Virus record (IMG/VR): IMGVR_UViG_3300020435_000116
Span: 62,001-123,978 of that record
Direction: 5' to 3' (one strand)
From: an uncultured virus (IMG/VR IMGVR_UViG_3300020435_000116)
Taxonomy: Duplodnaviria > Heunggongvirae > Uroviricota > Caudoviricetes
Length of the DNA: 61,978 nucleotides
Made by a program: the position numbers and the translations under genes. Below the pieces are notes generated by a model. It was not told the DNA's origin and made no database searches. It saw only the letters and a list, made by a program, of their open reading frames with translations. Below are positions 1-61,978 of the stretch, one piece after another. The stretch's first letter is position 1; the number at the start of each line of letters is the position of its first letter.

Positions 1-546
1 CTGTACAGATACTTCAGCACCTGCGTTGTCAGGAGACATTACGTAAGTTGGGAAGAATGCTTCAGCAAACGGGTCTTGTACCGCAGCAAGGGCGTTGAAT
101 ACAATTGAGTGTGGAGCAAACTTACGAAGTTCAGTTTCATCGAACGCTTCGTTAGAAGGCGTTAGGCGGAAGTCCATTGAACCCGCTGAACCAAATGCTG
201 GAAGTTCTGCGTTGCTTTCTGTAGAAACACGCATTGCTTTCTGAGCGTAAACCGCAGGGTTACCGCTAGCAAGTAGAGCAATTGCAGCTGCTTCAAGACC
301 GATTTCGTTTACACGGAAATCTTCACCAAGCGTATCTTTAAGTACAGTGTTAAGCTCTTGTGAACCGTGTTCAAAAGACGCTTCAAGATCCGTACGTGCG
401 TTGTCGTCCAAAGACTCCAATGCCACAAGATTGTTCGCGATGGTGTGGTTAGACAGATCAGCACCTTGACCCTGCAGAAGCGCGGAGATGCTTGTTTGAG
501 CGGCACCTAAACCAGTTGCCTTTTTCTTGATGCTTAATAGGGACAT
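1..546 (-). CDS. Major capsid protein, N-terminal part (phiKZ gp120-like); continues beyond the window edge
   Basis: Missed by the ORF track because it is truncated. ATG at 546 reads MSLLSIKKKATGLGAAQ...PSNEAFDETELRKFAPHSIVFNALAAVQDPFAEAFFPTYVMSPD, open to position 1. Has several S/A/G-x-E prohead protease sites and sits next to DnaB as in phiKZ. Confidence 0.88.
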   Translation of the reverse strand, partial: MSLLSIKKKATGLGAAQTSISALLQGQGADLSNHTIANNLVALESLDDNARTDLEASFEHGSQELNTVLKDTLGEDFRVNEIGLEAAAIALLASGNPAVYAQKAMRVSTESNAELPAFGSAGSMDFRLTPSNEAFDETELRKFAPHSIVFNALAAVQDPFAEAFFPTYVMSPDNAGAEVSVQ

Positions 547-645
547 TATCGTACCTTTCCTTTCATTAACGTGGATTATTAAGAAGCGTGTGTCTCATAC
601 AGTGTGTGACACGAGTTTGCTTCTACAGGTTAAAAATGCGGATGA

Positions 646-1179
646 CTACGCTGCGTGACGCAGCTGCATCGCAACGTAGCTGGTATACAGTGGCGTCTTT
701 AGTATGTCGCCATGACTATAGCGTATCTGAAGAATGTTGAACAGTTCCTCATATAAATCTACAACCACTACAGGTTCTTCACTAGGCTCGACGCATAAGC
801 CTATAGTATCCGTGCCGATTAGGCAGGGTTTCATAGAGATAGACTCAATGGCGCTTCCTAATGTTTGCCCGAAGACTAAAAGTTGCGCCTGACTAGCGGT
901 ATCCTGGTACTGCATAAGTTTAATGCGTGCGCCGTCTTCTGGAACATCTGGCAACCCTTTAATAGTAGCATGAGGAAAACTTGCTGCTAATGCGTTAAGC
1001 CAAACGGTATCATTAGAACCTAGTCTCATAAGCGTGTTATAACAACAAGCTTGGTAGAACTGAACATCTTCGGGTGATAGTATAGACGACAATTTCTCAA
1101 TATCCAGCACACTGGTGAGAGGCTCGCCCAGACGCGCTAAAGTTTGCTTTAGCCAATGGGGTATAATGACATAATTCAT
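646..1179 (-). CDS. Hypothetical protein (phiKZ gp119 position)
   Basis: 177-aa ORF between capsid and DnaB genes; synteny only. Confidence 0.7.
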   Translation of the reverse strand: MNYVIIPHWLKQTLARLGEPLTSVLDIEKLSSILSPEDVQFYQACCYNTLMRLGSNDTVWLNALAASFPHATIKGLPDVPEDGARIKLMQYQDTASQAQLLVFGQTLGSAIESISMKPCLIGTDTIGLCVEPSEEPVVVVDLYEELFNILQIRYSHGDILKTPLYTSYVAMQLRHAA

Positions 1180-1233
1180 AAAGGGCCTTTAAACGGTAGT
1201 TGCGTGTGATTCATCTATACAATAGGAAACCTC

Positions 1234-2796
1234 ATGGACTCAAAACTCTTACTCGTAAAAGCAATTATGCTGCTGTATCGCGAGGGTCAATTAGAGGATA
1301 ATAGCGGTCAATCTGAATCGATTATCAAAGATGTAATAGAGGCACTTAAACCAACCTTCAACAGTGCGGTATCAGGATCGTCAAAAGACACACTCATTGC
1401 CCTTAGAGATACACTTCTATATATGCTAGAAGAACCGTCAGGGTATAAACATGACCGAGATACTATCATACAACGACTTCGTGTAAACATCATTGATGAT
1501 GAGTCGTTATTCAAAGCAGTTGAACTTGGCATGGTAGAGGTAGAGAGCGAAGAACGTATACAACAAATCTGCTACGACCACATCCGTACCCTTCGTCAAT
1601 TCTTATCAAGAAACACTATTAAGAACATCATTAAACAAGCATCGCAGGATGTACACTTTAATGAAGAGTCAGTTAACTGGACTAGTTTTACCGCCGACCT
1701 TGTTGAGAAGCTAGAGCCTTATACCAGTAATATGATTGAAAATGCACAAGGCTTGGTCACTGAATTAGACATTGATAACATCGATGATCTTGAAAAGGTC
1801 ATGAAAGATGGTAATGAGTCAAACTCTACAGAAGGCATCATGCGCTTAGGTTGGCAAGGTGTGAATCGAATGACAGGTGACCATGGTGGGATTAGACGTG
1901 GTGACTTCATTCTAATAGGGGCGCTACAGCACAACTTTAAATCAGGGATGTTAATGAACATTCCTAAGCATGTTGCGCTTTATAACAAACCTTACATGTT
2001 AGACCCTAAGAAGAAACCCCTCATTATCTATATCTCTTTAGAGAATAAGATTGAAGATAACATTCTTATCCTTTATAAGAACCTTAAAGAGAATGAGACG
2101 AAGGAAGAGTGTGATGTTTCTAACGTTAACATACAAGAAGCAGCGGCTTACCTTAAAGAGCGTTTAGGTAGGAACGGGTATCACTTTAAGTTCTTGCGTT
2201 TCGACCCAACTGACTTTACTTATCGTGATTTGTTTGAGCTACTAGACAGATACCAGGCTGAAGGCTACGAGATCCACCTTGTTTCCGTTGACTACTTGAA
2301 CATGATGAGTAAGCAAGGTTGTAACTCAGGTACTAATGAAGCATTTCGTATTCGTGAGTTGTTTAGACGTGTACGTAACTATTGTAACCCTAAAGCGATT
2401 ACGTTCTTAACAGCCCACCAGTTAAGTTCAGATGCTAAACAGTTAGTACGTATGGGTAATAGCGACTTTGTTAAGGAAGTGGCTAACAAAGGTTACTACG
2501 ATTCTGCTAAAGGTATTGACCAAGAGCCTGATTTAGAAATAACCATCCACATCGAGAAACCTGGAGATGGACATAGCTACCTTACCATGATGCGTGGTAA
2601 ACACCGTAAGTCAGGTAAGATTACACCAGATAAGGATCTCTTCTGCGTGTATCGCTTTGAGTCAGTAGGTGATATTCCAGATGATATTCATGGAGCTGAC
2701 CTATCCAGACGTTCAGTAGGTGGTGGTGTTAACAGTGAGCCAGGTGCTGGCGACAGTGCATGGTGGGATTTACCCAAAGGCGACAGTGCCGCATAA
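1234..2796 (+). CDS. dnaB: Replicative DnaB-like helicase (phiKZ gp118-like)
   Basis: Degenerate Walker A GALQHNFKS, YISLEN, VDYLNMM, TAHQLS and RGKHR motifs; RBS AGGAA. Confidence 0.9.
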   Translation: MDSKLLLVKAIMLLYREGQLEDNSGQSESIIKDVIEALKPTFNSAVSGSSKDTLIALRDTLLYMLEEPSGYKHDRDTIIQRLRVNIIDDESLFKAVELGMVEVESEERIQQICYDHIRTLRQFLSRNTIKNIIKQASQDVHFNEESVNWTSFTADLVEKLEPYTSNMIENAQGLVTELDIDNIDDLEKVMKDGNESNSTEGIMRLGWQGVNRMTGDHGGIRRGDFILIGALQHNFKSGMLMNIPKHVALYNKPYMLDPKKKPLIIYISLENKIEDNILILYKNLKENETKEECDVSNVNIQEAAAYLKERLGRNGYHFKFLRFDPTDFTYRDLFELLDRYQAEGYEIHLVSVDYLNMMSKQGCNSGTNEAFRIRELFRRVRNYCNPKAITFLTAHQLSSDAKQLVRMGNSDFVKEVANKGYYDSAKGIDQEPDLEITIHIEKPGDGHSYLTMMRGKHRKSGKITPDKDLFCVYRFESVGDIPDDIHGADLSRRSVGGGVNSEPGAGDSAWWDLPKGDSAA

Positions 2797-2842
2797 AAGC
2801 CTAACCACCCGGCCTCACGGCTAGGTGGTTAGCTTATGCCGT
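2791..2842. terminator. Bidirectional terminator hairpin; 52-bp element repeated exactly (inverted) at 30660-30711
   Basis: CTAACCACC...GGTGGTTAG stem between convergent genes, ending in TTATGCCGT. Confidence 0.85.
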
Positions 2843-3673
2843 TTAGATAAAGCTAGCAAGTACTGCTTGAGATATTTCATGGTAACGTTCACACTCTAGT
2901 AAATCAGGATGTTTAAACATACCTTTAGATTTACAGTGTCTGATCATCCTATCTTGCTTCTCACCGTAGTAGCCATTAAGCGCCGCACCTAGACGCAGGT
3001 AGTCTACGTAGTCTATACGTTTCTTAGATTCATCCGTTTCACGACGTCGCCAATGTTCAACCGCATAAATAACAGGTTGTTCAAATTCCCATTGCTTTAA
3101 GATCTGACCACCTAGGATAGGGGAAAGTCGATTGGCAGTTTCATTAAGAAACGCATCGGTAGCATACTCGGATGGGTTAGTCTCCGCCTCGTTAAGTATA
3201 GCTAGCATGCCGATGTTGTGGGCTAGGCAAGCAAGGAATAATGTTTCTTCTCTTATATGCTTTTGTTTAGCGCAGACCTCCAACGCCCCCATGGCGCATG
3301 AGGTCATAGTAACGGTATCCATCCATACTTCATGCATTTTAATTTGGATTTGTTTGTTCTTAGAATCAAACAACTGTTCCATCGCCATACCTATAGCTAG
3401 GTTTTTAAGCTTAACCAAGCCAATACGCTTACAGGCTTCGTGAATATCATTAATTGTTGACACACCACGCACTAATACAGTATTGGAGTAGCGTAGGATG
3501 CGGGTAGTAAGTGCAGCATCCGTTGCAACGACTTGACTAACATCAGTAATTGTTGAGTCTTCTAACTCAGCAGTTTGTTTTACACGTAGTGCGATATCAG
3601 GAAGTGTTGGTAGTGTTAGCGCATTGCTATTAATCTTATCCAGAATAGATAAAGTTAATGCGTTATGTTTCAT
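2843..3673 (-). CDS. HDOD-domain protein (stand-alone)
   Basis: LPTLPDIALRV, DAALTTRILRYSN, ACKRIGL, LAHNIG and ILKQWEF motifs typical of HDOD. Confidence 0.9.
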   Translation of the reverse strand: MKHNALTLSILDKINSNALTLPTLPDIALRVKQTAELEDSTITDVSQVVATDAALTTRILRYSNTVLVRGVSTINDIHEACKRIGLVKLKNLAIGMAMEQLFDSKNKQIQIKMHEVWMDTVTMTSCAMGALEVCAKQKHIREETLFLACLAHNIGMLAILNEAETNPSEYATDAFLNETANRLSPILGGQILKQWEFEQPVIYAVEHWRRRETDESKKRIDYVDYLRLGAALNGYYGEKQDRMIRHCKSKGMFKHPDLLECERYHEISQAVLASFI

Positions 3674-4938
3674 GATTGAACAGGCTCCGTTGTCATAGAA
3701 GAACTTAGCAATAACCGGCTAAGTTCGTTAGGGATATAACTCCCGTATAGATACTGAGTTATAATACTGCGGCTGGCTAGCTTACCCTCAGCCAGAAGTT
3801 TAAACTGTGCGAATTGAAAACCGTGATTTAAAACAACACCTAAGACCGACCGTTCGTGTAGAGGTAGGCGCTCCTGATGTTCTTCTAATGCACGTCGCAC
3901 AGGTCTTATATAATTCCAATCCAGTTGTTGGATGATGATTTCTTGTACTTTCTCTTTGAACGACTCCATCCAGATAGATAGCACATTGAAATTTATATCT
4001 ACATCTTGCATAGCCGCATGTAAGCTGTGCTGACTCTGCGTACGCCACTTATTCATTACACGCACCCTAACCTCGTCCTGATGGATACAGAATAATCGAT
4101 ATACCGTAATGTAGGTGAGGGTCTCTAACACGCCTATAATGCCCGTCAGGCGCTTATATGGTGTGTTATCTCCTAGAGTAGCTATGATTTGGCTAACGTA
4201 GTTAACGTTGTAGCTTAAAAGACGTCTAAATTTGATCTCCGCCGATTGACGTTTAACAACCATCCCCGTGTCGGTGGTTTGTTGTATAAGTAGGAGCGGT
4301 AACAATTCATCTATGGTATCTTTACCTAGCTGACCTAAAACTGTCTGCATGTTTTGACGTTTAACATCTACCTTAGTCAGACGTCCTTGATTCTGCTCAC
4401 GCAAAACAAATCTACCAATGCCGTCGGTTAGTGCGTCTGATTGCTGTACTAGTTTACTCAACTTCTTAAAATCCACATTAGGATGGTAAAGGACGTTAAC
4501 TAGATCAGGTATCTCGACCCCTATAGCTTTTAAAGGGTTTTCAGTTAATGCAATATCGATGGCTTTATATAACTCACGGTGATATAACTCACTTGCTTTG
4601 AGTTGCCATTCTTGATTTTTAGCATTTGCTTTAATTTTATCTTCTTGACGTACCCTCTCTATCTCTAATAGCGTTCTATTAGCAGGGAGTTCATTAGGTT
4701 GTCTAATACCACGCTTTAATATATCCTCGACGCTTGGCGTATAGCCAGCGGTAATGGAGTTGGCGTGTTGTGGGTTAAATAGATAAGTCTGACAACGCTG
4801 TCTTAACAGCCTTTTAACTAATGAGAATTGTTCTAATTGTTCTTCAGTCAGACGTCCTCTATCCAAGAGTAGTTTAACATTACGCATGGTCATTTGGTCC
4901 TTTATCGTCATAAGGTGAGGACCGTTACCGATCCTCAC
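3670..4938 (-). CDS. Divergent long HDOD-like protein
   Basis: Central IPDLVNVL..DFKKLSKLV..SDALT and VLGQLG segments and C-terminal IIQQLDW resemble an HDOD fold; ATGA overlap with the downstream HDOD gene. Confidence 0.6.
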   Translation of the reverse strand: MRIGNGPHLMTIKDQMTMRNVKLLLDRGRLTEEQLEQFSLVKRLLRQRCQTYLFNPQHANSITAGYTPSVEDILKRGIRQPNELPANRTLLEIERVRQEDKIKANAKNQEWQLKASELYHRELYKAIDIALTENPLKAIGVEIPDLVNVLYHPNVDFKKLSKLVQQSDALTDGIGRFVLREQNQGRLTKVDVKRQNMQTVLGQLGKDTIDELLPLLLIQQTTDTGMVVKRQSAEIKFRRLLSYNVNYVSQIIATLGDNTPYKRLTGIIGVLETLTYITVYRLFCIHQDEVRVRVMNKWRTQSQHSLHAAMQDVDINFNVLSIWMESFKEKVQEIIIQQLDWNYIRPVRRALEEHQERLPLHERSVLGVVLNHGFQFAQFKLLAEGKLASRSIITQYLYGSYIPNELSRLLLSSSMTTEPVQS

Positions 4939-5632
4939 TGCTTATCAACGTATCGCGAAGTCTAACAATGCCATCAAGGCATTTATTTAACGGTTCGGCG
5001 GGGAAATGGATTTCCTGGCCCTTATCACCGACGTCTAGCAATTCCTTAGCTGTTGCGGCGTGGTCAGTATAGAGATCTAACATGGCCTCCATGGCATCTA
5101 GCTTATCTTCTATGGTATTAGTCTCTTCGAGTAATTTACCAAGATGACTACCGTATTGATTTAAGTTAACAATCCAATACACTATCCCAGTTCTTACATC
5201 CCTTTCTCTATCCATCGCTAAATAGCTAAAAGCTGCTTGGCCACGATAAAGTTCGTGGATATCACGATTACGCTTCTCATCGATGTTAATGGTAATGTCA
5301 AAATGATTACGTCGAGCAGGTTTAAGACCTACTTTGTCAAACACATCCATGATAACATCTATAATACGCATGTAGGTATTATAGAAAGCATTAAAACGTC
5401 GAAAAGTCACGTAGTGGAGCTTGTTGGTAACATAAGACTTGACAGCCTTATCTACCTCCCCATACGCCCGTTTAGTGGGGTGGGGATCCTCGGCGGCATC
5501 ATTGAAGCACTGATCGCGTTGACTTGTTAGAATATCACGAATAGCGCCTGCCAATACCTTCTTTTCTTCAAGTCTCTCAATCAAAACATCAATGTTAGCA
5601 CGAGTAAAGCTGATGGTAAGTAATCGTCTCAT
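4925..5632 (-). CDS. Hypothetical protein
   Basis: 235-aa ORF with RBS AGGA, overlapping the start of the HDOD-like gene. Confidence 0.75.
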   Translation of the reverse strand: MRRLLTISFTRANIDVLIERLEEKKVLAGAIRDILTSQRDQCFNDAAEDPHPTKRAYGEVDKAVKSYVTNKLHYVTFRRFNAFYNTYMRIIDVIMDVFDKVGLKPARRNHFDITINIDEKRNRDIHELYRGQAAFSYLAMDRERDVRTGIVYWIVNLNQYGSHLGKLLEETNTIEDKLDAMEAMLDLYTDHAATAKELLDVGDKGQEIHFPAEPLNKCLDGIVRLRDTLISSEDR

Positions 5633-5662
5633 GCTTGTGTCCTGTAACGGTTATATCGCACC

Positions 5663-6214
5663 CTACCAGTTTAGAGATACAATCATAGCATGAGTATCTT
5701 CTAGGCTCACCTTTGCCTTTTGACCCATCCGTTTTGCGTTACGCTTCACTTGCTCGTCGCTATAAGAAACGCTACTATCCCACGCCCACTGTAGCAAAGC
5801 TTGACGCTGTTTAGGACGACAACTCTTATCACCCAGCGTACAGTTAGCGCTAATCTGACCTTGATGACGTGCTACAAAACTACGCCAACGTTTAATCTCT
5901 AACTCATCTTTCTTACCTAAACGACGACCTAAGTAATATAGACAGTACCATTCAAACCATCCGAAGGGGTAATCTGGATCGGTCCAGCCATTTTCTTTCC
6001 AAACAGACAATGGTTGACGGGATTTAACACCATAGTAGTTGATAGAGGGATCTGGATCATCTTTGGGACCTAATACCTTAGGGATATCGTACCATTCTTT
6101 AGGCAGACCCTTGACACTATTAATATACTTTCCTTCAAACACACCCATACGCAACATTTGATCGGGGGTGTAGCTGGGACCAAAATCACTGCTCCACGTG
6201 ACTTTATTACTCAT
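5663..6214 (-). CDS. Conserved hypothetical protein (GVFEGKY / GWFEWYC / RQALLQW family), possibly virion-packaged
   Basis: Recognisable conserved motifs; start moved to ATG 6214 behind GGAG; C-terminal SLE...SLNW tail. Confidence 0.75.
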   Translation of the reverse strand: MSNKVTWSSDFGPSYTPDQMLRMGVFEGKYINSVKGLPKEWYDIPKVLGPKDDPDPSINYYGVKSRQPLSVWKENGWTDPDYPFGWFEWYCLYYLGRRLGKKDELEIKRWRSFVARHQGQISANCTLGDKSCRPKQRQALLQWAWDSSVSYSDEQVKRNAKRMGQKAKVSLEDTHAMIVSLNW

Positions 6215-6248
6215 TACGTTCTCCACAACGTTAAGAATAGATGGAAAC

Positions 6249-6279
6249 AAAAAAAGAAAGGGACGCCGTAACGCCCCTT
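6249..6279 (-). terminator. Intrinsic terminator
   Basis: AAGGGGCG/CGTCCCTT stem followed by TCTTTTTTT on the minus strand. Confidence 0.7.
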
Positions 6280-6284
6280 ATCTA

Positions 6285-6932
6285 TCATGCATGATTATTT
6301 TCATAATAACGCAGTGCTTCTGCGCATTGCATTTTATTAGGGATCATAAAACTAGCGCTTAACGTCCCACCTTTCCAACTACCCACACCGACGCCTACTT
6401 CCTCGGCAAAATCAATTTCTGCGCGGTAAATCTTCCACGATAGAAAAGGGATCCAGCGAAATCCGATAGGGGCAACCTTAATATAGTAGACCCGCACATT
6501 GGCATCCACGCTATTAAGGTTAGGTCGGTCATGGTAATGTAGACCAACGGTCTCAGCAAGCGTATGTTCCTTATAAGGCTCAACAGCACTTACCCGCCAT
6601 GGTAGATCTACTAACTTAGAACCCCGTCCTCCTAGATAGAAGTGTAGCGATTCGCTTCTAATAAAAACACCGTACCAAAAACTTTCTTGATCTGAATTAA
6701 GGGTTTCTGTACAGGCCCAATTACCTAAATGAATAGTAATACATAGCCAGTAAAGGGAAAGCGTAATGTCATTTCTTCCCTCATCCCAACTGATCATTTG
6801 TTTGGTGGTACGCGTTAATAGAAAATGTAGCGAACGATCAAACTTAGGTATTGCCCATCGTATCTCCATCGCCCCTATTCTTAAACGGGCGGCGGTTAGG
6901 CATTTAGGAAGTAAACGTTTTTTAGTTAGCAT
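6285..6932 (-). CDS. Hypothetical protein
   Basis: 215-aa ORF with RBS AAGGA. Confidence 0.75.
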   Translation of the reverse strand: MLTKKRLLPKCLTAARLRIGAMEIRWAIPKFDRSLHFLLTRTTKQMISWDEGRNDITLSLYWLCITIHLGNWACTETLNSDQESFWYGVFIRSESLHFYLGGRGSKLVDLPWRVSAVEPYKEHTLAETVGLHYHDRPNLNSVDANVRVYYIKVAPIGFRWIPFLSWKIYRAEIDFAEEVGVGVGSWKGGTLSASFMIPNKMQCAEALRYYENNHA

Positions 6933-6963
6933 AGTTTATCCTTAAAAGGGTTTAGTTTATTAT

Positions 6964-7010
6964 AAAAAAAGAAAGGGGATCATAGTAGCTAGCATCTATG
7001 TAATCCCCTA
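6964..7010 (-). terminator. Intrinsic terminator
   Basis: GGGGAT/ATCCCC outer stem followed by TTTCTTTTTTT on the minus strand. Confidence 0.65.
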
Positions 7011-7029
7011 CCCCTTAAAAACTCTATTG

Positions 7030-7440
7030 TTATTTGGTGATATCTAGACCTAGGTCACGTAAGAAGCGAATCCCCTTACGCGTCATACCGTAGGCCATGT
7101 AACGACCGTGGCGCTCTTTAGCCAACAGGTCTTTCTTAACCAACTTATTAAGCATCTGTGCAATAGCCGAGTAACCCCATGGATTATCACCATTTCTATA
7201 GTAGCTCATGAAGAACCCTTCAACCTCACCTACGTAGACTAGAGGATATTTGCCATGGTGGTTACTATCTACAATAGCTAACGCTAATACGGCTGGCAGA
7301 CTCAGATCTGATAGGCGCAGCTTCACCATAATCTCAAGCGGTGTTAACTTAACATCATGCTTTTGTTTAAACAGTTGAATAACCTCAGCTGAGGCTTGTT
7401 GTACTTCTTCACGCTGTAGACGGGTAGTTTTAGTTTTCAT
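7030..7440 (-). CDS. Winged helix-turn-helix DNA-binding protein (PadR/MarR/ArsR-like)
   Basis: AIAQMLNKLVKKDLL followed by wing ERHGRYMAYGMTRKG. Confidence 0.65.
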   Translation of the reverse strand: MKTKTTRLQREEVQQASAEVIQLFKQKHDVKLTPLEIMVKLRLSDLSLPAVLALAIVDSNHHGKYPLVYVGEVEGFFMSYYRNGDNPWGYSAIAQMLNKLVKKDLLAKERHGRYMAYGMTRKGIRFLRDLGLDITK

Positions 7441-7940
7441 TATTTTGCTTCCTTGCAGTAATCAACCATGTCGAATAATGCTTTACCTAAGTTATAACGC
7501 ACGGTATTATCAATAGCCATGTCAGATAGCTGTCCACGCATAAGCGACCCATACATGCGTTTAATGTGTTCTGGCATATTTGCTACAATTACACCGTTGC
7601 TACCATAGCTGTAGCGATCAAACATAATAACGTTACCTACTGGTGTATTAGTTACATGTACTAGACGGTTATCTTCGGTTAGACCGATGAATTGAATACG
7701 CTTAGCTACGCTGGCGTCGTCTACACCGTGATCTAGATAGCCCGAGCCATTATTCCAATGGGTTGGGATTTGATCGATGATATATAAGTCATCGTCTAAT
7801 ACAGCATTGTCTTCAAAACCCGCAATTAGATTAACCAGCGCCTTAGCTAGACGACCTTCGTTATCTTTGATAAGTTGTTTGATGTTAGCGGGAGTTGCAG
7901 GTGTTAGGTTAGTAGTTGTTTCAATAGCAGTAGCTGTCAT
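7440..7940 (-). CDS. Hypothetical protein (putative early gene)
   Basis: 166-aa ORF with RBS AAGGA, coupled to the wHTH gene. Confidence 0.8.
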   Translation of the reverse strand: MTATAIETTTNLTPATPANIKQLIKDNEGRLAKALVNLIAGFEDNAVLDDDLYIIDQIPTHWNNGSGYLDHGVDDASVAKRIQFIGLTEDNRLVHVTNTPVGNVIMFDRYSYGSNGVIVANMPEHIKRMYGSLMRGQLSDMAIDNTVRYNLGKALFDMVDYCKEAK

Positions 7941-7995
7941 GTTAATGTTTCCTTAAAGATTAATAGTAACCCACGTTATAGTGGGGATACGGTGT

Positions 7996-8367
7996 TTAAG
8001 TTACAGGCCATAGTTTCTTTGCAATGGACATAAGTCTAGTATTTAAATAATAGTCTAGATTAAATGCTTTCGCTATAACGTACTTGCTTAACTCACGAGC
8101 GTCTTCAGAGTTTAACGTTTTGAGAAGTTTCTTGGAAAGACATTCAACCTCAGATAGATGTTTGGCTTTAAACTCCTCCATTAACACAATCCTCTCATCA
8201 CTGTTGGATGTTTGAACGTCGTCTACCATCCAGCTATCTTTATCGACATTGATAAAGAAACTTAAACATCTCATTAGACGTTTATTAATGGCCGGGTGAT
8301 CTTTAACTGTTAACTTGCTAGCACCTGTTAACATTGTTTCAGTTTCTGATGATTTTTTATTTGACAT
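7996..8367 (-). CDS. Hypothetical protein (putative early gene)
   Basis: 123-aa ORF with RBS AAGGAG. Confidence 0.8.
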   Translation of the reverse strand: MSNKKSSETETMLTGASKLTVKDHPAINKRLMRCLSFFINVDKDSWMVDDVQTSNSDERIVLMEEFKAKHLSEVECLSKKLLKTLNSEDARELSKYVIAKAFNLDYYLNTRLMSIAKKLWPVT

Positions 8368-8419
8368 TTAACTCTCCTTTAAAAGGGTAGGTCATTTTGG
8401 ACCTACCCGTCTGAGTTAA

Positions 8420-9232
8420 TTACTTGGTTTTAAAATTACCCATGCCGTCGTGGCTAGCTGGTACGAGGTTATTAAAGATCTTAGCTTCCTCTTTAACCTC
8501 CTCATCCATAATGTAAAAATCTTCAAATTTAGAAGATTTAATTACTTCACCATTTTTAACAACCATCCTGACTCTTGCTGATGCAGTTAACGTCAAGACT
8601 TTATCTGGACGTTCCAGACTAAGCTCTAGTAATAGAGCCTGAATGTCGTTAATACCACTGTCTGCATCGATAGATAGCACGTCTGAGACTTGATCTTCTT
8701 GAGATACAGTCCAGTATGGATAAACATACTCGTCTTTTTCGTGGGCTTCTTTTAACTCATTTACCATCTCAGCACCGTTTACTTTCACGTTAGTCTGATC
8801 ATCACCCATACGTTCTTTAAGCGCCACGAGACGGCGGGTAGAACGTAATTCACTATCGGTTTGAAGTTCTTTTAAATTAACAACTAGATTAATCATTGCT
8901 TTAAGGATACCCATGTAATCTTTTAGAAGATCTACACCGTAAGCCATTAGCTCGGTAAATACTTCATCATCAACATCAACGGTCAGTACGACCTCAACAT
9001 CATCTTTTATACGTAGCAGGTAACCCACCGTGCTTAGTTTATTTGCAACTTTAACATCAACAGTTATAGAGGTTTTTAACTGCTCTAGGAGCTTCGCTGC
9101 TTGGGCTTCAGTCTTTTGCTCACCCATCAACTCTGCAGCTAGTGGTTTAAGTAAGTCAATAGCTTGACTAGACTGTTCGCGAAAAGCAGCAACTTCTGTA
9201 CGGGTCATGGTAAATGTTTGTGTAATTCGCAT
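8420..9232 (-). CDS. Hypothetical protein (first gene after an early promoter)
   Basis: 270-aa ORF with RBS TAAGG. Confidence 0.8.
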   Translation of the reverse strand: MRITQTFTMTRTEVAAFREQSSQAIDLLKPLAAELMGEQKTEAQAAKLLEQLKTSITVDVKVANKLSTVGYLLRIKDDVEVVLTVDVDDEVFTELMAYGVDLLKDYMGILKAMINLVVNLKELQTDSELRSTRRLVALKERMGDDQTNVKVNGAEMVNELKEAHEKDEYVYPYWTVSQEDQVSDVLSIDADSGINDIQALLLELSLERPDKVLTLTASARVRMVVKNGEVIKSSKFEDFYIMDEEVKEEAKIFNNLVPASHDGMGNFKTK

Positions 9233-9289
9233 GGGTTTAATACCTTATTTAGTTTAAAGAATAATACATTATTGTATTTATTCACTAAG

Positions 9290-9307
9290 GTAATATAGAG
9301 GTATAAA
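9290..9307 (-). promoter_or_regulatory. Early (virion RNAP) promoter
   Basis: TTTATA-cctc-TATATTAC; TATATTAC is the phiKZ early promoter core; same spacing at 38436-38453. Confidence 0.75.
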
Positions 9308-9317
9308 TGTTACGGAT

Positions 9318-9348
9318 ACGGCATAAAGTAGGGACTAGCCCTACTTTA
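9318..9348 (-). terminator. Hairpin terminator with TATGCCGT tail
   Basis: TAAAGTAGGG/CCCTACTTTA stem downstream of dcd. Confidence 0.8.
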
Positions 9349-9364
9349 GTTAACTATTTAGTCA

Positions 9365-9982
9365 TTATAGCTTACTGCCGGTAATACCTGTCTGACCCTG
9401 GTACTTGCCCCCTCTATCACCGTAAGTGACGTTTGGGCGGACCTTAGATGCTTTAAACTCTATCTGCGCAATACCCACCCCTGCGTATATACGCATGGGT
9501 AGATTAGTACAGTTAGTGATCTCCACCACTAAGTTACCTTCCCAACCTGGCTCCAGCGGTGTTACCAGACTAAACATGCCAATACGTGCCCATGTGCTCT
9601 TATTAGAACATGTACCCATGACGTTATTTGGAATAGAGAAGTATTCTACTGTACGAGATAGCAACAACCCACCTGGAGGCAGGATAACACTGTCGGCCTT
9701 CACTTCTTCAACAAACTCACGCTCATCAAAGTTCATGATATCGATAATGCGACCATCGTTAGGTTTACTAAAGAGTTTAAACTCAGGGGCAAGACGGACA
9801 TCATACCCAAAGCTACTAAGGCCATAACTAGGAATACGTTGATCGTTGTCGTTAACTTTCACCGACGTATTAATGAATGGCTCAATCATAGGACGCTTTT
9901 TATTATTGACAATCGTTCCATCAATTTCGATAGAACAATCACCCGTACAAAGTGACTCTATAGCGTAATCTGGTATCAACAT
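9365..9982 (-). CDS. dcd: dCTP deaminase
   Basis: SYGLSSFGYDVRL, KSTWARIG, TPLEPGWEG and GKYQGQ motifs. Confidence 0.95.
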   Translation of the reverse strand: MLIPDYAIESLCTGDCSIEIDGTIVNNKKRPMIEPFINTSVKVNDNDQRIPSYGLSSFGYDVRLAPEFKLFSKPNDGRIIDIMNFDEREFVEEVKADSVILPPGGLLLSRTVEYFSIPNNVMGTCSNKSTWARIGMFSLVTPLEPGWEGNLVVEITNCTNLPMRIYAGVGIAQIEFKASKVRPNVTYGDRGGKYQGQTGITGSKL

Positions 9983-9987
9983 AACAA

Positions 9988-10194
9988 CTAACTTAATCCT
10001 GGTTGTAAATTAAAGAAATCATCTGTGGCTATAATGACCACATGATTGTTTTCAATGAAGTAACTGGTAAATAGCGCATCCTCAAATAAACTCAAGGCAT
10101 CTTTAGCAACGCCAAGTTTAGTTATCTGATTGCCATCTGCACTTTTTGCAATTACGTTTTTATCGCCATGGGTCTGTATGATCTCTTCAATCAT
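9988..10194 (-). CDS. Small hypothetical protein
   Basis: 68-aa ORF with RBS AAGGA between thyA and dcd. Confidence 0.7.
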   Translation of the reverse strand: MIEEIIQTHGDKNVIAKSADGNQITKLGVAKDALSLFEDALFTSYFIENNHVVIIATDDFFNLQPGLS

Positions 10195-10203
10195 GTAAGT
10201 TCC

Positions 10204-11082
10204 TTATGCTGACATTTTACCTGAAATAGGTGGGTGTGACTGATAACCTATTACCTCAAAGTCTTCATCGGTCATATGGTTAACCACATAGTCCCAATCC
10301 GTGATACGGTCACTTAACTTTATTGTAGGCATCTCATAGGGATCACGACTCAACTGTTCCGTCACCTGTTCAAAATGGTTTTCGTAGATGTGGAAGTTAT
10401 TATGGTCATGTTTAACCCAACCCGGCTTATGACCTGTTATCTTAGCCATTACCGCTAAGAAAACATAACACTGCATCATATTCCAATTCACACCTAAAAA
10501 CGCATCAGAGCTACGCTGAGTCGACGTCATGTGAAGTGTGTCGCCTAACAGTGTAAAGGTGTGGCTATACATACATGGTCTTAGCGCACCTAATTCAAAA
10601 AGACCTGGATTCCAAAACGTAACGATCTCGCCGCGATCATCTACTCCTGCTTTAAGGTTAGTGTAGACCTTTTTAAATAGATCCATGGTGTGGCCGTCAT
10701 GCGTTGGCCAGCGTTTAGCTACGCCTCCGTAAACCAAACCAATGTCATCCGTACCTTTACGATGAGGGTTATCTAACCATGCACGTGTTTCATTAGCGTT
10801 GATATCCCAGCTATCAGTACCTAGGTCTCTAAACTGCGCTGCGCTGCTAAACCCACGGAAGTAGCCGCAGAGTTCTCTAATCGCCTTACGCCAATAGCTT
10901 TTACGTGTAGTGGTAAGAGGAAATTCACCCCCTCCTACATTGTAATACATCACCGCACCTGTAACTGTGCGGCAGACCATCCCAGTACGATCATTGCGAA
11001 TGTCGTGACCGTGCTCCATGGTTGTACGTAAAAGGTCAAGATACTGTACTTCAGCTGACGGTAAGTTCTTTGGTAAGATCAT
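10204..11082 (-). CDS. thyA: Thymidylate synthase
   Basis: DRTG, FPLTTTRK, catalytic LRPC, QRSSD and HIYENH motifs. Confidence 0.95.
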   Translation of the reverse strand: MILPKNLPSAEVQYLDLLRTTMEHGHDIRNDRTGMVCRTVTGAVMYYNVGGGEFPLTTTRKSYWRKAIRELCGYFRGFSSAAQFRDLGTDSWDINANETRAWLDNPHRKGTDDIGLVYGGVAKRWPTHDGHTMDLFKKVYTNLKAGVDDRGEIVTFWNPGLFELGALRPCMYSHTFTLLGDTLHMTSTQRSSDAFLGVNWNMMQCYVFLAVMAKITGHKPGWVKHDHNNFHIYENHFEQVTEQLSRDPYEMPTIKLSDRITDWDYVVNHMTDEDFEVIGYQSHPPISGKMSA

Positions 11083-11084
11083 GG

Positions 11085-11564
11085 TTATTCCTCTATATCT
11101 CTAAAGTAATCACGCAGCTCCATGAGCATACGTCCTAAATGGTTGCTACCTTCCCCGGTGCGCATACACACGCCCCAGTATTTATCACCATGCCAATTCC
11201 CTTCGACTAGTTCTCGGTCACCAGTAGCAAGTAGCTTTTCTTTTAAATGGGGATTAAAGGTGAATTTTGCATATAACACATCCCACATACATGCTTGTCT
11301 GATATCATCCCAATTGTCTACGATGTCGATAGATCGTCCATAGCGCTTAACTTCACCGGGTTTATATAGACTTGCAATATATCTGCGAATCTCTTCATTA
11401 TCAGTCTTACAGGCTACGTAAGCGTGTTCAGAGGTCGCAAAGTAAAACAGGGGATGTGAGCGTGTTTTAAATATAGCGTTCTCAGGAAGCGGGGTTTCTA
11501 ATATGTAAAAGTTACTTAAGAACGAATATTCGCCCCTAAACATCGTTATAGCTTCAGCGCCCAT
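11085..11564 (-). CDS. NADAR-family (YbiA-like) hydrolase
   Basis: FLSNFY, SEHAYVACK, AKF..NP.L...LLATG..ELVEGN, D.YWG and G.N.LG.MLM motifs; start at 11564 behind AAGGAG. Confidence 0.92.
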   Translation of the reverse strand: MGAEAITMFRGEYSFLSNFYILETPLPENAIFKTRSHPLFYFATSEHAYVACKTDNEEIRRYIASLYKPGEVKRYGRSIDIVDNWDDIRQACMWDVLYAKFTFNPHLKEKLLATGDRELVEGNWHGDKYWGVCMRTGEGSNHLGRMLMELRDYFRDIEE

Positions 11565-11616
11565 AGTCACTCTCCTTAGTATTATAAGATCCCTAAGGGC
11601 TGTTAAATACAACATT

Positions 11617-11650
11617 GACGGCAAAAAAAGAAGGGCGTTAACCCTTCTTA
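11617..11650 (-). terminator. Intrinsic terminator with TGCCGT tail
   Basis: AAGAAGGG/CCCTTCTT stem then TTTTTGCCGTC. Confidence 0.75.
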
Positions 11651-11651
11651 T

Positions 11652-11945
11652 TTATTCAAAGTCTACTTTAGGTAGAGGTCGCATCCATTCTAATAAATGC
11701 TTGTCTATCTCAAACTTATCGTTAATTCTACCACGATTAGTGTCATCCTCGTAGCGAATAACTTTAACATGGCGTTTAGTTTGATACGCTTTGACCAGTG
11801 CGGGATTAAAGACGTTGGTGTTCCATTCCTGGTACGTCATGCTGGTATCTTTTAGGATACGCATGTCGGCGATAACTGGTGTGCATTTTTTATAGTACTC
11901 GTACGCCACCCACAATAATGCCACTAATAAAAGAAGTTTAAACAT
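11652..11945 (-). CDS. Small membrane-anchored hypothetical protein
   Basis: N-terminal hydrophobic helix MFKLLLLVALLWVAY. Confidence 0.75.
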   Translation of the reverse strand: MFKLLLLVALLWVAYEYYKKCTPVIADMRILKDTSMTYQEWNTNVFNPALVKAYQTKRHVKVIRYEDDTNRGRINDKFEIDKHLLEWMRPLPKVDFE

Positions 11946-12147
11946 TAGAACATTCCTCGTTACTATTAAAGGGTAAAGGCACTTCTACTTTTCGTGTTGC
12001 TTCAAGTTCATATTTGAAACTAAAGCCTTTGATTGACAATTTGGTTTGGTAGTCATATTCGCCTGTCTCTATGGCGTCTGCTAGACTACGAAGACGTGCT
12101 GCCACATCTTTGGCCTTGTCTTCTATGTTAAATGTTGAATCAGACAT
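11938..12147 (-). CDS. Small hypothetical protein
   Basis: 69-aa ORF with RBS AGGA. Confidence 0.7.
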   Translation of the reverse strand: MSDSTFNIEDKAKDVAARLRSLADAIETGEYDYQTKLSIKGFSFKYELEATRKVEVPLPFNSNEECSNV

Positions 12148-12155
12148 AAGGTTTC

Positions 12156-12668
12156 CTATTGTAACAAGCTAACTAAATTAGCCAAAATGTGATTAAGTGT
12201 TCGGCCGTCGTTGTCTTGTTTAATCCAAGCAGCCATATCTTTTAAACTATCAAATACAGGGGACTTTGGTGTACCTAATGTAGTAGTATCATAGAGACAA
12301 TACGATGTAGCTTCAAAGGCAGTGTAACCTTGAGTTGCATGCGTTGGATCAATTAAACCGTCTTCACAGGGTATAAAGGGAGCACCCATCCAATATAGCA
12401 GCCCGTCGATAGTAGCAAACCCTTCTTTTGCTCGACTCTTATATAGCATAATTTTATAATTGTGCTTTTCTACTAACAAACCATCGAATAAAGGAATATA
12501 GTTTCCTTCATTATCTTTTGGATGTTTCCAATCTGGCGGTACACGTCGTACTTCAACTTGGCTAGTTTTTCGTGGTACTATACCCTGACCCTTGGTCTCA
12601 GGTTTAAGATAGTGTGGCTTCTTACAGTCACCCGTATCAAAATCTATAAACGGTGTTAGTTTATTCAT
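12156..12668 (-). CDS. Conserved phage hypothetical protein
   Basis: VRRVPPDWKHP and YDTTTLGTPKSPVF motifs. Confidence 0.75.
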   Translation of the reverse strand: MNKLTPFIDFDTGDCKKPHYLKPETKGQGIVPRKTSQVEVRRVPPDWKHPKDNEGNYIPLFDGLLVEKHNYKIMLYKSRAKEGFATIDGLLYWMGAPFIPCEDGLIDPTHATQGYTAFEATSYCLYDTTTLGTPKSPVFDSLKDMAAWIKQDNDGRTLNHILANLVSLLQ

Positions 12669-12691
12669 AAACCATTTCTCTATTTAAATTC

Positions 12692-12722
12692 AGGCATAAG
12701 GGGAGGGCCGAAGCCCTCCCTA
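12692..12722 (-). terminator. Hairpin terminator with TTATGCC tail
   Basis: GGGAGGGC-TTCG-GCCCTCCC (UUCG loop on the minus strand). Confidence 0.85.
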
Positions 12723-12723
12723 A

Positions 12724-13497
12724 TTATTCACATTCACCTACGTAGTGGTTACCACTACCTTGTTTTTCACAGATACGCTGATTACGTAAACGCTCATCAT
12801 CACTCACGGGGTCTTTTAAATCCCAATAATAGAGATGCATGAGTTCTTTATCGCTTATTACAATATCAAGTGGTAATGAGTAGGCATCTAACATATACAG
12901 AAAGATGCGGGCTACATCCCCACGCATAACGTCACGCACCTCTACATATTCTTGGTTGACTTCAACATCACAACTACCAAAGTCACGCCCCTCACCATGT
13001 ATATTTGAAAACAACTTGTCTGAACGTAGGTTATTAAGCTCGCCAATGGCGGGCACTAGATTCACTAAGTCGTTTTGCGCCCGCTCGTAGATCATGTTAG
13101 TTTTCTCGCAACACGCTCTAGATGATAACAAATCCCCATCCGACTCATAACACGCAGGAATATCTTTACGTGTATCACCCCAACACATTAACCCACCACC
13201 TAACATAACCGCAGGCATGGCATGTTCAGCTTCAATGCGGTTAGCGCGCGTGCCGTTTATATTAACAGGCTGATAGTCACAGTCTGAATAATCCACACTT
13301 TTATTATCTTTAAAAGCACACCCACAATAAAACGTCTGGTTCAATGGGGGTTTGTGGATGTCCTCTACCATCCATTTTACACTGGTAGGGAATGACTTAG
13401 GAATGTCCGCTGCATAACCGGTACTTGCAGACATGATAATACCAATAGCAACGGTAGCTAGTAGTATGGTGAATAGTCCTACTGATTTTTGTTTCAT
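12724..13497 (-). CDS. endA: Secreted endonuclease I (EndA/Dns/Vvn family)
   Basis: TFYCGC, IEAEHAMPA, DLVNLVPAIGELNNLRSD, RGDVARIFLYM, DPVS and QGSGN motifs; signal peptide MKQKSVGLFTILLATVAIGIIMSASTGYA from ATG 13497. Confidence 0.9.
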   Translation of the reverse strand: MKQKSVGLFTILLATVAIGIIMSASTGYAADIPKSFPTSVKWMVEDIHKPPLNQTFYCGCAFKDNKSVDYSDCDYQPVNINGTRANRIEAEHAMPAVMLGGGLMCWGDTRKDIPACYESDGDLLSSRACCEKTNMIYERAQNDLVNLVPAIGELNNLRSDKLFSNIHGEGRDFGSCDVEVNQEYVEVRDVMRGDVARIFLYMLDAYSLPLDIVISDKELMHLYYWDLKDPVSDDERLRNQRICEKQGSGNHYVGECE

Positions 13498-14111
13498 TTT
13501 ATTATATCCTTTAAAAGGGGTGAGCGTTTTAATAATTCTTGATATAGCACAGCAAACTTCGTTGCACGTTCCGCACAAGCCTTTAGTAAAGCGGACGATG
13601 GCTTACCTGTACAGACGTGTCGTTCGAGTATGAGGATGTTACCCAGTATTAATATATGGCGCAAATACCAATCTAATACCCTATCCTGCAGCATCACGTT
13701 GAAGTTAATAACTGACTTCCTATTCCTAGCAAAGATACCACGACCTATTTTAACGGTAGGAATGCTATCTGGTAACATTACAATTTCATTAACAAGATCT
13801 TGATATATGGCATTTTGCATAGCCGTGTATGGCAGGTGTTTAACTACAGCCATAGTTACACGCGCGGCAGGTTCACTTAGACCCAACGCGTTGATCTCAG
13901 CAGTATTAAAAACGTGTGTTAGTGTAACCGATGAGGTGTTGCGGAATTGGAAGTTTTCTAGTTGTCTGAGCGATGCTTCGTAAACGTTGTTGAATCCCTG
14001 GATGAAATTACTTGCTCGTCTGTCCAAAGACGGATCAAGAAACTGCTTTAAAAACATCCGGGCTTTGTTGGCTTCCTGCCTTACAGTTATTAAATTGGCA
14101 TTGTTGCTCAT
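13494..14111 (-). CDS. Hypothetical protein
   Basis: 205-aa ORF with RBS AAGGA. Confidence 0.75.
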   Translation of the reverse strand: MSNNANLITVRQEANKARMFLKQFLDPSLDRRASNFIQGFNNVYEASLRQLENFQFRNTSSVTLTHVFNTAEINALGLSEPAARVTMAVVKHLPYTAMQNAIYQDLVNEIVMLPDSIPTVKIGRGIFARNRKSVINFNVMLQDRVLDWYLRHILILGNILILERHVCTGKPSSALLKACAERATKFAVLYQELLKRSPLLKDIIK

Positions 14112-14120
14112 TACCTATCC

Positions 14121-14657
14121 TTATATGCAAACACTTTCTTTAATAAATGCCTTGCCGTTAATTAACCGGTAAAACGTTTTTGTAAGCGTAGGCGCGTACT
14201 GCCCCATGGCTTCTATCTCACACCACGATATAGTAGGGCGATCCCATATAGTAGTACGATGGATGTTCATTGCTTTTTCAATAGCAGTTAGGTCTATTGC
14301 GTGAGGGTCGTTATGCAATTGCTCGATCTCATCTAAATGAACATTAGTCAGCAAGTCTTCTTCATACAGACGACCTGACATGATGTTAGTTAACGCAAGG
14401 ATACGCAGTTGAGCATTGTCCAAGCGGTTTACACGACACACCCACTCCAGACATGCTGTAACGCACTCTGACGACACATTCATGTCAATGCTGTACTGAT
14501 CAACCAAGGCGGTAGGTAGACCCTTAGCTGGATGTAGTGCGCCTACAACTTGTTTAAAATGCGACAGATTAGTTAGGGTAATCAGACGCTTAGCGTTGTC
14601 AGCAACACGGTGTTTAGGAGAATGAAATACGGTATTTAAAGGGATTGAATTGTTCAT
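14121..14657 (-). CDS. Hypothetical protein
   Basis: 178-aa ORF. Confidence 0.75.
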   Translation of the reverse strand: MNNSIPLNTVFHSPKHRVADNAKRLITLTNLSHFKQVVGALHPAKGLPTALVDQYSIDMNVSSECVTACLEWVCRVNRLDNAQLRILALTNIMSGRLYEEDLLTNVHLDEIEQLHNDPHAIDLTAIEKAMNIHRTTIWDRPTISWCEIEAMGQYAPTLTKTFYRLINGKAFIKESVCI

Positions 14658-14754
14658 TGTAATAATCCATTAATTTATTATTTTGGTTTAAAAGGTGTAA
14701 GCGTGTTTAAAGAACACGTCTCATAATAGTTTAAAGGCAGTGTGTATTTATATA

Positions 14755-15225
14755 CTAGCTGTCACCTGCCCTGATTATTGGAGAGTCAGGTGCTTGTATT
14801 AGTTTTAAAAGCGCAGTTTGATTTACTGGTTTAATAATGCAAGGATGGGTGTTAATCCAGTTGATCATCTCCATGGTAAGTTTAAGATCACGCCTAAAGG
14901 GAAATCCATTTTTAGCGTGTAGAGGGTGATGCTGTCTATGTAGCCAGATAGCTTCACTACTTTTATCAAACCGTACATCTAACCCATGGTGCGTCATAAG
15001 TCGCTCGATGGCATTCCAGGCTTTAAAGGGGCGAGGGAATTCGCCTTTTACTGCTTGGCGTCTAAAACTACGAGCAGTGGGTAAGTCGCTGTTGATATGG
15101 TTTACCATTAACGCATTAAAAGCCTTAACGGGTTCGGGTGACCCTTCAGCGATGTCTAACAACTGAGCTACCCGAGTTTGGTTTCTCTGATACGCTTTGA
15201 CATCTAAGGGTTTCATTCTAGCCAT
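14755..15225 (-). CDS. Hypothetical protein
   Basis: 156-aa basic ORF with RBS AAGGA. Confidence 0.75.
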   Translation of the reverse strand: MARMKPLDVKAYQRNQTRVAQLLDIAEGSPEPVKAFNALMVNHINSDLPTARSFRRQAVKGEFPRPFKAWNAIERLMTHHGLDVRFDKSSEAIWLHRQHHPLHAKNGFPFRRDLKLTMEMINWINTHPCIIKPVNQTALLKLIQAPDSPIIRAGDS

Positions 15226-15239
15226 TTATTACTTGTCCT

Positions 15240-15791
15240 TTAAGTCTTGCTTGGTTTTTTAGTAAATGTAAAATCCGCGTTTTCTGACCACGCCTTCATG
15301 CCTTTATACGGACTGGTAGGCTGGTTAAAGATACCTTGATTGCTGTCAGTAGTATTATCGAGCTTATTTATAATCACAGAGCATTTAGTTTCATCAAGAA
15401 CTAGAGTTAATGACGTTATGTATGGCATTAACGTTAACAACCAGAGACCTGACGTAGAATGAACAGACACCAGACAATGTCCATTAACTACGACCGCGCA
15501 ATGTATTCGCCTGAATACTGCGCTAAGATTAGATGTAAAAACCATCTTCCCGTTTGCATAATCAATCTCGTCATGGTCTACAAGTAATGATTCAATAAAC
15601 ACAGTTTTTGTTATAGCGTTTTCTAACTCATTCGCTAGGGCGATATAGTCATCTATAGTTCTTAATGGCTCACGTATAGACATGTCTAATTCATCAAGTT
15701 CTTTACTTAGACATTCAGTTAGTTTCGGCTTAGATATAACCTCAACGATTACGCCGCGCAACTGACATAATTTTTTAATATCTTCTTTCAT
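15240..15791 (-). CDS. Hypothetical protein
   Basis: 183-aa ORF with RBS AAGG. Confidence 0.75.
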   Translation of the reverse strand: MKEDIKKLCQLRGVIVEVISKPKLTECLSKELDELDMSIREPLRTIDDYIALANELENAITKTVFIESLLVDHDEIDYANGKMVFTSNLSAVFRRIHCAVVVNGHCLVSVHSTSGLWLLTLMPYITSLTLVLDETKCSVIINKLDNTTDSNQGIFNQPTSPYKGMKAWSENADFTFTKKPSKT

Positions 15792-15816
15792 GATTTTTTA
15801 CCTTTAGTTTCCTTAA

Positions 15817-15848
15817 GGGCATAACGGGAAGACCCGAAAGTCTTCCCT
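15817..15848 (-). terminator. Hairpin terminator with TTATGCC tail
   Basis: GGGAAGAC/GTCTTCCC stem directly after the 50-aa gene. Confidence 0.8.
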
Positions 15849-15856
15849 ATAGTTCT

Positions 15857-16009
15857 TTAGATTTTACATGCACCGCCTTCACAGCCATCGACATCGCCTT
15901 CCGTTAAAGCTTTCGCTTCTTCATCTTGCTCTGCCATACGTTCTGCATTTGCACGCTCTAGTGCTGCTTCGTCGATATCAAAATCAAAATCATCAAAACC
16001 ATCACTCAT
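15857..16009 (-). CDS. 50-aa acidic peptide ending in an NrdA-like C-terminal redox motif (GCEGGACKI)
   Basis: Translated by hand: MSDGFDDFDFDIDEAALERANAERMAEQDEEAKALTEGDVDGCEGGACKI; strong RBS AAGGAG; below the ORF-track cutoff. Confidence 0.88.
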   Translation of the reverse strand: MSDGFDDFDFDIDEAALERANAERMAEQDEEAKALTEGDVDGCEGGACKI

Positions 16010-16024
16010 GATAGTCTCCTTTTA

Positions 16025-16032
16025 GTAATGTA
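16025..16032 (-). promoter_or_regulatory. Early-type promoter variant TACATTAC
   Basis: One mismatch to TATATTAC, preceded by acc as at other sites, just upstream of the RBS of the 50-aa gene. Confidence 0.55.
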
Positions 16033-16042
16033 GGTGTTTAGG

Positions 16043-17479
16043 TTAATCGGTTTTATCACGCTCTACCCAAACGGTAATAACCGCGTTTCTTAAATGACGG
16101 TGTTCGGTAGGTCCAGGTTCTATAGCGGTAGAGTCCTGGTCGATACGCTGTAATGTGCCGTAAAGTTTAGCCACGTTACCATCTAAGATGTAGAGTAGCA
16201 GTACAGGCATACCAGGATACACCTGGTCAATATCTGCATTCTCCCAACGTATTTGAACATGAGAGCCTACTTGTCTAGATAGCCTGCTGTTTTCAACAAA
16301 CGCGTTATGCGTAATGGCATCTTTACTTAACTTAAGGAAGTTAGTATGGATACGACTCTCTACCGCAGCTTGGACTTCATGGTCTTCGTCATTAATGGTG
16401 GTTACGTTAGCACTGGTAGTACTGAACACATCCATAACCTTGTCTGCATTGACGTGGTAATAGGCATTACCATCATTCATCTGACGACGCTCACTATGGT
16501 CTTTCTGCACCACATCCCCTGTAGCCAACATATAAACCTTACCGTAATGTTTAATGGGGTCGTTGACCTTATATGTCTTTTCTACCCCAGGCATTCGATT
16601 AGCAGGCAAGTTAGCTATAGTGAGAGTTTGTTCAACACTGTCATAACGACGTGTATGATAGGCGGGAAAGATAAACCATATAGTCTTTTGGAAGAAATAC
16701 CCCATCCCCGTCTTATAAACACCATAAGTTTTCTGCAGATAATTAGGCAAGTCAACCAACCGCGTACCGTGAGGTATAACGATGTGGTCATAGACACGCG
16801 TATTGTCTGGTTCTATGATGTGTGCGCCACTTACAAGGTTTTTAAGACGCCATTCAAGATAATCCTCAGAGGTTACCGTTAACGAGCTAGGGGGTGTTTC
16901 AGGACGCTGTACGTTAGCGAAGAATAGCGTAAGTATCTGCTTTACCGTGCAGTCTTTAAAGATCCCACCTACCTCTACAACACGAAACTCATCAACAATC
17001 TGCTCGATAAGTTGTAACTCTACGTTAATAACATCTGAACGATCTCCGGTCTCCTGGTCTGATGTTGCTTCGGTAGATGCCACGACTGACGGGGACTGGT
17101 CCCCTACGATGATGCATTGATAATCCCACGACTCCTCAGCGCTATCTGTTACAATTTTACCGTTAGCTGCCGTCAATACCAACTGTCGATAAAGCTTAGC
17201 GGTGAGTCCTTGTTTATTAGGATAGATGGCGTGGGCGTATGTGCCCACACCTAATACCGCTTCAACAATAAGGGATTCACTAAACTCGTTTTGAAAGTCA
17301 CGCTGTACATCAACGGCGACTACTTTAATCGCCTCGTAAGGCGTATCACCAACGTAAAGTTCTAAACGATAACGATAGTGTTTATCGGGGCGCTTGCGCT
17401 CGTCCACGTCGTCATACTGCGTGGTAATGACATCAATGACATCGTTATAAAGCGCCGTTTCATCTACTAATCCCGCCAT
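16043..17479 (-). CDS. Virion structural protein (phiKZ gp101-like, probably baseplate hub)
   Basis: PDN...YDHIVIP.GT.L..LP.YLQ..YGVY..G.G motif; synteny. Confidence 0.7.
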   Translation of the reverse strand: MAGLVDETALYNDVIDVITTQYDDVDERKRPDKHYRYRLELYVGDTPYEAIKVVAVDVQRDFQNEFSESLIVEAVLGVGTYAHAIYPNKQGLTAKLYRQLVLTAANGKIVTDSAEESWDYQCIIVGDQSPSVVASTEATSDQETGDRSDVINVELQLIEQIVDEFRVVEVGGIFKDCTVKQILTLFFANVQRPETPPSSLTVTSEDYLEWRLKNLVSGAHIIEPDNTRVYDHIVIPHGTRLVDLPNYLQKTYGVYKTGMGYFFQKTIWFIFPAYHTRRYDSVEQTLTIANLPANRMPGVEKTYKVNDPIKHYGKVYMLATGDVVQKDHSERRQMNDGNAYYHVNADKVMDVFSTTSANVTTINDEDHEVQAAVESRIHTNFLKLSKDAITHNAFVENSRLSRQVGSHVQIRWENADIDQVYPGMPVLLLYILDGNVAKLYGTLQRIDQDSTAIEPGPTEHRHLRNAVITVWVERDKTD

Positions 17480-18033
17480 CGTCTTATATCCCTAAGTTCG
17501 CCAACATCCGCTATCATATCGGTGATGGGGTGTTTGTGATCCTTAGCTACACTGTCCTTAACAAGTTTCTGAGGGGTAGCCATTGGTGACATATTCAATA
17601 GTTTCTGTACTAACTTAGGTACAGACGTATCAGATACCATGCGAATACGTGCACTCTTATAGATCATTGCCGCCAATGCATCTAGCTGACGTAGGTCATC
17701 TTTAGGGGGTCGACGAATGTTAACACGATTATTGATCGCGTCCACCCAGTCGCTTAAGTGACCGACAATGATGTCATAGGCGCGTTGTGCGTCTTCACCG
17801 TTAATGAAACTGAAGCTCCCACCCATCTCTACGATTTCTACCATCTTAGAAATGGTTACCATGCGACGGCATTCTTGTTGGGCAAGTTGTTGGTCTTCTG
17901 CCATATTACCGGTTGAAAAAGTACCGACTTCTCTTGCTTCAACTTCAGACACCATATACATGTTAGCTACCCAGATGGTAAAGGGATAGTTAAACAGTTT
18001 AAATGCATTAGAGTGTTTGGGTTTACTAGCCAT
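17467..18033 (-). CDS. Conserved jumbo-phage protein (phiKZ gp100-like)
   Basis: TISKMVE, PPKDDLRQLD motifs; synteny. Confidence 0.65.
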   Translation of the reverse strand: MASKPKHSNAFKLFNYPFTIWVANMYMVSEVEAREVGTFSTGNMAEDQQLAQQECRRMVTISKMVEIVEMGGSFSFINGEDAQRAYDIIVGHLSDWVDAINNRVNIRRPPKDDLRQLDALAAMIYKSARIRMVSDTSVPKLVQKLLNMSPMATPQKLVKDSVAKDHKHPITDMIADVGELRDIRRWRD

Positions 18034-18035
18034 GG

Positions 18036-19406
18036 TTATAAATTCCTAACAAAGACTTTAAGCAGTAGTAATACCACTGGTATGTGATAATACTGCTGAA
18101 GTGGTGTGGCCTGATAAAGCTTCTCTAGGATAGCTTTAATATCTCCTAAGCGCAGACTATCCCCATCTAGATACTGATCAACCATGTATTCTAATTTAGA
18201 CATAGACTCCGTATCACCATCGTAGAACGGCTTACTAAATACATAGTAGCCATCCATATCTGGCTCGTAGAAATCTACAGAATCAGGCGTTTGATAGTTA
18301 TCAGCACCCTCGTCATCTAACGCATCGATAAGCGAGCTACGTTTAATACCCGCTTGCTTTTCTTTGTGCGTCAGCTCAGAGGCAGGCCAAATAACCTCTT
18401 CAATTCCCGTTAATGCAATCGATGAGAAGAACGGTTGAACGGAAAAGGCAGAGGCAGGGACTTTACGATATTGCGTTGCAGCAAAGCGTAAAAGGTCAGG
18501 CTCACGCTTAAGTAGTGCATCCCATACCGTGAGGGTGTCCGTTTCAACGTCACCACCTACTTGTTTAATAGTAGGGTATTCCATACCAAACACGTCATTA
18601 CGTGAAATGATCAAATGGAATAACTTCATCACCATGGGATCATACACCGATGCCGTATTACCGTTACTATCAGGTAGTAGTACTGTTTTGTATTCTCTAC
18701 TGTAGAACGCTTGAAGGTAATGTTGAATTAACGTGTAGTAATCAGATTTAAGGTCTTTCTCAGTAACCGCATCGCTGGTACTTAAAAAAGGATCTTCACC
18801 GTTAAGTAAATAATCTTTGTTGAAATGTCGCGTCTCAACAACTTTCTCACTTAAATCTTGTTCTACCTCACCGGTTAAGAAAGACGTCATCTGGTATTCA
18901 ATACCGTAGACCGTGTCTCTTAACATACTCATACGGCGTGAGCTGGTTATTGTGAATACACCAACACGACCATCACCTACATCGGCAGTGAACATATCGC
19001 CCGTATTAGGTACTAGACCTGGTAGAGTGGTGGCTGCGCCTGATACAGTAAATGTCCCGTCTTCAGCGTTCTGCTCTTGTGAGATCTCACTGGTTACTTT
19101 AATAGCTAGACCTGTGATTAGACGATACTGTTGATGTACTGCATCTTGCGTTAAAGCTTGGGGGTTTGCCTCAGATCCGTTAGTTAAAACTTGACCGTAA
19201 TAGTTAACCGTCCATTCTGAGCCCTCTACGTGCGCTAGTAAAGAGTTTGTCGGTAAATACGACGTATCTATCACTTCTTCAAGATGTGCTCTCTGAGCTT
19301 CTTCTGGATGCGTAATAGGTGTAACCAGGTCTTTGATCGTCTTTGCTTTATCTTCGATCTGGGTACGTGTACGTGCATCTGGCTTTGGGGGTGTCATTAA
19401 AGGCAT
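18036..19406 (-). CDS. Virion structural protein (phiKZ gp99-like)
   Basis: LLAHVEGSEWTVNYY and PNTGDMF.ADVGDGR.G.F motifs; synteny. Confidence 0.75.
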   Translation of the reverse strand: MPLMTPPKPDARTRTQIEDKAKTIKDLVTPITHPEEAQRAHLEEVIDTSYLPTNSLLAHVEGSEWTVNYYGQVLTNGSEANPQALTQDAVHQQYRLITGLAIKVTSEISQEQNAEDGTFTVSGAATTLPGLVPNTGDMFTADVGDGRVGVFTITSSRRMSMLRDTVYGIEYQMTSFLTGEVEQDLSEKVVETRHFNKDYLLNGEDPFLSTSDAVTEKDLKSDYYTLIQHYLQAFYSREYKTVLLPDSNGNTASVYDPMVMKLFHLIISRNDVFGMEYPTIKQVGGDVETDTLTVWDALLKREPDLLRFAATQYRKVPASAFSVQPFFSSIALTGIEEVIWPASELTHKEKQAGIKRSSLIDALDDEGADNYQTPDSVDFYEPDMDGYYVFSKPFYDGDTESMSKLEYMVDQYLDGDSLRLGDIKAILEKLYQATPLQQYYHIPVVLLLLKVFVRNL

Positions 19407-19415
19407 AGTTTACTC

Positions 19416-20951
19416 CTACGCGTACTGAGAAGGGCGGTTGGCCGTTAACATTAAACTGGCTACAGTAAACCGCGATACTTCTATCTTGTTTTTGTACATG
19501 GCATTTGTTCCTTTAATCTTTGCAATAGCGTCCCAGAATTGACGCTTAGGCATACGACCATCAGGTAACAATTCAATTAAAGGGTCATCTTTTAATTGAG
19601 GTTCAAGTGCCGTCAGTAATATCTGAGCAAAACGACCATTGATACGGATGTCTTCCAACGTCTCTTGATTAAGTAACGTTAAGTCGTTATACACACCTAC
19701 TCGCAGGTGATATACTCGCCGTAAAGAAAGATCTACGGTGGTAAATAGATTACCTTCCTCATCCATAGCTAACACACTATCTGACATACGAGTATGGTCC
19801 TGGTAGAGGCTAAAGAATACTGGACACGCGCCTAGCACCGTTGCAAACTCATGACGTTCTTTCAAATAGGTTATCACTTCATCAATTAGCGCAAAGTCTC
19901 CCAGCTCTTCAATGTTACACAAGTAGCGAGGGTTTTGTTCATCGACCGCAAGTAAAATACGCGCCATAGTACTGGTGCCCATAGGGACGCTAGTAGGTAA
20001 CCACTCATCAAAGGCTGGAACGGAATACCCCATAATAGTAGATAAGGCAGGAAGACGATGGCGATGTGCAATTACATCTAATCCCTGATTAAAGGCTGTG
20101 CTTAAGTACATCTCTAAATTAAGGTTGAAGTTTTCCGAATCATCAAAGAAACGAGGATCCAATAGTTGATTGTGTACTACTAAAGGATATTGCATTACCA
20201 CTGAGTGGGGTCTGTCAAACTGCACCACGTAATCAAACGTACTAATCCAATTACCGTTTTCCCCTTTCTCAAGTTCAGGTACTGATTCAAAATCGAAATA
20301 CCCTAGGATATTGGTTTGACGTTCACGCACACCTAGTGCTTTACGCTGTCCGCTTTGGTTAGACAACCACGTGACTTTAGGGTGGAAGTGTTTATTTAAG
20401 TACGTGTTAAGGTCTTCACCATAAGGCGCTACATTCTCACGTCGCTGATGGATTTGATCTAGGATAACTAGGATCTCTTTAGGGATGAGATAATGATAGT
20501 CACTTTCATGGATAAGTTCTTTAAACCCTTGGGCGGTACGGCGCTTGATTTCGCTTATCCACCGCTCAGCGCTATTCTTACTCTGTGCCTTATACTTAAC
20601 ACTGATGGTAACCTGCGTATGACCCACCACTGGTGTTACCACTACACCTAATTCAGGATCGTTGAATAAAGGAATATTACCTCGTGCAAATACATTGTTA
20701 GTCAACATATCCGAATCGACGTATTGCGTTCTTACTTCTAGTTGTAAGTATTCTTCATTTGAAAACGAAACATCTTTAGCCTCCCCATTTAGACTGCCAC
20801 CAATTTGAGGTGTGTTTTGAGGATCACCTGTAAATAGAGTCTTCACGTTACTTAGACCGGTGACTTTCTTTACTTTATCTATTACTTGGATGACAGTTGG
20901 GCGTATGACGCTATCGTAACTATCACCACAATCTAACGCTATACGTGGCAT
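19416..20951 (-). CDS. Virion structural protein (phiKZ gp98-like)
   Basis: YDSVIRP, YHYLIP and YPLVVHNQ motifs; synteny. Confidence 0.75.
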   Translation of the reverse strand: MPRIALDCGDSYDSVIRPTVIQVIDKVKKVTGLSNVKTLFTGDPQNTPQIGGSLNGEAKDVSFSNEEYLQLEVRTQYVDSDMLTNNVFARGNIPLFNDPELGVVVTPVVGHTQVTISVKYKAQSKNSAERWISEIKRRTAQGFKELIHESDYHYLIPKEILVILDQIHQRRENVAPYGEDLNTYLNKHFHPKVTWLSNQSGQRKALGVRERQTNILGYFDFESVPELEKGENGNWISTFDYVVQFDRPHSVVMQYPLVVHNQLLDPRFFDDSENFNLNLEMYLSTAFNQGLDVIAHRHRLPALSTIMGYSVPAFDEWLPTSVPMGTSTMARILLAVDEQNPRYLCNIEELGDFALIDEVITYLKERHEFATVLGACPVFFSLYQDHTRMSDSVLAMDEEGNLFTTVDLSLRRVYHLRVGVYNDLTLLNQETLEDIRINGRFAQILLTALEPQLKDDPLIELLPDGRMPKRQFWDAIAKIKGTNAMYKNKIEVSRFTVASLMLTANRPSQYA

Positions 20952-21017
20952 GATATCATTCCATGGTTAATACTAATCATAATTAATGGGCTGGTAATTA
21001 TATTCATACCATCCCCG

Positions 21018-21058
21018 ACGGCATAAGTAGGGATGGGGCCCCTACGACCCCATCCCTC
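21018..21058 (-). terminator. Hairpin terminator with TATGCCGT tail
   Basis: AGGGATGGGG/CCCCATCCCT stem. Confidence 0.85.
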
Positions 21059-21059
21059 T

Positions 21060-21303
21060 CAGCGACCACACTGGTGGTCAACAGCTACAGGTGTGACGGT
21101 CTGTCCAGGAACCGTACAGTGGTAGGGAAAATCAGGTAAAAAACCTACCAGAGAACACCGTGCCATGATGGTGCGTTGGAAAAGAGGCGTGTAGGTAAAT
21201 AGCCCAACCCAAAACCTACACCCTGTTATCAATTGCGAATTGGCAGGAAGACACATGTTACGTCAACAACCCGCGTGATAACCAATGACCGCATATCCCA
21301 TCA
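21060..21303 (-). ncRNA. Candidate structured non-coding RNA (~240 nt)
   Basis: Bounded by two terminators, with TATG (late-promoter core) at the 5' end, at least six stems and no credible ORF. Confidence 0.5.
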
Positions 21304-21310
21304 TACATAT

Positions 21311-21342
21311 ACGGCATAAAGCTAGGAGGAAATCCTCCTAGC
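21311..21342 (-). terminator. Hairpin terminator with TATGCCGT tail
   Basis: GCTAGGAGGA/TCCTCCTAGC stem. Confidence 0.85.
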
Positions 21343-21388
21343 CTAAGACCCAGATAATGGGATTTCTTTAGTACGTGTCGCTTAACGC

Positions 21389-22723
21389 TTACGCTTTGTC
21401 TTTCTTATACTGAGATAAGTTAGACTGAGCAACGCTAAGAGCTGCACGAACAGTGGTCATCGCAACGCGAGAAACCTGTGCTTCAAACTTAGTTGATGCA
21501 GTAGTAAAGGCAACGTTGAACTTCATCGCTGAATCTACGTAGCTAGACGCAGAGCTGATGCCCGCTTCGTCTTTGCTTGCTGCTTTAAACTTCTTGTTAA
21601 CCGCGTCAGATGCCTTAACGATGTTGTCAGCAATAGACTTAAGCGCTTTAGCGTCATGTTCTGCAATCATGTCGCAGATAGCAATAGAACGCTCAGCAAT
21701 AGTTACTACGTCAGATGTTGCAAAGATTTCCATCTCGGCTTCTTTATCTTTCGCTTTAGACTCTTGCTCGCTTGACTGCATTACAACCAAAGAAGACTTA
21801 CGGATACGCTCGGCACGACCCAATACATCTTCGTTTTCTTCAACCGGCGCTTCAACGTGGAAGATAGCCATGTCAGTTGGCAGGTGAACCGCTTCAACAG
21901 ATTCTGAACGATTGAAACGTGTATCGCGACCTACTTTAACCATCTTAACGCCTTTGAACTCGCTCATCTCGTGGATGGTAGCAAATGCGTTACTAACAGC
22001 GTCAAGTGAGCTGCGTGCTGTTTCGATAGACGTTACATCGAATTCGCCTAGCGCAGCGTCGATGTCTTTACCAGCTTTAATTAGCTGCTCTTTGTACTTA
22101 CCGTAAAGGTGAGTAGTAATAGACTCAACCAAAGAAAGACCTTCGATAACGTCAGAACCTTTCTTAGGTACTGCACCGTCAACCGATAGTACTTTAAGAG
22201 AACGACCTGCAGAGAAGGTTTTGCCTTCTGCAGTAGCTGATCCCATTTCCGCTACCTTTTCAGTTAGCGCTTCAGCACGTAGCTTAAGACCAGGTGCTGC
22301 TTTGGTTAGGTTGCCCCAGAAGATTTGGATCTGCTTCCACATGTTAGCGATAACTTTCTTAATCGCTTCCCAGATCTTCTCAACTGTTTGGTTAACCGCT
22401 TCAGTTGAAATGGTTTTACCCTGCATGTCTTCAAGACCAGGCTCAATCTCTTCAGTACCGATACCAGTACCTACTAGTGCAAGCTCAAGGCCAGCGTCAA
22501 AGAAAGCAAGATCAGTGTTACGTGCTTCAGATACATGACCTGCAACGGTTGCTAGGTTTTCTAAGCCCGCAGCAATTTCCATTGCGCGTTGGTTTTCAAC
22601 GTCTAATTTAATGAATTCGTGAAAGCTTTCTTCAGATGCGATTAGCGCATCTTCTTGTTCTTCAACACTCAGCGCTACTGGCGCTGGTTTAACCGCTACA
22701 GGTTCTTTAAAAAAGTTACGCAT
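21389..22723 (-). CDS. Internal head (inner body) protein, phiKZ gp93-97/gp162-163 family
   Basis: Acidic propeptide with SVE/GLE/STE sites, then V.KIWEAIKK..W amphipathic helix; paralog of its neighbour. Confidence 0.8.
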   Translation of the reverse strand: MRNFFKEPVAVKPAPVALSVEEQEDALIASEESFHEFIKLDVENQRAMEIAAGLENLATVAGHVSEARNTDLAFFDAGLELALVGTGIGTEEIEPGLEDMQGKTISTEAVNQTVEKIWEAIKKVIANMWKQIQIFWGNLTKAAPGLKLRAEALTEKVAEMGSATAEGKTFSAGRSLKVLSVDGAVPKKGSDVIEGLSLVESITTHLYGKYKEQLIKAGKDIDAALGEFDVTSIETARSSLDAVSNAFATIHEMSEFKGVKMVKVGRDTRFNRSESVEAVHLPTDMAIFHVEAPVEENEDVLGRAERIRKSSLVVMQSSEQESKAKDKEAEMEIFATSDVVTIAERSIAICDMIAEHDAKALKSIADNIVKASDAVNKKFKAASKDEAGISSASSYVDSAMKFNVAFTTASTKFEAQVSRVAMTTVRAALSVAQSNLSQYKKDKA

Positions 22724-22776
22724 TATTCTATCCTAATTACGTGTTGGGTTTGTTAATAAACTAACTTAACAGGGAA

Positions 22777-22800
22777 TAAGGTGGACCGAAGCCCACCTTA
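22777..22800 (-). terminator. Hairpin (terminator or processing stem)
   Basis: TAAGGTGG/CCACCTTA stem with a TTCG-containing loop. Confidence 0.6.
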
Positions 22801-22809
22801 CGATTTAAC

Positions 22810-24120
22810 TTACTCGTACTGCTTTGAAGAAGCAGCTGCGATGTCTAGAACGCCACCAAGTGCTTTTGCAGAGTGTGCAAGAAGCGCCATTGAAGGCTGG
22901 TCAACCATACGTGTAAACGTAGGTAGCATGCGAACCATTGCTTGAGTGTTAGATGCTACTGCTTTATCAGCGTCATCGCCTAACGCAGCTGATGCATCTT
23001 TACCGGCTTTAAGTAGGTCGTTCTTAACGTCGCTACCTTTATCAAAGACAGTATCTTTAGCACCGGCTAGTTCGTCAGCACAATCGATTACCAGGTCACA
23101 CAATGACTCGATGTCAGCAACTGCAAGCGTTGATACTTCTTTGTCAGCATCGTCAAGCTTCACGTCAGCCTTATCTTGAAGTGACGCAGAGTAGCTCTTT
23201 TCATTCGCTACCATCTTGATAACTTTACCGCCAAACAACTCGTCTGAGAAGTAAGCTTTCTCGCCATCAACGGTGCTTTCTTTAAGATCCAGCGTGCCTT
23301 TGAATGCTTGAGGTGCTTCAACTAGCTTAAGACCTGCTTCAACTAATAGCTCAGCGCCTTTCTCAGCATTTTCTTTTGCAACCTTACCTACGATATCGCC
23401 AAGTTCACCAGCAGTTTTAGTAAGTTCAGTTTGTGCTGTTACTACGTTGCCAAGTACAGTTTTAACTTCAGCCGCTACAGTAGAAACAGAAGCAAGCTTG
23501 CCGCCTTTGTGCAATTTAGCTACCGCAGAGCCAACGCTAACTTTTGATTCTTTCGCATCGCCAGTTTTGTCTTTAACACCTGCTTTGATTGCTTCAGCGC
23601 GTGCTTTGATTTTCTCAGCGTTGATGAAGAACTTAGCAAACCATGCCTTAACTGCTTCAATCGCTTTAAGTACCGCTGCTTTAACCGCTTCCCAAACACG
23701 TTGAATAGTTTCTTTGATACCTTCAACTGATACTTGAGTTGCTGTGATAGCTTCGCCTTCAGAACCGAAAGACTCGATGCCTGGAACGAAAGACTCTTCC
23801 AAACCTAAACGGTTAGCATAGCCTTCAACCGCTACGTGTAGCATAGCAGCGCCAGAACGCTTAAGACCGCCTTCAGGGATAGTTGCAGAAGCAGCACCAC
23901 AGATAGATTCAAGACCTGCAGCGATTTCCATTAGTTCGTTTACATCGCTATCAGCATGTTCAACACCAACGGTAGCAAGCGCTAGGTTTGCTTCAGCGTG
24001 CTCTAGAGCAGGGCCGGTAAGATCAACAACAGGTGCTTTCTCTACTGGCTTGTCTTTCTGGCTTTCTACTGCTACTGTTGGTGCAGTAGAGGCTAGTAAT
24101 GTTTTTAAACGGTTAGACAT
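22810..24120 (-). CDS. Internal head (inner body) protein, gp93 family
   Basis: AVE/ALE/GLE/GIE/SVE sites followed by GIKETIQRVWEAVK. Confidence 0.82.
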   Translation of the reverse strand: MSNRLKTLLASTAPTVAVESQKDKPVEKAPVVDLTGPALEHAEANLALATVGVEHADSDVNELMEIAAGLESICGAASATIPEGGLKRSGAAMLHVAVEGYANRLGLEESFVPGIESFGSEGEAITATQVSVEGIKETIQRVWEAVKAAVLKAIEAVKAWFAKFFINAEKIKARAEAIKAGVKDKTGDAKESKVSVGSAVAKLHKGGKLASVSTVAAEVKTVLGNVVTAQTELTKTAGELGDIVGKVAKENAEKGAELLVEAGLKLVEAPQAFKGTLDLKESTVDGEKAYFSDELFGGKVIKMVANEKSYSASLQDKADVKLDDADKEVSTLAVADIESLCDLVIDCADELAGAKDTVFDKGSDVKNDLLKAGKDASAALGDDADKAVASNTQAMVRMLPTFTRMVDQPSMALLAHSAKALGGVLDIAAASSKQYE

Positions 24121-24183
24121 AATTGTCTTACTCCCATATTAAGTTTTTTGTTTAATTAAACGTTTGGATAGTTTTACGTAAAA

Positions 24184-24741
24184 CTACACCCGGTTAGGGG
24201 TAACCTGCCAAGGATCATAGTTCGCTTGGGCAAATAAGATATACAGCGTTGTCAGGAGGTCTTCAAAACCGCCATCCATGGCAAGCCATGTCGCTATAGG
24301 GTTAGCGGGCAACGTTGTTTTTAACGCGTCATATAAAGAGTGATCCGAGATAGGTCCTTTCTTAGACGCACCCCACTCTGTGGTAGATGCCGTAGTAAGA
24401 CGCAACCAGGTATACACGTTCATTTTACGTGAGCCAGTAGAAAGCATCTCAACTGTGTCAACTAAGAAGTCACGCGTTTGATCTTTCAGCATGTTATTAT
24501 CACACTGTGTGATCAACACGTCGTAAAAGTGACTGCCACCTGTTAACCAGATTGCATACTTTACAAACTCATTCACCAACTCCATTGGGATGTTATCGGT
24601 GCGACGATAAACAACTTTCTCCATAAAGTCATGAAGCGTATTATGGATTTCTTCGATACTATAGTAAGTATCGTCATCACGCATGATGAACGGTTGTACT
24701 AAGCCACTTTGAAAAACCGTGGCGTTGTAGTTACGATACAT
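24184..24741 (-). CDS. Conserved virion-region protein (gp91/92 position)
   Basis: Start moved to ATG 24741 to remove the overlap with the upstream gene; W...GGF.DLL.TL..LF motif. Confidence 0.65.
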   Translation of the reverse strand: MYRNYNATVFQSGLVQPFIMRDDDTYYSIEEIHNTLHDFMEKVVYRRTDNIPMELVNEFVKYAIWLTGGSHFYDVLITQCDNNMLKDQTRDFLVDTVEMLSTGSRKMNVYTWLRLTTASTTEWGASKKGPISDHSLYDALKTTLPANPIATWLAMDGGFEDLLTTLYILFAQANYDPWQVTPNRV

Positions 24742-24751
24742 GCGTGGGCGG

Positions 24752-25639
24752 TTAGGCAGCCTTCTCTTCATCTCGATGGAGTTTGTAGCGCAACTTATCG
24801 ATGCGTCCTTGGGTGTGGTTAATCTGCTGTTCGATACTTGCATTTTCTTTACCGTCTCGACGTTGTTTAAGGTGGAGTAAGCGAAGCTCTAATGACTCAA
24901 GTTCTTCTTGTGCAAGTTTTGCATTTTGGACTTGATAGTTAGCAATCGCCATGCGAAGGTGATAGATCGGATTCCAACGATAAGGGATCAAGTTAAACTT
25001 AAAGGGATCCATGCGGTTGATACCCACAGTCTGTTTGGTCACATCTACCGTTTCAGGGTTTAACAAGATATCTGGAATCTTTTCAAAGGCTTCTACAGTA
25101 TCTTGTTTCTTACCACCAATCGCGTTAATACCACGAATGAAACCATCCATGTACTGCTTGACGTATTCCATCTCGCGGTTACTTGACTTGCTGTAATCGT
25201 CAGACAATACTTCTGATGCTTCTTCAGTCATAACCAGCAGAAGACGACGTGCATAAGAAGAACAGAAGCGTGCAACCTGAACGTATTGAATTAGGCTAGC
25301 CTGCGTGTATGTCATGGCATCACGCATTAAGCTATCTTGTTCAATGTTCTTACGGATGAGTTCTTCAACAACTGACAGGTTAGCTACAGCGCGTGTAAGC
25401 GATGTATGCACTGTCTGGATAGCGTTGTCTTTGTAAAGCTCTAGATTGCGCTTAGCCTTACGTTCAAACTCCTCAGCAATCTCACCTTTAAGTGGTGCTT
25501 TGCGAGTTAGGTCAGCTGCCGTCTTATAGACAGGCAGCGTGTGTAAGTTGATAGACTCACGGATTAGGTTAATATCACCCAATAGCGTCTCTTTAGAAGT
25601 AGACGGTAACAGCGATGAGAAAAGGGCTGTCAGTTTCAT
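24752..25639 (-). CDS. Inner-body virion protein (phiKZ gp90-like)
   Basis: FSSLLP N-terminus, NPIYH motif and C-terminal coiled coil; synteny. Confidence 0.72.
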   Translation of the reverse strand: MKLTALFSSLLPSTSKETLLGDINLIRESINLHTLPVYKTAADLTRKAPLKGEIAEEFERKAKRNLELYKDNAIQTVHTSLTRAVANLSVVEELIRKNIEQDSLMRDAMTYTQASLIQYVQVARFCSSYARRLLLVMTEEASEVLSDDYSKSSNREMEYVKQYMDGFIRGINAIGGKKQDTVEAFEKIPDILLNPETVDVTKQTVGINRMDPFKFNLIPYRWNPIYHLRMAIANYQVQNAKLAQEELESLELRLLHLKQRRDGKENASIEQQINHTQGRIDKLRYKLHRDEEKAA

Positions 25640-25651
25640 AAATTCGTTTCC

Positions 25652-26701
25652 TTAATAACGAGGGGTGTTACCTGCTTGAAAAGCTTTAAGCAGTTCAACA
25701 ACATCAGGACCAGTACGCTTGTTAGCAGTCTGCAAGTCACGATAGCTAAGCTCAGACTCATCTTCAATACCACGATGATAGATTGTGACACGTTCCCACT
25801 CAGTATCAACAACAACCATCAACATGACGAATGCATTTTTAAACAATGCTTCACGATGTTTGAACTTGCTTAACTTACCACCGATTTCTTTTTCGATATC
25901 AGCAGCCGTATCACTTGATACTACAACAATACCAGAGGCATCATTAAGTGACGCTTTCCCTGATAGGATACCGGATAGGCGGTTTTTATTACGACGCTGT
26001 TCAATACGTGCTAATGTGTCAGTTTTATCTTCCAACATAGCTTGCTTACGAGCATCGATGATGTCCTGGCACAAAATCAAATCTTGGATAAACTTAAGTT
26101 CACCTGCACGCCAGCGGTAGAAACGTTCTTTAGCGCTGTTATCCTTAACCCCGGCGGCTAAAATATGAACCAAACCTTGAGTGTTAATGTCTTTTACGTT
26201 AAGACGAACAGACATAGGGATGGTGACTTTCTGCTCACCTACACCTACACTCACCTCGAACAATTTACCTACTGCTAGGTTATTGACAGTGGTTAACTCA
26301 TTAAGCCCACGATCTTCAACGCTTGGCAGTAAAGAAACTGCAACATTACCTACCGTTTTAGTTTCGTAGTTTGGCAATGCGTATTTATACGCTTCAGTCC
26401 CAATTGCGTCAACCGGTGAGCGTTCTGTTGCTAGGCGATCTAGCGTGCGGACAACTTCAACGCCATTTACTTTAGTCAATACCGCAACGGCTTGTAAATA
26501 GTAGCCAGTGAATATTGAAGTAAGCGTTTGAAGTACATCTGTCATAAACGGTTCATTGCGTAAACGCGATTCCATCATCACAATGGGTTCAACACGTGTT
26601 GATCGCGTTACATCCGTTAGCGTTGAGCCTTTAGCAGATTCAATTATACCGGCTAGTTTGCTCACCACTGAAATAGTGGTATCGGCCGTGTCTTTAATCA
26701 T
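25652..26701 (-). CDS. Inner-body virion protein (phiKZ gp89-like)
   Basis: TRVEPI, GYYLQAV, NLAVGKL and DLILCQDII motifs. Confidence 0.78.
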   Translation of the reverse strand: MIKDTADTTISVVSKLAGIIESAKGSTLTDVTRSTRVEPIVMMESRLRNEPFMTDVLQTLTSIFTGYYLQAVAVLTKVNGVEVVRTLDRLATERSPVDAIGTEAYKYALPNYETKTVGNVAVSLLPSVEDRGLNELTTVNNLAVGKLFEVSVGVGEQKVTIPMSVRLNVKDINTQGLVHILAAGVKDNSAKERFYRWRAGELKFIQDLILCQDIIDARKQAMLEDKTDTLARIEQRRNKNRLSGILSGKASLNDASGIVVVSSDTAADIEKEIGGKLSKFKHREALFKNAFVMLMVVVDTEWERVTIYHRGIEDESELSYRDLQTANKRTGPDVVELLKAFQAGNTPRY

Positions 26702-26734
26702 GATAACAAGTCCTATAATGGGAGAGTAATTAGA

Positions 26735-27763
26735 ATGTCAAATCGTGAAACGATTAACCTTATCTCGAAAGGGAGTGGGCTTGGGAATTTGTCAGCAACA
26801 GCAACTAATGTCCATAAAGGCATTAACCACCGAGGCGTTGGGAACCCGGTTACCCAGAATACGGATAATCACGGCCTGACGTTTTTCACACGGCCTAGAT
26901 TAAATTTGTCATACGATAACTTAAGCGCCAGCCGTATACTTGCCCCTCTCCTCACTCAATCAGAGTTAACGCAACAGCGTTTGATACGAGTTTTATTAGA
27001 TCCCGATGGTACTAAATCACCGCGTTCAGTGAAAGCACCTGGTTTAGTTGATGAACGTAGCGCATTCATCCCCATGCTAACTAATAATTTATTATCCATC
27101 AGTGGTTGGCCTGATGTGGATGTCGATACCTATACTTCACAAGAAGGTATAGCAAAAGAAAGCTGGTCGATGATTGATGACATACCGCGTAATTATGGTA
27201 CGTATTCATTGACTGCAAACTTTCGTAACATCATAGGTGACCCGATCTCTGCATTGTTTTACGCCTGGACACATTACGCTATGGCGGTAGGTCGAGGTGA
27301 GCTTGTACCTTATCCAGAGATGATCGTTGAAAATGAGATAGACTACATGACGCGTATCTATCGTTTAGTCTTGGATCCAACGAGAACCTATGTTCAAAAA
27401 ATAGCGAACTGCGGGGCTGCATTTCCAACAGCGGTTCCCATGGGTGCTGCCTTTAACTATACAGCCGATAGTCCTTTGGCTAACGATAACGAACAAATCT
27501 CTATCCCGTTTCAATGCATAGGGGTTGAGTACAATGACCCTATAAGTATTCAAGAGTTTAACGCAACCGTTGTTTACTTTAATCCAGAAATGGCTGATGC
27601 AACCAGAGAGCAGCTGTTTACTAAATTGACCAAATCAGAATTGTCTTTATTTAACTATCAAGGTTATCCAAGGATAGCAGAAGACAACGAATTAGAATGG
27701 TGGGTAGCTAAAGACACCTACCAACTTACTATCGACGAACAAGTCGCTATAGCAGGAGTATAA
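26735..27763 (+). CDS. Virion structural protein (phiKZ gp88-like)
   Basis: GLTFFTRPRLNLS, ISGWPD and DYMTRIYRLVLD motifs. Confidence 0.78.
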   Translation: MSNRETINLISKGSGLGNLSATATNVHKGINHRGVGNPVTQNTDNHGLTFFTRPRLNLSYDNLSASRILAPLLTQSELTQQRLIRVLLDPDGTKSPRSVKAPGLVDERSAFIPMLTNNLLSISGWPDVDVDTYTSQEGIAKESWSMIDDIPRNYGTYSLTANFRNIIGDPISALFYAWTHYAMAVGRGELVPYPEMIVENEIDYMTRIYRLVLDPTRTYVQKIANCGAAFPTAVPMGAAFNYTADSPLANDNEQISIPFQCIGVEYNDPISIQEFNATVVYFNPEMADATREQLFTKLTKSELSLFNYQGYPRIAEDNELEWWVAKDTYQLTIDEQVAIAGV

Positions 27764-27766
27764 TAC

Positions 27767-30658
27767 ATGTCGACGCTTAATAACGTAATGTCTAAACTGG
27801 GTCGTTTTCGTTTTGATCCAGGTAACATTCAGCGCACCACGCTAGATGCGCTTGAAGAGGCGTATGATGGCACTTACGATCTAACTGACCCTACCAATCC
27901 GTTTATCTTTCTGTTAGAAGCCTCCGCCGTACAAGCCGCCTCTGCAGGTATTCAAAATGATATTGCTTTACGTAAGCTGTATCCTACTTTAGCTGAGACT
28001 GAAGAAGACCTTTATCGCCATATGGCTGATGAAGATTACATTGGACGTTTTGCTCTTCCCTCGACCGCTACCTTTAGCTTGTTATTTAGTAAGGAAGAGA
28101 TTGTCTCTCAAGCAGTAGTAGATGGTAATACTGGTTTAAGGAAGATTACTATTCCGCGTAATACCGTGTTTGTTGTATCTGAAACGTATTTTGGATTACA
28201 CTATCCGATTGATATTCGTGTATTGGAAAACAACGCAGTACAGGTACTCTACGATACGTCGGAAGAAAACCCACTGCAGACATTGACCACTAACGTAGTT
28301 GACAGCGAGATTGTTAATATTAGCGGAGTAGATTACTTACGTATTGATGCTCAAGTGTTCCAATTCCGCCTGACACCGAAATACTTTGCTACTACCGTCT
28401 CTACTGGATTAAGTCAGCGTTATACGTTTAATGGTCAGTTTTATCATGCGCGTGTTTGGATGGGTGACGGTCAAGGTAATTATACTGAGATCCACACAAC
28501 GCATTCAGATCAAGTATTTGCCAGTGATACGGTCACTGCATTATTAACAGTAGCGGATCAGTCATTAACGGTGACAATCCCTGAGATCTATTACACCAGC
28601 GCTTTGCTGCAATCTAATATCCGGGTTGATATCTATACTACGGAAGGTGAACTTAGCCTTATTCTGGACAACTTCCCAACAAGCGAATATGCGGTAGAGT
28701 GGCGTGACATTGACAATATTGCTAACGCACCTTGGGTGGCACCGCTTAGCTCGCTGGCTAATATCTCTATCTTCTCAGAAGACACAACACGAAATGGTAG
28801 AGGCTCGCTAACCATTGATGAACTTAAACAGCGTGTCATTTATAATGACAATCGTCAAGACGTTCCTATTACTGATACTGCGCTAACCACAACGTTAAGT
28901 GATTTGGGGTATAAAGTCGTTAAGCGTCTAGATAATGTTACAGATAGAATCTACCAGGCCACTCGTCTACTTCCGTCACCGAATCTGTCATCGCTTACTT
29001 CACCTATTGGTGCATTGACGCGGACCATGCAGGTTAACATGCAGGCGTTGGCTGAGTTGGATACCTGTTATGATAATATCAACAGACTAACCATTGGACC
29101 TGATACGCTATATCGCTTAGACGATGGGTTGTTACGCTATCTGCCCTCAGACGAGCAGGCAATCTACGAGTCATTAGCATCAGACTCATTGATATCAGCC
29201 ATGAACAACAATACGTTCTTGTACACGCCGTTTCACTATGTGTTAGACACCACTGAGAATGCGTTTGATTGCAGGCCGTATTACTTAGATAACCCATCTA
29301 TTGTTACTCGTCGTTTCTACGAAGATAACAACCTTATTACACAACAAGCGTCAACCTACGCGTTGTCTTTTGAACGTGTTAAGGAAGGGTATCGTTTATT
29401 GGTAACCGTAGATGTACGTGATCTAGGTGATGATATTGACATTAGTCAACTTGTCTTACAGTTAGGCTTTAACCCACCGGGCGATGTCAACTTAAGTGTA
29501 CAACATGGTCGCTATGAGGGGCTGGTAGACGATCGTCCTGTGTATTCTTTTATGCTAACCACTAACTTTGATGTAACCGTTGAAGATAGAATAGCCATGA
29601 CTGGATTTAAACAGTACGAAGAAGATCTACAGGTTTACTACATTGATCTGGTAAGTGAGTTACGACTAACCTACATTCTGACAGGTACGACACCTACCGC
29701 TCAAGAAGTGAATGCATTCTCAGGTCAAATTAACGTAAATATGCTTGATGGTAATTACGTTGGCTTATTGCAAGAAGGTATTACTTTTAAGTTTGGTACA
29801 GCCATGTCATTGCTGCGCTCAGACTCACGTTCTATTGTCTCATCATTACGCTATGAGACGTATGAAGAGCCAGTCTATGCAAAATACGACCAAGATGTCT
29901 ACGAGGTAGATGAGTATGGGGCTAGAACCTATACCGTGGATGATGAAGGCAATGTGAAGTTTAATCTACTGCACAACAAAGGTGAGTTGGTATTAAAAGA
30001 TGGTAGTCCGATCATCCGCCATCGGGCAGGTGAGACTAAGTTAGATAATAACGGCAACCCCATCATTGATAATGAACGTGCTATTAATAACGTCATTACG
30101 CTAGTATGCTTTGACGCTAAGTATCGCTTTGCAACAGCTAGCGATGTAGTAACTTATCGCGACAGCATTCCTGATACTATTATTAAGTATTTGGAAGAAG
30201 ACATCGCTAGTTTAGATGATTTGCTGCTTGAACGTACAGATATTAGCTTTGCACCACGTCAGACGCTAGGTGATTTAACTATCACAGTGAGTGATGGGAT
30301 AAAACAGACTATTCCAGCCGCTCAGAGCTTTGTGGTGACGTACTACATGACAGCAGATGGCAGTGGGAACAGTGATCTAAGAAATGCCATCGAGCGCCAG
30401 ACACGTACGCTGATAGCTGAAGCTTTAGACAATGACACGGTAACTACCTTAGGTATTGAACGTGCACTTCTAACTGCAGGCGGTTCTGAGGTTGTATCAG
30501 TCGCCATCGATGGTTTAGGTCCTGATAATAACATCGATGCGTATACAGTGTTAGATGCTAACGGTATCAGCACTATTGCAAATCGTTTGTCATTATCAAC
30601 GGATGGTACGCTGACGGTGGTGGATGACATCACTATCAACTTTATCTTACATCAATAA
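27767..30658 (+). CDS. Large virion structural protein (phiKZ gp87-like, probable baseplate wedge)
   Basis: DPTNPFIFLLE and LYRHM.D motifs; 963 aa; synteny. Confidence 0.75.
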   Translation: MSTLNNVMSKLGRFRFDPGNIQRTTLDALEEAYDGTYDLTDPTNPFIFLLEASAVQAASAGIQNDIALRKLYPTLAETEEDLYRHMADEDYIGRFALPSTATFSLLFSKEEIVSQAVVDGNTGLRKITIPRNTVFVVSETYFGLHYPIDIRVLENNAVQVLYDTSEENPLQTLTTNVVDSEIVNISGVDYLRIDAQVFQFRLTPKYFATTVSTGLSQRYTFNGQFYHARVWMGDGQGNYTEIHTTHSDQVFASDTVTALLTVADQSLTVTIPEIYYTSALLQSNIRVDIYTTEGELSLILDNFPTSEYAVEWRDIDNIANAPWVAPLSSLANISIFSEDTTRNGRGSLTIDELKQRVIYNDNRQDVPITDTALTTTLSDLGYKVVKRLDNVTDRIYQATRLLPSPNLSSLTSPIGALTRTMQVNMQALAELDTCYDNINRLTIGPDTLYRLDDGLLRYLPSDEQAIYESLASDSLISAMNNNTFLYTPFHYVLDTTENAFDCRPYYLDNPSIVTRRFYEDNNLITQQASTYALSFERVKEGYRLLVTVDVRDLGDDIDISQLVLQLGFNPPGDVNLSVQHGRYEGLVDDRPVYSFMLTTNFDVTVEDRIAMTGFKQYEEDLQVYYIDLVSELRLTYILTGTTPTAQEVNAFSGQINVNMLDGNYVGLLQEGITFKFGTAMSLLRSDSRSIVSSLRYETYEEPVYAKYDQDVYEVDEYGARTYTVDDEGNVKFNLLHNKGELVLKDGSPIIRHRAGETKLDNNGNPIIDNERAINNVITLVCFDAKYRFATASDVVTYRDSIPDTIIKYLEEDIASLDDLLLERTDISFAPRQTLGDLTITVSDGIKQTIPAAQSFVVTYYMTADGSGNSDLRNAIERQTRTLIAEALDNDTVTTLGIERALLTAGGSEVVSVAIDGLGPDNNIDAYTVLDANGISTIANRLSLSTDGTLTVVDDITINFILHQ

Positions 30659-30659
30659 T

Positions 30660-30711
30660 ACGGCATAAGCTAACCACCTAGCCGTGAGGCCGGGTGGTTA
30701 GGCTTTTATGC
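30660..30711. terminator. Bidirectional terminator; exact inverted copy of 2791-2842
   Basis: 52/52 identity by manual comparison; lies between convergent genes. Confidence 0.85.
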
Positions 30712-30714
30712 TGT

Positions 30715-31986
30715 CTAAGTGGCCATTTTGTAAAGTTCTTTTACAGTGAGTAGTTCACCGTAGAGTTTACTTTCAAACTGTTGCTGAGCATGTGTAAAGC
30801 GTGTTAACGCATTAACCACAACAGCGCATGTAGTAACGATCTGGGTATTGAAACGACTGCGGTTTCTGAAATACTCTAGATAGATATTCACTGACTGTTG
30901 TACTTTCTCTCTGACCTCAGGTGACCATCCACGCTCAACTAATGTAAAGGTGGATTTATGGATACCATTGATACCTTTGTCTAGCTTCTTGATTTGTTTT
31001 TCAAAATCACCAAACGCAGAAAGTTGCTCAAGGTCGTAGCGACTACGCACCATGCGTTTAAAAATAGGGTCAGTTGCCGCTTCACCCTCGTAACGCATTT
31101 TATCTTCTTGATTTAACAAGGTGATAACCGGACCCAAACCATGACCCATTAGATTAGGTAAGTCTTTATGTAGATCTTTATCTTGATCTACCAAAGCTGC
31201 TAATGGTTTAATATCATGGAAATGTTCACGCTCTTCTTCATTACGTAGCCAGCTTACTAACTCTTGCAAAGTCGCATCAGTTGGATCGTCATTAAAGTTA
31301 TTAACAACTTCTACAAACTGCTCGTAACGCGCATTAGTGCTCTTAGCATCTTGTAAGGCGGCAATGATGTTTTGTTGAATGATACCTGGTGTCAAGTTTT
31401 GCTCAAACACACGAACTACTAGAGGAGACAATGCTTCTTTAATAATGTCGTAATGTAAAGTGAGCTTGTATTCACCATCGTCAAATTCAACACGGTCGTT
31501 TAACTGGTAGCTACCGTCTTCCGGCTTATAGCCTTCAATGGCTTCACCGTCTAACTCCGCACCCATCTCATTGCTTTTGGCTTGTAACTCATCAGCACGC
31601 TTTTGACCTTTGACTACCCTGGCTACTTTATCAAATAGTTTAGAGATAGCCTCAAGAACGGCGTTATAAAGTTTAACAATAAATTCAATGACAGCCTTCG
31701 CTGCTTTGTTCACCGCCTTTAAAGCAGCCTGTACGGCGCTCTCAAGCGCAACTGCTAAGTTGGTAGGTGATGGGTCCTGTGTAAAGCTTTCACGTGGGTA
31801 ACGTTCAGGGAGGGCCTCTGGATCGATAGACTCAATCATGATGGCTATCTCTTGAGACGCTCCTTCCTTGTTTAGTCTGTTTGTTATTTCTTTTAACAAA
31901 CAAATACCTTCCACCGCTTGTTGTGTAAGACTCGTAACAACACGTTCGTCATCTATTAGCGCATGATCGTCTAAAGGTACTAACAT
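30715..31986 (-). CDS. Head protein with propeptide (gp86 position)
   Basis: SFTQDPSPTNLAVALES cleavage region followed by an amphipathic helix. Confidence 0.65.
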   Translation of the reverse strand: MLVPLDDHALIDDERVVTSLTQQAVEGICLLKEITNRLNKEGASQEIAIMIESIDPEALPERYPRESFTQDPSPTNLAVALESAVQAALKAVNKAAKAVIEFIVKLYNAVLEAISKLFDKVARVVKGQKRADELQAKSNEMGAELDGEAIEGYKPEDGSYQLNDRVEFDDGEYKLTLHYDIIKEALSPLVVRVFEQNLTPGIIQQNIIAALQDAKSTNARYEQFVEVVNNFNDDPTDATLQELVSWLRNEEEREHFHDIKPLAALVDQDKDLHKDLPNLMGHGLGPVITLLNQEDKMRYEGEAATDPIFKRMVRSRYDLEQLSAFGDFEKQIKKLDKGINGIHKSTFTLVERGWSPEVREKVQQSVNIYLEYFRNRSRFNTQIVTTCAVVVNALTRFTHAQQQFESKLYGELLTVKELYKMAT

Positions 31987-31989
31987 AGT

Positions 31990-32430
31990 TTACTCCGCTT
32001 GGGTGAAGTTTGCCAGCGTTGAACCAAGACGTACGGCGAAGGTATTCCACTTCTCTTTGTATTCAACGTCGCTGAACGTTTTGCTACTATGCATTGACAT
32101 CAACGTTTCAAGTGATAAAGAACGAGGATGGAACACTAGGTTATAGCGCGTTGTCCAGATTTTAAATGCCAGATCACTTGCCGCCGCCACATCGATAACA
32201 AACTGTTCATTAAGCGATGATAGGAATTCATCCACTTCATGTTTGTAGGTTTCAAGGAAGTACGTACGTGTGTTATGTACTTCACTAGTAGGCAGTTCAC
32301 ACTCGTAGCCTACATATCGAGCAATACCTAGCGTCATTACCGCCTTACGCTCTTGTGGTGCAATTGAACAACCGTTGAATAGTTGCGTAAATTCACCAAT
32401 TAGCATGGCGGACTTCTTTAATTGTTTCAT
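31990..32430 (-). CDS. Virion-region protein (gp85 position)
   Basis: 146-aa ORF; synteny. Confidence 0.65.
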   Translation of the reverse strand: MKQLKKSAMLIGEFTQLFNGCSIAPQERKAVMTLGIARYVGYECELPTSEVHNTRTYFLETYKHEVDEFLSSLNEQFVIDVAAASDLAFKIWTTRYNLVFHPRSLSLETLMSMHSSKTFSDVEYKEKWNTFAVRLGSTLANFTQAE

Positions 32431-32440
32431 GTTGGGGTCC

Positions 32441-33742
32441 TTAGACGTTTACTTGTTTAAGCTCGACGGCTTTAATGAATAGATCGTTAGCCAGCATCGC
32501 TTCTAGATCCTGCTGGAACAGTTTAGAACGGCTAGCCGCTTTCTTACTAGGGATAAGGTGGTTCATGATGAACATTGCAAAAGATGGATGCTCGTTTACC
32601 TGCTCGATGGCTTGGTCGATCTGGGCGATGTCTGCCGTGATAGACTTAGCGATAGTATCATCTTTAACTTTCTTAAGACCATCTACTAGCTGATGGCGTA
32701 TGCGCTTATAGCGCTGTGGCAATTCATCATATTCCTGTACGCCAGTTAAAGCAACTAACGTTCTAACGGCTAGGAATAATGTTAGGATGGGCAGGCCAAC
32801 AATAGGTAAGACCATAGCAGTGACTAGCATGGTAGAATACACGCCTATTTTGACAAACACCTGGGTGCGGGTTGCTAGAAAGCTAGGGTTACCGCTAACA
32901 CGTGAAACTTTGTCAAGACCTGTAACCAACGCTAATGCAAGACCATGTCGAGCGGCGTATTGATCAGCAAGTGATTCAGCACCAGTGGTATCGTATTCAC
33001 TATAACTGATTTCTTGACGTGTGCTTTTATCTATGCGATCAACCAGCGTAATGGCTACTGCTTTTCGATCATTCAAATCAGCTAACTCGTCCAGGTTGCC
33101 TAAATCTAACCCGGCAATTGATTCAACGTCTTTATATAGCTGAATGCGTTGTTTTCTATCGCTGCTGGTATCCAATTGTTCAAGTGTACCACGAATGATG
33201 TAGTTAGTTGACGTTGTCTTTGCTATCATCTCGTAGTAAGTGAAGACATGACCTATCTCGTGAAATACATAAGCGGCAAGTTCTTCATCGTTAAGCGCGA
33301 CCAAAGGGTGTTTAAATAACTCTAACCCTAAGTGAAGGGTTTGGGTGGTTTCTGAGAATACACCTGAAACATGACCTCGATTAAGATCAACTTCACCCAT
33401 AGGGGCTTTATTAGATGCTTTAATAAGTTCTAAGCCTTTCTTATTCATCCATGGTCCACGACGCCATTCATTTACAATCGGGTTGTTAGCGCTTAAGTCA
33501 GGCAGGTTAATAAATGCATTTAAACCTTCAACAAACTTAACACCTATGTTTAAGCCTTCGTTACCCTTACCGGTGTGGGTTTTGATGATCTTAGTTAACT
33601 GGGTATCAACGTCACCTACCTTAGGTAAAGTACCTGCACGTAGGGTGTTAATGTGTTTAATAACAGCAGCCTTAAAGACGCCGTTAAACTGATGGTCGAT
33701 TGCCTCGTTTGAGACATTAAAAAACTGGGATAAGCGATTCAT
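32441..33742 (-). CDS. Virion protein with a zincin HExxH motif and a transmembrane hairpin (phiKZ gp84-like)
   Basis: ELAAYVFHEIGH, ESLADQYAARHG, long hydrophobic stretch, SNE site at the N-terminus. Confidence 0.75.
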   Translation of the reverse strand: MNRLSQFFNVSNEAIDHQFNGVFKAAVIKHINTLRAGTLPKVGDVDTQLTKIIKTHTGKGNEGLNIGVKFVEGLNAFINLPDLSANNPIVNEWRRGPWMNKKGLELIKASNKAPMGEVDLNRGHVSGVFSETTQTLHLGLELFKHPLVALNDEELAAYVFHEIGHVFTYYEMIAKTTSTNYIIRGTLEQLDTSSDRKQRIQLYKDVESIAGLDLGNLDELADLNDRKAVAITLVDRIDKSTRQEISYSEYDTTGAESLADQYAARHGLALALVTGLDKVSRVSGNPSFLATRTQVFVKIGVYSTMLVTAMVLPIVGLPILTLFLAVRTLVALTGVQEYDELPQRYKRIRHQLVDGLKKVKDDTIAKSITADIAQIDQAIEQVNEHPSFAMFIMNHLIPSKKAASRSKLFQQDLEAMLANDLFIKAVELKQVNV

Positions 33743-33743
33743 G

Positions 33744-35123
33744 TTATTTACTCTCTAATAGCGTGCTTTCGTCAAGATCATCTTCATAGCGAGTTGAAGA
33801 TAGCTCAACATATTTAATTATGCTTCGACAAGTTTTAACGGTATAACGGACAACGTCTAGAGTAACAGCGCCGCTAAGGCCATATACTTCTCGACTTATA
33901 CCAGATATATGTCTAAATACATCTTGCGCGGTAATGGCATTATCTTCATCGTCAATTTTATCGTAAATGTCTTTTGACAATTTATCGACAGCGTCAAACA
34001 TTTTCTCTGACGATTTCAAAGAACGTTTAGTGTAATAGTCGTTGAAATAAATGACATCGTCTAATTTTGAAGACACAAAGTTACAAAGGTCGGTCATCTC
34101 AGCAATAGTCAATACAGGGAGCTTGTTTTCTTTAAACTTAATCCCGGGATTTATCAAAGATAAACTACCTAAACGCCCTAAGAAATTTAACGCACCGCTA
34201 TCAACTTTTATTTTCTCATGCTTGCCCATAAAGCGACTTGACAGGACATAAAACGCCTTATTACCCGGCAATGTCTCAGTCGAATGAATCTGACGTGCGC
34301 TATCAGCGAACTCAAATAAATCTGAAACAATGGGGGTGGTTGGAAACAAGTTATTCATAATTCTATCTTTGATAGGTAAGTCTTTCTTCGATAAAACAAT
34401 CCCACCTAAAACCTGACTGACCTTTTTCTTGACCCTATAGGAGTCAGTAGAGACAGAGTCTTCTTTGATATTAGTGACGTCTACACCAGCCATCCCCTCT
34501 ACCATTGCAGTAATAGCCTCTACATTTGCTACCATTTGCTTACTGAACAGTGGGGTAACTAGCGATAATCGGTCTTTAATCAATACTGGGCTAATCTCTC
34601 CATCAATATCTAACGCGCCCGAAACTAAAGGTGCGGTGATATCTTTTTTGTCTTTTGGTATCTTGGCAAGGGTAGTGATCTTACCGCTAAGCATATCGAC
34701 GTGTTGTTTAAACTTTTCTGTTCCATCAAAAAGTACCTTTAGCCAGATCTTGACCTGTCTGACACCCTTGCGTATAGCTCCGATTATAGCCCGCCATACT
34801 CGACGTATGGTTTCTTTTATATCCTCTACTACACCCTTGGCCTCCAGACCAACCTCGCCTACTACGGCGTTTACACCTGCCAACACTACATCGTCAATCT
34901 CATTTACAGGGAGAGACTCGTTAATGGATTCAAGACCTGCAGCGATATCTACTAGCCTCTCAATATCAAACTGGCTATCTTCCACACCCATATATGCAAC
35001 TTCTGCATTGGTGAATGCTGCCTCTGATAGTAGCGACAATACCTCGCCCTTAGATGGGGACTCAACGGCAACGTTAGATTGCTCGTTTAATAAATTATCT
35101 AATAATACTTTTCTCACGGTCAA
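33744..35123 (-). CDS. Internal head protein paralog (gp83/gp93 family)
   Basis: AVE/GVE/GLE sites followed by IKETIRRVWRAI. Confidence 0.72.
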   Translation of the reverse strand: MTVRKVLLDNLLNEQSNVAVESPSKGEVLSLLSEAAFTNAEVAYMGVEDSQFDIERLVDIAAGLESINESLPVNEIDDVVLAGVNAVVGEVGLEAKGVVEDIKETIRRVWRAIIGAIRKGVRQVKIWLKVLFDGTEKFKQHVDMLSGKITTLAKIPKDKKDITAPLVSGALDIDGEISPVLIKDRLSLVTPLFSKQMVANVEAITAMVEGMAGVDVTNIKEDSVSTDSYRVKKKVSQVLGGIVLSKKDLPIKDRIMNNLFPTTPIVSDLFEFADSARQIHSTETLPGNKAFYVLSSRFMGKHEKIKVDSGALNFLGRLGSLSLINPGIKFKENKLPVLTIAEMTDLCNFVSSKLDDVIYFNDYYTKRSLKSSEKMFDAVDKLSKDIYDKIDDEDNAITAQDVFRHISGISREVYGLSGAVTLDVVRYTVKTCRSIIKYVELSSTRYEDDLDESTLLESK

Positions 35124-35165
35124 TCCTATATTTTATTAATAACACGTCATAGAAATAGTATAGCC

Positions 35166-37103
35166 GTGTTAATTAAGGAGCCTTCACCCATGGGTATAAC
35201 AAAAGACGATATTGCTGGAATTGAGTGTATTCACGCTAATTATTTTGTTAATCAACACACACGTCGCGATGACTTGGTGTTAGTAAAAGAACGTGTACAT
35301 TTAAAAGATGGCAGACGCATATCGCGCATGGTACCGAAGATTAATGTAAAGAAAGCCTTCTATATTACACGAGAGGGCTATCAGACACATCACGAGAAAA
35401 AAGAATGGGAAGAGCGTAACCGTGTCCAGCGTTACGAGTCTACTCAAGTACTGCTAGCTGATAAAGTCGCGATGGCGTTGGGTAGAACGCCAGGTATGGG
35501 ACATCTGGGTATGTTGAACCAAAGCCCGTATGTTTACGGTACGGATATCATGCCTACTGTGTTAGTAAAACACAAATACATGAAAGACTACCCAGAGTAT
35601 AACGATGCGCGTTATGACGCTGACAACGCGGTACTGGATTTAGAAACCAATACTGTTTTTGATCATCTACATCCAGATGACAAAGCCATGTGTCTTAAGT
35701 ATGACGATAAGATAGGTGAAGTACAGCGTCGTATGGATTTCATGCGTATGCAGCTTGAAGAAGCTAATAAAGATAAGAAAGGGGCTAAGCAGGCCAAACG
35801 TATCAGCGAGCAGTTAAAACTAGCACGTGATGAAATTGTTAGCTTACAGGCAGAGCGCAAACCTTACGAACAGCCTATTATATCTGGTTCATTAACCATG
35901 AAAGATAAAGTGTTCATTGCAGTGACTAAACGCTTCGCTGACAGAATACAAGGAGATGCGGTTTCTATCGTGGACGGGTTGTTTGATCTTTATTTGGAAA
36001 AATATAAGAAAGAACGCAACATCAAGTTAGAAATTGAAGTTGTTGATAATGACTTTGGTGTAACAAAAGCGCTATTAGATAGGGCACATGCGTGGCGTCC
36101 TGATTTTATCTTAATATGGAACATGAACTTTGATATTCCAAAGATGATAGAGTCGTGCAAGCGTCACAATCAAGATCCTGCATACGTCTTCAGTGATCCT
36201 AAGATCCCACCTGAGTACAAATACTTTAAGTATAAAGAAGGGCAATTACAGAAGACCAAGGCGGATGGTAAGACCTACTCGCAGCACGTTGCAGATTTAT
36301 GGCATAGCGTCATAGCACCTGCTAGCTTTTACTTTATTGACTCTATGTGTCTTTATAAGAAACTACGTGTAACCGAAGCCCAACAACCATCTTATAGCTT
36401 AGATGCTATCTTAGGTAGGCATCTGAACTTATCTAAATTGAAGTTTGAAGAAGCTGATGCATACAAAGGTTTAGAATGGCATCAATTCATGCAGACTAAC
36501 TACCCTGCTGAATACCTTATCTATAACGCCTTTGACTGCATTGCCGTTGAGTTGCTAGATGAGGACCAGACTGATATTAAGAAGATGCGCATCTTGCTAG
36601 GTCACTCTGATATTATTAAGTTTCCTTCTACTCCTAGACGTTTGGCTGATGATTTACATTTCGTCTGTGAAGAAGAAGAGAACAAGGTAATGGGTTCAAC
36701 GAGTAATGAGATGGTAGCTGAGGTAGATCATCTACTACCCTCACTACAAGGATGGATCTGTACCCTACCTAGTCATTTGATTCACAAGCGTGGTCTTAAC
36801 CTTATAGAAGAAGACCCGTCCATTGAAACAGGGTTATCTGTTGCAGTATCTGACTTAGACGTTGCAGCAGGTTATCCAAACATCGGCATCATTACTAACG
36901 CCTCACGTGAGACTACTATCTTAGAGTTTTGTCGTATACAAGGTAAGAGTGAAGATGTATATAGACGTGCTGCTATTAACATGACGGCTGCTCAGACTAA
37001 TGCAGTAGAGGTGTGTAGGGAAGTGTTATCCATGCCGAGTATGAATACGCTACTTGCTGAATTTACCAAAGAGAAAGGGATTGAACATCCTGTAAACAGA
37101 TAA
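35166..37103 (+). CDS. Split family-B DNA polymerase, exonuclease-containing subunit (phiKZ gp82-like)
   Basis: ExoI VLDLET, ExoII WNMNFD, YSLDAIL, ExoIII YNAFDC, and motif A DLDVAAGYP. Confidence 0.85.
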   Translation: MLIKEPSPMGITKDDIAGIECIHANYFVNQHTRRDDLVLVKERVHLKDGRRISRMVPKINVKKAFYITREGYQTHHEKKEWEERNRVQRYESTQVLLADKVAMALGRTPGMGHLGMLNQSPYVYGTDIMPTVLVKHKYMKDYPEYNDARYDADNAVLDLETNTVFDHLHPDDKAMCLKYDDKIGEVQRRMDFMRMQLEEANKDKKGAKQAKRISEQLKLARDEIVSLQAERKPYEQPIISGSLTMKDKVFIAVTKRFADRIQGDAVSIVDGLFDLYLEKYKKERNIKLEIEVVDNDFGVTKALLDRAHAWRPDFILIWNMNFDIPKMIESCKRHNQDPAYVFSDPKIPPEYKYFKYKEGQLQKTKADGKTYSQHVADLWHSVIAPASFYFIDSMCLYKKLRVTEAQQPSYSLDAILGRHLNLSKLKFEEADAYKGLEWHQFMQTNYPAEYLIYNAFDCIAVELLDEDQTDIKKMRILLGHSDIIKFPSTPRRLADDLHFVCEEEENKVMGSTSNEMVAEVDHLLPSLQGWICTLPSHLIHKRGLNLIEEDPSIETGLSVAVSDLDVAAGYPNIGIITNASRETTILEFCRIQGKSEDVYRRAAINMTAAQTNAVEVCREVLSMPSMNTLLAEFTKEKGIEHPVNR

Positions 37104-37163
37104 AAAAAGAAAGGGCATAGCCTACCTCTACCTATCGCGGGTAGAGGTAGGGTTTTTATGCGT
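37104..37163. terminator. Bidirectional terminator
   Basis: CCTACCTCTACC/GGTAGAGGTAGG stem flanked by T/A tracts and TATGC on both strands. Confidence 0.85.
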
Positions 37164-37167
37164 TACT

Positions 37168-37449
37168 TTAATTTGTATCTTTTACACTAGTGAAGATGTA
37201 TTCAACACAAGCTTCTTTAATGGCAGGTGCCATCCAATCGGGGACAACCATGAATACACCGTTTCCAAATAACTTTGGATATCCAGGACCATCGGCCTCG
37301 CCGTTCCACCGCACGCCCATTGTCTTAGACCAGTTACCGTCATCGTGACGATACTCACCTTCTACCACGCTAAAATTATCGTCATCAAAGACGACAGTGG
37401 CATTTCTCCAACGCTTAGCGCGTTCTACTACTTCTTTTGCTGATGGCAT
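37168..37449 (-). CDS. Conserved hypothetical protein
   Basis: GVRWNG..GYP motif; RBS GAGG. Confidence 0.75.
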   Translation of the reverse strand: MPSAKEVVERAKRWRNATVVFDDDNFSVVEGEYRHDDGNWSKTMGVRWNGEADGPGYPKLFGNGVFMVVPDWMAPAIKEACVEYIFTSVKDTN

Positions 37450-37493
37450 ATTATAGATTCCTCAAATATATACACATGGTTACAAAAAGGTTA

Positions 37494-37982
37494 TTAGTCT
37501 AGTGGGATGATTACCGTAATAGCATCATCAGGTATATCCCAACTACCAAAAACCAGGGTTTCTCCGGTATTAGGTATAAGATCAGCACCTGTTATCTCAT
37601 AATAGCTATTGAAGGTATCAATAACGAGTTCTCTACCTTCAACCCACCCATAGCCTATTGTTAGCATCAGGGACGTAAAGTCAGAATTATAAAGCCCTAT
37701 TACACCTTTTACAAATGATAACAACTCTTTATCAGTGAGATCGGTTTTGTCTTTCATTAAAGCTGCTATATCCAGACAGTCTAAAGCTGAAAGCTTAAAG
37801 GGCTTGGTAGTTTTCTTATCGATGGATCTTTCATAGACGCAATGGATAAAGAACGGAACCGGACTGGCTAGGTTATCGTGAAGTGATCCTAGGTCCATTG
37901 CCAGCTCTTTCTTTCTACCGACGTTACTTACCTCATCGGGGTTATGGTTTTTTCCCGTAATGTCAACTATGTGGTTATCCAT
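37494..37982 (-). CDS. Hypothetical protein
   Basis: 162-aa ORF with RBS AAGGA. Confidence 0.75.
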   Translation of the reverse strand: MDNHIVDITGKNHNPDEVSNVGRKKELAMDLGSLHDNLASPVPFFIHCVYERSIDKKTTKPFKLSALDCLDIAALMKDKTDLTDKELLSFVKGVIGLYNSDFTSLMLTIGYGWVEGRELVIDTFNSYYEITGADLIPNTGETLVFGSWDIPDDAITVIIPLD

Positions 37983-37997
37983 TAACAGTCCTTCGAT

Positions 37998-38375
37998 TTA
38001 TTGATTAAAAGATAATGCATGGATAATAGATTCACATGCTTGTTGCTCGCCAATCCCCTCATCCACCGCTTGGACAATGCGATCAATTAACTGCTGTTCG
38101 ATATCAGACATATAACCCGCGCGTTCAGTGACAGCGCCAGGCTGATTACCTAACTCGATTAACCCACGTTTAAGGATACAAGTATAGCGGTCAAAGAAAG
38201 CAACGGCTAGGGTAGCGTATGGGTGACCTATACTTTGGAAAATAGAGCGTAAACCTTCAAGACGTGTATGTACCATGGAATGGACTTCACCAGCATCAAT
38301 TAACGCCTGGCCAATTTTATATTTAACCCAGTAGTTATTGTGGTATTGATTTAAAACGTCTAGTTTGTTTTTCAT
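37998..38375 (-). CDS. Hypothetical protein (putative early gene)
   Basis: 125-aa ORF directly downstream of an early promoter. Confidence 0.75.
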   Translation of the reverse strand: MKNKLDVLNQYHNNYWVKYKIGQALIDAGEVHSMVHTRLEGLRSIFQSIGHPYATLAVAFFDRYTCILKRGLIELGNQPGAVTERAGYMSDIEQQLIDRIVQAVDEGIGEQQACESIIHALSFNQ

Positions 38376-38435
38376 TAGTTAATTCTCTTATATTAGTTAT
38401 TTAGCGCTACTCAATAAGGGCATTGAGTCACAATA

Positions 38436-38453
38436 GTAATATAGGTCTATAAA
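38436..38453 (-). promoter_or_regulatory. Early (virion RNAP) promoter
   Basis: TTTATA-gacc-TATATTAC, same architecture as 9290-9307. Confidence 0.75.
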
Positions 38454-38470
38454 CTTTTACTATCATCTAG

Positions 38471-38511
38471 ACGGCATAAAACCACGACCAGCCTGGAGGG
38501 ACTGGTCGTGG
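38471..38511 (-). terminator. Hairpin terminator with TTTTATGCCGT tail
   Basis: CCACGACCAG/CTGGTCGTGG stem. Confidence 0.85.
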
Positions 38512-38538
38512 AGTGGGGCGCATGTGCGCAAAGGTTAA

Positions 38539-39303
38539 TTACTTCCCAAAGAAAGCAATCAACTTCTGCTCTTTTTCGCCGTTACGAAGTGTAGAGGCAA
38601 CCAGTTCAAGGTCAGTCTGCTTAAGCGCTTGTTCACGGGTGGCTGGGTCGCATACCGTGATGAAAAGGTTAAGTAGACGCTCAAAACACTTACGATCTTG
38701 ACCAGAAAGTTTAACTTGGTCAATGAAGCGATATAAACGTTTTTCGTGGAACGCGCTATCACGGTTTTCGTTGATGATAGCAAGTACGCTGTTAAGGCTG
38801 GCGTATAGTTCTTTACCGTCCAAGGTTAAGATGCGCTGGATAGCACGGTATAGAAGCAATTGCTGCTGAGAGCCTTCTAGTGCCGACATTGGTCGACCCT
38901 TAGCCATTTTCTCAGCATAGGTAGCAACAGTCGCCACAGCGCCTTCTGCTTGCGCTGACAGACCTTCAGGCATGGTAAATCTAGCTTTGTCTTCAGCTTT
39001 GTCTTCAGACTGTTGATCTTTAGCTTGGTCATCCTGAGATGCTTCAGGTTGAGTCTCGCCTTTATCAGCGCCGTCAGATTCTTCACCCTCACCGGCCTCT
39101 GGTGTCTGCGCACCTTGAACTTCCGTAGAACCTTCAACTACCGCCGGATCGACTGGCTTGTCGTCAGCTTGCTGTTGTTTTGCTTCTGCTTCTTTAGCAG
39201 CCTCTACCTTTTCTTGTTCTGCTTTAGATGGAGCAGGAGCTGCCGTTGTCTTCTTAGCAGCGCCACGGCGTGATGATTGGCGCTTAGTTTTTTGGTCAGT
39301 CAT
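38539..39303 (-). CDS. Conserved jumbo-phage protein with a disordered basic/acidic N-terminus
   Basis: 254 aa; low-complexity first ~105 aa and a helical C-terminal domain. Confidence 0.75.
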   Translation of the reverse strand: MTDQKTKRQSSRRGAAKKTTAAPAPSKAEQEKVEAAKEAEAKQQQADDKPVDPAVVEGSTEVQGAQTPEAGEGEESDGADKGETQPEASQDDQAKDQQSEDKAEDKARFTMPEGLSAQAEGAVATVATYAEKMAKGRPMSALEGSQQQLLLYRAIQRILTLDGKELYASLNSVLAIINENRDSAFHEKRLYRFIDQVKLSGQDRKCFERLLNLFITVCDPATREQALKQTDLELVASTLRNGEKEQKLIAFFGK

Positions 39304-39406
39304 ATTTCTTTCACCTTGTTAGATGGGATGGATGAAGTTGTGCATAGAATAGACAATAAGTCATTTATTCGTACACGACTTGGTTGGTTTAAACTCAATC
39401 ATACTA

Positions 39407-39922
39407 TCAGACTACAGGGTACTCTTTAATGCGCCCATCTATAACACGTGTTTGCACGCTAGCATCTAGACTCTTATACGGATAGCGCATCTGTGTATGT
39501 TTAACTAAAAAGTAATTAGCAATACCCTCACCTAAGCTGTCGTATGGCATAAAGGACATATGCATTTGCTTAACGGTTTGTTCTTTAACGGGCTTATCTA
39601 CGGTGTAGCCATACATCTTTTTATGGTCATCAGTTCCTTCTGGTATAAGCGTGTCGTAGTAATAACCATCTACGCCAAAATAGGCGTGTTGTGAGTTTTC
39701 AAAGAACGATATATTGTAACCTGCACGCTTTAGACGTATGCCTATAGCTAGCGCCGCTAATCCACAATCCCCTGAATTGATAAGTTCCAATGTACTTTGT
39801 ATTTCCACCGGGTGTCTGCTAATAGCTTCTACTAGACGCTTAGAATGCCTAAGCGTCTTATCTTGCACATCCATCAGCTGTTTATAGTCTTGTATGAATG
39901 CGTTGATAGTATCTTTAATCAT
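39407..39922 (-). CDS. Putative papain/transglutaminase-fold protein
   Basis: INSGDCG..A, HAYF and YYD give a Cys-His-Asp order. Confidence 0.5.
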   Translation of the reverse strand: MIKDTINAFIQDYKQLMDVQDKTLRHSKRLVEAISRHPVEIQSTLELINSGDCGLAALAIGIRLKRAGYNISFFENSQHAYFGVDGYYYDTLIPEGTDDHKKMYGYTVDKPVKEQTVKQMHMSFMPYDSLGEGIANYFLVKHTQMRYPYKSLDASVQTRVIDGRIKEYPVV

Positions 39923-39983
39923 GTTATTCTACTTTGTAATCACTTATCACTGTCTATGTAATTAAGAGATAATGTTTTCTCTG

Positions 39984-40011
39984 ACGGCATAAAAGGAGGC
40001 CGAAGCCTCCT
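39984..40011 (-). terminator. Hairpin terminator with TTTTATGCCGT tail
   Basis: AGGAGGC-TTCG-GCCTCCT. Confidence 0.85.
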
Positions 40012-40741
40012 AATAACTGATAGGGTCAGGCACCCCTAATTCCTTTCTAAAACCATCAATTAATATTACATAACTAATAGTCTCTTTAGAGTGCTTACCG
40101 GTTATTTGCGGTAAGCACTTGATAATGTCATTGTAACCACTTGGATTACCACATGCCTTTTGTGCATTAAGTACATGACCACAACCAGCATTATAACACG
40201 CCTGGGCTAACCATATCCTGTCTAACTGAGGGCGGGGTGACGTCCAGAAGTTATAGCGGGTATTCATATACCACGCACCAGCTTCGATGTTAGTACGTGC
40301 ATCCCACACATCCCTACCTTGTTTAACAGATTCGGGAACCCCATCAAACGTCCCTGGCATAAACTGACACACACCGCCAGCCCCGACCGGACTAACCGCT
40401 TTAGGATTAAAACGACTCTCCTGCCAACATTGAGCTTTGAGCCAACGCCAGTCTATCTGAGGCATATGCCAGCTCATGGCTGATTTAAAGAAAAGATCGT
40501 ATTTAATAGATTGCAAACCCTTTAACTTGCTGGCATCTACTACTTGGTACGTGTTCTCTTTAATCTCATCCTTTTCTTCCGCAATAGGATCGGGTTCTTC
40601 AACAGGCTCTTCGACCTCAACAACCTCCACCTCTTCAACTATCTCCACAGGTAAAGGCTCGGTCTTATCTGTATCAGGGGGTGGGATAGATTCCCCACAC
40701 CCCCATAGAAGGATAACAAGTATAATGGTCAAATAACGCAT
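40010..40741 (-). CDS. Lipoprotein lytic transglycosylase (SLT domain)
   Basis: Lipobox LLWGC, acidic Pro/Glu linker, SLT motifs QESRFNP.AVS..GA.G..QFMP.T and YNAG. Confidence 0.9.
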   Translation of the reverse strand: MRYLTIILVILLWGCGESIPPPDTDKTEPLPVEIVEEVEVVEVEEPVEEPDPIAEEKDEIKENTYQVVDASKLKGLQSIKYDLFFKSAMSWHMPQIDWRWLKAQCWQESRFNPKAVSPVGAGGVCQFMPGTFDGVPESVKQGRDVWDARTNIEAGAWYMNTRYNFWTSPRPQLDRIWLAQACYNAGCGHVLNAQKACGNPSGYNDIIKCLPQITGKHSKETISYVILIDGFRKELGVPDPISY

Positions 40742-40750
40742 GGTGACCTC

Positions 40751-40981
40751 CTATACTAGGGCAAAGCATCCCAGTAACATAATGGCAAACGCAATCATCC
40801 GCGTATTCCAATAACTCACTTTTGCTTTATCATCTTCGATCAAATCCCACTCTTCTTTGAACCTAATGTCCAATAATTTATCTGCAATACGTAAAGACGT
40901 AAACCAAAAGATCAACACTAACGCTGCTGCGATAAGTTTCTTACTGATAGCAAACAAAATAGGATATAGAAATGCTTCCAT
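40751..40981 (-). CDS. Small two-TM membrane protein (holin-like)
   Basis: 76 aa with two hydrophobic helices around a charged loop; RBS GGAG; directly upstream of the transglycosylase. Confidence 0.6.
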   Translation of the reverse strand: MEAFLYPILFAISKKLIAAALVLIFWFTSLRIADKLLDIRFKEEWDLIEDDKAKVSYWNTRMIAFAIMLLGCFALV

Positions 40982-41004
40982 AATAGTACTCCGGTAGATT
41001 AAAA

Positions 41005-42303
41005 CTAGGCTAATGATTTTTGACAGTATGACATTAGAGCATACATGGATCTTACACCATGACCTATAAGTGATACATACGGTTTGTCTAATCTCACGGC
41101 TTGAAATCTTACTACGTTTCTAATGAACTCAGAAACAGACTGACGCGTTTCATCTTCTTCATCAGTAATGATACCTACCGCTTTATTACCTGTTCTAATG
41201 AGATCTTCTTTACATTTCTCAATCTCATCAAACTGCTCGTAGTAGATTTCAAATGAGTCCAATATCGCTAGGCAGTTTCTACACACCTCAATTACTTGAT
41301 CGTCGGTGAGCGCATCTATCTCCGCAGCGTCACCTGAAGTATTAGCTGTCTTACTATAGACATCTACATGCGTACTTGACAGATGCGCTGTACCTAGACG
41401 CGAGTAGTTGATCACTGTAGGGAGGTTTTTCAACATTGCGGCGTGAGCTGGCTCCTTATTAAAACGTGGGTAACGCATTAAGGGATAACGACCTCCTACT
41501 ACTGGAACAGCTCTAGGGGAAAAAGTTAAATGGCTATCGCTGGTAATCCCGCGTATTTTAAGCGACTCGTGCCAGATCCCATTAGGTGGATTAGATTCAC
41601 CTACGTCAGGTGCAATATGACACGTAGTCCATAGCGATTTAATCATGTCTCTTAATTCACTATACCCCGCGTCACCGTACTCACCAATGCCTTTATTGAA
41701 AACAATGGGAATGTTCTTAAGGATATTAGAGGTATTCTCAACGCTGCTAAGTACAGATGGGAAATCCACTTCAAAACAATCACGCATAATGACAACGGTA
41801 TTGTTAAAGTCTTTTAACAATTGATCACGAGTGATAGTATCACCACCTAGGTAGTTTAATTCATCACGTAAAGACACGACTTCGTTGTAGCGGCGATCAC
41901 GGTCTAGTTTACTGACAGATTCGATTAACTTACGCAAGTTAGGTATAGCCAGTGCTATTTTCTTAGCCCAAAGTTTTACTTTCTTCATCCCCTCCACAAT
42001 GTATTTAACGATACCTTTCCAAAGGGATTTAACTTGATTACGTATACTTTCAACACTCACTGTCTCTTCGGTTATACCTAGTGAGCGAAAATACTCTAAG
42101 TGTTCTGCCGATACAGTTGTTTCATTGTTTTCTTCTAAAGCAGTAACCGTTCTATCTAATAGAACTAATCGATCGAAGTGATCGGTAATGGTTTTAAAGA
42201 AACCCTCAACGTCTAACGTCAGGCGTTCCACAGAGACCATAATAGTATCTAATTCGATGATCTCTACCATCCTTGCCGCTACAGCTGGGTTTAAAATAGA
42301 CAC
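41005..42303 (-). CDS. Internal head protein paralog (gp93 family)
   Basis: SVE/ALE/SAE/SVE propeptide then IRNQVKSLWKGIVK; C-terminus resembles 22810 and 33744. Confidence 0.7.
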   Translation of the reverse strand: MSILNPAVAARMVEIIELDTIMVSVERLTLDVEGFFKTITDHFDRLVLLDRTVTALEENNETTVSAEHLEYFRSLGITEETVSVESIRNQVKSLWKGIVKYIVEGMKKVKLWAKKIALAIPNLRKLIESVSKLDRDRRYNEVVSLRDELNYLGGDTITRDQLLKDFNNTVVIMRDCFEVDFPSVLSSVENTSNILKNIPIVFNKGIGEYGDAGYSELRDMIKSLWTTCHIAPDVGESNPPNGIWHESLKIRGITSDSHLTFSPRAVPVVGGRYPLMRYPRFNKEPAHAAMLKNLPTVINYSRLGTAHLSSTHVDVYSKTANTSGDAAEIDALTDDQVIEVCRNCLAILDSFEIYYEQFDEIEKCKEDLIRTGNKAVGIITDEEDETRQSVSEFIRNVVRFQAVRLDKPYVSLIGHGVRSMYALMSYCQKSLA

Positions 42304-42331
42304 AGCGTGCTCCTTATATTCTGTTAATTGA

Positions 42332-42784
42332 TCATAAACATACCGTGACTTTTAAATCGACCCCTTCTACTATATCAGGATCAAAGACCTCTCTAAATAA
42401 CTCAATCACATCATGTTTATTTAAATTACCCTTACCACATCCTAATAAAGGAAAGCCGATATGTCTCACACCTAAACGTGGGAGATTATCTAGGCAGGCA
42501 TAAAGTCCCCTAGATATCCATTCTAACTTAGAGTCATTACGCCATCTGTCTTTAGTTGCAAAGCACAATACGTTTTTATATGGATGACGATAAAGCCAAC
42601 TATGACCTGGGTTGAGTTTACGCTCGCCACACAAATAGTGGTATTGATTAAACAGATCATCTGGGTATTTGAATTTAAACGCTAACGCTAATCCATTCCC
42701 CATGGTCCCGTCACAGTTCACAGGACAGACTATGGTGTCTGCTTCTAATTGAAATAAATCTGCATGTACAAATTCTAATATCAT
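42332..42784 (-). CDS. Macrodomain ADP-ribose hydrolase (DarG/Poa1p/TARG1-like)
   Basis: DLF, VNC.G.MG.GLA..FK..YP, FATK..W and FP.LGCG.G motifs. Confidence 0.9.
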   Translation of the reverse strand: MILEFVHADLFQLEADTIVCPVNCDGTMGNGLALAFKFKYPDDLFNQYHYLCGERKLNPGHSWLYRHPYKNVLCFATKDRWRNDSKLEWISRGLYACLDNLPRLGVRHIGFPLLGCGKGNLNKHDVIELFREVFDPDIVEGVDLKVTVCL

Positions 42785-42862
42785 TGTTTTATTATCTCAC
42801 CTTTTACCTCTATATAGTTACACCACGACGTAATTATAGACGAAACGGCATAAGGCCAGGAA

Positions 42863-43279
42863 TTACTTCCCAGCCTTCTTTACTTTCTTTTGTTTCTGAG
42901 CTCGCATGGTTTTACGCTTAGCTGCCTTCTGCTCGTTAATAGCTTCACGCATTTCATTTTGAATCTCCTGCATCTGCTCTTCTTCTTCAGCAATGGCTTT
43001 AGCAGCATCATCAAATATATCAGTAACCGTATCACGAGGTAAGGCAAGAAGCTCCGTTAACGACAAGCCATAACGTTTGTGAATGTCATACATCCTAAAA
43101 CGTTTAATCATGAAAGGTTTCAACCCCACTTTAAGGGTATCCTCTACCGGATGCATGGCTACAATACTTAAAGGATTATAATCGATGCCATCATAGTTGA
43201 AGATACCGTAAGTGTGATCGTAAGCCTCTGTCAACGCTATCTGGGCCCCAATACTATCTAAGGCAGGTAACGTCATCAT
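42863..43279 (-). CDS. Conserved protein (phiKZ gp76 position); probably the C-terminal extension of the upstream gene via a -1 frameshift
   Basis: YGLSLTELLALP motif; no RBS at ATG 43279; frame open upstream to about 43408. Confidence 0.7.
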   Translation of the reverse strand: MMTLPALDSIGAQIALTEAYDHTYGIFNYDGIDYNPLSIVAMHPVEDTLKVGLKPFMIKRFRMYDIHKRYGLSLTELLALPRDTVTDIFDDAAKAIAEEEEQMQEIQNEMREAINEQKAAKRKTMRAQKQKKVKKAGK

Positions 43280-43338
43280 TGCTTGGTTTAACGGGGAGTC
43301 AGCGTTTTGTTCACGCTCAAGCCCAAAACGAGGAGAGA

Positions 43339-44895
43339 TTAATCTACCTCGCTGCGCTCGTTTATCCTCTTGCTCCGTTTGAACGCTACGAGGATAATAA
43401 AAAGCTGTTCAATCTCAAGTGGAATTAGATAAGGCGAACGACCGTGCGCATCTTTCTGTTCACCACCGCACGATGGGCATGTGTAAGTAGGAATACCTAC
43501 AATGCTAAAGGCTGCGTTGTCAATGAAAGTTTGCATGTGGTTTCTGAATGTCTTGATAGTATCCGTATCTGCAGACAGTTGTTCACAAAGCTTATCGATA
43601 GTTTCACGATCGTTTCCTGCTACAACAGCAGCATCATCACCCTCGCCTATCACAAAACGACCTACCCAATGTGAGTAACGACGTAACATGATCAACTTAC
43701 TCTGTTCTTGCATATAGCGAGCACGTTTCTCATATTTGATGTCTTTACCTAACCCTTCTTCAGTCATGCGTTCGATGTCTTCTGCCCAACGCACACCTGA
43801 TGAGATAGTCTCAAGCATAGTAGGCACACGAAGATCCATACTTACCGCTGCATTTATACGAAGTGCTTTTGCATTAGGATGTGTAAACTCTTCCTGATAC
43901 CACTTAACACGCTCTAGCGTTACCTTACTACTACGCTGCGCCATATGAGTACGTTGTTTCTCACTAAGTACACTGTTATCAGTCCATAATAGCTTAGGAA
44001 TGTTTAACGTTTCTTTAATGACGTGTTGACACTCGCTAATGTCCGACATACAGGCACGAGTAAACGGATAACCTTTAGGGAAGACTGCACAACTTAGCCC
44101 CCATATTAACAATGAGTAGTCTGTTACTAAGATATTCTCGCGTAACATTTGCTCATTCCAGTCTTTAACATTACAATCGTAGATGTGATCGATAATAAAG
44201 TTAAATAGGTGACCGCGTATATAAACGCCTGAGTGGCTAAAAGCGGTACCGCGTGTACTCCTACCTAGTTTTCCTTTCTCAAGAGCAATACGTTCGTCTA
44301 ACTCAATTAGAGCGCCTTCTGAGGGAGCTTTGATACTGACCCACATACCAGAATGCCACAAAGGTATCTGAACCGACGTACCCATAGTTAACATAGCGTT
44401 AACTTTCAATAAAGCCGCTTCACCACTAATGGTACCGCCTGGGTTTGTTTTGCCAATCCTAGGCTTAACAGCAGACAAACGCCCAGAGTCGCTATCAACG
44501 TATTGTCTAAAATCACTGCCCTCAGATGCTAATCTCTCTTCAAAGAAAGGCTTAGCAAACATTTTAGAGTAAGGCATGATGTCTTCACCTAGACTAAGCT
44601 CTAGCGTATCTTTCCATAACTGCGCTGAGTCAGATGATACAGACACCTTTGCCATGTCAGATAAGACATCAAACATATTAGACATGTTGGCGCTGGGAAG
44701 AGCCAGTGGAACATCGGTATTCTTAGACTCATCTAACGGCGTACTATAATCACCTGTTTGTGTAAAGGTAGGCTTTATCGTTTCTTCTGGTTCTTCAGCC
44801 TGACCTAACTCATGTTGGTCGTAGTGGTCAGTTACTCGTGTTCTTGGTTGCTCATTGTGATCTACGTTACGAGGATCTTGTTCGTCATGACTCAT
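43339..44895 (-). CDS. Conserved protein (phiKZ gp77-like), possible baseplate/tail assembly chaperone
   Basis: QIPLWHSG.W, FP.GYP and C-terminal CPSCG motifs. Confidence 0.75.
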   Translation of the reverse strand: MSHDEQDPRNVDHNEQPRTRVTDHYDQHELGQAEEPEETIKPTFTQTGDYSTPLDESKNTDVPLALPSANMSNMFDVLSDMAKVSVSSDSAQLWKDTLELSLGEDIMPYSKMFAKPFFEERLASEGSDFRQYVDSDSGRLSAVKPRIGKTNPGGTISGEAALLKVNAMLTMGTSVQIPLWHSGMWVSIKAPSEGALIELDERIALEKGKLGRSTRGTAFSHSGVYIRGHLFNFIIDHIYDCNVKDWNEQMLRENILVTDYSLLIWGLSCAVFPKGYPFTRACMSDISECQHVIKETLNIPKLLWTDNSVLSEKQRTHMAQRSSKVTLERVKWYQEEFTHPNAKALRINAAVSMDLRVPTMLETISSGVRWAEDIERMTEEGLGKDIKYEKRARYMQEQSKLIMLRRYSHWVGRFVIGEGDDAAVVAGNDRETIDKLCEQLSADTDTIKTFRNHMQTFIDNAAFSIVGIPTYTCPSCGGEQKDAHGRSPYLIPLEIEQLFIILVAFKRSKRINERSEVD

Positions 44896-45461
44896 TACTT
44901 TCTACCTCCTTTAGCCATTGCCATCAGGTCTAACGTTTTCTTAGGTGTGGCTGTAGCACCTAAGCGACGTTGTTTGACCGGTGGTTGTTTTTTCTGCTTC
45001 TCAATCTCAACACGAGCCTGATTAGCGTTTTCTTCGACTTCCTCTACCGAACGCCCTTCGGTGAGTTCTAAAATCTGTGCCGTGGTAATAGGTACAACGG
45101 TGTTATAATCCTCCATCCACTGTTGGTAGTCTTGACCAATATCAATTGCAATGAAGTTTGCTTCCATCTCATCTTTTGGAGCTTCGCGGTTAATATGTCT
45201 ATCGCGAATGGCAGTAAGACGTGTATTGAAGTTAGTAAGGTCGTTGAGCAGAACGCGACCTAGCGCGTTAAGCTTTTGTTTATCCTGTACCTTACGAAGC
45301 GCATCTGGATTTTTAAATAATTGAGATACTTGAGTAGCCGCTGCCAGCATAGTTGACGCTGCACCACTTAGTGATCTTAACTCAGCCCATGCGTCCGTTT
45401 TCTTTGCAGTAGACTTCGCTGGTGCTTTATTTTTACGTTGGTTCTTTGGGGACTTGGCCAT
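44895..45461 (-). CDS. Hypothetical protein (gp78 position)
   Basis: Start moved to ATG 45461 (MAKSPK) behind AGGA, avoiding overlap with the divergent gene. Confidence 0.7.
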   Translation of the reverse strand: MAKSPKNQRKNKAPAKSTAKKTDAWAELRSLSGAASTMLAAATQVSQLFKNPDALRKVQDKQKLNALGRVLLNDLTNFNTRLTAIRDRHINREAPKDEMEANFIAIDIGQDYQQWMEDYNTVVPITTAQILELTEGRSVEEVEENANQARVEIEKQKKQPPVKQRRLGATATPKKTLDLMAMAKGGRK

Positions 45462-45562
45462 TTTATTTATATTCCTGTCTGATAAAATATGAATAACACG
45501 TCTTGTATAATTACAAGACGCTGTATTAATTAACGTAGCAACCATTACATAAGGTAGATACC

Positions 45563-46420
45563 ATGTATATAACCGACGCCGATGCCCTGACATCCACCCT
45601 ACCTGAACCGCGTCAGGCATTCTATATAGGATGCAATCAGTTATTCTTCGACATGCAAGTGGTCGGTTTTGTTGAAACCATCGATGCGTTTGTACTGGCA
45701 AGCAACACACAGACGAATACGTACATCATTGATGAAGTGACGTTGATGTATAACGAGTATCTGATCAACCTACTAGCCAGCCATGGTGTGGTGGTAGATG
45801 ATGAACAGTCACCAGATTCTTTTACTTACCTTGCTATTTTGGAAACGTTGTGGTTACTTCCTCAAATTGAAGATGCGCAAATGATTATCGACACATTGAC
45901 GGGAAGTGAAGATAACATAGAAGCTCTAGCCATGCTGGTAGAGTCTGTAAGTACTCAGGGTGATGTAGTTACCTGGTCGACGGTAACGCAAGCAGTAACG
46001 CATGTTGATGAAGCGTTAATGGATCGTTTGGTAGAGATAGCCAATGGTAAGATTGATAACTTAATCGTAAATACTACTGCTACTAAAGAACGCGCTAAAC
46101 AGCGCTATGAGATCCACCCTGTAGCGACTTATCCAGCTAACCCATTACGCGGCATGTTAGAACGCGGCATCGATTACGGTCTGCCTTTAGACACACTCTG
46201 GCTACATGCCAATAGCACCGTAGATACTCTAATAGAATCTAAAGCTATTGTTCCTCTCGCCGCACTTATCTATGGCTGCGTCTTGATTAGCGATGTTGAA
46301 GATCATCTACTTCAAGAGACGACACAATTACTTGTCAATACCGAAATTGGTGACGAGGTGTTAGCCGCCGCAATCATGCGTGAACTTAATCAAACTATCT
46401 ATCCGGGACGTATACAATGA
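45563..46420 (+). CDS. Conserved protein (gp79 position)
   Basis: 285-aa acidic ORF coupled (ATGA) to the vRNAP subunit gene. Confidence 0.7.
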   Translation: MYITDADALTSTLPEPRQAFYIGCNQLFFDMQVVGFVETIDAFVLASNTQTNTYIIDEVTLMYNEYLINLLASHGVVVDDEQSPDSFTYLAILETLWLLPQIEDAQMIIDTLTGSEDNIEALAMLVESVSTQGDVVTWSTVTQAVTHVDEALMDRLVEIANGKIDNLIVNTTATKERAKQRYEIHPVATYPANPLRGMLERGIDYGLPLDTLWLHANSTVDTLIESKAIVPLAALIYGCVLISDVEDHLLQETTQLLVNTEIGDEVLAAAIMRELNQTIYPGRIQ

Positions 46421-47682
46421 GTATAGATAAAAACACTTATTTAGCGTTTGCTATCAAGCATAATGCCTTTATACAAAAACACTGGCATTTAAGTGTATTT
46501 GGCATCTTCTCACCTAAACCACGTGAATCTCAATACGTCGGTATGTTATTAGATGTGGAAGGTGAATTACACTACATCGACGAACAAGGTAGCATCGCTG
46601 GACCTGTAGTTGGCTATAAAGAAGATCAACCATTATTCACAGCAAGTGATGTAATAACTGTTGAAAAGGATACCCTTAAAAACATTAAGGGTAAGACAGA
46701 AACAACCGTAGGTCGACTGCTAGCCAACGCTATGCTATTGTCGTATCCCTTTGGGGATGTAATTCCTTATATCAACGAAGAAGTTAAAGCAGGTAAGGTA
46801 GGAGACCAGGTAGCAGTAGCGCTTAAAGATGATATCATCACACCTGAACAAGTCTCTGTCTATTTCAAACAGCTGTACTTTCTTTCATCGTTAACATCAC
46901 TGTGGGTGCCGTCTGCTTCTGAGAAATCTATCACCACAAGCCCGGCAATTGTTAAACGTCGTGACGAATTGCTTAAGCAACACAAAGATGAGTTAGATAA
47001 CCCCGCAGTTATTGCTAAGATTGAGAAAGAACTCATTGACATGGACCGCGAGTATATCAAAGATGATCCATCGTCAGGCTTCTATAAGTCAGCTAAAGCA
47101 TTTAACGTTACTCGTAAGCAGGCGTATATAATGCATGGTGGTGAGTCCTCGTTTGAAGACCCATCTAAGATCGACGTTATCCCTCGCTCGCTGCAAGATG
47201 GGTGGAACGTTGAAGATCTCCCTGCATTAATCAACTCATTGCGTGATGGCTCTTACGCGCGTTCTACACAGACGGCGCTAGGTGGTGAGGCTGTTAAAAC
47301 TATCACTCGTGTATTCCAAAATAGCTTTATCTCTCAAGACGACTGTAAGGATAAAGTAGGCATGCCAATGGCTATTACCAACATGAACTACAAAGCGTTT
47401 GAGGGTCGTCGTCTGGTATCAGCACCTGATAAACCCTTAAGTGAAGCTGCATTAAAAGCAAGCATCGGTAAGACACTTACACTTAGAAGTCCCATGGCGT
47501 GTAAAGTACCTTTCACCGACTATTGTAAAGTGTGTATGGGTGATGCTATTGCTGATAACGATAAAGCGTTGTCGTTACTTGCATCTGCTACAGGTAGTGC
47601 CTTTCTTTCGTTATTCTTAAGTAAGTTTCACCAGAGCAATATTCAAACAGAAGAGCTTCAGGGTTTAGATTTTATACAATAG
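46417..47682 (+). CDS. Virion RNA polymerase beta' subunit, C-terminal part (phiKZ gp80-like)
   Basis: TTVGRLLAN, R.GSY.R...TA.GG bridge-helix-like region, Zn site DC...RSPMAC...YCKVC. Confidence 0.85.
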   Translation: MSIDKNTYLAFAIKHNAFIQKHWHLSVFGIFSPKPRESQYVGMLLDVEGELHYIDEQGSIAGPVVGYKEDQPLFTASDVITVEKDTLKNIKGKTETTVGRLLANAMLLSYPFGDVIPYINEEVKAGKVGDQVAVALKDDIITPEQVSVYFKQLYFLSSLTSLWVPSASEKSITTSPAIVKRRDELLKQHKDELDNPAVIAKIEKELIDMDREYIKDDPSSGFYKSAKAFNVTRKQAYIMHGGESSFEDPSKIDVIPRSLQDGWNVEDLPALINSLRDGSYARSTQTALGGEAVKTITRVFQNSFISQDDCKDKVGMPMAITNMNYKAFEGRRLVSAPDKPLSEAALKASIGKTLTLRSPMACKVPFTDYCKVCMGDAIADNDKALSLLASATGSAFLSLFLSKFHQSNIQTEELQGLDFIQ

Positions 47683-47693
47683 GTTATACGGGC

Positions 47694-49694
47694 ATGATAA
47701 GTATTTTACAGAGACTTATAGGCCACATTAGTGTGGAAGAAAAGGATGGGGTGATAACGGTCTCCGGGATTAAAACTAGAGCCGTTGTTTCAGATATGAA
47801 GAATATGTGGAATAGTGTTAGAATTCCTAATAATCTTTTTATTAGTCAAGGCGCAGCGGAAGTAAGTCTAGATTCGTTCTTTGCCTATGAGTTTTACAAT
47901 GCTCTTGATATACTATCTGAGCAAAGTAAGACTTATCTGTCAAGGGGTGTTATTCTAAAGATAATGGAATTACTTAAAGAAAACACCTGGCTTGGTAGAG
48001 AGGTGGAGGTGGGTGATGTTGTTAATTACAGACGTCTTAGAAACTTCAATCTTAAACCGCTTGACCATCAAAGTAGCTTCATTGAGAGCTATGCCATCAA
48101 TACCGTTAAGATGGGTCTTAACGGCTACTACTTGGCATCTCCACCTGGGTCGGGTAAGACATTCTCAGGTCTTTTACTCCATGGGTTGTTGGAGTTAGAC
48201 ACGATGATAATAGTCTGTCCTAAAAACGCGATACGTGAGGTATGGTTAGATAACATTGAAAAATACGTTAAGGGTGATAAGGAATGCTGGTTGTCCGATT
48301 CAGGCACACCACCACCCAAAGGTATGGATTACTATATCTGTCACTACGAGGCACTACCCGTCCTGTTAAATAATGTCGACATTTTCAAGCGAAAAGACGT
48401 ATTCATTGACCTTGACGAGAGCCATCATTTCAATGAAGTTACTTCGGCGCGGACGTTGTCCTTTATTGAGTTATGCAGGCAGACTGCATGTCGGCATATA
48501 CTCTGGTCGTCAGGCACGCCATTTAAGGCACTAGCGACGGAGATGGTTAGTTTCTTACGAGCCTGTGATCCCTTGTTTACACCAGAGGTCGAGAAGCGAT
48601 TCAAAGGTATCTTTGGTGTAAGTTCATCAAGAGCTAATGACATACTTGCCAGAAGAATAGGTAAGAGTGTATTCAATGTTGATAAGACTGTAGTCAGAAC
48701 TGATGATCCGATTGAAGAAGATATCAAAGTTCAAGTAAAGGATTCTGATCGTTTTACGTTGGAGCACGTCAAACAGGAAATGTTAGAATTCATTACCGAA
48801 CGACTTGCCTTCTATAAGGAACATTACAACTCGTACCTTCAGGATTTTGAGAAGGTTTTGACTGTGTTTGAACAAACACTTCGGGATGGTGAACGTAGCG
48901 ACTTTAATAATTATCTTCAAAAGATAGACGTATTAAAATCCACCAGTGACTATCGCCCTTTAGCTGAATTGATAAGGGACGTCAACGCTTACGAAGATAG
49001 TGTTATATATCCTAGATTATCTGCTGAAAATCGTAAAGAATTTAAACGGGTGAAAGGGGTGGTGAAGTATGTGGAGTTGGTAATTCGTGGTGAGGCGCTA
49101 GGTCGGGTTTTAGGTAGAAGACGTATAGAGTGTTTTAAAGAGATTGCCAAGGTTGTTGACTACGATGGTATAATTAAAGCAAGTAAGAAGAAAGTACTTA
49201 TCTTTTCTAGTTTTGTCGAAGTCGTAGATATTGCTGTCGAACATTTAAAGCCGACTTATAAACCCGCTATCGTATACGGTGATACCAACAAGAACATTGT
49301 TAACATCATGGAAAGGTTTGACAATGACTCTAAAGTCAATCCCCTGGTAGCTACACTTAAATCCCTATCCACCGCCATCCCAGTCATCAGTGCTAATACG
49401 GTGGTGTTTCTTAACAATCCATTTAGAGATTATGAGAAAAATCAAGCAGTGAGTCGGGTTGATCGTCTTGGGCAGGATACGCAAACTTACGTTATCAATA
49501 TTCTTTTAGATACGGGTGATAAGCAAAATTTAAGTACACGTAATCTTGACATAATGAAATGGTCAAAAGCGGAAGTAGACCGTCTCATGGGTGAAACTTT
49601 AGAAGTTAATATGGAATCATTAACTGAGGGTGATGTCGTCCCACTCGTAGCATCGAGTAGCAAGGATAGTGGTACTGCATCGTTAAGTTGGTAA
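47694..49694 (+). CDS. SF2 (SNF2/DEAD-like) helicase, possibly virion-packaged
   Basis: PPGSGKT, DESH, SGTP and QAVSRVDRLGQ motifs. Confidence 0.88.
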   Translation: MISILQRLIGHISVEEKDGVITVSGIKTRAVVSDMKNMWNSVRIPNNLFISQGAAEVSLDSFFAYEFYNALDILSEQSKTYLSRGVILKIMELLKENTWLGREVEVGDVVNYRRLRNFNLKPLDHQSSFIESYAINTVKMGLNGYYLASPPGSGKTFSGLLLHGLLELDTMIIVCPKNAIREVWLDNIEKYVKGDKECWLSDSGTPPPKGMDYYICHYEALPVLLNNVDIFKRKDVFIDLDESHHFNEVTSARTLSFIELCRQTACRHILWSSGTPFKALATEMVSFLRACDPLFTPEVEKRFKGIFGVSSSRANDILARRIGKSVFNVDKTVVRTDDPIEEDIKVQVKDSDRFTLEHVKQEMLEFITERLAFYKEHYNSYLQDFEKVLTVFEQTLRDGERSDFNNYLQKIDVLKSTSDYRPLAELIRDVNAYEDSVIYPRLSAENRKEFKRVKGVVKYVELVIRGEALGRVLGRRRIECFKEIAKVVDYDGIIKASKKKVLIFSSFVEVVDIAVEHLKPTYKPAIVYGDTNKNIVNIMERFDNDSKVNPLVATLKSLSTAIPVISANTVVFLNNPFRDYEKNQAVSRVDRLGQDTQTYVINILLDTGDKQNLSTRNLDIMKWSKAEVDRLMGETLEVNMESLTEGDVVPLVASSSKDSGTASLSW

Positions 49695-49707
49695 TTGGAA
49701 TAGATAA

Positions 49708-50013
49708 ATGAAAATTAAACTCGATTATGAGTTAAAGGGTGCTAAAGAAGTACGCACCCACCGTCAGTTTTTTGAAAAAGATGAACTAGTAACCGACCCT
49801 ATAGGTAAACTAAGTTCCATGATAGAGCTACACGTAAAACGCTGGATTGTTATACGTGATCAGTTCTATATAAGTGCCTTAATTAAAGAGTTGTTAACAG
49901 AAGACCCTATTACCTTAGGAACGATGTTAAGAACACCTGAATTAAAGTGGATACGTCAGATACCTAGCCATAGGCCGGGTATCTATGTTGAATTAACATT
50001 AGAATTATTATAA
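49708..50013 (+). CDS. Hypothetical protein
   Basis: 101-aa ORF. Confidence 0.7.
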   Translation: MKIKLDYELKGAKEVRTHRQFFEKDELVTDPIGKLSSMIELHVKRWIVIRDQFYISALIKELLTEDPITLGTMLRTPELKWIRQIPSHRPGIYVELTLELL

Positions 50014-50026
50014 CGAGGAAACACAC

Positions 50027-50437
50027 ATGCCGCGTATTAGTGAAGAAGCGCAACGTAAAATTAAAAACCTTATTAATCGTTTTAAATATAAATACGACTC
50101 TAAGGTTGACAGTTGGCGTATATTAGAGATGGATGAAACCGGACACTATCGTGGTGACTGTGATGATTTTGCAGTTACTGTATGGTGGTACATCTGTGGG
50201 GAGAGCTACTGGAAGTTCTGGACAGGTATATTGTTGTTTAAAGCTAAGTTCTGGCGTTGTTTGACCGAGAAAGATTACATTGGTCATTTAGTGTTAGAAT
50301 ACGATGGCGAGGCCATTGACAATATTTATTTGAAATGGCTGAAGAAAGACGAGATGTCTCATCACTTCAGTGGCTATCTAATTAACAACATCCTGATGGT
50401 TGCCATTAAGATGCTGTTAGGTAAGATATTTAAATAA
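50027..50437 (+). CDS. Transglutaminase-like cysteine peptidase (BTLCP/LapG-like)
   Basis: GDCDDFA, GHLVL and IDN motifs. Confidence 0.7.
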   Translation: MPRISEEAQRKIKNLINRFKYKYDSKVDSWRILEMDETGHYRGDCDDFAVTVWWYICGESYWKFWTGILLFKAKFWRCLTEKDYIGHLVLEYDGEAIDNIYLKWLKKDEMSHHFSGYLINNILMVAIKMLLGKIFK

Positions 50438-50496
50438 AAAAAGAAAGCGCATAACGAGGAAGAGCTAGCGCTACGCTAGCTCTTCCTCTATGCCGT
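50436..50496. terminator. Bidirectional terminator with TATGCCGT tail
   Basis: GAGGAAGAGCTAGCG/CGCTAGCTCTTCCTC 15-bp stem between convergent genes. Confidence 0.88.
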
Positions 50497-51320
50497 CAAG
50501 ACGTTGTTGTATTAAACTCTTTTACAAATACCTGACCTTCTATGACATATTCTAGTCTAAATGAATTAGTATTGATATTTCCTTTCGCATCTATATCTGC
50601 ATAGGTGAATAACACCGCCATACCGTGCGCCTTAACAGAAGCTAAATTAGATTTATATATGTAGTCAGACTGCCACGACACCATCTCCTCCATACTTGCA
50701 TGTACTTTATTAGTTTTATGGTTAGGGTAAACAATCAATTCTCTTCTATAAACCTTGATTCCATTAGTAAACTCAACATCTACTATATAACCATCCTGAT
50801 AGGTCGTGATTGAATTTATCCCACGTGGACGCAATGGGTGGTTATCGCTGATTCGTTCTTTAGTAGATAACTTAAAGCTTTGTGACGTAAAGCCATCATG
50901 ATTTAATCGCTTATATACTCTAACGCTATCTACTGTTTCTAAAGTAGGAAACGGTTGGTTGTTTAGCGCCACCAACCCGTCTTTAAGCAACATACATTCG
51001 GAATAAGAGTCACTTATAATTAGTTTTCTATACCTTACTTCATTACCCGACATGTAAAGTACAGTAACTAGATCATCTAACTGCATGACATCGTAAATTT
51101 TATCAGGTATAGCAATACCTTCTACCTGGGAGATAGCGGCTACCTCATTTACTTTTATAACCGTATAGAGGCCGTTATAGTTATCAATGGTAAATAATGA
51201 ATTAAAGGGTACGGTTTCTATTTTGCAAACGTCACTGTCTATCATCATTACACAGATGTCTTCACCTGGGAACGGTTCAGGATCTGAAACCTGCTCACCA
51301 TTAACAAGATGATACAACAT
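50496..51320 (-). CDS. Hypothetical protein
   Basis: Start moved to ATG 51320 behind AAGGAG; beta-rich composition. Confidence 0.75.
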   Translation of the reverse strand: MLYHLVNGEQVSDPEPFPGEDICVMMIDSDVCKIETVPFNSLFTIDNYNGLYTVIKVNEVAAISQVEGIAIPDKIYDVMQLDDLVTVLYMSGNEVRYRKLIISDSYSECMLLKDGLVALNNQPFPTLETVDSVRVYKRLNHDGFTSQSFKLSTKERISDNHPLRPRGINSITTYQDGYIVDVEFTNGIKVYRRELIVYPNHKTNKVHASMEEMVSWQSDYIYKSNLASVKAHGMAVLFTYADIDAKGNINTNSFRLEYVIEGQVFVKEFNTTTS

Positions 51321-51340
51321 AAAAAACTCCTTATAGGTCA

Positions 51341-51370
51341 TAGGCTCACCCCCAAAAGGAGGCGAGCCTA
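51341..51370 (-). terminator. Hairpin terminator
   Basis: TAGGCTC/GAGCCTA outer stem, running into TATGACC on the minus strand. Confidence 0.6.
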
Positions 51371-51377
51371 GATACGT

Positions 51378-51482
51378 CTACTTTAACTTTCTAAGTCTAC
51401 GGTTAAGCATGGCTAGCACCTTGGGACTTAATTGTTTTGAGGTTGTCTTATAGGGACGATTACTACTACCTGTTGTTGGCAT
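51378..51482 (-). CDS. 34-aa basic peptide
   Basis: MPTTGSSNRPYKTTSKQLSPKVLAMLNRRLRKLK with RBS AAGGAG overlapping the helicase stop. Confidence 0.6.
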   Translation of the reverse strand: MPTTGSSNRPYKTTSKQLSPKVLAMLNRRLRKLK

Positions 51483-51491
51483 GATCTCTCC

Positions 51492-54053
51492 TTATAGCAC
51501 ATACGCAGTTTGCAGCGTACGGTGAGTTTTAACTTTATCTGAGAAAGTAGCAAGTTTTCTTTCATGGTACTTAACATGAGAATCTATATCTTCGCAAACT
51601 AAGTAAAAGAAACGTGGTACGTTATCTTTAAAGCCTCTTAGCTTTCTCAAACGACCCAGTATCTGCGCGTTTAATTGACGTGAGCCAATTGCAGATGTCA
51701 GTAAGGTAACTTTAAGCCCTTTGATATCTACCGCAGTGCCTGCAGACTTAGGTGTAGTAATGATTACATCAGATTCATAAAGATACTCATCTGGATCCTC
51801 ACCCACAAACCTATTGACAGTTAAGTCAGTCAAACGTGGCTTTATAAACGATGTTAGATAGGTACACATCTCTATGGTATCAGCAAAGATCATCATCTTT
51901 TGCCCCGGCTCACGGATACTGATGTATTCATTAAGCACGATATCATAGATCATTTCAGCGTAAGCTTCACTACGAAACTTCTTCTTCAATATAGACGCCT
52001 CAAAGAGCATCTGAGAGTACATCTTACGTCGCTTATGCGATAGTAGCTCTACCTTGTTACAACGGTATGTGAGGGCTGTACAGGCGATATATTTGCCATC
52101 ATAATCCGGTGTTATACGTTCGCCAACAGGATAGGCAACTTCTAACATTGAATTAATGAAAGCATTATCAGAAACTAACGTCGCCGACATGTAAATCGTC
52201 TTAGCCACATGACCGTACAGATCCTGCGTAAAGTTGAGATGGAAGTTCTCATGTACTTCATCTATTACGCGTAGTCCTGTTTTAGTAACCGTGTACAATT
52301 CATCGGGGTCGCAGTTATACCCTTCTTCCTCCAGCTTTCCTTCCTCATACGCCTTGTAGAAGTTGTACATGGTAGTCGCTGATATAATGATAAAATCATA
52401 TTCCAAGGCATCTGCTAATCCTAAATCGATAAGCGTCCGCATGGCTTTAGATCCTTTCACCACACACAGTTTTTCCCTAGGTACATTTAATGTCTTAGTG
52501 ATATCACCAATCCATTTACCTTCGGTGATGTACTTAGCAGGAACAACCAAGATGGTTCTTTTCTTTATCATCCATGTGGAATATAAAGACATCATGGTGT
52601 TGTGTGTAACCACAAAATCATCAGTCACATAAAGATGATCTTTGTGTGTAACCGATATACACTGTGCTTCAGCCATTCGGGATGGTTCTACACTTACAAC
52701 CTTTAACTTCAATCCTTTAGAATACTGATTATCATCATTAGCCCTTTCGAGCTTATGTGGTACAGTAAAGAGTGAAGATGGTTTAGGATGGCGAATGTTA
52801 ACCCTGAAGCTAGGCTGTCCAGGTTTCTTTTCTCCCTTGTAGGTGTAGTAGGTTTGACGTTTAGATATTTTTGCAATACCTCCTAGACTTCTGACTAAGT
52901 ATTGAACGTCTTTGGCTAGTTGTTCAGATACGCTTGAGTAGTCCATGGATGAATTGACATCAATACCTCCATCGGTATCCATCAGACCCTGAAGTAACGC
53001 GTAACGCTGCTCTACGGAAGCTTCTAAATAAATCTTAGGGATGAATTTATCAGCGGAACGACAACCCCATAGTCCTAAGTGCTTGAAGTAATCTCTAAAC
53101 ACATGACTATTTCCAAAACCAATAGTTCGCCCGTTAGCACCACAACTTAATGTAACGTGTTCTGGTAACAGAGTTGACAGCTTATGGAAGACATCCACGT
53201 AGGTAGTGGTGAATGTGGGAGTCGTGGTAGTAAAGCAACCGTCACCCAACATAGCGCCGAGGGTCCATGGGTGAATGGGTAGTTCTTTGTACTTACCTTG
53301 TTCAGGTTGAATTAGCGGTATATACACTCTAGGTTGTGAGCGTTTAAGTTCACGCATCATTTCAAAGGTATCACCTATACGCCACCGCTTATCGACATCA
53401 TGGTAGTTAGCAATAAACATCTTCCAAAGATGCTCACCTCCAACTTCAGTTGACCGACCATCTGCAAACGTAACCTTATAAATCTGCATTTTCCCTTGAG
53501 GGAATACGCCATTTACAAAAGTGTCGTGTCCGTCAGGTGCTGTGATCTTATCTCCTACCTGTATATCTCCCATTCGTTTCCAACCACCAGGTATCTTAAT
53601 TAGACTGTCTAATGGTTGCATCTTACCACTACCCGTTGGCGCATTGGTTATCTTACTTACACCCGGTGTAAGGAAATGGTCAATAACTGGCAATTGGTAC
53701 TCGTAAGGTTGAATGTCGTCATCTATTACAAAACTAGTAACATCATCACCTTCTACCGGAGTAAAATGCTCAATTAATAATTGTTCGGTTTTGATTCCCT
53801 TTACGTTAAGGTGTGTAAGTATATCTTTATACTGGTTAATATGGAAACGCAACTCTCTACGATCATGCGGTGATGCGGCAAAGACACGCTTAGGTATCTT
53901 ATAGTAACTGTGGGTACGAGGATCGTACCCTTGGTCATAATCGATTAACCGCTCGCAATAATCATAGAGGGCGCGTTTACACTCTGGCATCATGGTGTGG
54001 AACCGTACATGGTGACTTTTTACATCCACATGTGCGTAATACTGAGTTGGCAC
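51492..54053 (-). CDS. SF2 (UvsW-like) helicase (phiKZ gp75-like) containing an intein
   Basis: Walker A APTGSGK|T split by the intein; DEVH, SAT and QILGRLR motifs; about 512 aa after splicing. Confidence 0.9.
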   Translation of the reverse strand: MPTQYYAHVDVKSHHVRFHTMMPECKRALYDYCERLIDYDQGYDPRTHSYYKIPKRVFAASPHDRRELRFHINQYKDILTHLNVKGIKTEQLLIEHFTPVEGDDVTSFVIDDDIQPYEYQLPVIDHFLTPGVSKITNAPTGSGKMQPLDSLIKIPGGWKRMGDIQVGDKITAPDGHDTFVNGVFPQGKMQIYKVTFADGRSTEVGGEHLWKMFIANYHDVDKRWRIGDTFEMMRELKRSQPRVYIPLIQPEQGKYKELPIHPWTLGAMLGDGCFTTTTPTFTTTYVDVFHKLSTLLPEHVTLSCGANGRTIGFGNSHVFRDYFKHLGLWGCRSADKFIPKIYLEASVEQRYALLQGLMDTDGGIDVNSSMDYSSVSEQLAKDVQYLVRSLGGIAKISKRQTYYTYKGEKKPGQPSFRVNIRHPKPSSLFTVPHKLERANDDNQYSKGLKLKVVSVEPSRMAEAQCISVTHKDHLYVTDDFVVTHNTMMSLYSTWMIKKRTILVVPAKYITEGKWIGDITKTLNVPREKLCVVKGSKAMRTLIDLGLADALEYDFIIISATTMYNFYKAYEEGKLEEEGYNCDPDELYTVTKTGLRVIDEVHENFHLNFTQDLYGHVAKTIYMSATLVSDNAFINSMLEVAYPVGERITPDYDGKYIACTALTYRCNKVELLSHKRRKMYSQMLFEASILKKKFRSEAYAEMIYDIVLNEYISIREPGQKMMIFADTIEMCTYLTSFIKPRLTDLTVNRFVGEDPDEYLYESDVIITTPKSAGTAVDIKGLKVTLLTSAIGSRQLNAQILGRLRKLRGFKDNVPRFFYLVCEDIDSHVKYHERKLATFSDKVKTHRTLQTAYVL
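52599..53621 (-). mobile_element. Class 3 intein with LAGLIDADG homing endonuclease (341 aa)
   Basis: MQPLDS...EHLW...LGAMLGDG...LLQGLMDTDG...AQCISV...VVTHN/T. Confidence 0.92.
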
Positions 54054-54072
54054 GATGCCCTCCTTTATTGTT

Positions 54073-56049
54073 TTATTTACCCATGAACACCGTATCCATT
54101 GGATGCTTAGGTCGATTAGTCAGAGCAAACGACGTTGGTGATATCATCATCTGCGCCTGGTTCATCCATGCAGCCTGGCCTGTTAACGATCTAAGTTCCA
54201 TATTCTGCTTATACGTTCCAAAGACCTTTTGATCTTGAGGACGCGGCAGACGGTGATCCATACGATCAGGGTCGCGTGCTAAAATTGACAGGATGATAAT
54301 TTCCAGATGCACCACGTTAACACCCAACTTCTCAGACACCAACACATGCAAGTCCATCAAAGCCTGTGACACTGAATCACAATTAACGATACGGCTACGC
54401 TTATCGTCTTTAGGCTTCTTCGTTGTACGGCTAGACATGCTTGCACTCTTATCTTCCTGAGAACTTGATGACTCAATGAACGTCTTAATAACGTCCATGT
54501 ACTCCAACATGTTCATGTGTTTCATTGGAAGAATAAATGCAGGCTCATTGAAGTCCCAATGGCTGAGGTCACATACGTAGAACCCTTTCTCGTTTAGAGA
54601 CCAACCATGTTCTTTTAGGTAGTTTAACATTGCACCTGATAATGAAGAATAGTTCTTACCTGATGACACAGACAATAACACATCTTCAAACTCATCTCCA
54701 CGATACCCATTAAGTACAATATCACGACACGATGAAATACGGCTCGATGATAAATCAGTAATATCTTCGATTGTGTTGATATCGCCAATATGTTTAACAT
54801 CGTTGTGGTTAAGCACCAGCTCCATACGGTCGTAACGGTCTTGATCTCTAATGAATACCTTATCACCTTTAGCATTGAGGCGCAGATAACGACGATGGTG
54901 ATCATCTAGACTAATCTCAATGGCAACGGAGCTTACCTCTAAGTGTTTAATAGAGAGTACGCTTTGCGAGATAACCGCACATAGTTCTACCGCCGCTACG
55001 TGACCTAGATTAGCACCTGGTGGAACAGATGCCGCCACCGTACCCATACACTTACTACATATACCGTAAGGGTCTGGATGCTCACACGCCAGCGGTGAAC
55101 GCAGTTTAATCGTCTCGCCGATCAGATGATCTTCATTACCCATGAATACTTTTAGCTCGTTGTCACTGTCGTAGTAATACTTACCTACCAACACCTTGAC
55201 ACTTTGCGGCAATACACGGAACTTCACGGTACGCGTTGTTCCACAATCCCCTTTATGAAGATTTTGTATTATCGCACAACCCAACTGCATACGGCGGTTA
55301 TAATACTGCGTGGTCTGTAGTGGATCTTTCTGTGCTAACGATGCTTTGGAGCCTGAACGTGATTCAATCATCGAATCATGTAGCGTATTCATCCCTTCTG
55401 TGTAGCTAGTTGGGATTGGGTTAGGTGGGATATGACTATCAATATCTGTTACAAACCCACGTGCAGCGACCGACTGAACAATCTGACCTACACTTAAGAC
55501 GTTAGAATGACAGAACCCAGCAACGTTGTTGTTAGGTAGTTCTTCTTCTTTCTTATACAGTAGATCTTTAATCTGTTCATAGCCACGCTCAATAGCCCGT
55601 TCGTTGGGTCTAAATTCATCCCTAACCTTTGCGGTTATTGGGTGGTTGTGTATCTCAATGTAATCTAAAATACTTACCGTTGATACAAACCCAGCTAATT
55701 GATTAGTCGCATCGTTGTAGAGCTTATTAGTAATCTCATAAGCAATACGACTGAGTAGCATGATGTCAACTACTTCATTCAACGCATAATACGTATCGAA
55801 CAACACATTACTTAAGATTTCCTCATGAAGCTTAGGGGTGTAATGACCATTGCCGACATGATGGCGCTTGAGTATAGTTGCATTTGGGAAATGACGTTGC
55901 ATCTCCCAGTAGTAATGACTTAGAATGGTAGGACGGGTAGAGGTAACTAATTCACCATCGTCAAAGATAATAGTAAATACTTCGTCGCCCATCGCCCACA
56001 TTTCTTCAGAGCTAAGCTTTTGTAATTCTCTTACATTAAACTTTCTCAT
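54073..56049 (-). CDS. Non-virion RNA polymerase beta' subunit, C-terminal part (phiKZ gp74-like)
   Basis: RGFVTDI, ESRSG..A, Y.NRRMQL, Zn site DCGT...RSPLAC...CSKC, SQSVLSIKH trigger loop. Confidence 0.9.
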   Translation of the reverse strand: MRKFNVRELQKLSSEEMWAMGDEVFTIIFDDGELVTSTRPTILSHYYWEMQRHFPNATILKRHHVGNGHYTPKLHEEILSNVLFDTYYALNEVVDIMLLSRIAYEITNKLYNDATNQLAGFVSTVSILDYIEIHNHPITAKVRDEFRPNERAIERGYEQIKDLLYKKEEELPNNNVAGFCHSNVLSVGQIVQSVAARGFVTDIDSHIPPNPIPTSYTEGMNTLHDSMIESRSGSKASLAQKDPLQTTQYYNRRMQLGCAIIQNLHKGDCGTTRTVKFRVLPQSVKVLVGKYYYDSDNELKVFMGNEDHLIGETIKLRSPLACEHPDPYGICSKCMGTVAASVPPGANLGHVAAVELCAVISQSVLSIKHLEVSSVAIEISLDDHHRRYLRLNAKGDKVFIRDQDRYDRMELVLNHNDVKHIGDINTIEDITDLSSSRISSCRDIVLNGYRGDEFEDVLLSVSSGKNYSSLSGAMLNYLKEHGWSLNEKGFYVCDLSHWDFNEPAFILPMKHMNMLEYMDVIKTFIESSSSQEDKSASMSSRTTKKPKDDKRSRIVNCDSVSQALMDLHVLVSEKLGVNVVHLEIIILSILARDPDRMDHRLPRPQDQKVFGTYKQNMELRSLTGQAAWMNQAQMMISPTSFALTNRPKHPMDTVFMGK

Positions 56050-56912
56050 GATCGTACGTCCCTCTTACAAATTTAACACCTGCGCAACTTAATAAGTGTT
56101 TAACGTATACCAATGGTCGCGCGTTATCCATTGGGAATTTGCGACGATTAACGTTACTTTCAACATTGCTTGGTTTATCGGAGTTTAATATTGAACGAAT
56201 AATAGCTTTCTGTGTGGTTGGGGATGCAGAGCGATCTAATAGATCAGCCGTTACGTCAGATCCTAGAGCAGCATTAAGTAGTCTAACTTCATCCTCACCC
56301 ATGATACGCACAGGTAGTTCACGGTTAGGTGAACCATAACGATCGCTCTTAGATGCTTTAGCAGGTAAACCATGATGCTGTAGTTTAGCGGTAGATACAG
56401 ATGACCAGTTATCTGGTGCTGCTTCTAATAACATCATGTACTTAGACCCTATTAATACAGGATCAATTGTAGTTACCTGGTTAACACCATCGGGCGAATA
56501 AGTAACCGGCTGTATATCCACTGGAAACTTAGTGCGGAGGTCTTGGATTAATTTAGGTCCAATGTGTATGCTATCTACAGGAAGGTAGAGATAAATACCC
56601 TCAGCAGCAATGATGTCTAAATGCGTAGCTATCCGGCGATCGTTGTTTAACACCTCGTTGATAGTTTGAATCATTGGCGGTGATACCACACTGTAGTACT
56701 CTTTCAAATACTCCCACGCTTGCTGGTGCTCGCCATTACCCATCAGATCTCTAACTACACATGTCACCATATGGCTAGTTGCATTAACATATTGCTCGTA
56801 AAGCTGAGACAAGTTAATACGCTTAACCGGCGAGATAGGATCCATGATAACATCTGCACGTAAACCATTTTGACCCACAGGCATTTGACTATCTGACCAC
56901 ACTTCTACGACT
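56036..56912 (-). CDS. Non-virion RNAP beta subunit (C-terminal half), exon 2 (phiKZ gp73-like)
   Basis: MP...G.RADVIMDP.S..KRIN..Q..E and VRIMGEDE motifs; joins exon 1 in frame as KGV-VVEVW. Confidence 0.88.
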
Positions 56913-58509
56913 CGTTATATTCAATCTACCTCGCTACGGTAGACCGGTTCTCTTATGAACTCCTGCATGTTTCCATGCAGACTAGACTATATCTTCTACC
57001 TTTAGTAATATAGGTTTTACTAAAGGTAGCTCCCCATTTCCCATGCGCTTGCACAGTACAGGCTTGGTAGGCCTTAGTCGTTGAACCTTCACCCTCTACG
57101 TACGTAGGTAGGGTGCTTGGATGCGGATTATCCAATACTATACCTTTTTACCGTATCGTTGTAGTTAGCAACGCCCCCGCCTCTATTACTAGGACAGGTT
57201 GGTAGTATAGTCTCTAAGGACGTCCCCGCAGTTAAAGGAGGATTACTTAGACATTACTATCTAAGCAGGCTGATAAAACATTATAGCTTCGATAATGCTC
57301 TACGTCTTTCACTGAAGTATCCGGTGAAAGTTTTAAAGCATTGCAAAGTTCAATGAAGTTTCTGTAAAACTTATTATTAACACGGTATTTAAATTTACTG
57401 TCTATTGCCCTAGACAGCGTCTTTTCCACAGTATCAAAACTCTTATACGAGATACGTATAAGGTTGTAGCCGTGACTTTTTGCGAGATGGTCTTTTTCTT
57501 TATCCCGCTCTACAGTTTTCTCCCAAGCGATTAATCCACCAAAGAAGTCAACGGGTCTAAAGTGTTGCTCGCCATCGTATTCAATAAGTAGATTTATGCC
57601 AGGTATGAAAAAGTCGTACCTGTAAAGGTGACCTTTTATTTTAAACTGCTCTTTGTAGCGTATCTTGTTTCTTTTTAAGAAGTCAGCAATACGCACCTCA
57701 GCCAGCGATGAAACTTTGCATTTCATGCAAGACTGACCAGATAGATGATTACTGACTCTAACTTTACTAACAATACCACATTTCAAGTGTTTCATGGTCA
57801 TCCAGTGGTTAGTGGTTTTCAATTCACCAATGCAATAGATGTATTCTTTACCATGTACCTTAGCGGCTCTTCTTAAAAACTGTGATCTTGTTATTCTCAA
57901 TCTATCGTAGAAACAAGGCATGCAGCCTCTACCTTCACTAATACTTGTAACGCTACGGGTCACAGTACCATGTTCAGGACATGTAAAATCAACTGTTGCT
58001 TTCGCAATATTAAAATTACTCAAAGTGTATTTACTATCAATTAACTTTGATAGTGTTTCTATAGAGTCGTACTTGCGTACCGTTTCACTACGCTGCTCCC
58101 TACCACACCGCTCACATCCCGTTAATGAATGTAAATGTTTCCTTAATGTAGTAGTTAAGCTGCCGTGTCTTGGACAGACTATTATTACAGCGTCAGATTG
58201 ACTAGCCTTTTCACTCACCTGAGAGTAATCAAACTTGTCATTAAACTTAAGCTTGCAAGCTTTTATTGTATCCTTTGTCTTAACGTTGCCTCTAGATTCA
58301 CAAGCGCAACGGGGGCAACCGTATTTAGTGCGCAAATGGTCTCTAGATATTACCGTGAATTTACCGTGTGTTTTACAAATTATATCCACAGGCCCTCTCT
58401 TAGGAACCGTGGTAGGTAGTAATGAGTAATCGAACTGATCCCCATACTTACCACGACCTAAATCGATATAAGCCTGTTTCTTCATTTATTTTCCTATAAT
58501 GTTTAGTTA
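56913..58509 (-). mobile_element. Group I intron (~1597 nt) in the nvRNAP beta gene
   Basis: P AACUGCGGGG (57224-57233), Q AAUCCGCAUCCAAG (57116-57129), R GUUCAACGACUA (57075-57086), S AAGAUAUAGUC (56985-56995); exon ends in U and intron ends in G; splicing gives a 686-aa ORF. Confidence 0.9.
57247..58485 (-). CDS. Intron-encoded homing endonuclease: tandem Zn-ribbon repeats plus C-terminal Vsr/DUF559 (EDxHD-like) nuclease
   Basis: Repeated FDYS...C..HG...GC..C units; YRYDFF...LLIEYDGEQHF; RD..KD..A...G..LIRI. Confidence 0.85.
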   Translation of the reverse strand: MKKQAYIDLGRGKYGDQFDYSLLPTTVPKRGPVDIICKTHGKFTVISRDHLRTKYGCPRCACESRGNVKTKDTIKACKLKFNDKFDYSQVSEKASQSDAVIIVCPRHGSLTTTLRKHLHSLTGCERCGREQRSETVRKYDSIETLSKLIDSKYTLSNFNIAKATVDFTCPEHGTVTRSVTSISEGRGCMPCFYDRLRITRSQFLRRAAKVHGKEYIYCIGELKTTNHWMTMKHLKCGIVSKVRVSNHLSGQSCMKCKVSSLAEVRIADFLKRNKIRYKEQFKIKGHLYRYDFFIPGINLLIEYDGEQHFRPVDFFGGLIAWEKTVERDKEKDHLAKSHGYNLIRISYKSFDTVEKTLSRAIDSKFKYRVNNKFYRNFIELCNALKLSPDTSVKDVEHYRSYNVLSACLDSNV

Positions 58510-59693
58510 ACCCCTTTACTTCCTGAACTATCAGTAAGCTTAAACCCTTTAGTGGCTTTTACTTTCTTCGCATATTTAATTTCTACGCGACGATCGTCAA
58601 GTGGGGTATAGCGATACTTACGTGTGACCTTATGGGGTGAAGCATTAGGCTTATTAGCAATGGCCTGTGTTACCCAGTTAGTAAATCTACCTGACAATTG
58701 AAGACCCTTACCACGATGTTTGGCAAGACGACGATATTCATTGTAAATAGATTCGTAGAACTGATCACGCAGACGCATGTATTTATCAGGCTGCGCATTC
58801 ATCCCCACAGGCGTAATGCTGTAAGGTAGGTTGTGATCCATATCGACCACGACGTCATAAACCGTCGCACCGGCTGCAGGTGAAACATACGTTAGTTTAT
58901 CATACGTGTAGTCTGGTGTCATCAACGCCCTAGGTGTCATCTCTACCATCCCAAGTGCTGGATCGTATTTACGCAGAGCGAACAGTAGCCCATCTTCACG
59001 TATTTTATCACCAATGTCTGGGAATGGCTTGTAGTTGTTTTCATCACCGTATAAGTTAAGCGGGTAATACTCCTTACCCCAGCTAGCTACGCGAGAACCG
59101 GTCATGGTAGTAGTAAGTCTTTCCGCCATAGACTCACTGATAATAAAACCATCCTCAATGGTAGCCGGTAAAGACATATAGGCAACGTTTGCTTCTAAGC
59201 CATAAGCATAGTTACCGTCATCCTTAAGCGACTTGGATTTAGCAAGTACTGTACCCTTAGGAACCTGCATTCCTGGATAGATTTTCTCCATTGCCGGTGT
59301 GGAGTAATACTGAAACCCAAACGTGTTATGATCGGAACAATAGTTCTCAACCATCAAGATATCAACTTCCTGTGTATTGACATCTTCGTAAATAATAGCC
59401 GTGGCTGGGTTCTCTTTGATAGAATCAGCACCTGGTCGGCGAGGATAACGCTGAATGACTTTAATTATAGATGCATCAACCGGCATCTTTATAGCTTTAG
59501 TGTATTTACCAAGCTCGCGCTCAGCACCTGTCTGAATGCGCTTAGGGGTCGAACCCTCAATAACCAATGCCTGACTCAAGTGAGATGAGAACATCTTTCT
59601 ACGAGAGGCTGAGTTATGTTTACCAAATGAATCTAAGTTATTACCTAGACCCATTAACTCCGGATGTAATTCGGATGTATTATTATTGGACAT
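58510..59693 (-). CDS. Non-virion RNAP beta subunit (C-terminal half), exon 1 (phiKZ gp71-like)
   Basis: SRRKMFSSHLSQA, IEDGFIISES and GFKLTDSSGSKGV (equivalent to GDK..GRHGNKGV). Confidence 0.9.
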
Positions 59694-59739
59694 GGTTAAT
59701 TATCCTATGTAAAGGGCTTATGTTATTTGTTGCTCTAAG

Positions 59740-59747
59740 ATAATGTA
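59740..59747 (-). promoter_or_regulatory. Early-type promoter variant TACATTAT upstream of nvRNAP beta
   Basis: cacc-TACATTAT, same upstream context as 16025; nvRNAP genes are expected to be early. Confidence 0.45.
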
Positions 59748-59774
59748 GGTGTTAAGTTGTTTAGGAGAAGCTCG

Positions 59775-60110
59775 ATGACGTTAAAAATTCATGAACTACA
59801 GCGAACTAATGGCGCTGATGTTTACTATGACCCTGATTTTCGCATCATGATTGAAACGCATTTAAAGTATCTACGTAATCATGAAAAGACCCAAACTGCT
59901 GTGATTGACGAACACCGTGTATATAGACAGGAGTCCGACTTCTATGGTCTTATGTTAGAGTTAGATGTAGCCACTAAGTACCATTGGATCATGCTGCGTG
60001 TAAACGGCTATGAGCACCCTAGTGACTATAAAGACAAGAACACGGTTATCATGCCTGCTATAGAAGAAATAGAACGTTTAAAGTCTATGCATTTAGCTAA
60101 TAGAGTTTAA
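59775..60110 (+). CDS. Conserved protein (phiKZ gp70-like)
   Basis: ATG 59775 behind AGGAG; DFYGL...HWI.LRVNG...P motif; synteny. Confidence 0.7.
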   Translation: MTLKIHELQRTNGADVYYDPDFRIMIETHLKYLRNHEKTQTAVIDEHRVYRQESDFYGLMLELDVATKYHWIMLRVNGYEHPSDYKDKNTVIMPAIEEIERLKSMHLANRV

Positions 60111-60146
60111 CATATTATCTGTTTACTATGTAAAAATCGACAGCCT

Positions 60147-60197
60147 GACGGCAAAAAAAGACAAGTAGAGGGTTTGACCCCTCTACTTATGCCGTCT
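60147..60197. terminator. Bidirectional terminator
   Basis: AAGTAGAGGG/CCCTCTACTT stem flanked by GACGGCA and TATGCCGTC. Confidence 0.85.
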
Positions 60198-60204
60198 TTA
60201 TTAT

Positions 60205-61425
60205 TTAAACACCACCACCGTTGGAACCACCTTGGTTCCAACCTGTGTTCTGTGGTTGCGGGTTACCCCATCCAGCATTCTGACCCTGATTCCAAGGTGA
60301 ATTGTTATAAGCAACCTGGCGTTGTTTCTGCATTGCCGCAGCACGACCACTTGGTGGTGGTGCATACGCTGCATTACTCCATCCAGTGTTTGCTGGTTGG
60401 TAGCCGTTACCATGACCACGGTTTCCTGATATGGTATTCCATTCACGAGCACCGCCTGACTTAGCAGGAGCCGATGGCTTAGATTCCACTGGCTTAGGCG
60501 TTGATGCTGGTGCATTACCAGGCTTAGCCACGCTAGCTGTAGTATCTGGGGCTTTGTTTTCAACATCACCCTGATTACCTTCTAGTGGTGGGATCTCATC
60601 ACGCATGTCCGATAGACAACCCATTTCAGCTTCAAAGCTTACATCAATTAGCAAGTCATCCACATCTACTAGATGCTCTTTAAACATCTCAACACGCTGG
60701 TTAAGTTGTTTAGCGATGTTAAGGTAACTTAGCATTAGCGCATGGAAGAACGGTGCCGTTTTGTTATGCGTACCGTAGCTGTATGCGTTTTCGTTAACAC
60801 CAGGTAGGATGTATTCAAATAACTGAGGAATAGAGGTAAAGTCACGTTTTCTCACCTTATGGCCAAACAACGTTCGCTCACTCTCATCAGACTTATCCAG
60901 TATTGGTAAGCTGGTAATACAAAGACGGGCGTACTTAGTACCGTTGAGTGTACCTGAGCGTTTTAGGTACATGTTAATCAAACGGTGCTTACCATCAATG
61001 GTCACCGAACCTATCATCTTGCGATAAGCATCTACCATCTTACCATCTGCATCTTTAAGGTACGTCAGGTATTCAAGTTGTGCCGGTGAGAACTTCTCGT
61101 GCGTTTGCGTATTCGCCGCCATTGATAGCAGTTGAAACGCTAAACCATCTAATACACGAGTAGCACGCGTAAGTAGTAGCTCTTTAAGCTTCTTGATAAT
61201 AGGTGACTCACCACGAGCCACGTTCTCACTAAGTGGATGAAATGCAATAGCGCTTGTCCAGTCCGTATCTTTCAATACTTCTTTGGTTGGCAGCAATAGC
61301 GATTTCTCACCTACTGTACAGGGGATTGACTCCCCTGCTAACTTTTGATAGATACGTCCTTGCGCATCAGACTCAAGACCCGCCGAGGTCAGTATGGTTT
61401 TATAAAGATTTATTAGGCGGCTCAT
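60205..61425 (-). CDS. picA: Phage-nucleus protein import factor PicA/Imp1 (phiKZ gp69-like)
   Basis: FHPLSEN..RGES, YS.G.....P.F.AL and IPPL.GN.G motifs; lies between gp68-like and gp70-like genes. Confidence 0.65.
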   Translation of the reverse strand: MSRLINLYKTILTSAGLESDAQGRIYQKLAGESIPCTVGEKSLLLPTKEVLKDTDWTSAIAFHPLSENVARGESPIIKKLKELLLTRATRVLDGLAFQLLSMAANTQTHEKFSPAQLEYLTYLKDADGKMVDAYRKMIGSVTIDGKHRLINMYLKRSGTLNGTKYARLCITSLPILDKSDESERTLFGHKVRKRDFTSIPQLFEYILPGVNENAYSYGTHNKTAPFFHALMLSYLNIAKQLNQRVEMFKEHLVDVDDLLIDVSFEAEMGCLSDMRDEIPPLEGNQGDVENKAPDTTASVAKPGNAPASTPKPVESKPSAPAKSGGAREWNTISGNRGHGNGYQPANTGWSNAAYAPPPSGRAAAMQKQRQVAYNNSPWNQGQNAGWGNPQPQNTGWNQGGSNGGGV

Positions 61426-61427
61426 GG

Positions 61428-61978
61428 TTATACTCCTTGATTGTCAAAGGGGGTTACTATAGGCGATTGACCATGGTCGTAGTGCATTGCTGCCGTGGCC
61501 TCTAGGTTGTTACTAATTGACATAATGTCATTAGCAACGTTATCTAGATCGGTACGTTGTGTGGTAAATACAGGTGTTGCTAATGCGTCGCAGAAGCTAG
61601 GCATCGTGAAACGCTCTGTATTGCCGTCTAACGTGATATCTATGGTTGTGTCTGCTACCACATCACAGCGCATGTGGATGCCAAATGAGATGCGGTTACG
61701 GCGCGAAATATCCGATAGTATCTCAAACTTCAAACGGTCAATGAAACGTGTTACATATGGCTGTAAGTCAATACCTTCAGCAAAACTGTTAGCACCAGTT
61801 ACGGCAACTGCGTAATCGCTATCTATTGTACTGTTAGTTGCTGTAAACTCTACACCTAATAGCATCAAATCTAGCATCAGCGCAGGTACTGAGTGACTTA
61901 GGATTGTAGCAATAAGTGTTTCATTGTTAGCACCGTTCCAGTGGTTTGAATCACGACCGTGACGCATTGGAGCACCAG
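61428..61978 (-). CDS. Non-virion RNAP promoter-specificity subunit (phiKZ gp68-like), C-terminal part; 5' end outside the window
   Basis: Frame open to the window edge; WNGANNETLIATIL..SVPALM and F..PSFCD.L..P motifs; synteny. Confidence 0.7.
   Translation of the reverse strand, partial: GAPMRHGRDSNHWNGANNETLIATILSHSVPALMLDLMLLGVEFTATNSTIDSDYAVAVTGANSFAEGIDLQPYVTRFIDRLKFEILSDISRRNRISFGIHMRCDVVADTTIDITLDGNTERFTMPSFCDALATPVFTTQRTDLDNVANDIMSISNNLEATAAMHYDHGQSPIVTPFDNQGV

Follow-up and report, generated by a model that had tools for sequence, protein, structure and literature searches.

Ribonucleotide reductase (RNR) alone supplies DNA precursors de novo, and a known bottleneck lies in its re-reduction. 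The tail of NrdB docks in a groove on NrdA. Since NrdA has been co-crystallized with the 20-residue NrdB tail in 17 structure entries (e.g., 1r1r_D), the docking site that a mimic of this tail would use is well defined. In class I RNR, the C-terminal tail is disordered and carries a cysteine pair that reduces the active site; thioredoxin or glutaredoxin in turn recharges this pair, as described in passages of PMC9669993 and PMC4078304. A passage of the latter argues that the oxidized tail has to move out of the active site for recharging, and it reports for mouse RNR that an active-site reductant together with a tail reductant gave up to 3-fold more activity (PMC4078304). In the full-text literature searched, which excluded subscription-only papers and supplements, no account was found of an RNR tail peptide that stands alone in phages or bacteria.

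The window analyzed here, a stretch of 61,978 nucleotides, makes up the latter half of an IMG/VR record of 123,978 bases that belongs to a phiKZ-like jumbo phage. The phage carries internal head proteins, a head-tail joining protein and tail tube proteins, and its structural protein shows no more than 33% identity to those of isolates. On the minus strand of the window, at 15857..16009, lies a gene of 50 codons plus stop that encodes a putative mimic of RNR tails. The first-pass annotation had called a 50-aa gene for an acidic peptide at this position, and both parts of the call are borne out: the ORF ends in DGCEGGACKI and is under purifying selection, and the peptide contains 17 Asp and Glu residues against 4 Lys and Arg residues, with a pI of 4.05. 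Compared with the homologue in the clade mate L016, pN is 0.051 and pS is 0.635 (ratio 0.08), which places the synonymous sites near saturation; compared with the homologue in a second clade mate, L012, pN/pS is 0.24. The gene is present in one copy per genome in all five records searched, and its start codon is ATG in the window and GTG in marine metagenome variants. The 50-codon ORF is a real, selected gene. From the start, the peptide consists of an Asp/Phe-rich motif with Phe at positions 5, 8 and 10 (residues 3-11; 15977..16003, minus strand), an Ala/Glu-rich acidic linker (residues 12-40; 15890..15976, minus strand), and a copy of the redox tail (residues 41-50; 15860..15889, minus strand), in which Cys43 and Cys48 are encoded at 15881-15883 and 15866-15868. 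Judging from its composition, the linker is probably helical or disordered, and the peptide as a whole is probably small, very acidic and largely unfolded. A near-identical record of 190,650 bases, which has terminal repeats, encodes an identical peptide. The stretch containing the gene is present in marine metagenomes of 10 studies, and 6 RNA-library runs from 3 studies contain it as well; in the 4 runs compared with the window, the contigs span the whole stretch, as single contigs of 9.3, 9.2 and 3.0 kb and, in the fourth run, as two overlapping contigs of 1.3 and 1.7 kb. These RNA-library contigs are not counted as evidence because transcription cannot be read from contigs, which may also stem from carried-over DNA.

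A strong ribosome-binding site, an early-type promoter and a terminator had also been assigned to the gene by the first-pass annotation, and these signals fared differently. The ribosome-binding site is confirmed by a Shine-Dalgarno sequence, AAGGAG, at 16016..16021 on the minus strand, which is spaced 6 nt from the ATG at 16007-16009 and is conserved in L016. The promoter was not recovered, as a consensus scan found no sigma-70-like match on the coding (minus) strand within 15500-16500. The gap between the peptide gene and the upstream 478-aa gene is only 33 nt, and at 16026..16038 on the minus strand lies the 13-mer AACACCTACATTA, a second exact copy of which is found within the window at 59741-59753 on the minus strand, likewise directly upstream of a gene. 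This 13-mer is kept upstream of the L016 homologue despite the synonymous saturation of the coding region, and it may be a candidate phage-specific promoter or regulatory element. The terminator stands in part. A GC-rich hairpin with a 9-bp stem is located at 15826..15847 on the minus strand, 10 nt past the stop codon, with a folding energy of -16.5 kcal/mol (z = -2.1), and it is kept in the diverged L016 and L012 with compensatory changes at 5 of 11 pairs, in a comparison of 3 sequences only. However, no U-run follows this hairpin on the coding strand, and the consensus terminator scan called it on the plus strand only. The hairpin may act as a terminator or as an RNA-stability element.

The C-terminal end of the window peptide, DGCEGGACKI, is closely similar to that of NrdA in E. 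coli K-12, whose annotated nrdA product ends in DDGCESGACKI, as the first-pass annotation had it, and many gammaproteobacterial NrdA proteins share the exact ending of the window peptide. In a scan of bacteria for CEGGACKI followed by a stop (one genome per species), which gave at least 120 loci, NrdA ends accounted for 105 among the 120 matches listed. When a profile of 20 peptides was compared with all PDB chains, 15 matches were obtained, and all of them are C-termini of RNR large subunits: 14 belong to class Ia (best E = 1.5e-4) and one to class II (E = 1.5). Searches of Pfam, NCBIfam and, with the single sequence, PDB gave no significant match to the peptide. The tail is not continuous with the RNR catalytic barrel (PF02867), since the ORF comprises 50 aa. 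Taken together, the terminal identity, the PDB profile matches and the shared NrdA endings support the earlier proposal that the redox tail of class Ia NrdA exists here as a free-standing copy. Strict matching of the residue after the first Cys to the host enzyme was considered and rejected: Erwinia amylovora phages have both Ser and Gly variants, and in a Klebsiella phage peptide Gly takes the place of the Ser found in E. coli NrdA.

The start of the peptide resembles the other flexible tail of the enzyme. Most family members have an acidic stretch with spaced Phe or Leu residues near the start, with the alignment consensus F-x-L-D, and the E. coli K-12 nrdB product ends in its acidic-aromatic tail. 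For 23 named gammaproteobacteria in which NrdA has an ending like that of the peptide, the NrdB ends were read side by side with the peptides; NrdB ends from a blind sample of 61 genomes represent another RNR subclass and were left out. Among the 23, the marine gammaproteobacterial NrdB ends are Phe-rich. Residues 3-9 of the L016 peptide are identical to the last seven residues of Litoribrevibacter NrdB (7/7; L254), and the NrdB end of an Alteromonadaceae MAG (L248) is identical to the L012 peptide at 6 of 7 positions; the window motif differs from these marine NrdB ends by one extra residue and by a final Phe in place of Leu. The likeness was also scored with a matrix built from 11 NrdB ends adjoining NrdA genes with this tail, with which 45 distinct tail-removed peptides were compared with their own shuffles. 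Values of p < 0.05 were obtained for 14/45 peptides and p < 0.01 for 8/45; the p value was 0.047 for the window peptide and 0.0005 for the peptides of its clade mates L016 and L012. The motif is not significant in the other 31/45 in this matrix test, the Erwinia-phage type included, and it is not evident in the peptide of Vibrio phage 275E43-1. In the window clade, the motif is acidic with conserved hydrophobic or aromatic positions, as in an NrdB tail; on the other hand, it lies at residues 3-11 and does not form the free C-terminal end of a ferritin-like subunit (PF00268). The NrdB-tail-like character that had been suggested for the aromatic-acidic N-terminus is upheld, with marine gammaproteobacterial NrdB as the closest likeness. 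In terms of its sequence, the peptide is a chimera of both flexible class Ia RNR tails, with an NrdA-like end and an NrdB-like start.

The surroundings of the gene point in the same direction as the peptide itself. Downstream on the same strand (9365..13578, minus), nucleotide-metabolism genes are found: Endonuclease I (12724-13578), NADAR (11085-11624), ThyA (10204-11082) and a dCTP-deaminase-like protein (9365-9982), in agreement with the minus-strand island of EndA, NADAR, ThyA and Dcd noted earlier. In L012, the peptide gene sits between Endonuclease I and ThyA. In unrelated phages, its neighbours include dCMP deaminase, dCTP deaminase, ThyA or ThyX, and Endonuclease I, and further a dATP/dGTP diphosphohydrolase domain, DNA polymerase A, a primase-helicase and a 5'-3' exonuclease. 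The peptide gene is linked to nucleotide-metabolism genes both here and in unrelated phages, and it is probable that the peptide acts on the host supply of DNA building blocks.

Another finding concerns the distribution of the peptide relative to RNR genes. PF02867 (NrdA) was found in 0/21 module-carrying records, namely this record and 20 others; CheckV rates 11 of the 21 as 90% complete or more, and one is the complete genome of an isolate. Conversely, a search with the family profile found a free peptide in 0/18 viral records that encode NrdA with this tail, and the one match in each of these records is the NrdA end itself. Families of NrdB (PF00268), thioredoxin and glutaredoxin were not found in the 5 carrier records searched, and none of the NrdA, NrdB, thioredoxin and glutaredoxin families was found in this record or in the near-identical 190,650-base record. 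A split phage nrdA, with the tail encoded apart from a tail-less phage NrdA, was rejected since PF02867 is absent from this record and from the 20 other carrier records; the first-pass annotation had suggested checking whether the phage's own nrdA is tail-less, and no nrdA was found in the record. It had also named either host or phage RNR as the target; the phage enzyme is excluded because no phage NrdA, NrdB, thioredoxin or glutaredoxin family was found, and the host enzyme is what stands. The either/or pattern favours a supportive role for the peptide, and it is to be read as suggestive rather than as a statistic because the records are phylogenetically clustered and many are fragments.

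Based on the results presented above, we propose, at a probability of roughly 0.4, that the peptide docks on host NrdA and joins the relay of electrons from thioredoxin or glutaredoxin to the active site in trans, as a spare tail that sustains or raises dNTP output. Action on the host NrdA is proposed because neither RNR nor thioredoxin or glutaredoxin was found in the phage itself. The NrdB-tail look-alike at the N-terminus would dock the peptide on host NrdA, and the Cys pair would carry electrons from host thioredoxin or glutaredoxin to the NrdA active site. Once docked, the free tail could reduce the active site while the oxidized NrdA tail is away recharging, or it could replace damaged tails, either of which would be useful to phages relying entirely on host RNR. 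In this manner, the peptide would serve as a second or spare redox tail and would keep or raise the deoxynucleotide output of the host during infection. Here, we infer that the peptide binds NrdA, that it undergoes redox cycling and that its effect is positive. Counterpoints to such a boosting effect are that the NrdB-like motif is internal or N-terminal and has no free C-terminal carboxylate of the kind found in a true NrdB tail, and that the same module terminates several unrelated larger proteins.

The docking motif also raises the opposite sign. A look-alike of the NrdB tail placed in the NrdB groove should compete with NrdB at the site defined by the co-crystals, and this would imply inhibition rather than help. 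The peptide could then be a brake on host RNR that sits in the NrdB-tail groove, at the entrance of the active site or in both places, so that it competes with NrdB and NrdA's own tail and lowers dNDP synthesis in the host. A precedent is Sml1, a 104-residue, loosely folded inhibitor that binds RNR, according to a passage of PMC6199570. However, a 190-kb phage without RNR must rely on host dNDP synthesis, so inhibition of the host enzyme by carriers that all seem to have no RNR of their own looks self-defeating, and the RNR-bearing phages, for which shutdown of the host enzyme would cost nothing, are the ones in which the peptide was not found. We consider a brake unlikely on these grounds.

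The peptide belongs to a family. A scan of IMG/VR for DNA able to encode C-E-x-G-A-C-K-I, a pattern that itself requires the cysteines, gave 69 loci: 6 are internal chance matches, 22 are C-termini of NrdA-like ORFs, and 41 are ends of non-RNR ORFs directly before the stop, of which 34 are small, at 39-86 aa, while the 7 larger ones span 123-360 aa. As an unbiased search, 1.84 billion protein cluster representatives were screened with the profile of 20 peptides at E <= 0.001. This search returned 27 representatives, of which 26 are small free proteins of 44-76 aa and one is a 259-aa fusion, and the existence of stand-alone homologs, for which a profile search had been suggested, is borne out. 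The cysteines are conserved throughout: C-x4-C stands two residues from the end in 27/27 representatives, other tail positions being variable, and in 37/37 aligned family members, with the consensus C-x-(G/S)-G-A-C-K-(I/L). A word-indexed search for longer relatives, for which the tail is too short, gave 94 candidates and none at E <= 10. Members in isolates belong to Erwinia Alexandravirus phages, Dickeya phage AD1, Klebsiella Siatvirus phages and Vibrio phage 275E43-1, and their RefSeq label is hypothetical protein. Overall, the peptide occurs in marine jumbo phages, in jumbo phages of Erwinia, Dickeya and Klebsiella, in phages of 40-50 kb, and in Neisseria chromosomes.

The module of motif plus tail also terminates at least five unrelated larger proteins, with an N4 gp49-like domain, a zinc ribbon and several family-less domains among their N-terminal parts. 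A common origin of these larger proteins was rejected because alignment is limited to their tails. Fusion to so many unrelated N-terminal domains suggests a portable handle, and one of the PDB matches, 1qfn chain B, is the NrdA 25-mer solved with glutaredoxin, so the tail equals a segment that contacts this reductant in a solved structure. The peptide might accordingly be a decoy or adaptor for thioredoxin or glutaredoxin, which as a substrate mimic diverts or recruits reducing power without touching NrdA, the fused forms tethering thioredoxin or glutaredoxin to a phage protein. Such a decoy leaves the NrdB-like motif and its marine NrdB match unexplained, as well as the either/or pattern with phage RNR, and we regard it as quite unlikely.

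Bacterial copies, which the first-pass annotation did not anticipate, widen the range of contexts. Besides the NrdA ends, the matches listed in the CEGGACKI-stop scan comprise 15 short frames, one of which is an NrdA end with a frame change and 11 of which are a 42-residue Neisseria peptide. The cluster of this peptide has 210 members and is found on at least 1000 contigs. In two loci (L235 and L028), the gene order is IscR, IscS, peptide, IscU, HscB, that is, the peptide gene is part of the isc operon and lies directly upstream of iscU, and the IscU start comes directly after the peptide in 5/5 further Neisseria loci read. The NrdA of Neisseria ends in the same tail save one residue. A Thalassolituus copy comes after CysI-CysJ, and a Moraxella copy and another Neisseria copy have unrelated neighbours. 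The enzyme after CysI-CysJ in the pathway depends on thioredoxin or glutaredoxin, so the Thalassolituus context would also suit the decoy described above, and a regulated brake would be in keeping with location in the isc and cysIJ operons, which are under stress or nutrient control.

Given the isc and cysIJ contexts, a thiol or Fe-S role is conceivable. The peptide could be a micro-protein related to thiols, sulfur or Fe-S rather than directed at RNR, such as an acceptor of persulfide or a ligand of a metal or cluster, and its likeness to NrdA would then reflect a shared chemical need; both the Neisseria gene order and the Thalassolituus copy agree with this. However, the peptides are identical to NrdA ends over 8 to 11 consecutive residues, which is beyond what chemistry alone would require, the phage neighbours are nucleotide and replication genes rather than sulfur or Fe-S genes, and two further bacterial copies stand among unrelated neighbours. 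We judge it improbable. The Neisseria cluster also brings in another possibility, as all of its members are named hypothetical except for one, from Neisseria lisongii, with the automatic UniRef label 'FxLD family lantipeptide', and the family consensus does contain F-x-L-D. The peptide would in this case be the precursor of a ribosomally made modified peptide, with an acidic leader bearing a Phe-x-Leu-Asp-like box and a Cys-bearing core. Against this, 0/13 peptides reach any NCBIfam lanthipeptide cut-off, and the sole lanthipeptide row is a weak one to the ALQxL class IV domain (E = 0.16, 12.3 bits against a cut-off of 19). Moreover, no modification enzyme was found among the 145 neighbouring proteins of 18 loci or among the window genes, and the core has no Ser or Thr in most members. 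A precursor role is extremely improbable.

Returning to the spare tail for host NrdA, a broader and rather doubtful generalization may be put forward tentatively. Phages without RNR would carry a portable second redox tail for host NrdA, by which host dNDP output would be sustained or raised when no new host enzyme can be made, and Neisseria would use the same device in its isc operon, coupling RNR to sulfur or Fe-S status; the peptides would then represent a new class of trans-acting RNR cofactor peptides common to phages and bacteria. If these peptides act on RNR, they would constitute a widespread and undescribed viral way to steer the host dNTP supply without carrying the enzyme. This would help to explain the absence of RNR from many large phages, would provide natural bivalent peptides with which RNR biochemists could probe the groove and the active site of NrdA, and would raise the question of peptide-level control of RNR in bacteria.

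Among known systems, the C-terminal redox tail of NrdA (in E. coli, the last ~25 residues) is matched in its end sequence, its C-x4-C spacing and its acidic flanks. In contrast to that tail, the peptide is unattached to an RNR catalytic domain, is encoded by a separate 50-codon gene in an RNR-less genome, and has an extra N-terminal motif. With the alpha-binding tail of NrdB (the 20-residue peptide of 1r1r chain D) it shares an acidic character with spaced aromatic or aliphatic residues, and over 7 residues some marine NrdB ends are matched exactly or nearly so; however, the motif is N-terminal and unattached to the ferritin-like domain, and part of the family shows it weakly or not at all. 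The profiles of four phage protein families, phrog_14561, phrog_24014, phrog_38753 and phrog_20277, end in the same tail, and all are labelled 'unknown function'. The relative L067 matches phrog_24014 at E = 1e-44, and the window peptide matches phrog_14561 weakly (E = 0.3, residues 41-50 only), its relatives matching better. Sml1, the yeast regulator, competes with the C-terminal tail of the large subunit itself. Both Sml1-type regulators, as characterized in a passage of PMC6199570, and the peptide are small and acidic or loosely folded, and both would act on the RNR large subunit. Sml1 inhibits the enzyme of its own organism, whereas the peptide gene is viral, and the two are likened by character, not by sequence. 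GrcA (YfiD) is the 'spare part' of pyruvate formate-lyase, a stand-alone C-terminal working piece of a radical enzyme that acts in trans. The concept of a detached C-terminal working piece is common to GrcA and to the role proposed here, but GrcA is a folded glycyl-radical domain serving another enzyme, whereas the peptide would be a flexible tail.

The acidic motif and Cys tail of the window peptide also form the C-terminus of larger phage proteins, and these were located in five viral loci (L022:1736-2527, L029:2498-3580, L066:2135-2527, L051:2156-2527 and L014:2498-2689) and in P0034. The N-terminal domains of these proteins include an N4 gp49-like domain, a zinc ribbon and several unknown domains. 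Because the acidic motif and Cys tail terminate larger proteins whose N-terminal domains are unrelated, the combination behaves as a portable module.

An NrdA-like tail like that of the window peptide, together with an acidic Leu/Phe motif, was also observed in a 42-aa chromosomal peptide of Neisseria species (about 5060-5191 in the N. meningitidis contig L235, and L028:2399-2524). The gene lies immediately 5' of iscU, within the IscR-IscS-...-IscU-HscB operon, and all but one of the 210 members of the peptide's cluster are annotated as hypothetical. The Neisseria-type peptide and the start of IscU are also present on a 778-base contig (L086) of an actinobacterial Terrabacter assembly, where they are likely to be contamination. 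In addition, a small tail-bearing ORF of Thalassolituus maritimus (L233:4760-4999) immediately follows cysI and cysJ, which encode sulfite reductase, and the copies in Moraxella (L234) and in another Neisseria (L232) have unrelated neighbours.

The start codon of the window peptide gene, at position 16009, is ATG in the window and GTG both in several viral contigs and in all four of the metatranscriptome assemblies examined. An exact 13-mer repeat on the minus strand is found just upstream of two genes, at 59741-59753 and at 16026-16038, the latter preceding the peptide gene, and weaker copies occur near 38437 and 57006; this repeat is possibly a promoter of the window's phage lineage.

Elsewhere on the minus strand of this phiKZ-like phage, a 215-aa protein (6285-6932) matches PF25187, the Acb3 family of CBASS inhibitors, over its last 57 residues (E = 1.3e-13). 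The phage also encodes an HDOD-domain protein (2843-3673), a Macro-domain protein (42332-42784) and a NADAR protein (11085-11624), all on the same strand, which may be signalling or ADP-ribose-related counter-defence genes. An 853-aa ORF (51492-54053, minus strand) contains an internal LAGLIDADG domain and has no further family match; it may represent a large protein into which an intein or homing endonuclease has been inserted.

Two viral NrdA ORFs, L045:2498-3901 and L007:734-2527 (467 and 597 aa, respectively), appear to be N-terminally cut or rearranged, and the NrdB end of L045 is nearly identical to the N-terminal motif of the window peptide. The solved structure of PDB 8vhu, chain A, is that of an engineered protein in which the beta tail is fused to RNR alpha, and it provides a man-made counterpart to the joining of both tails within a single chain.
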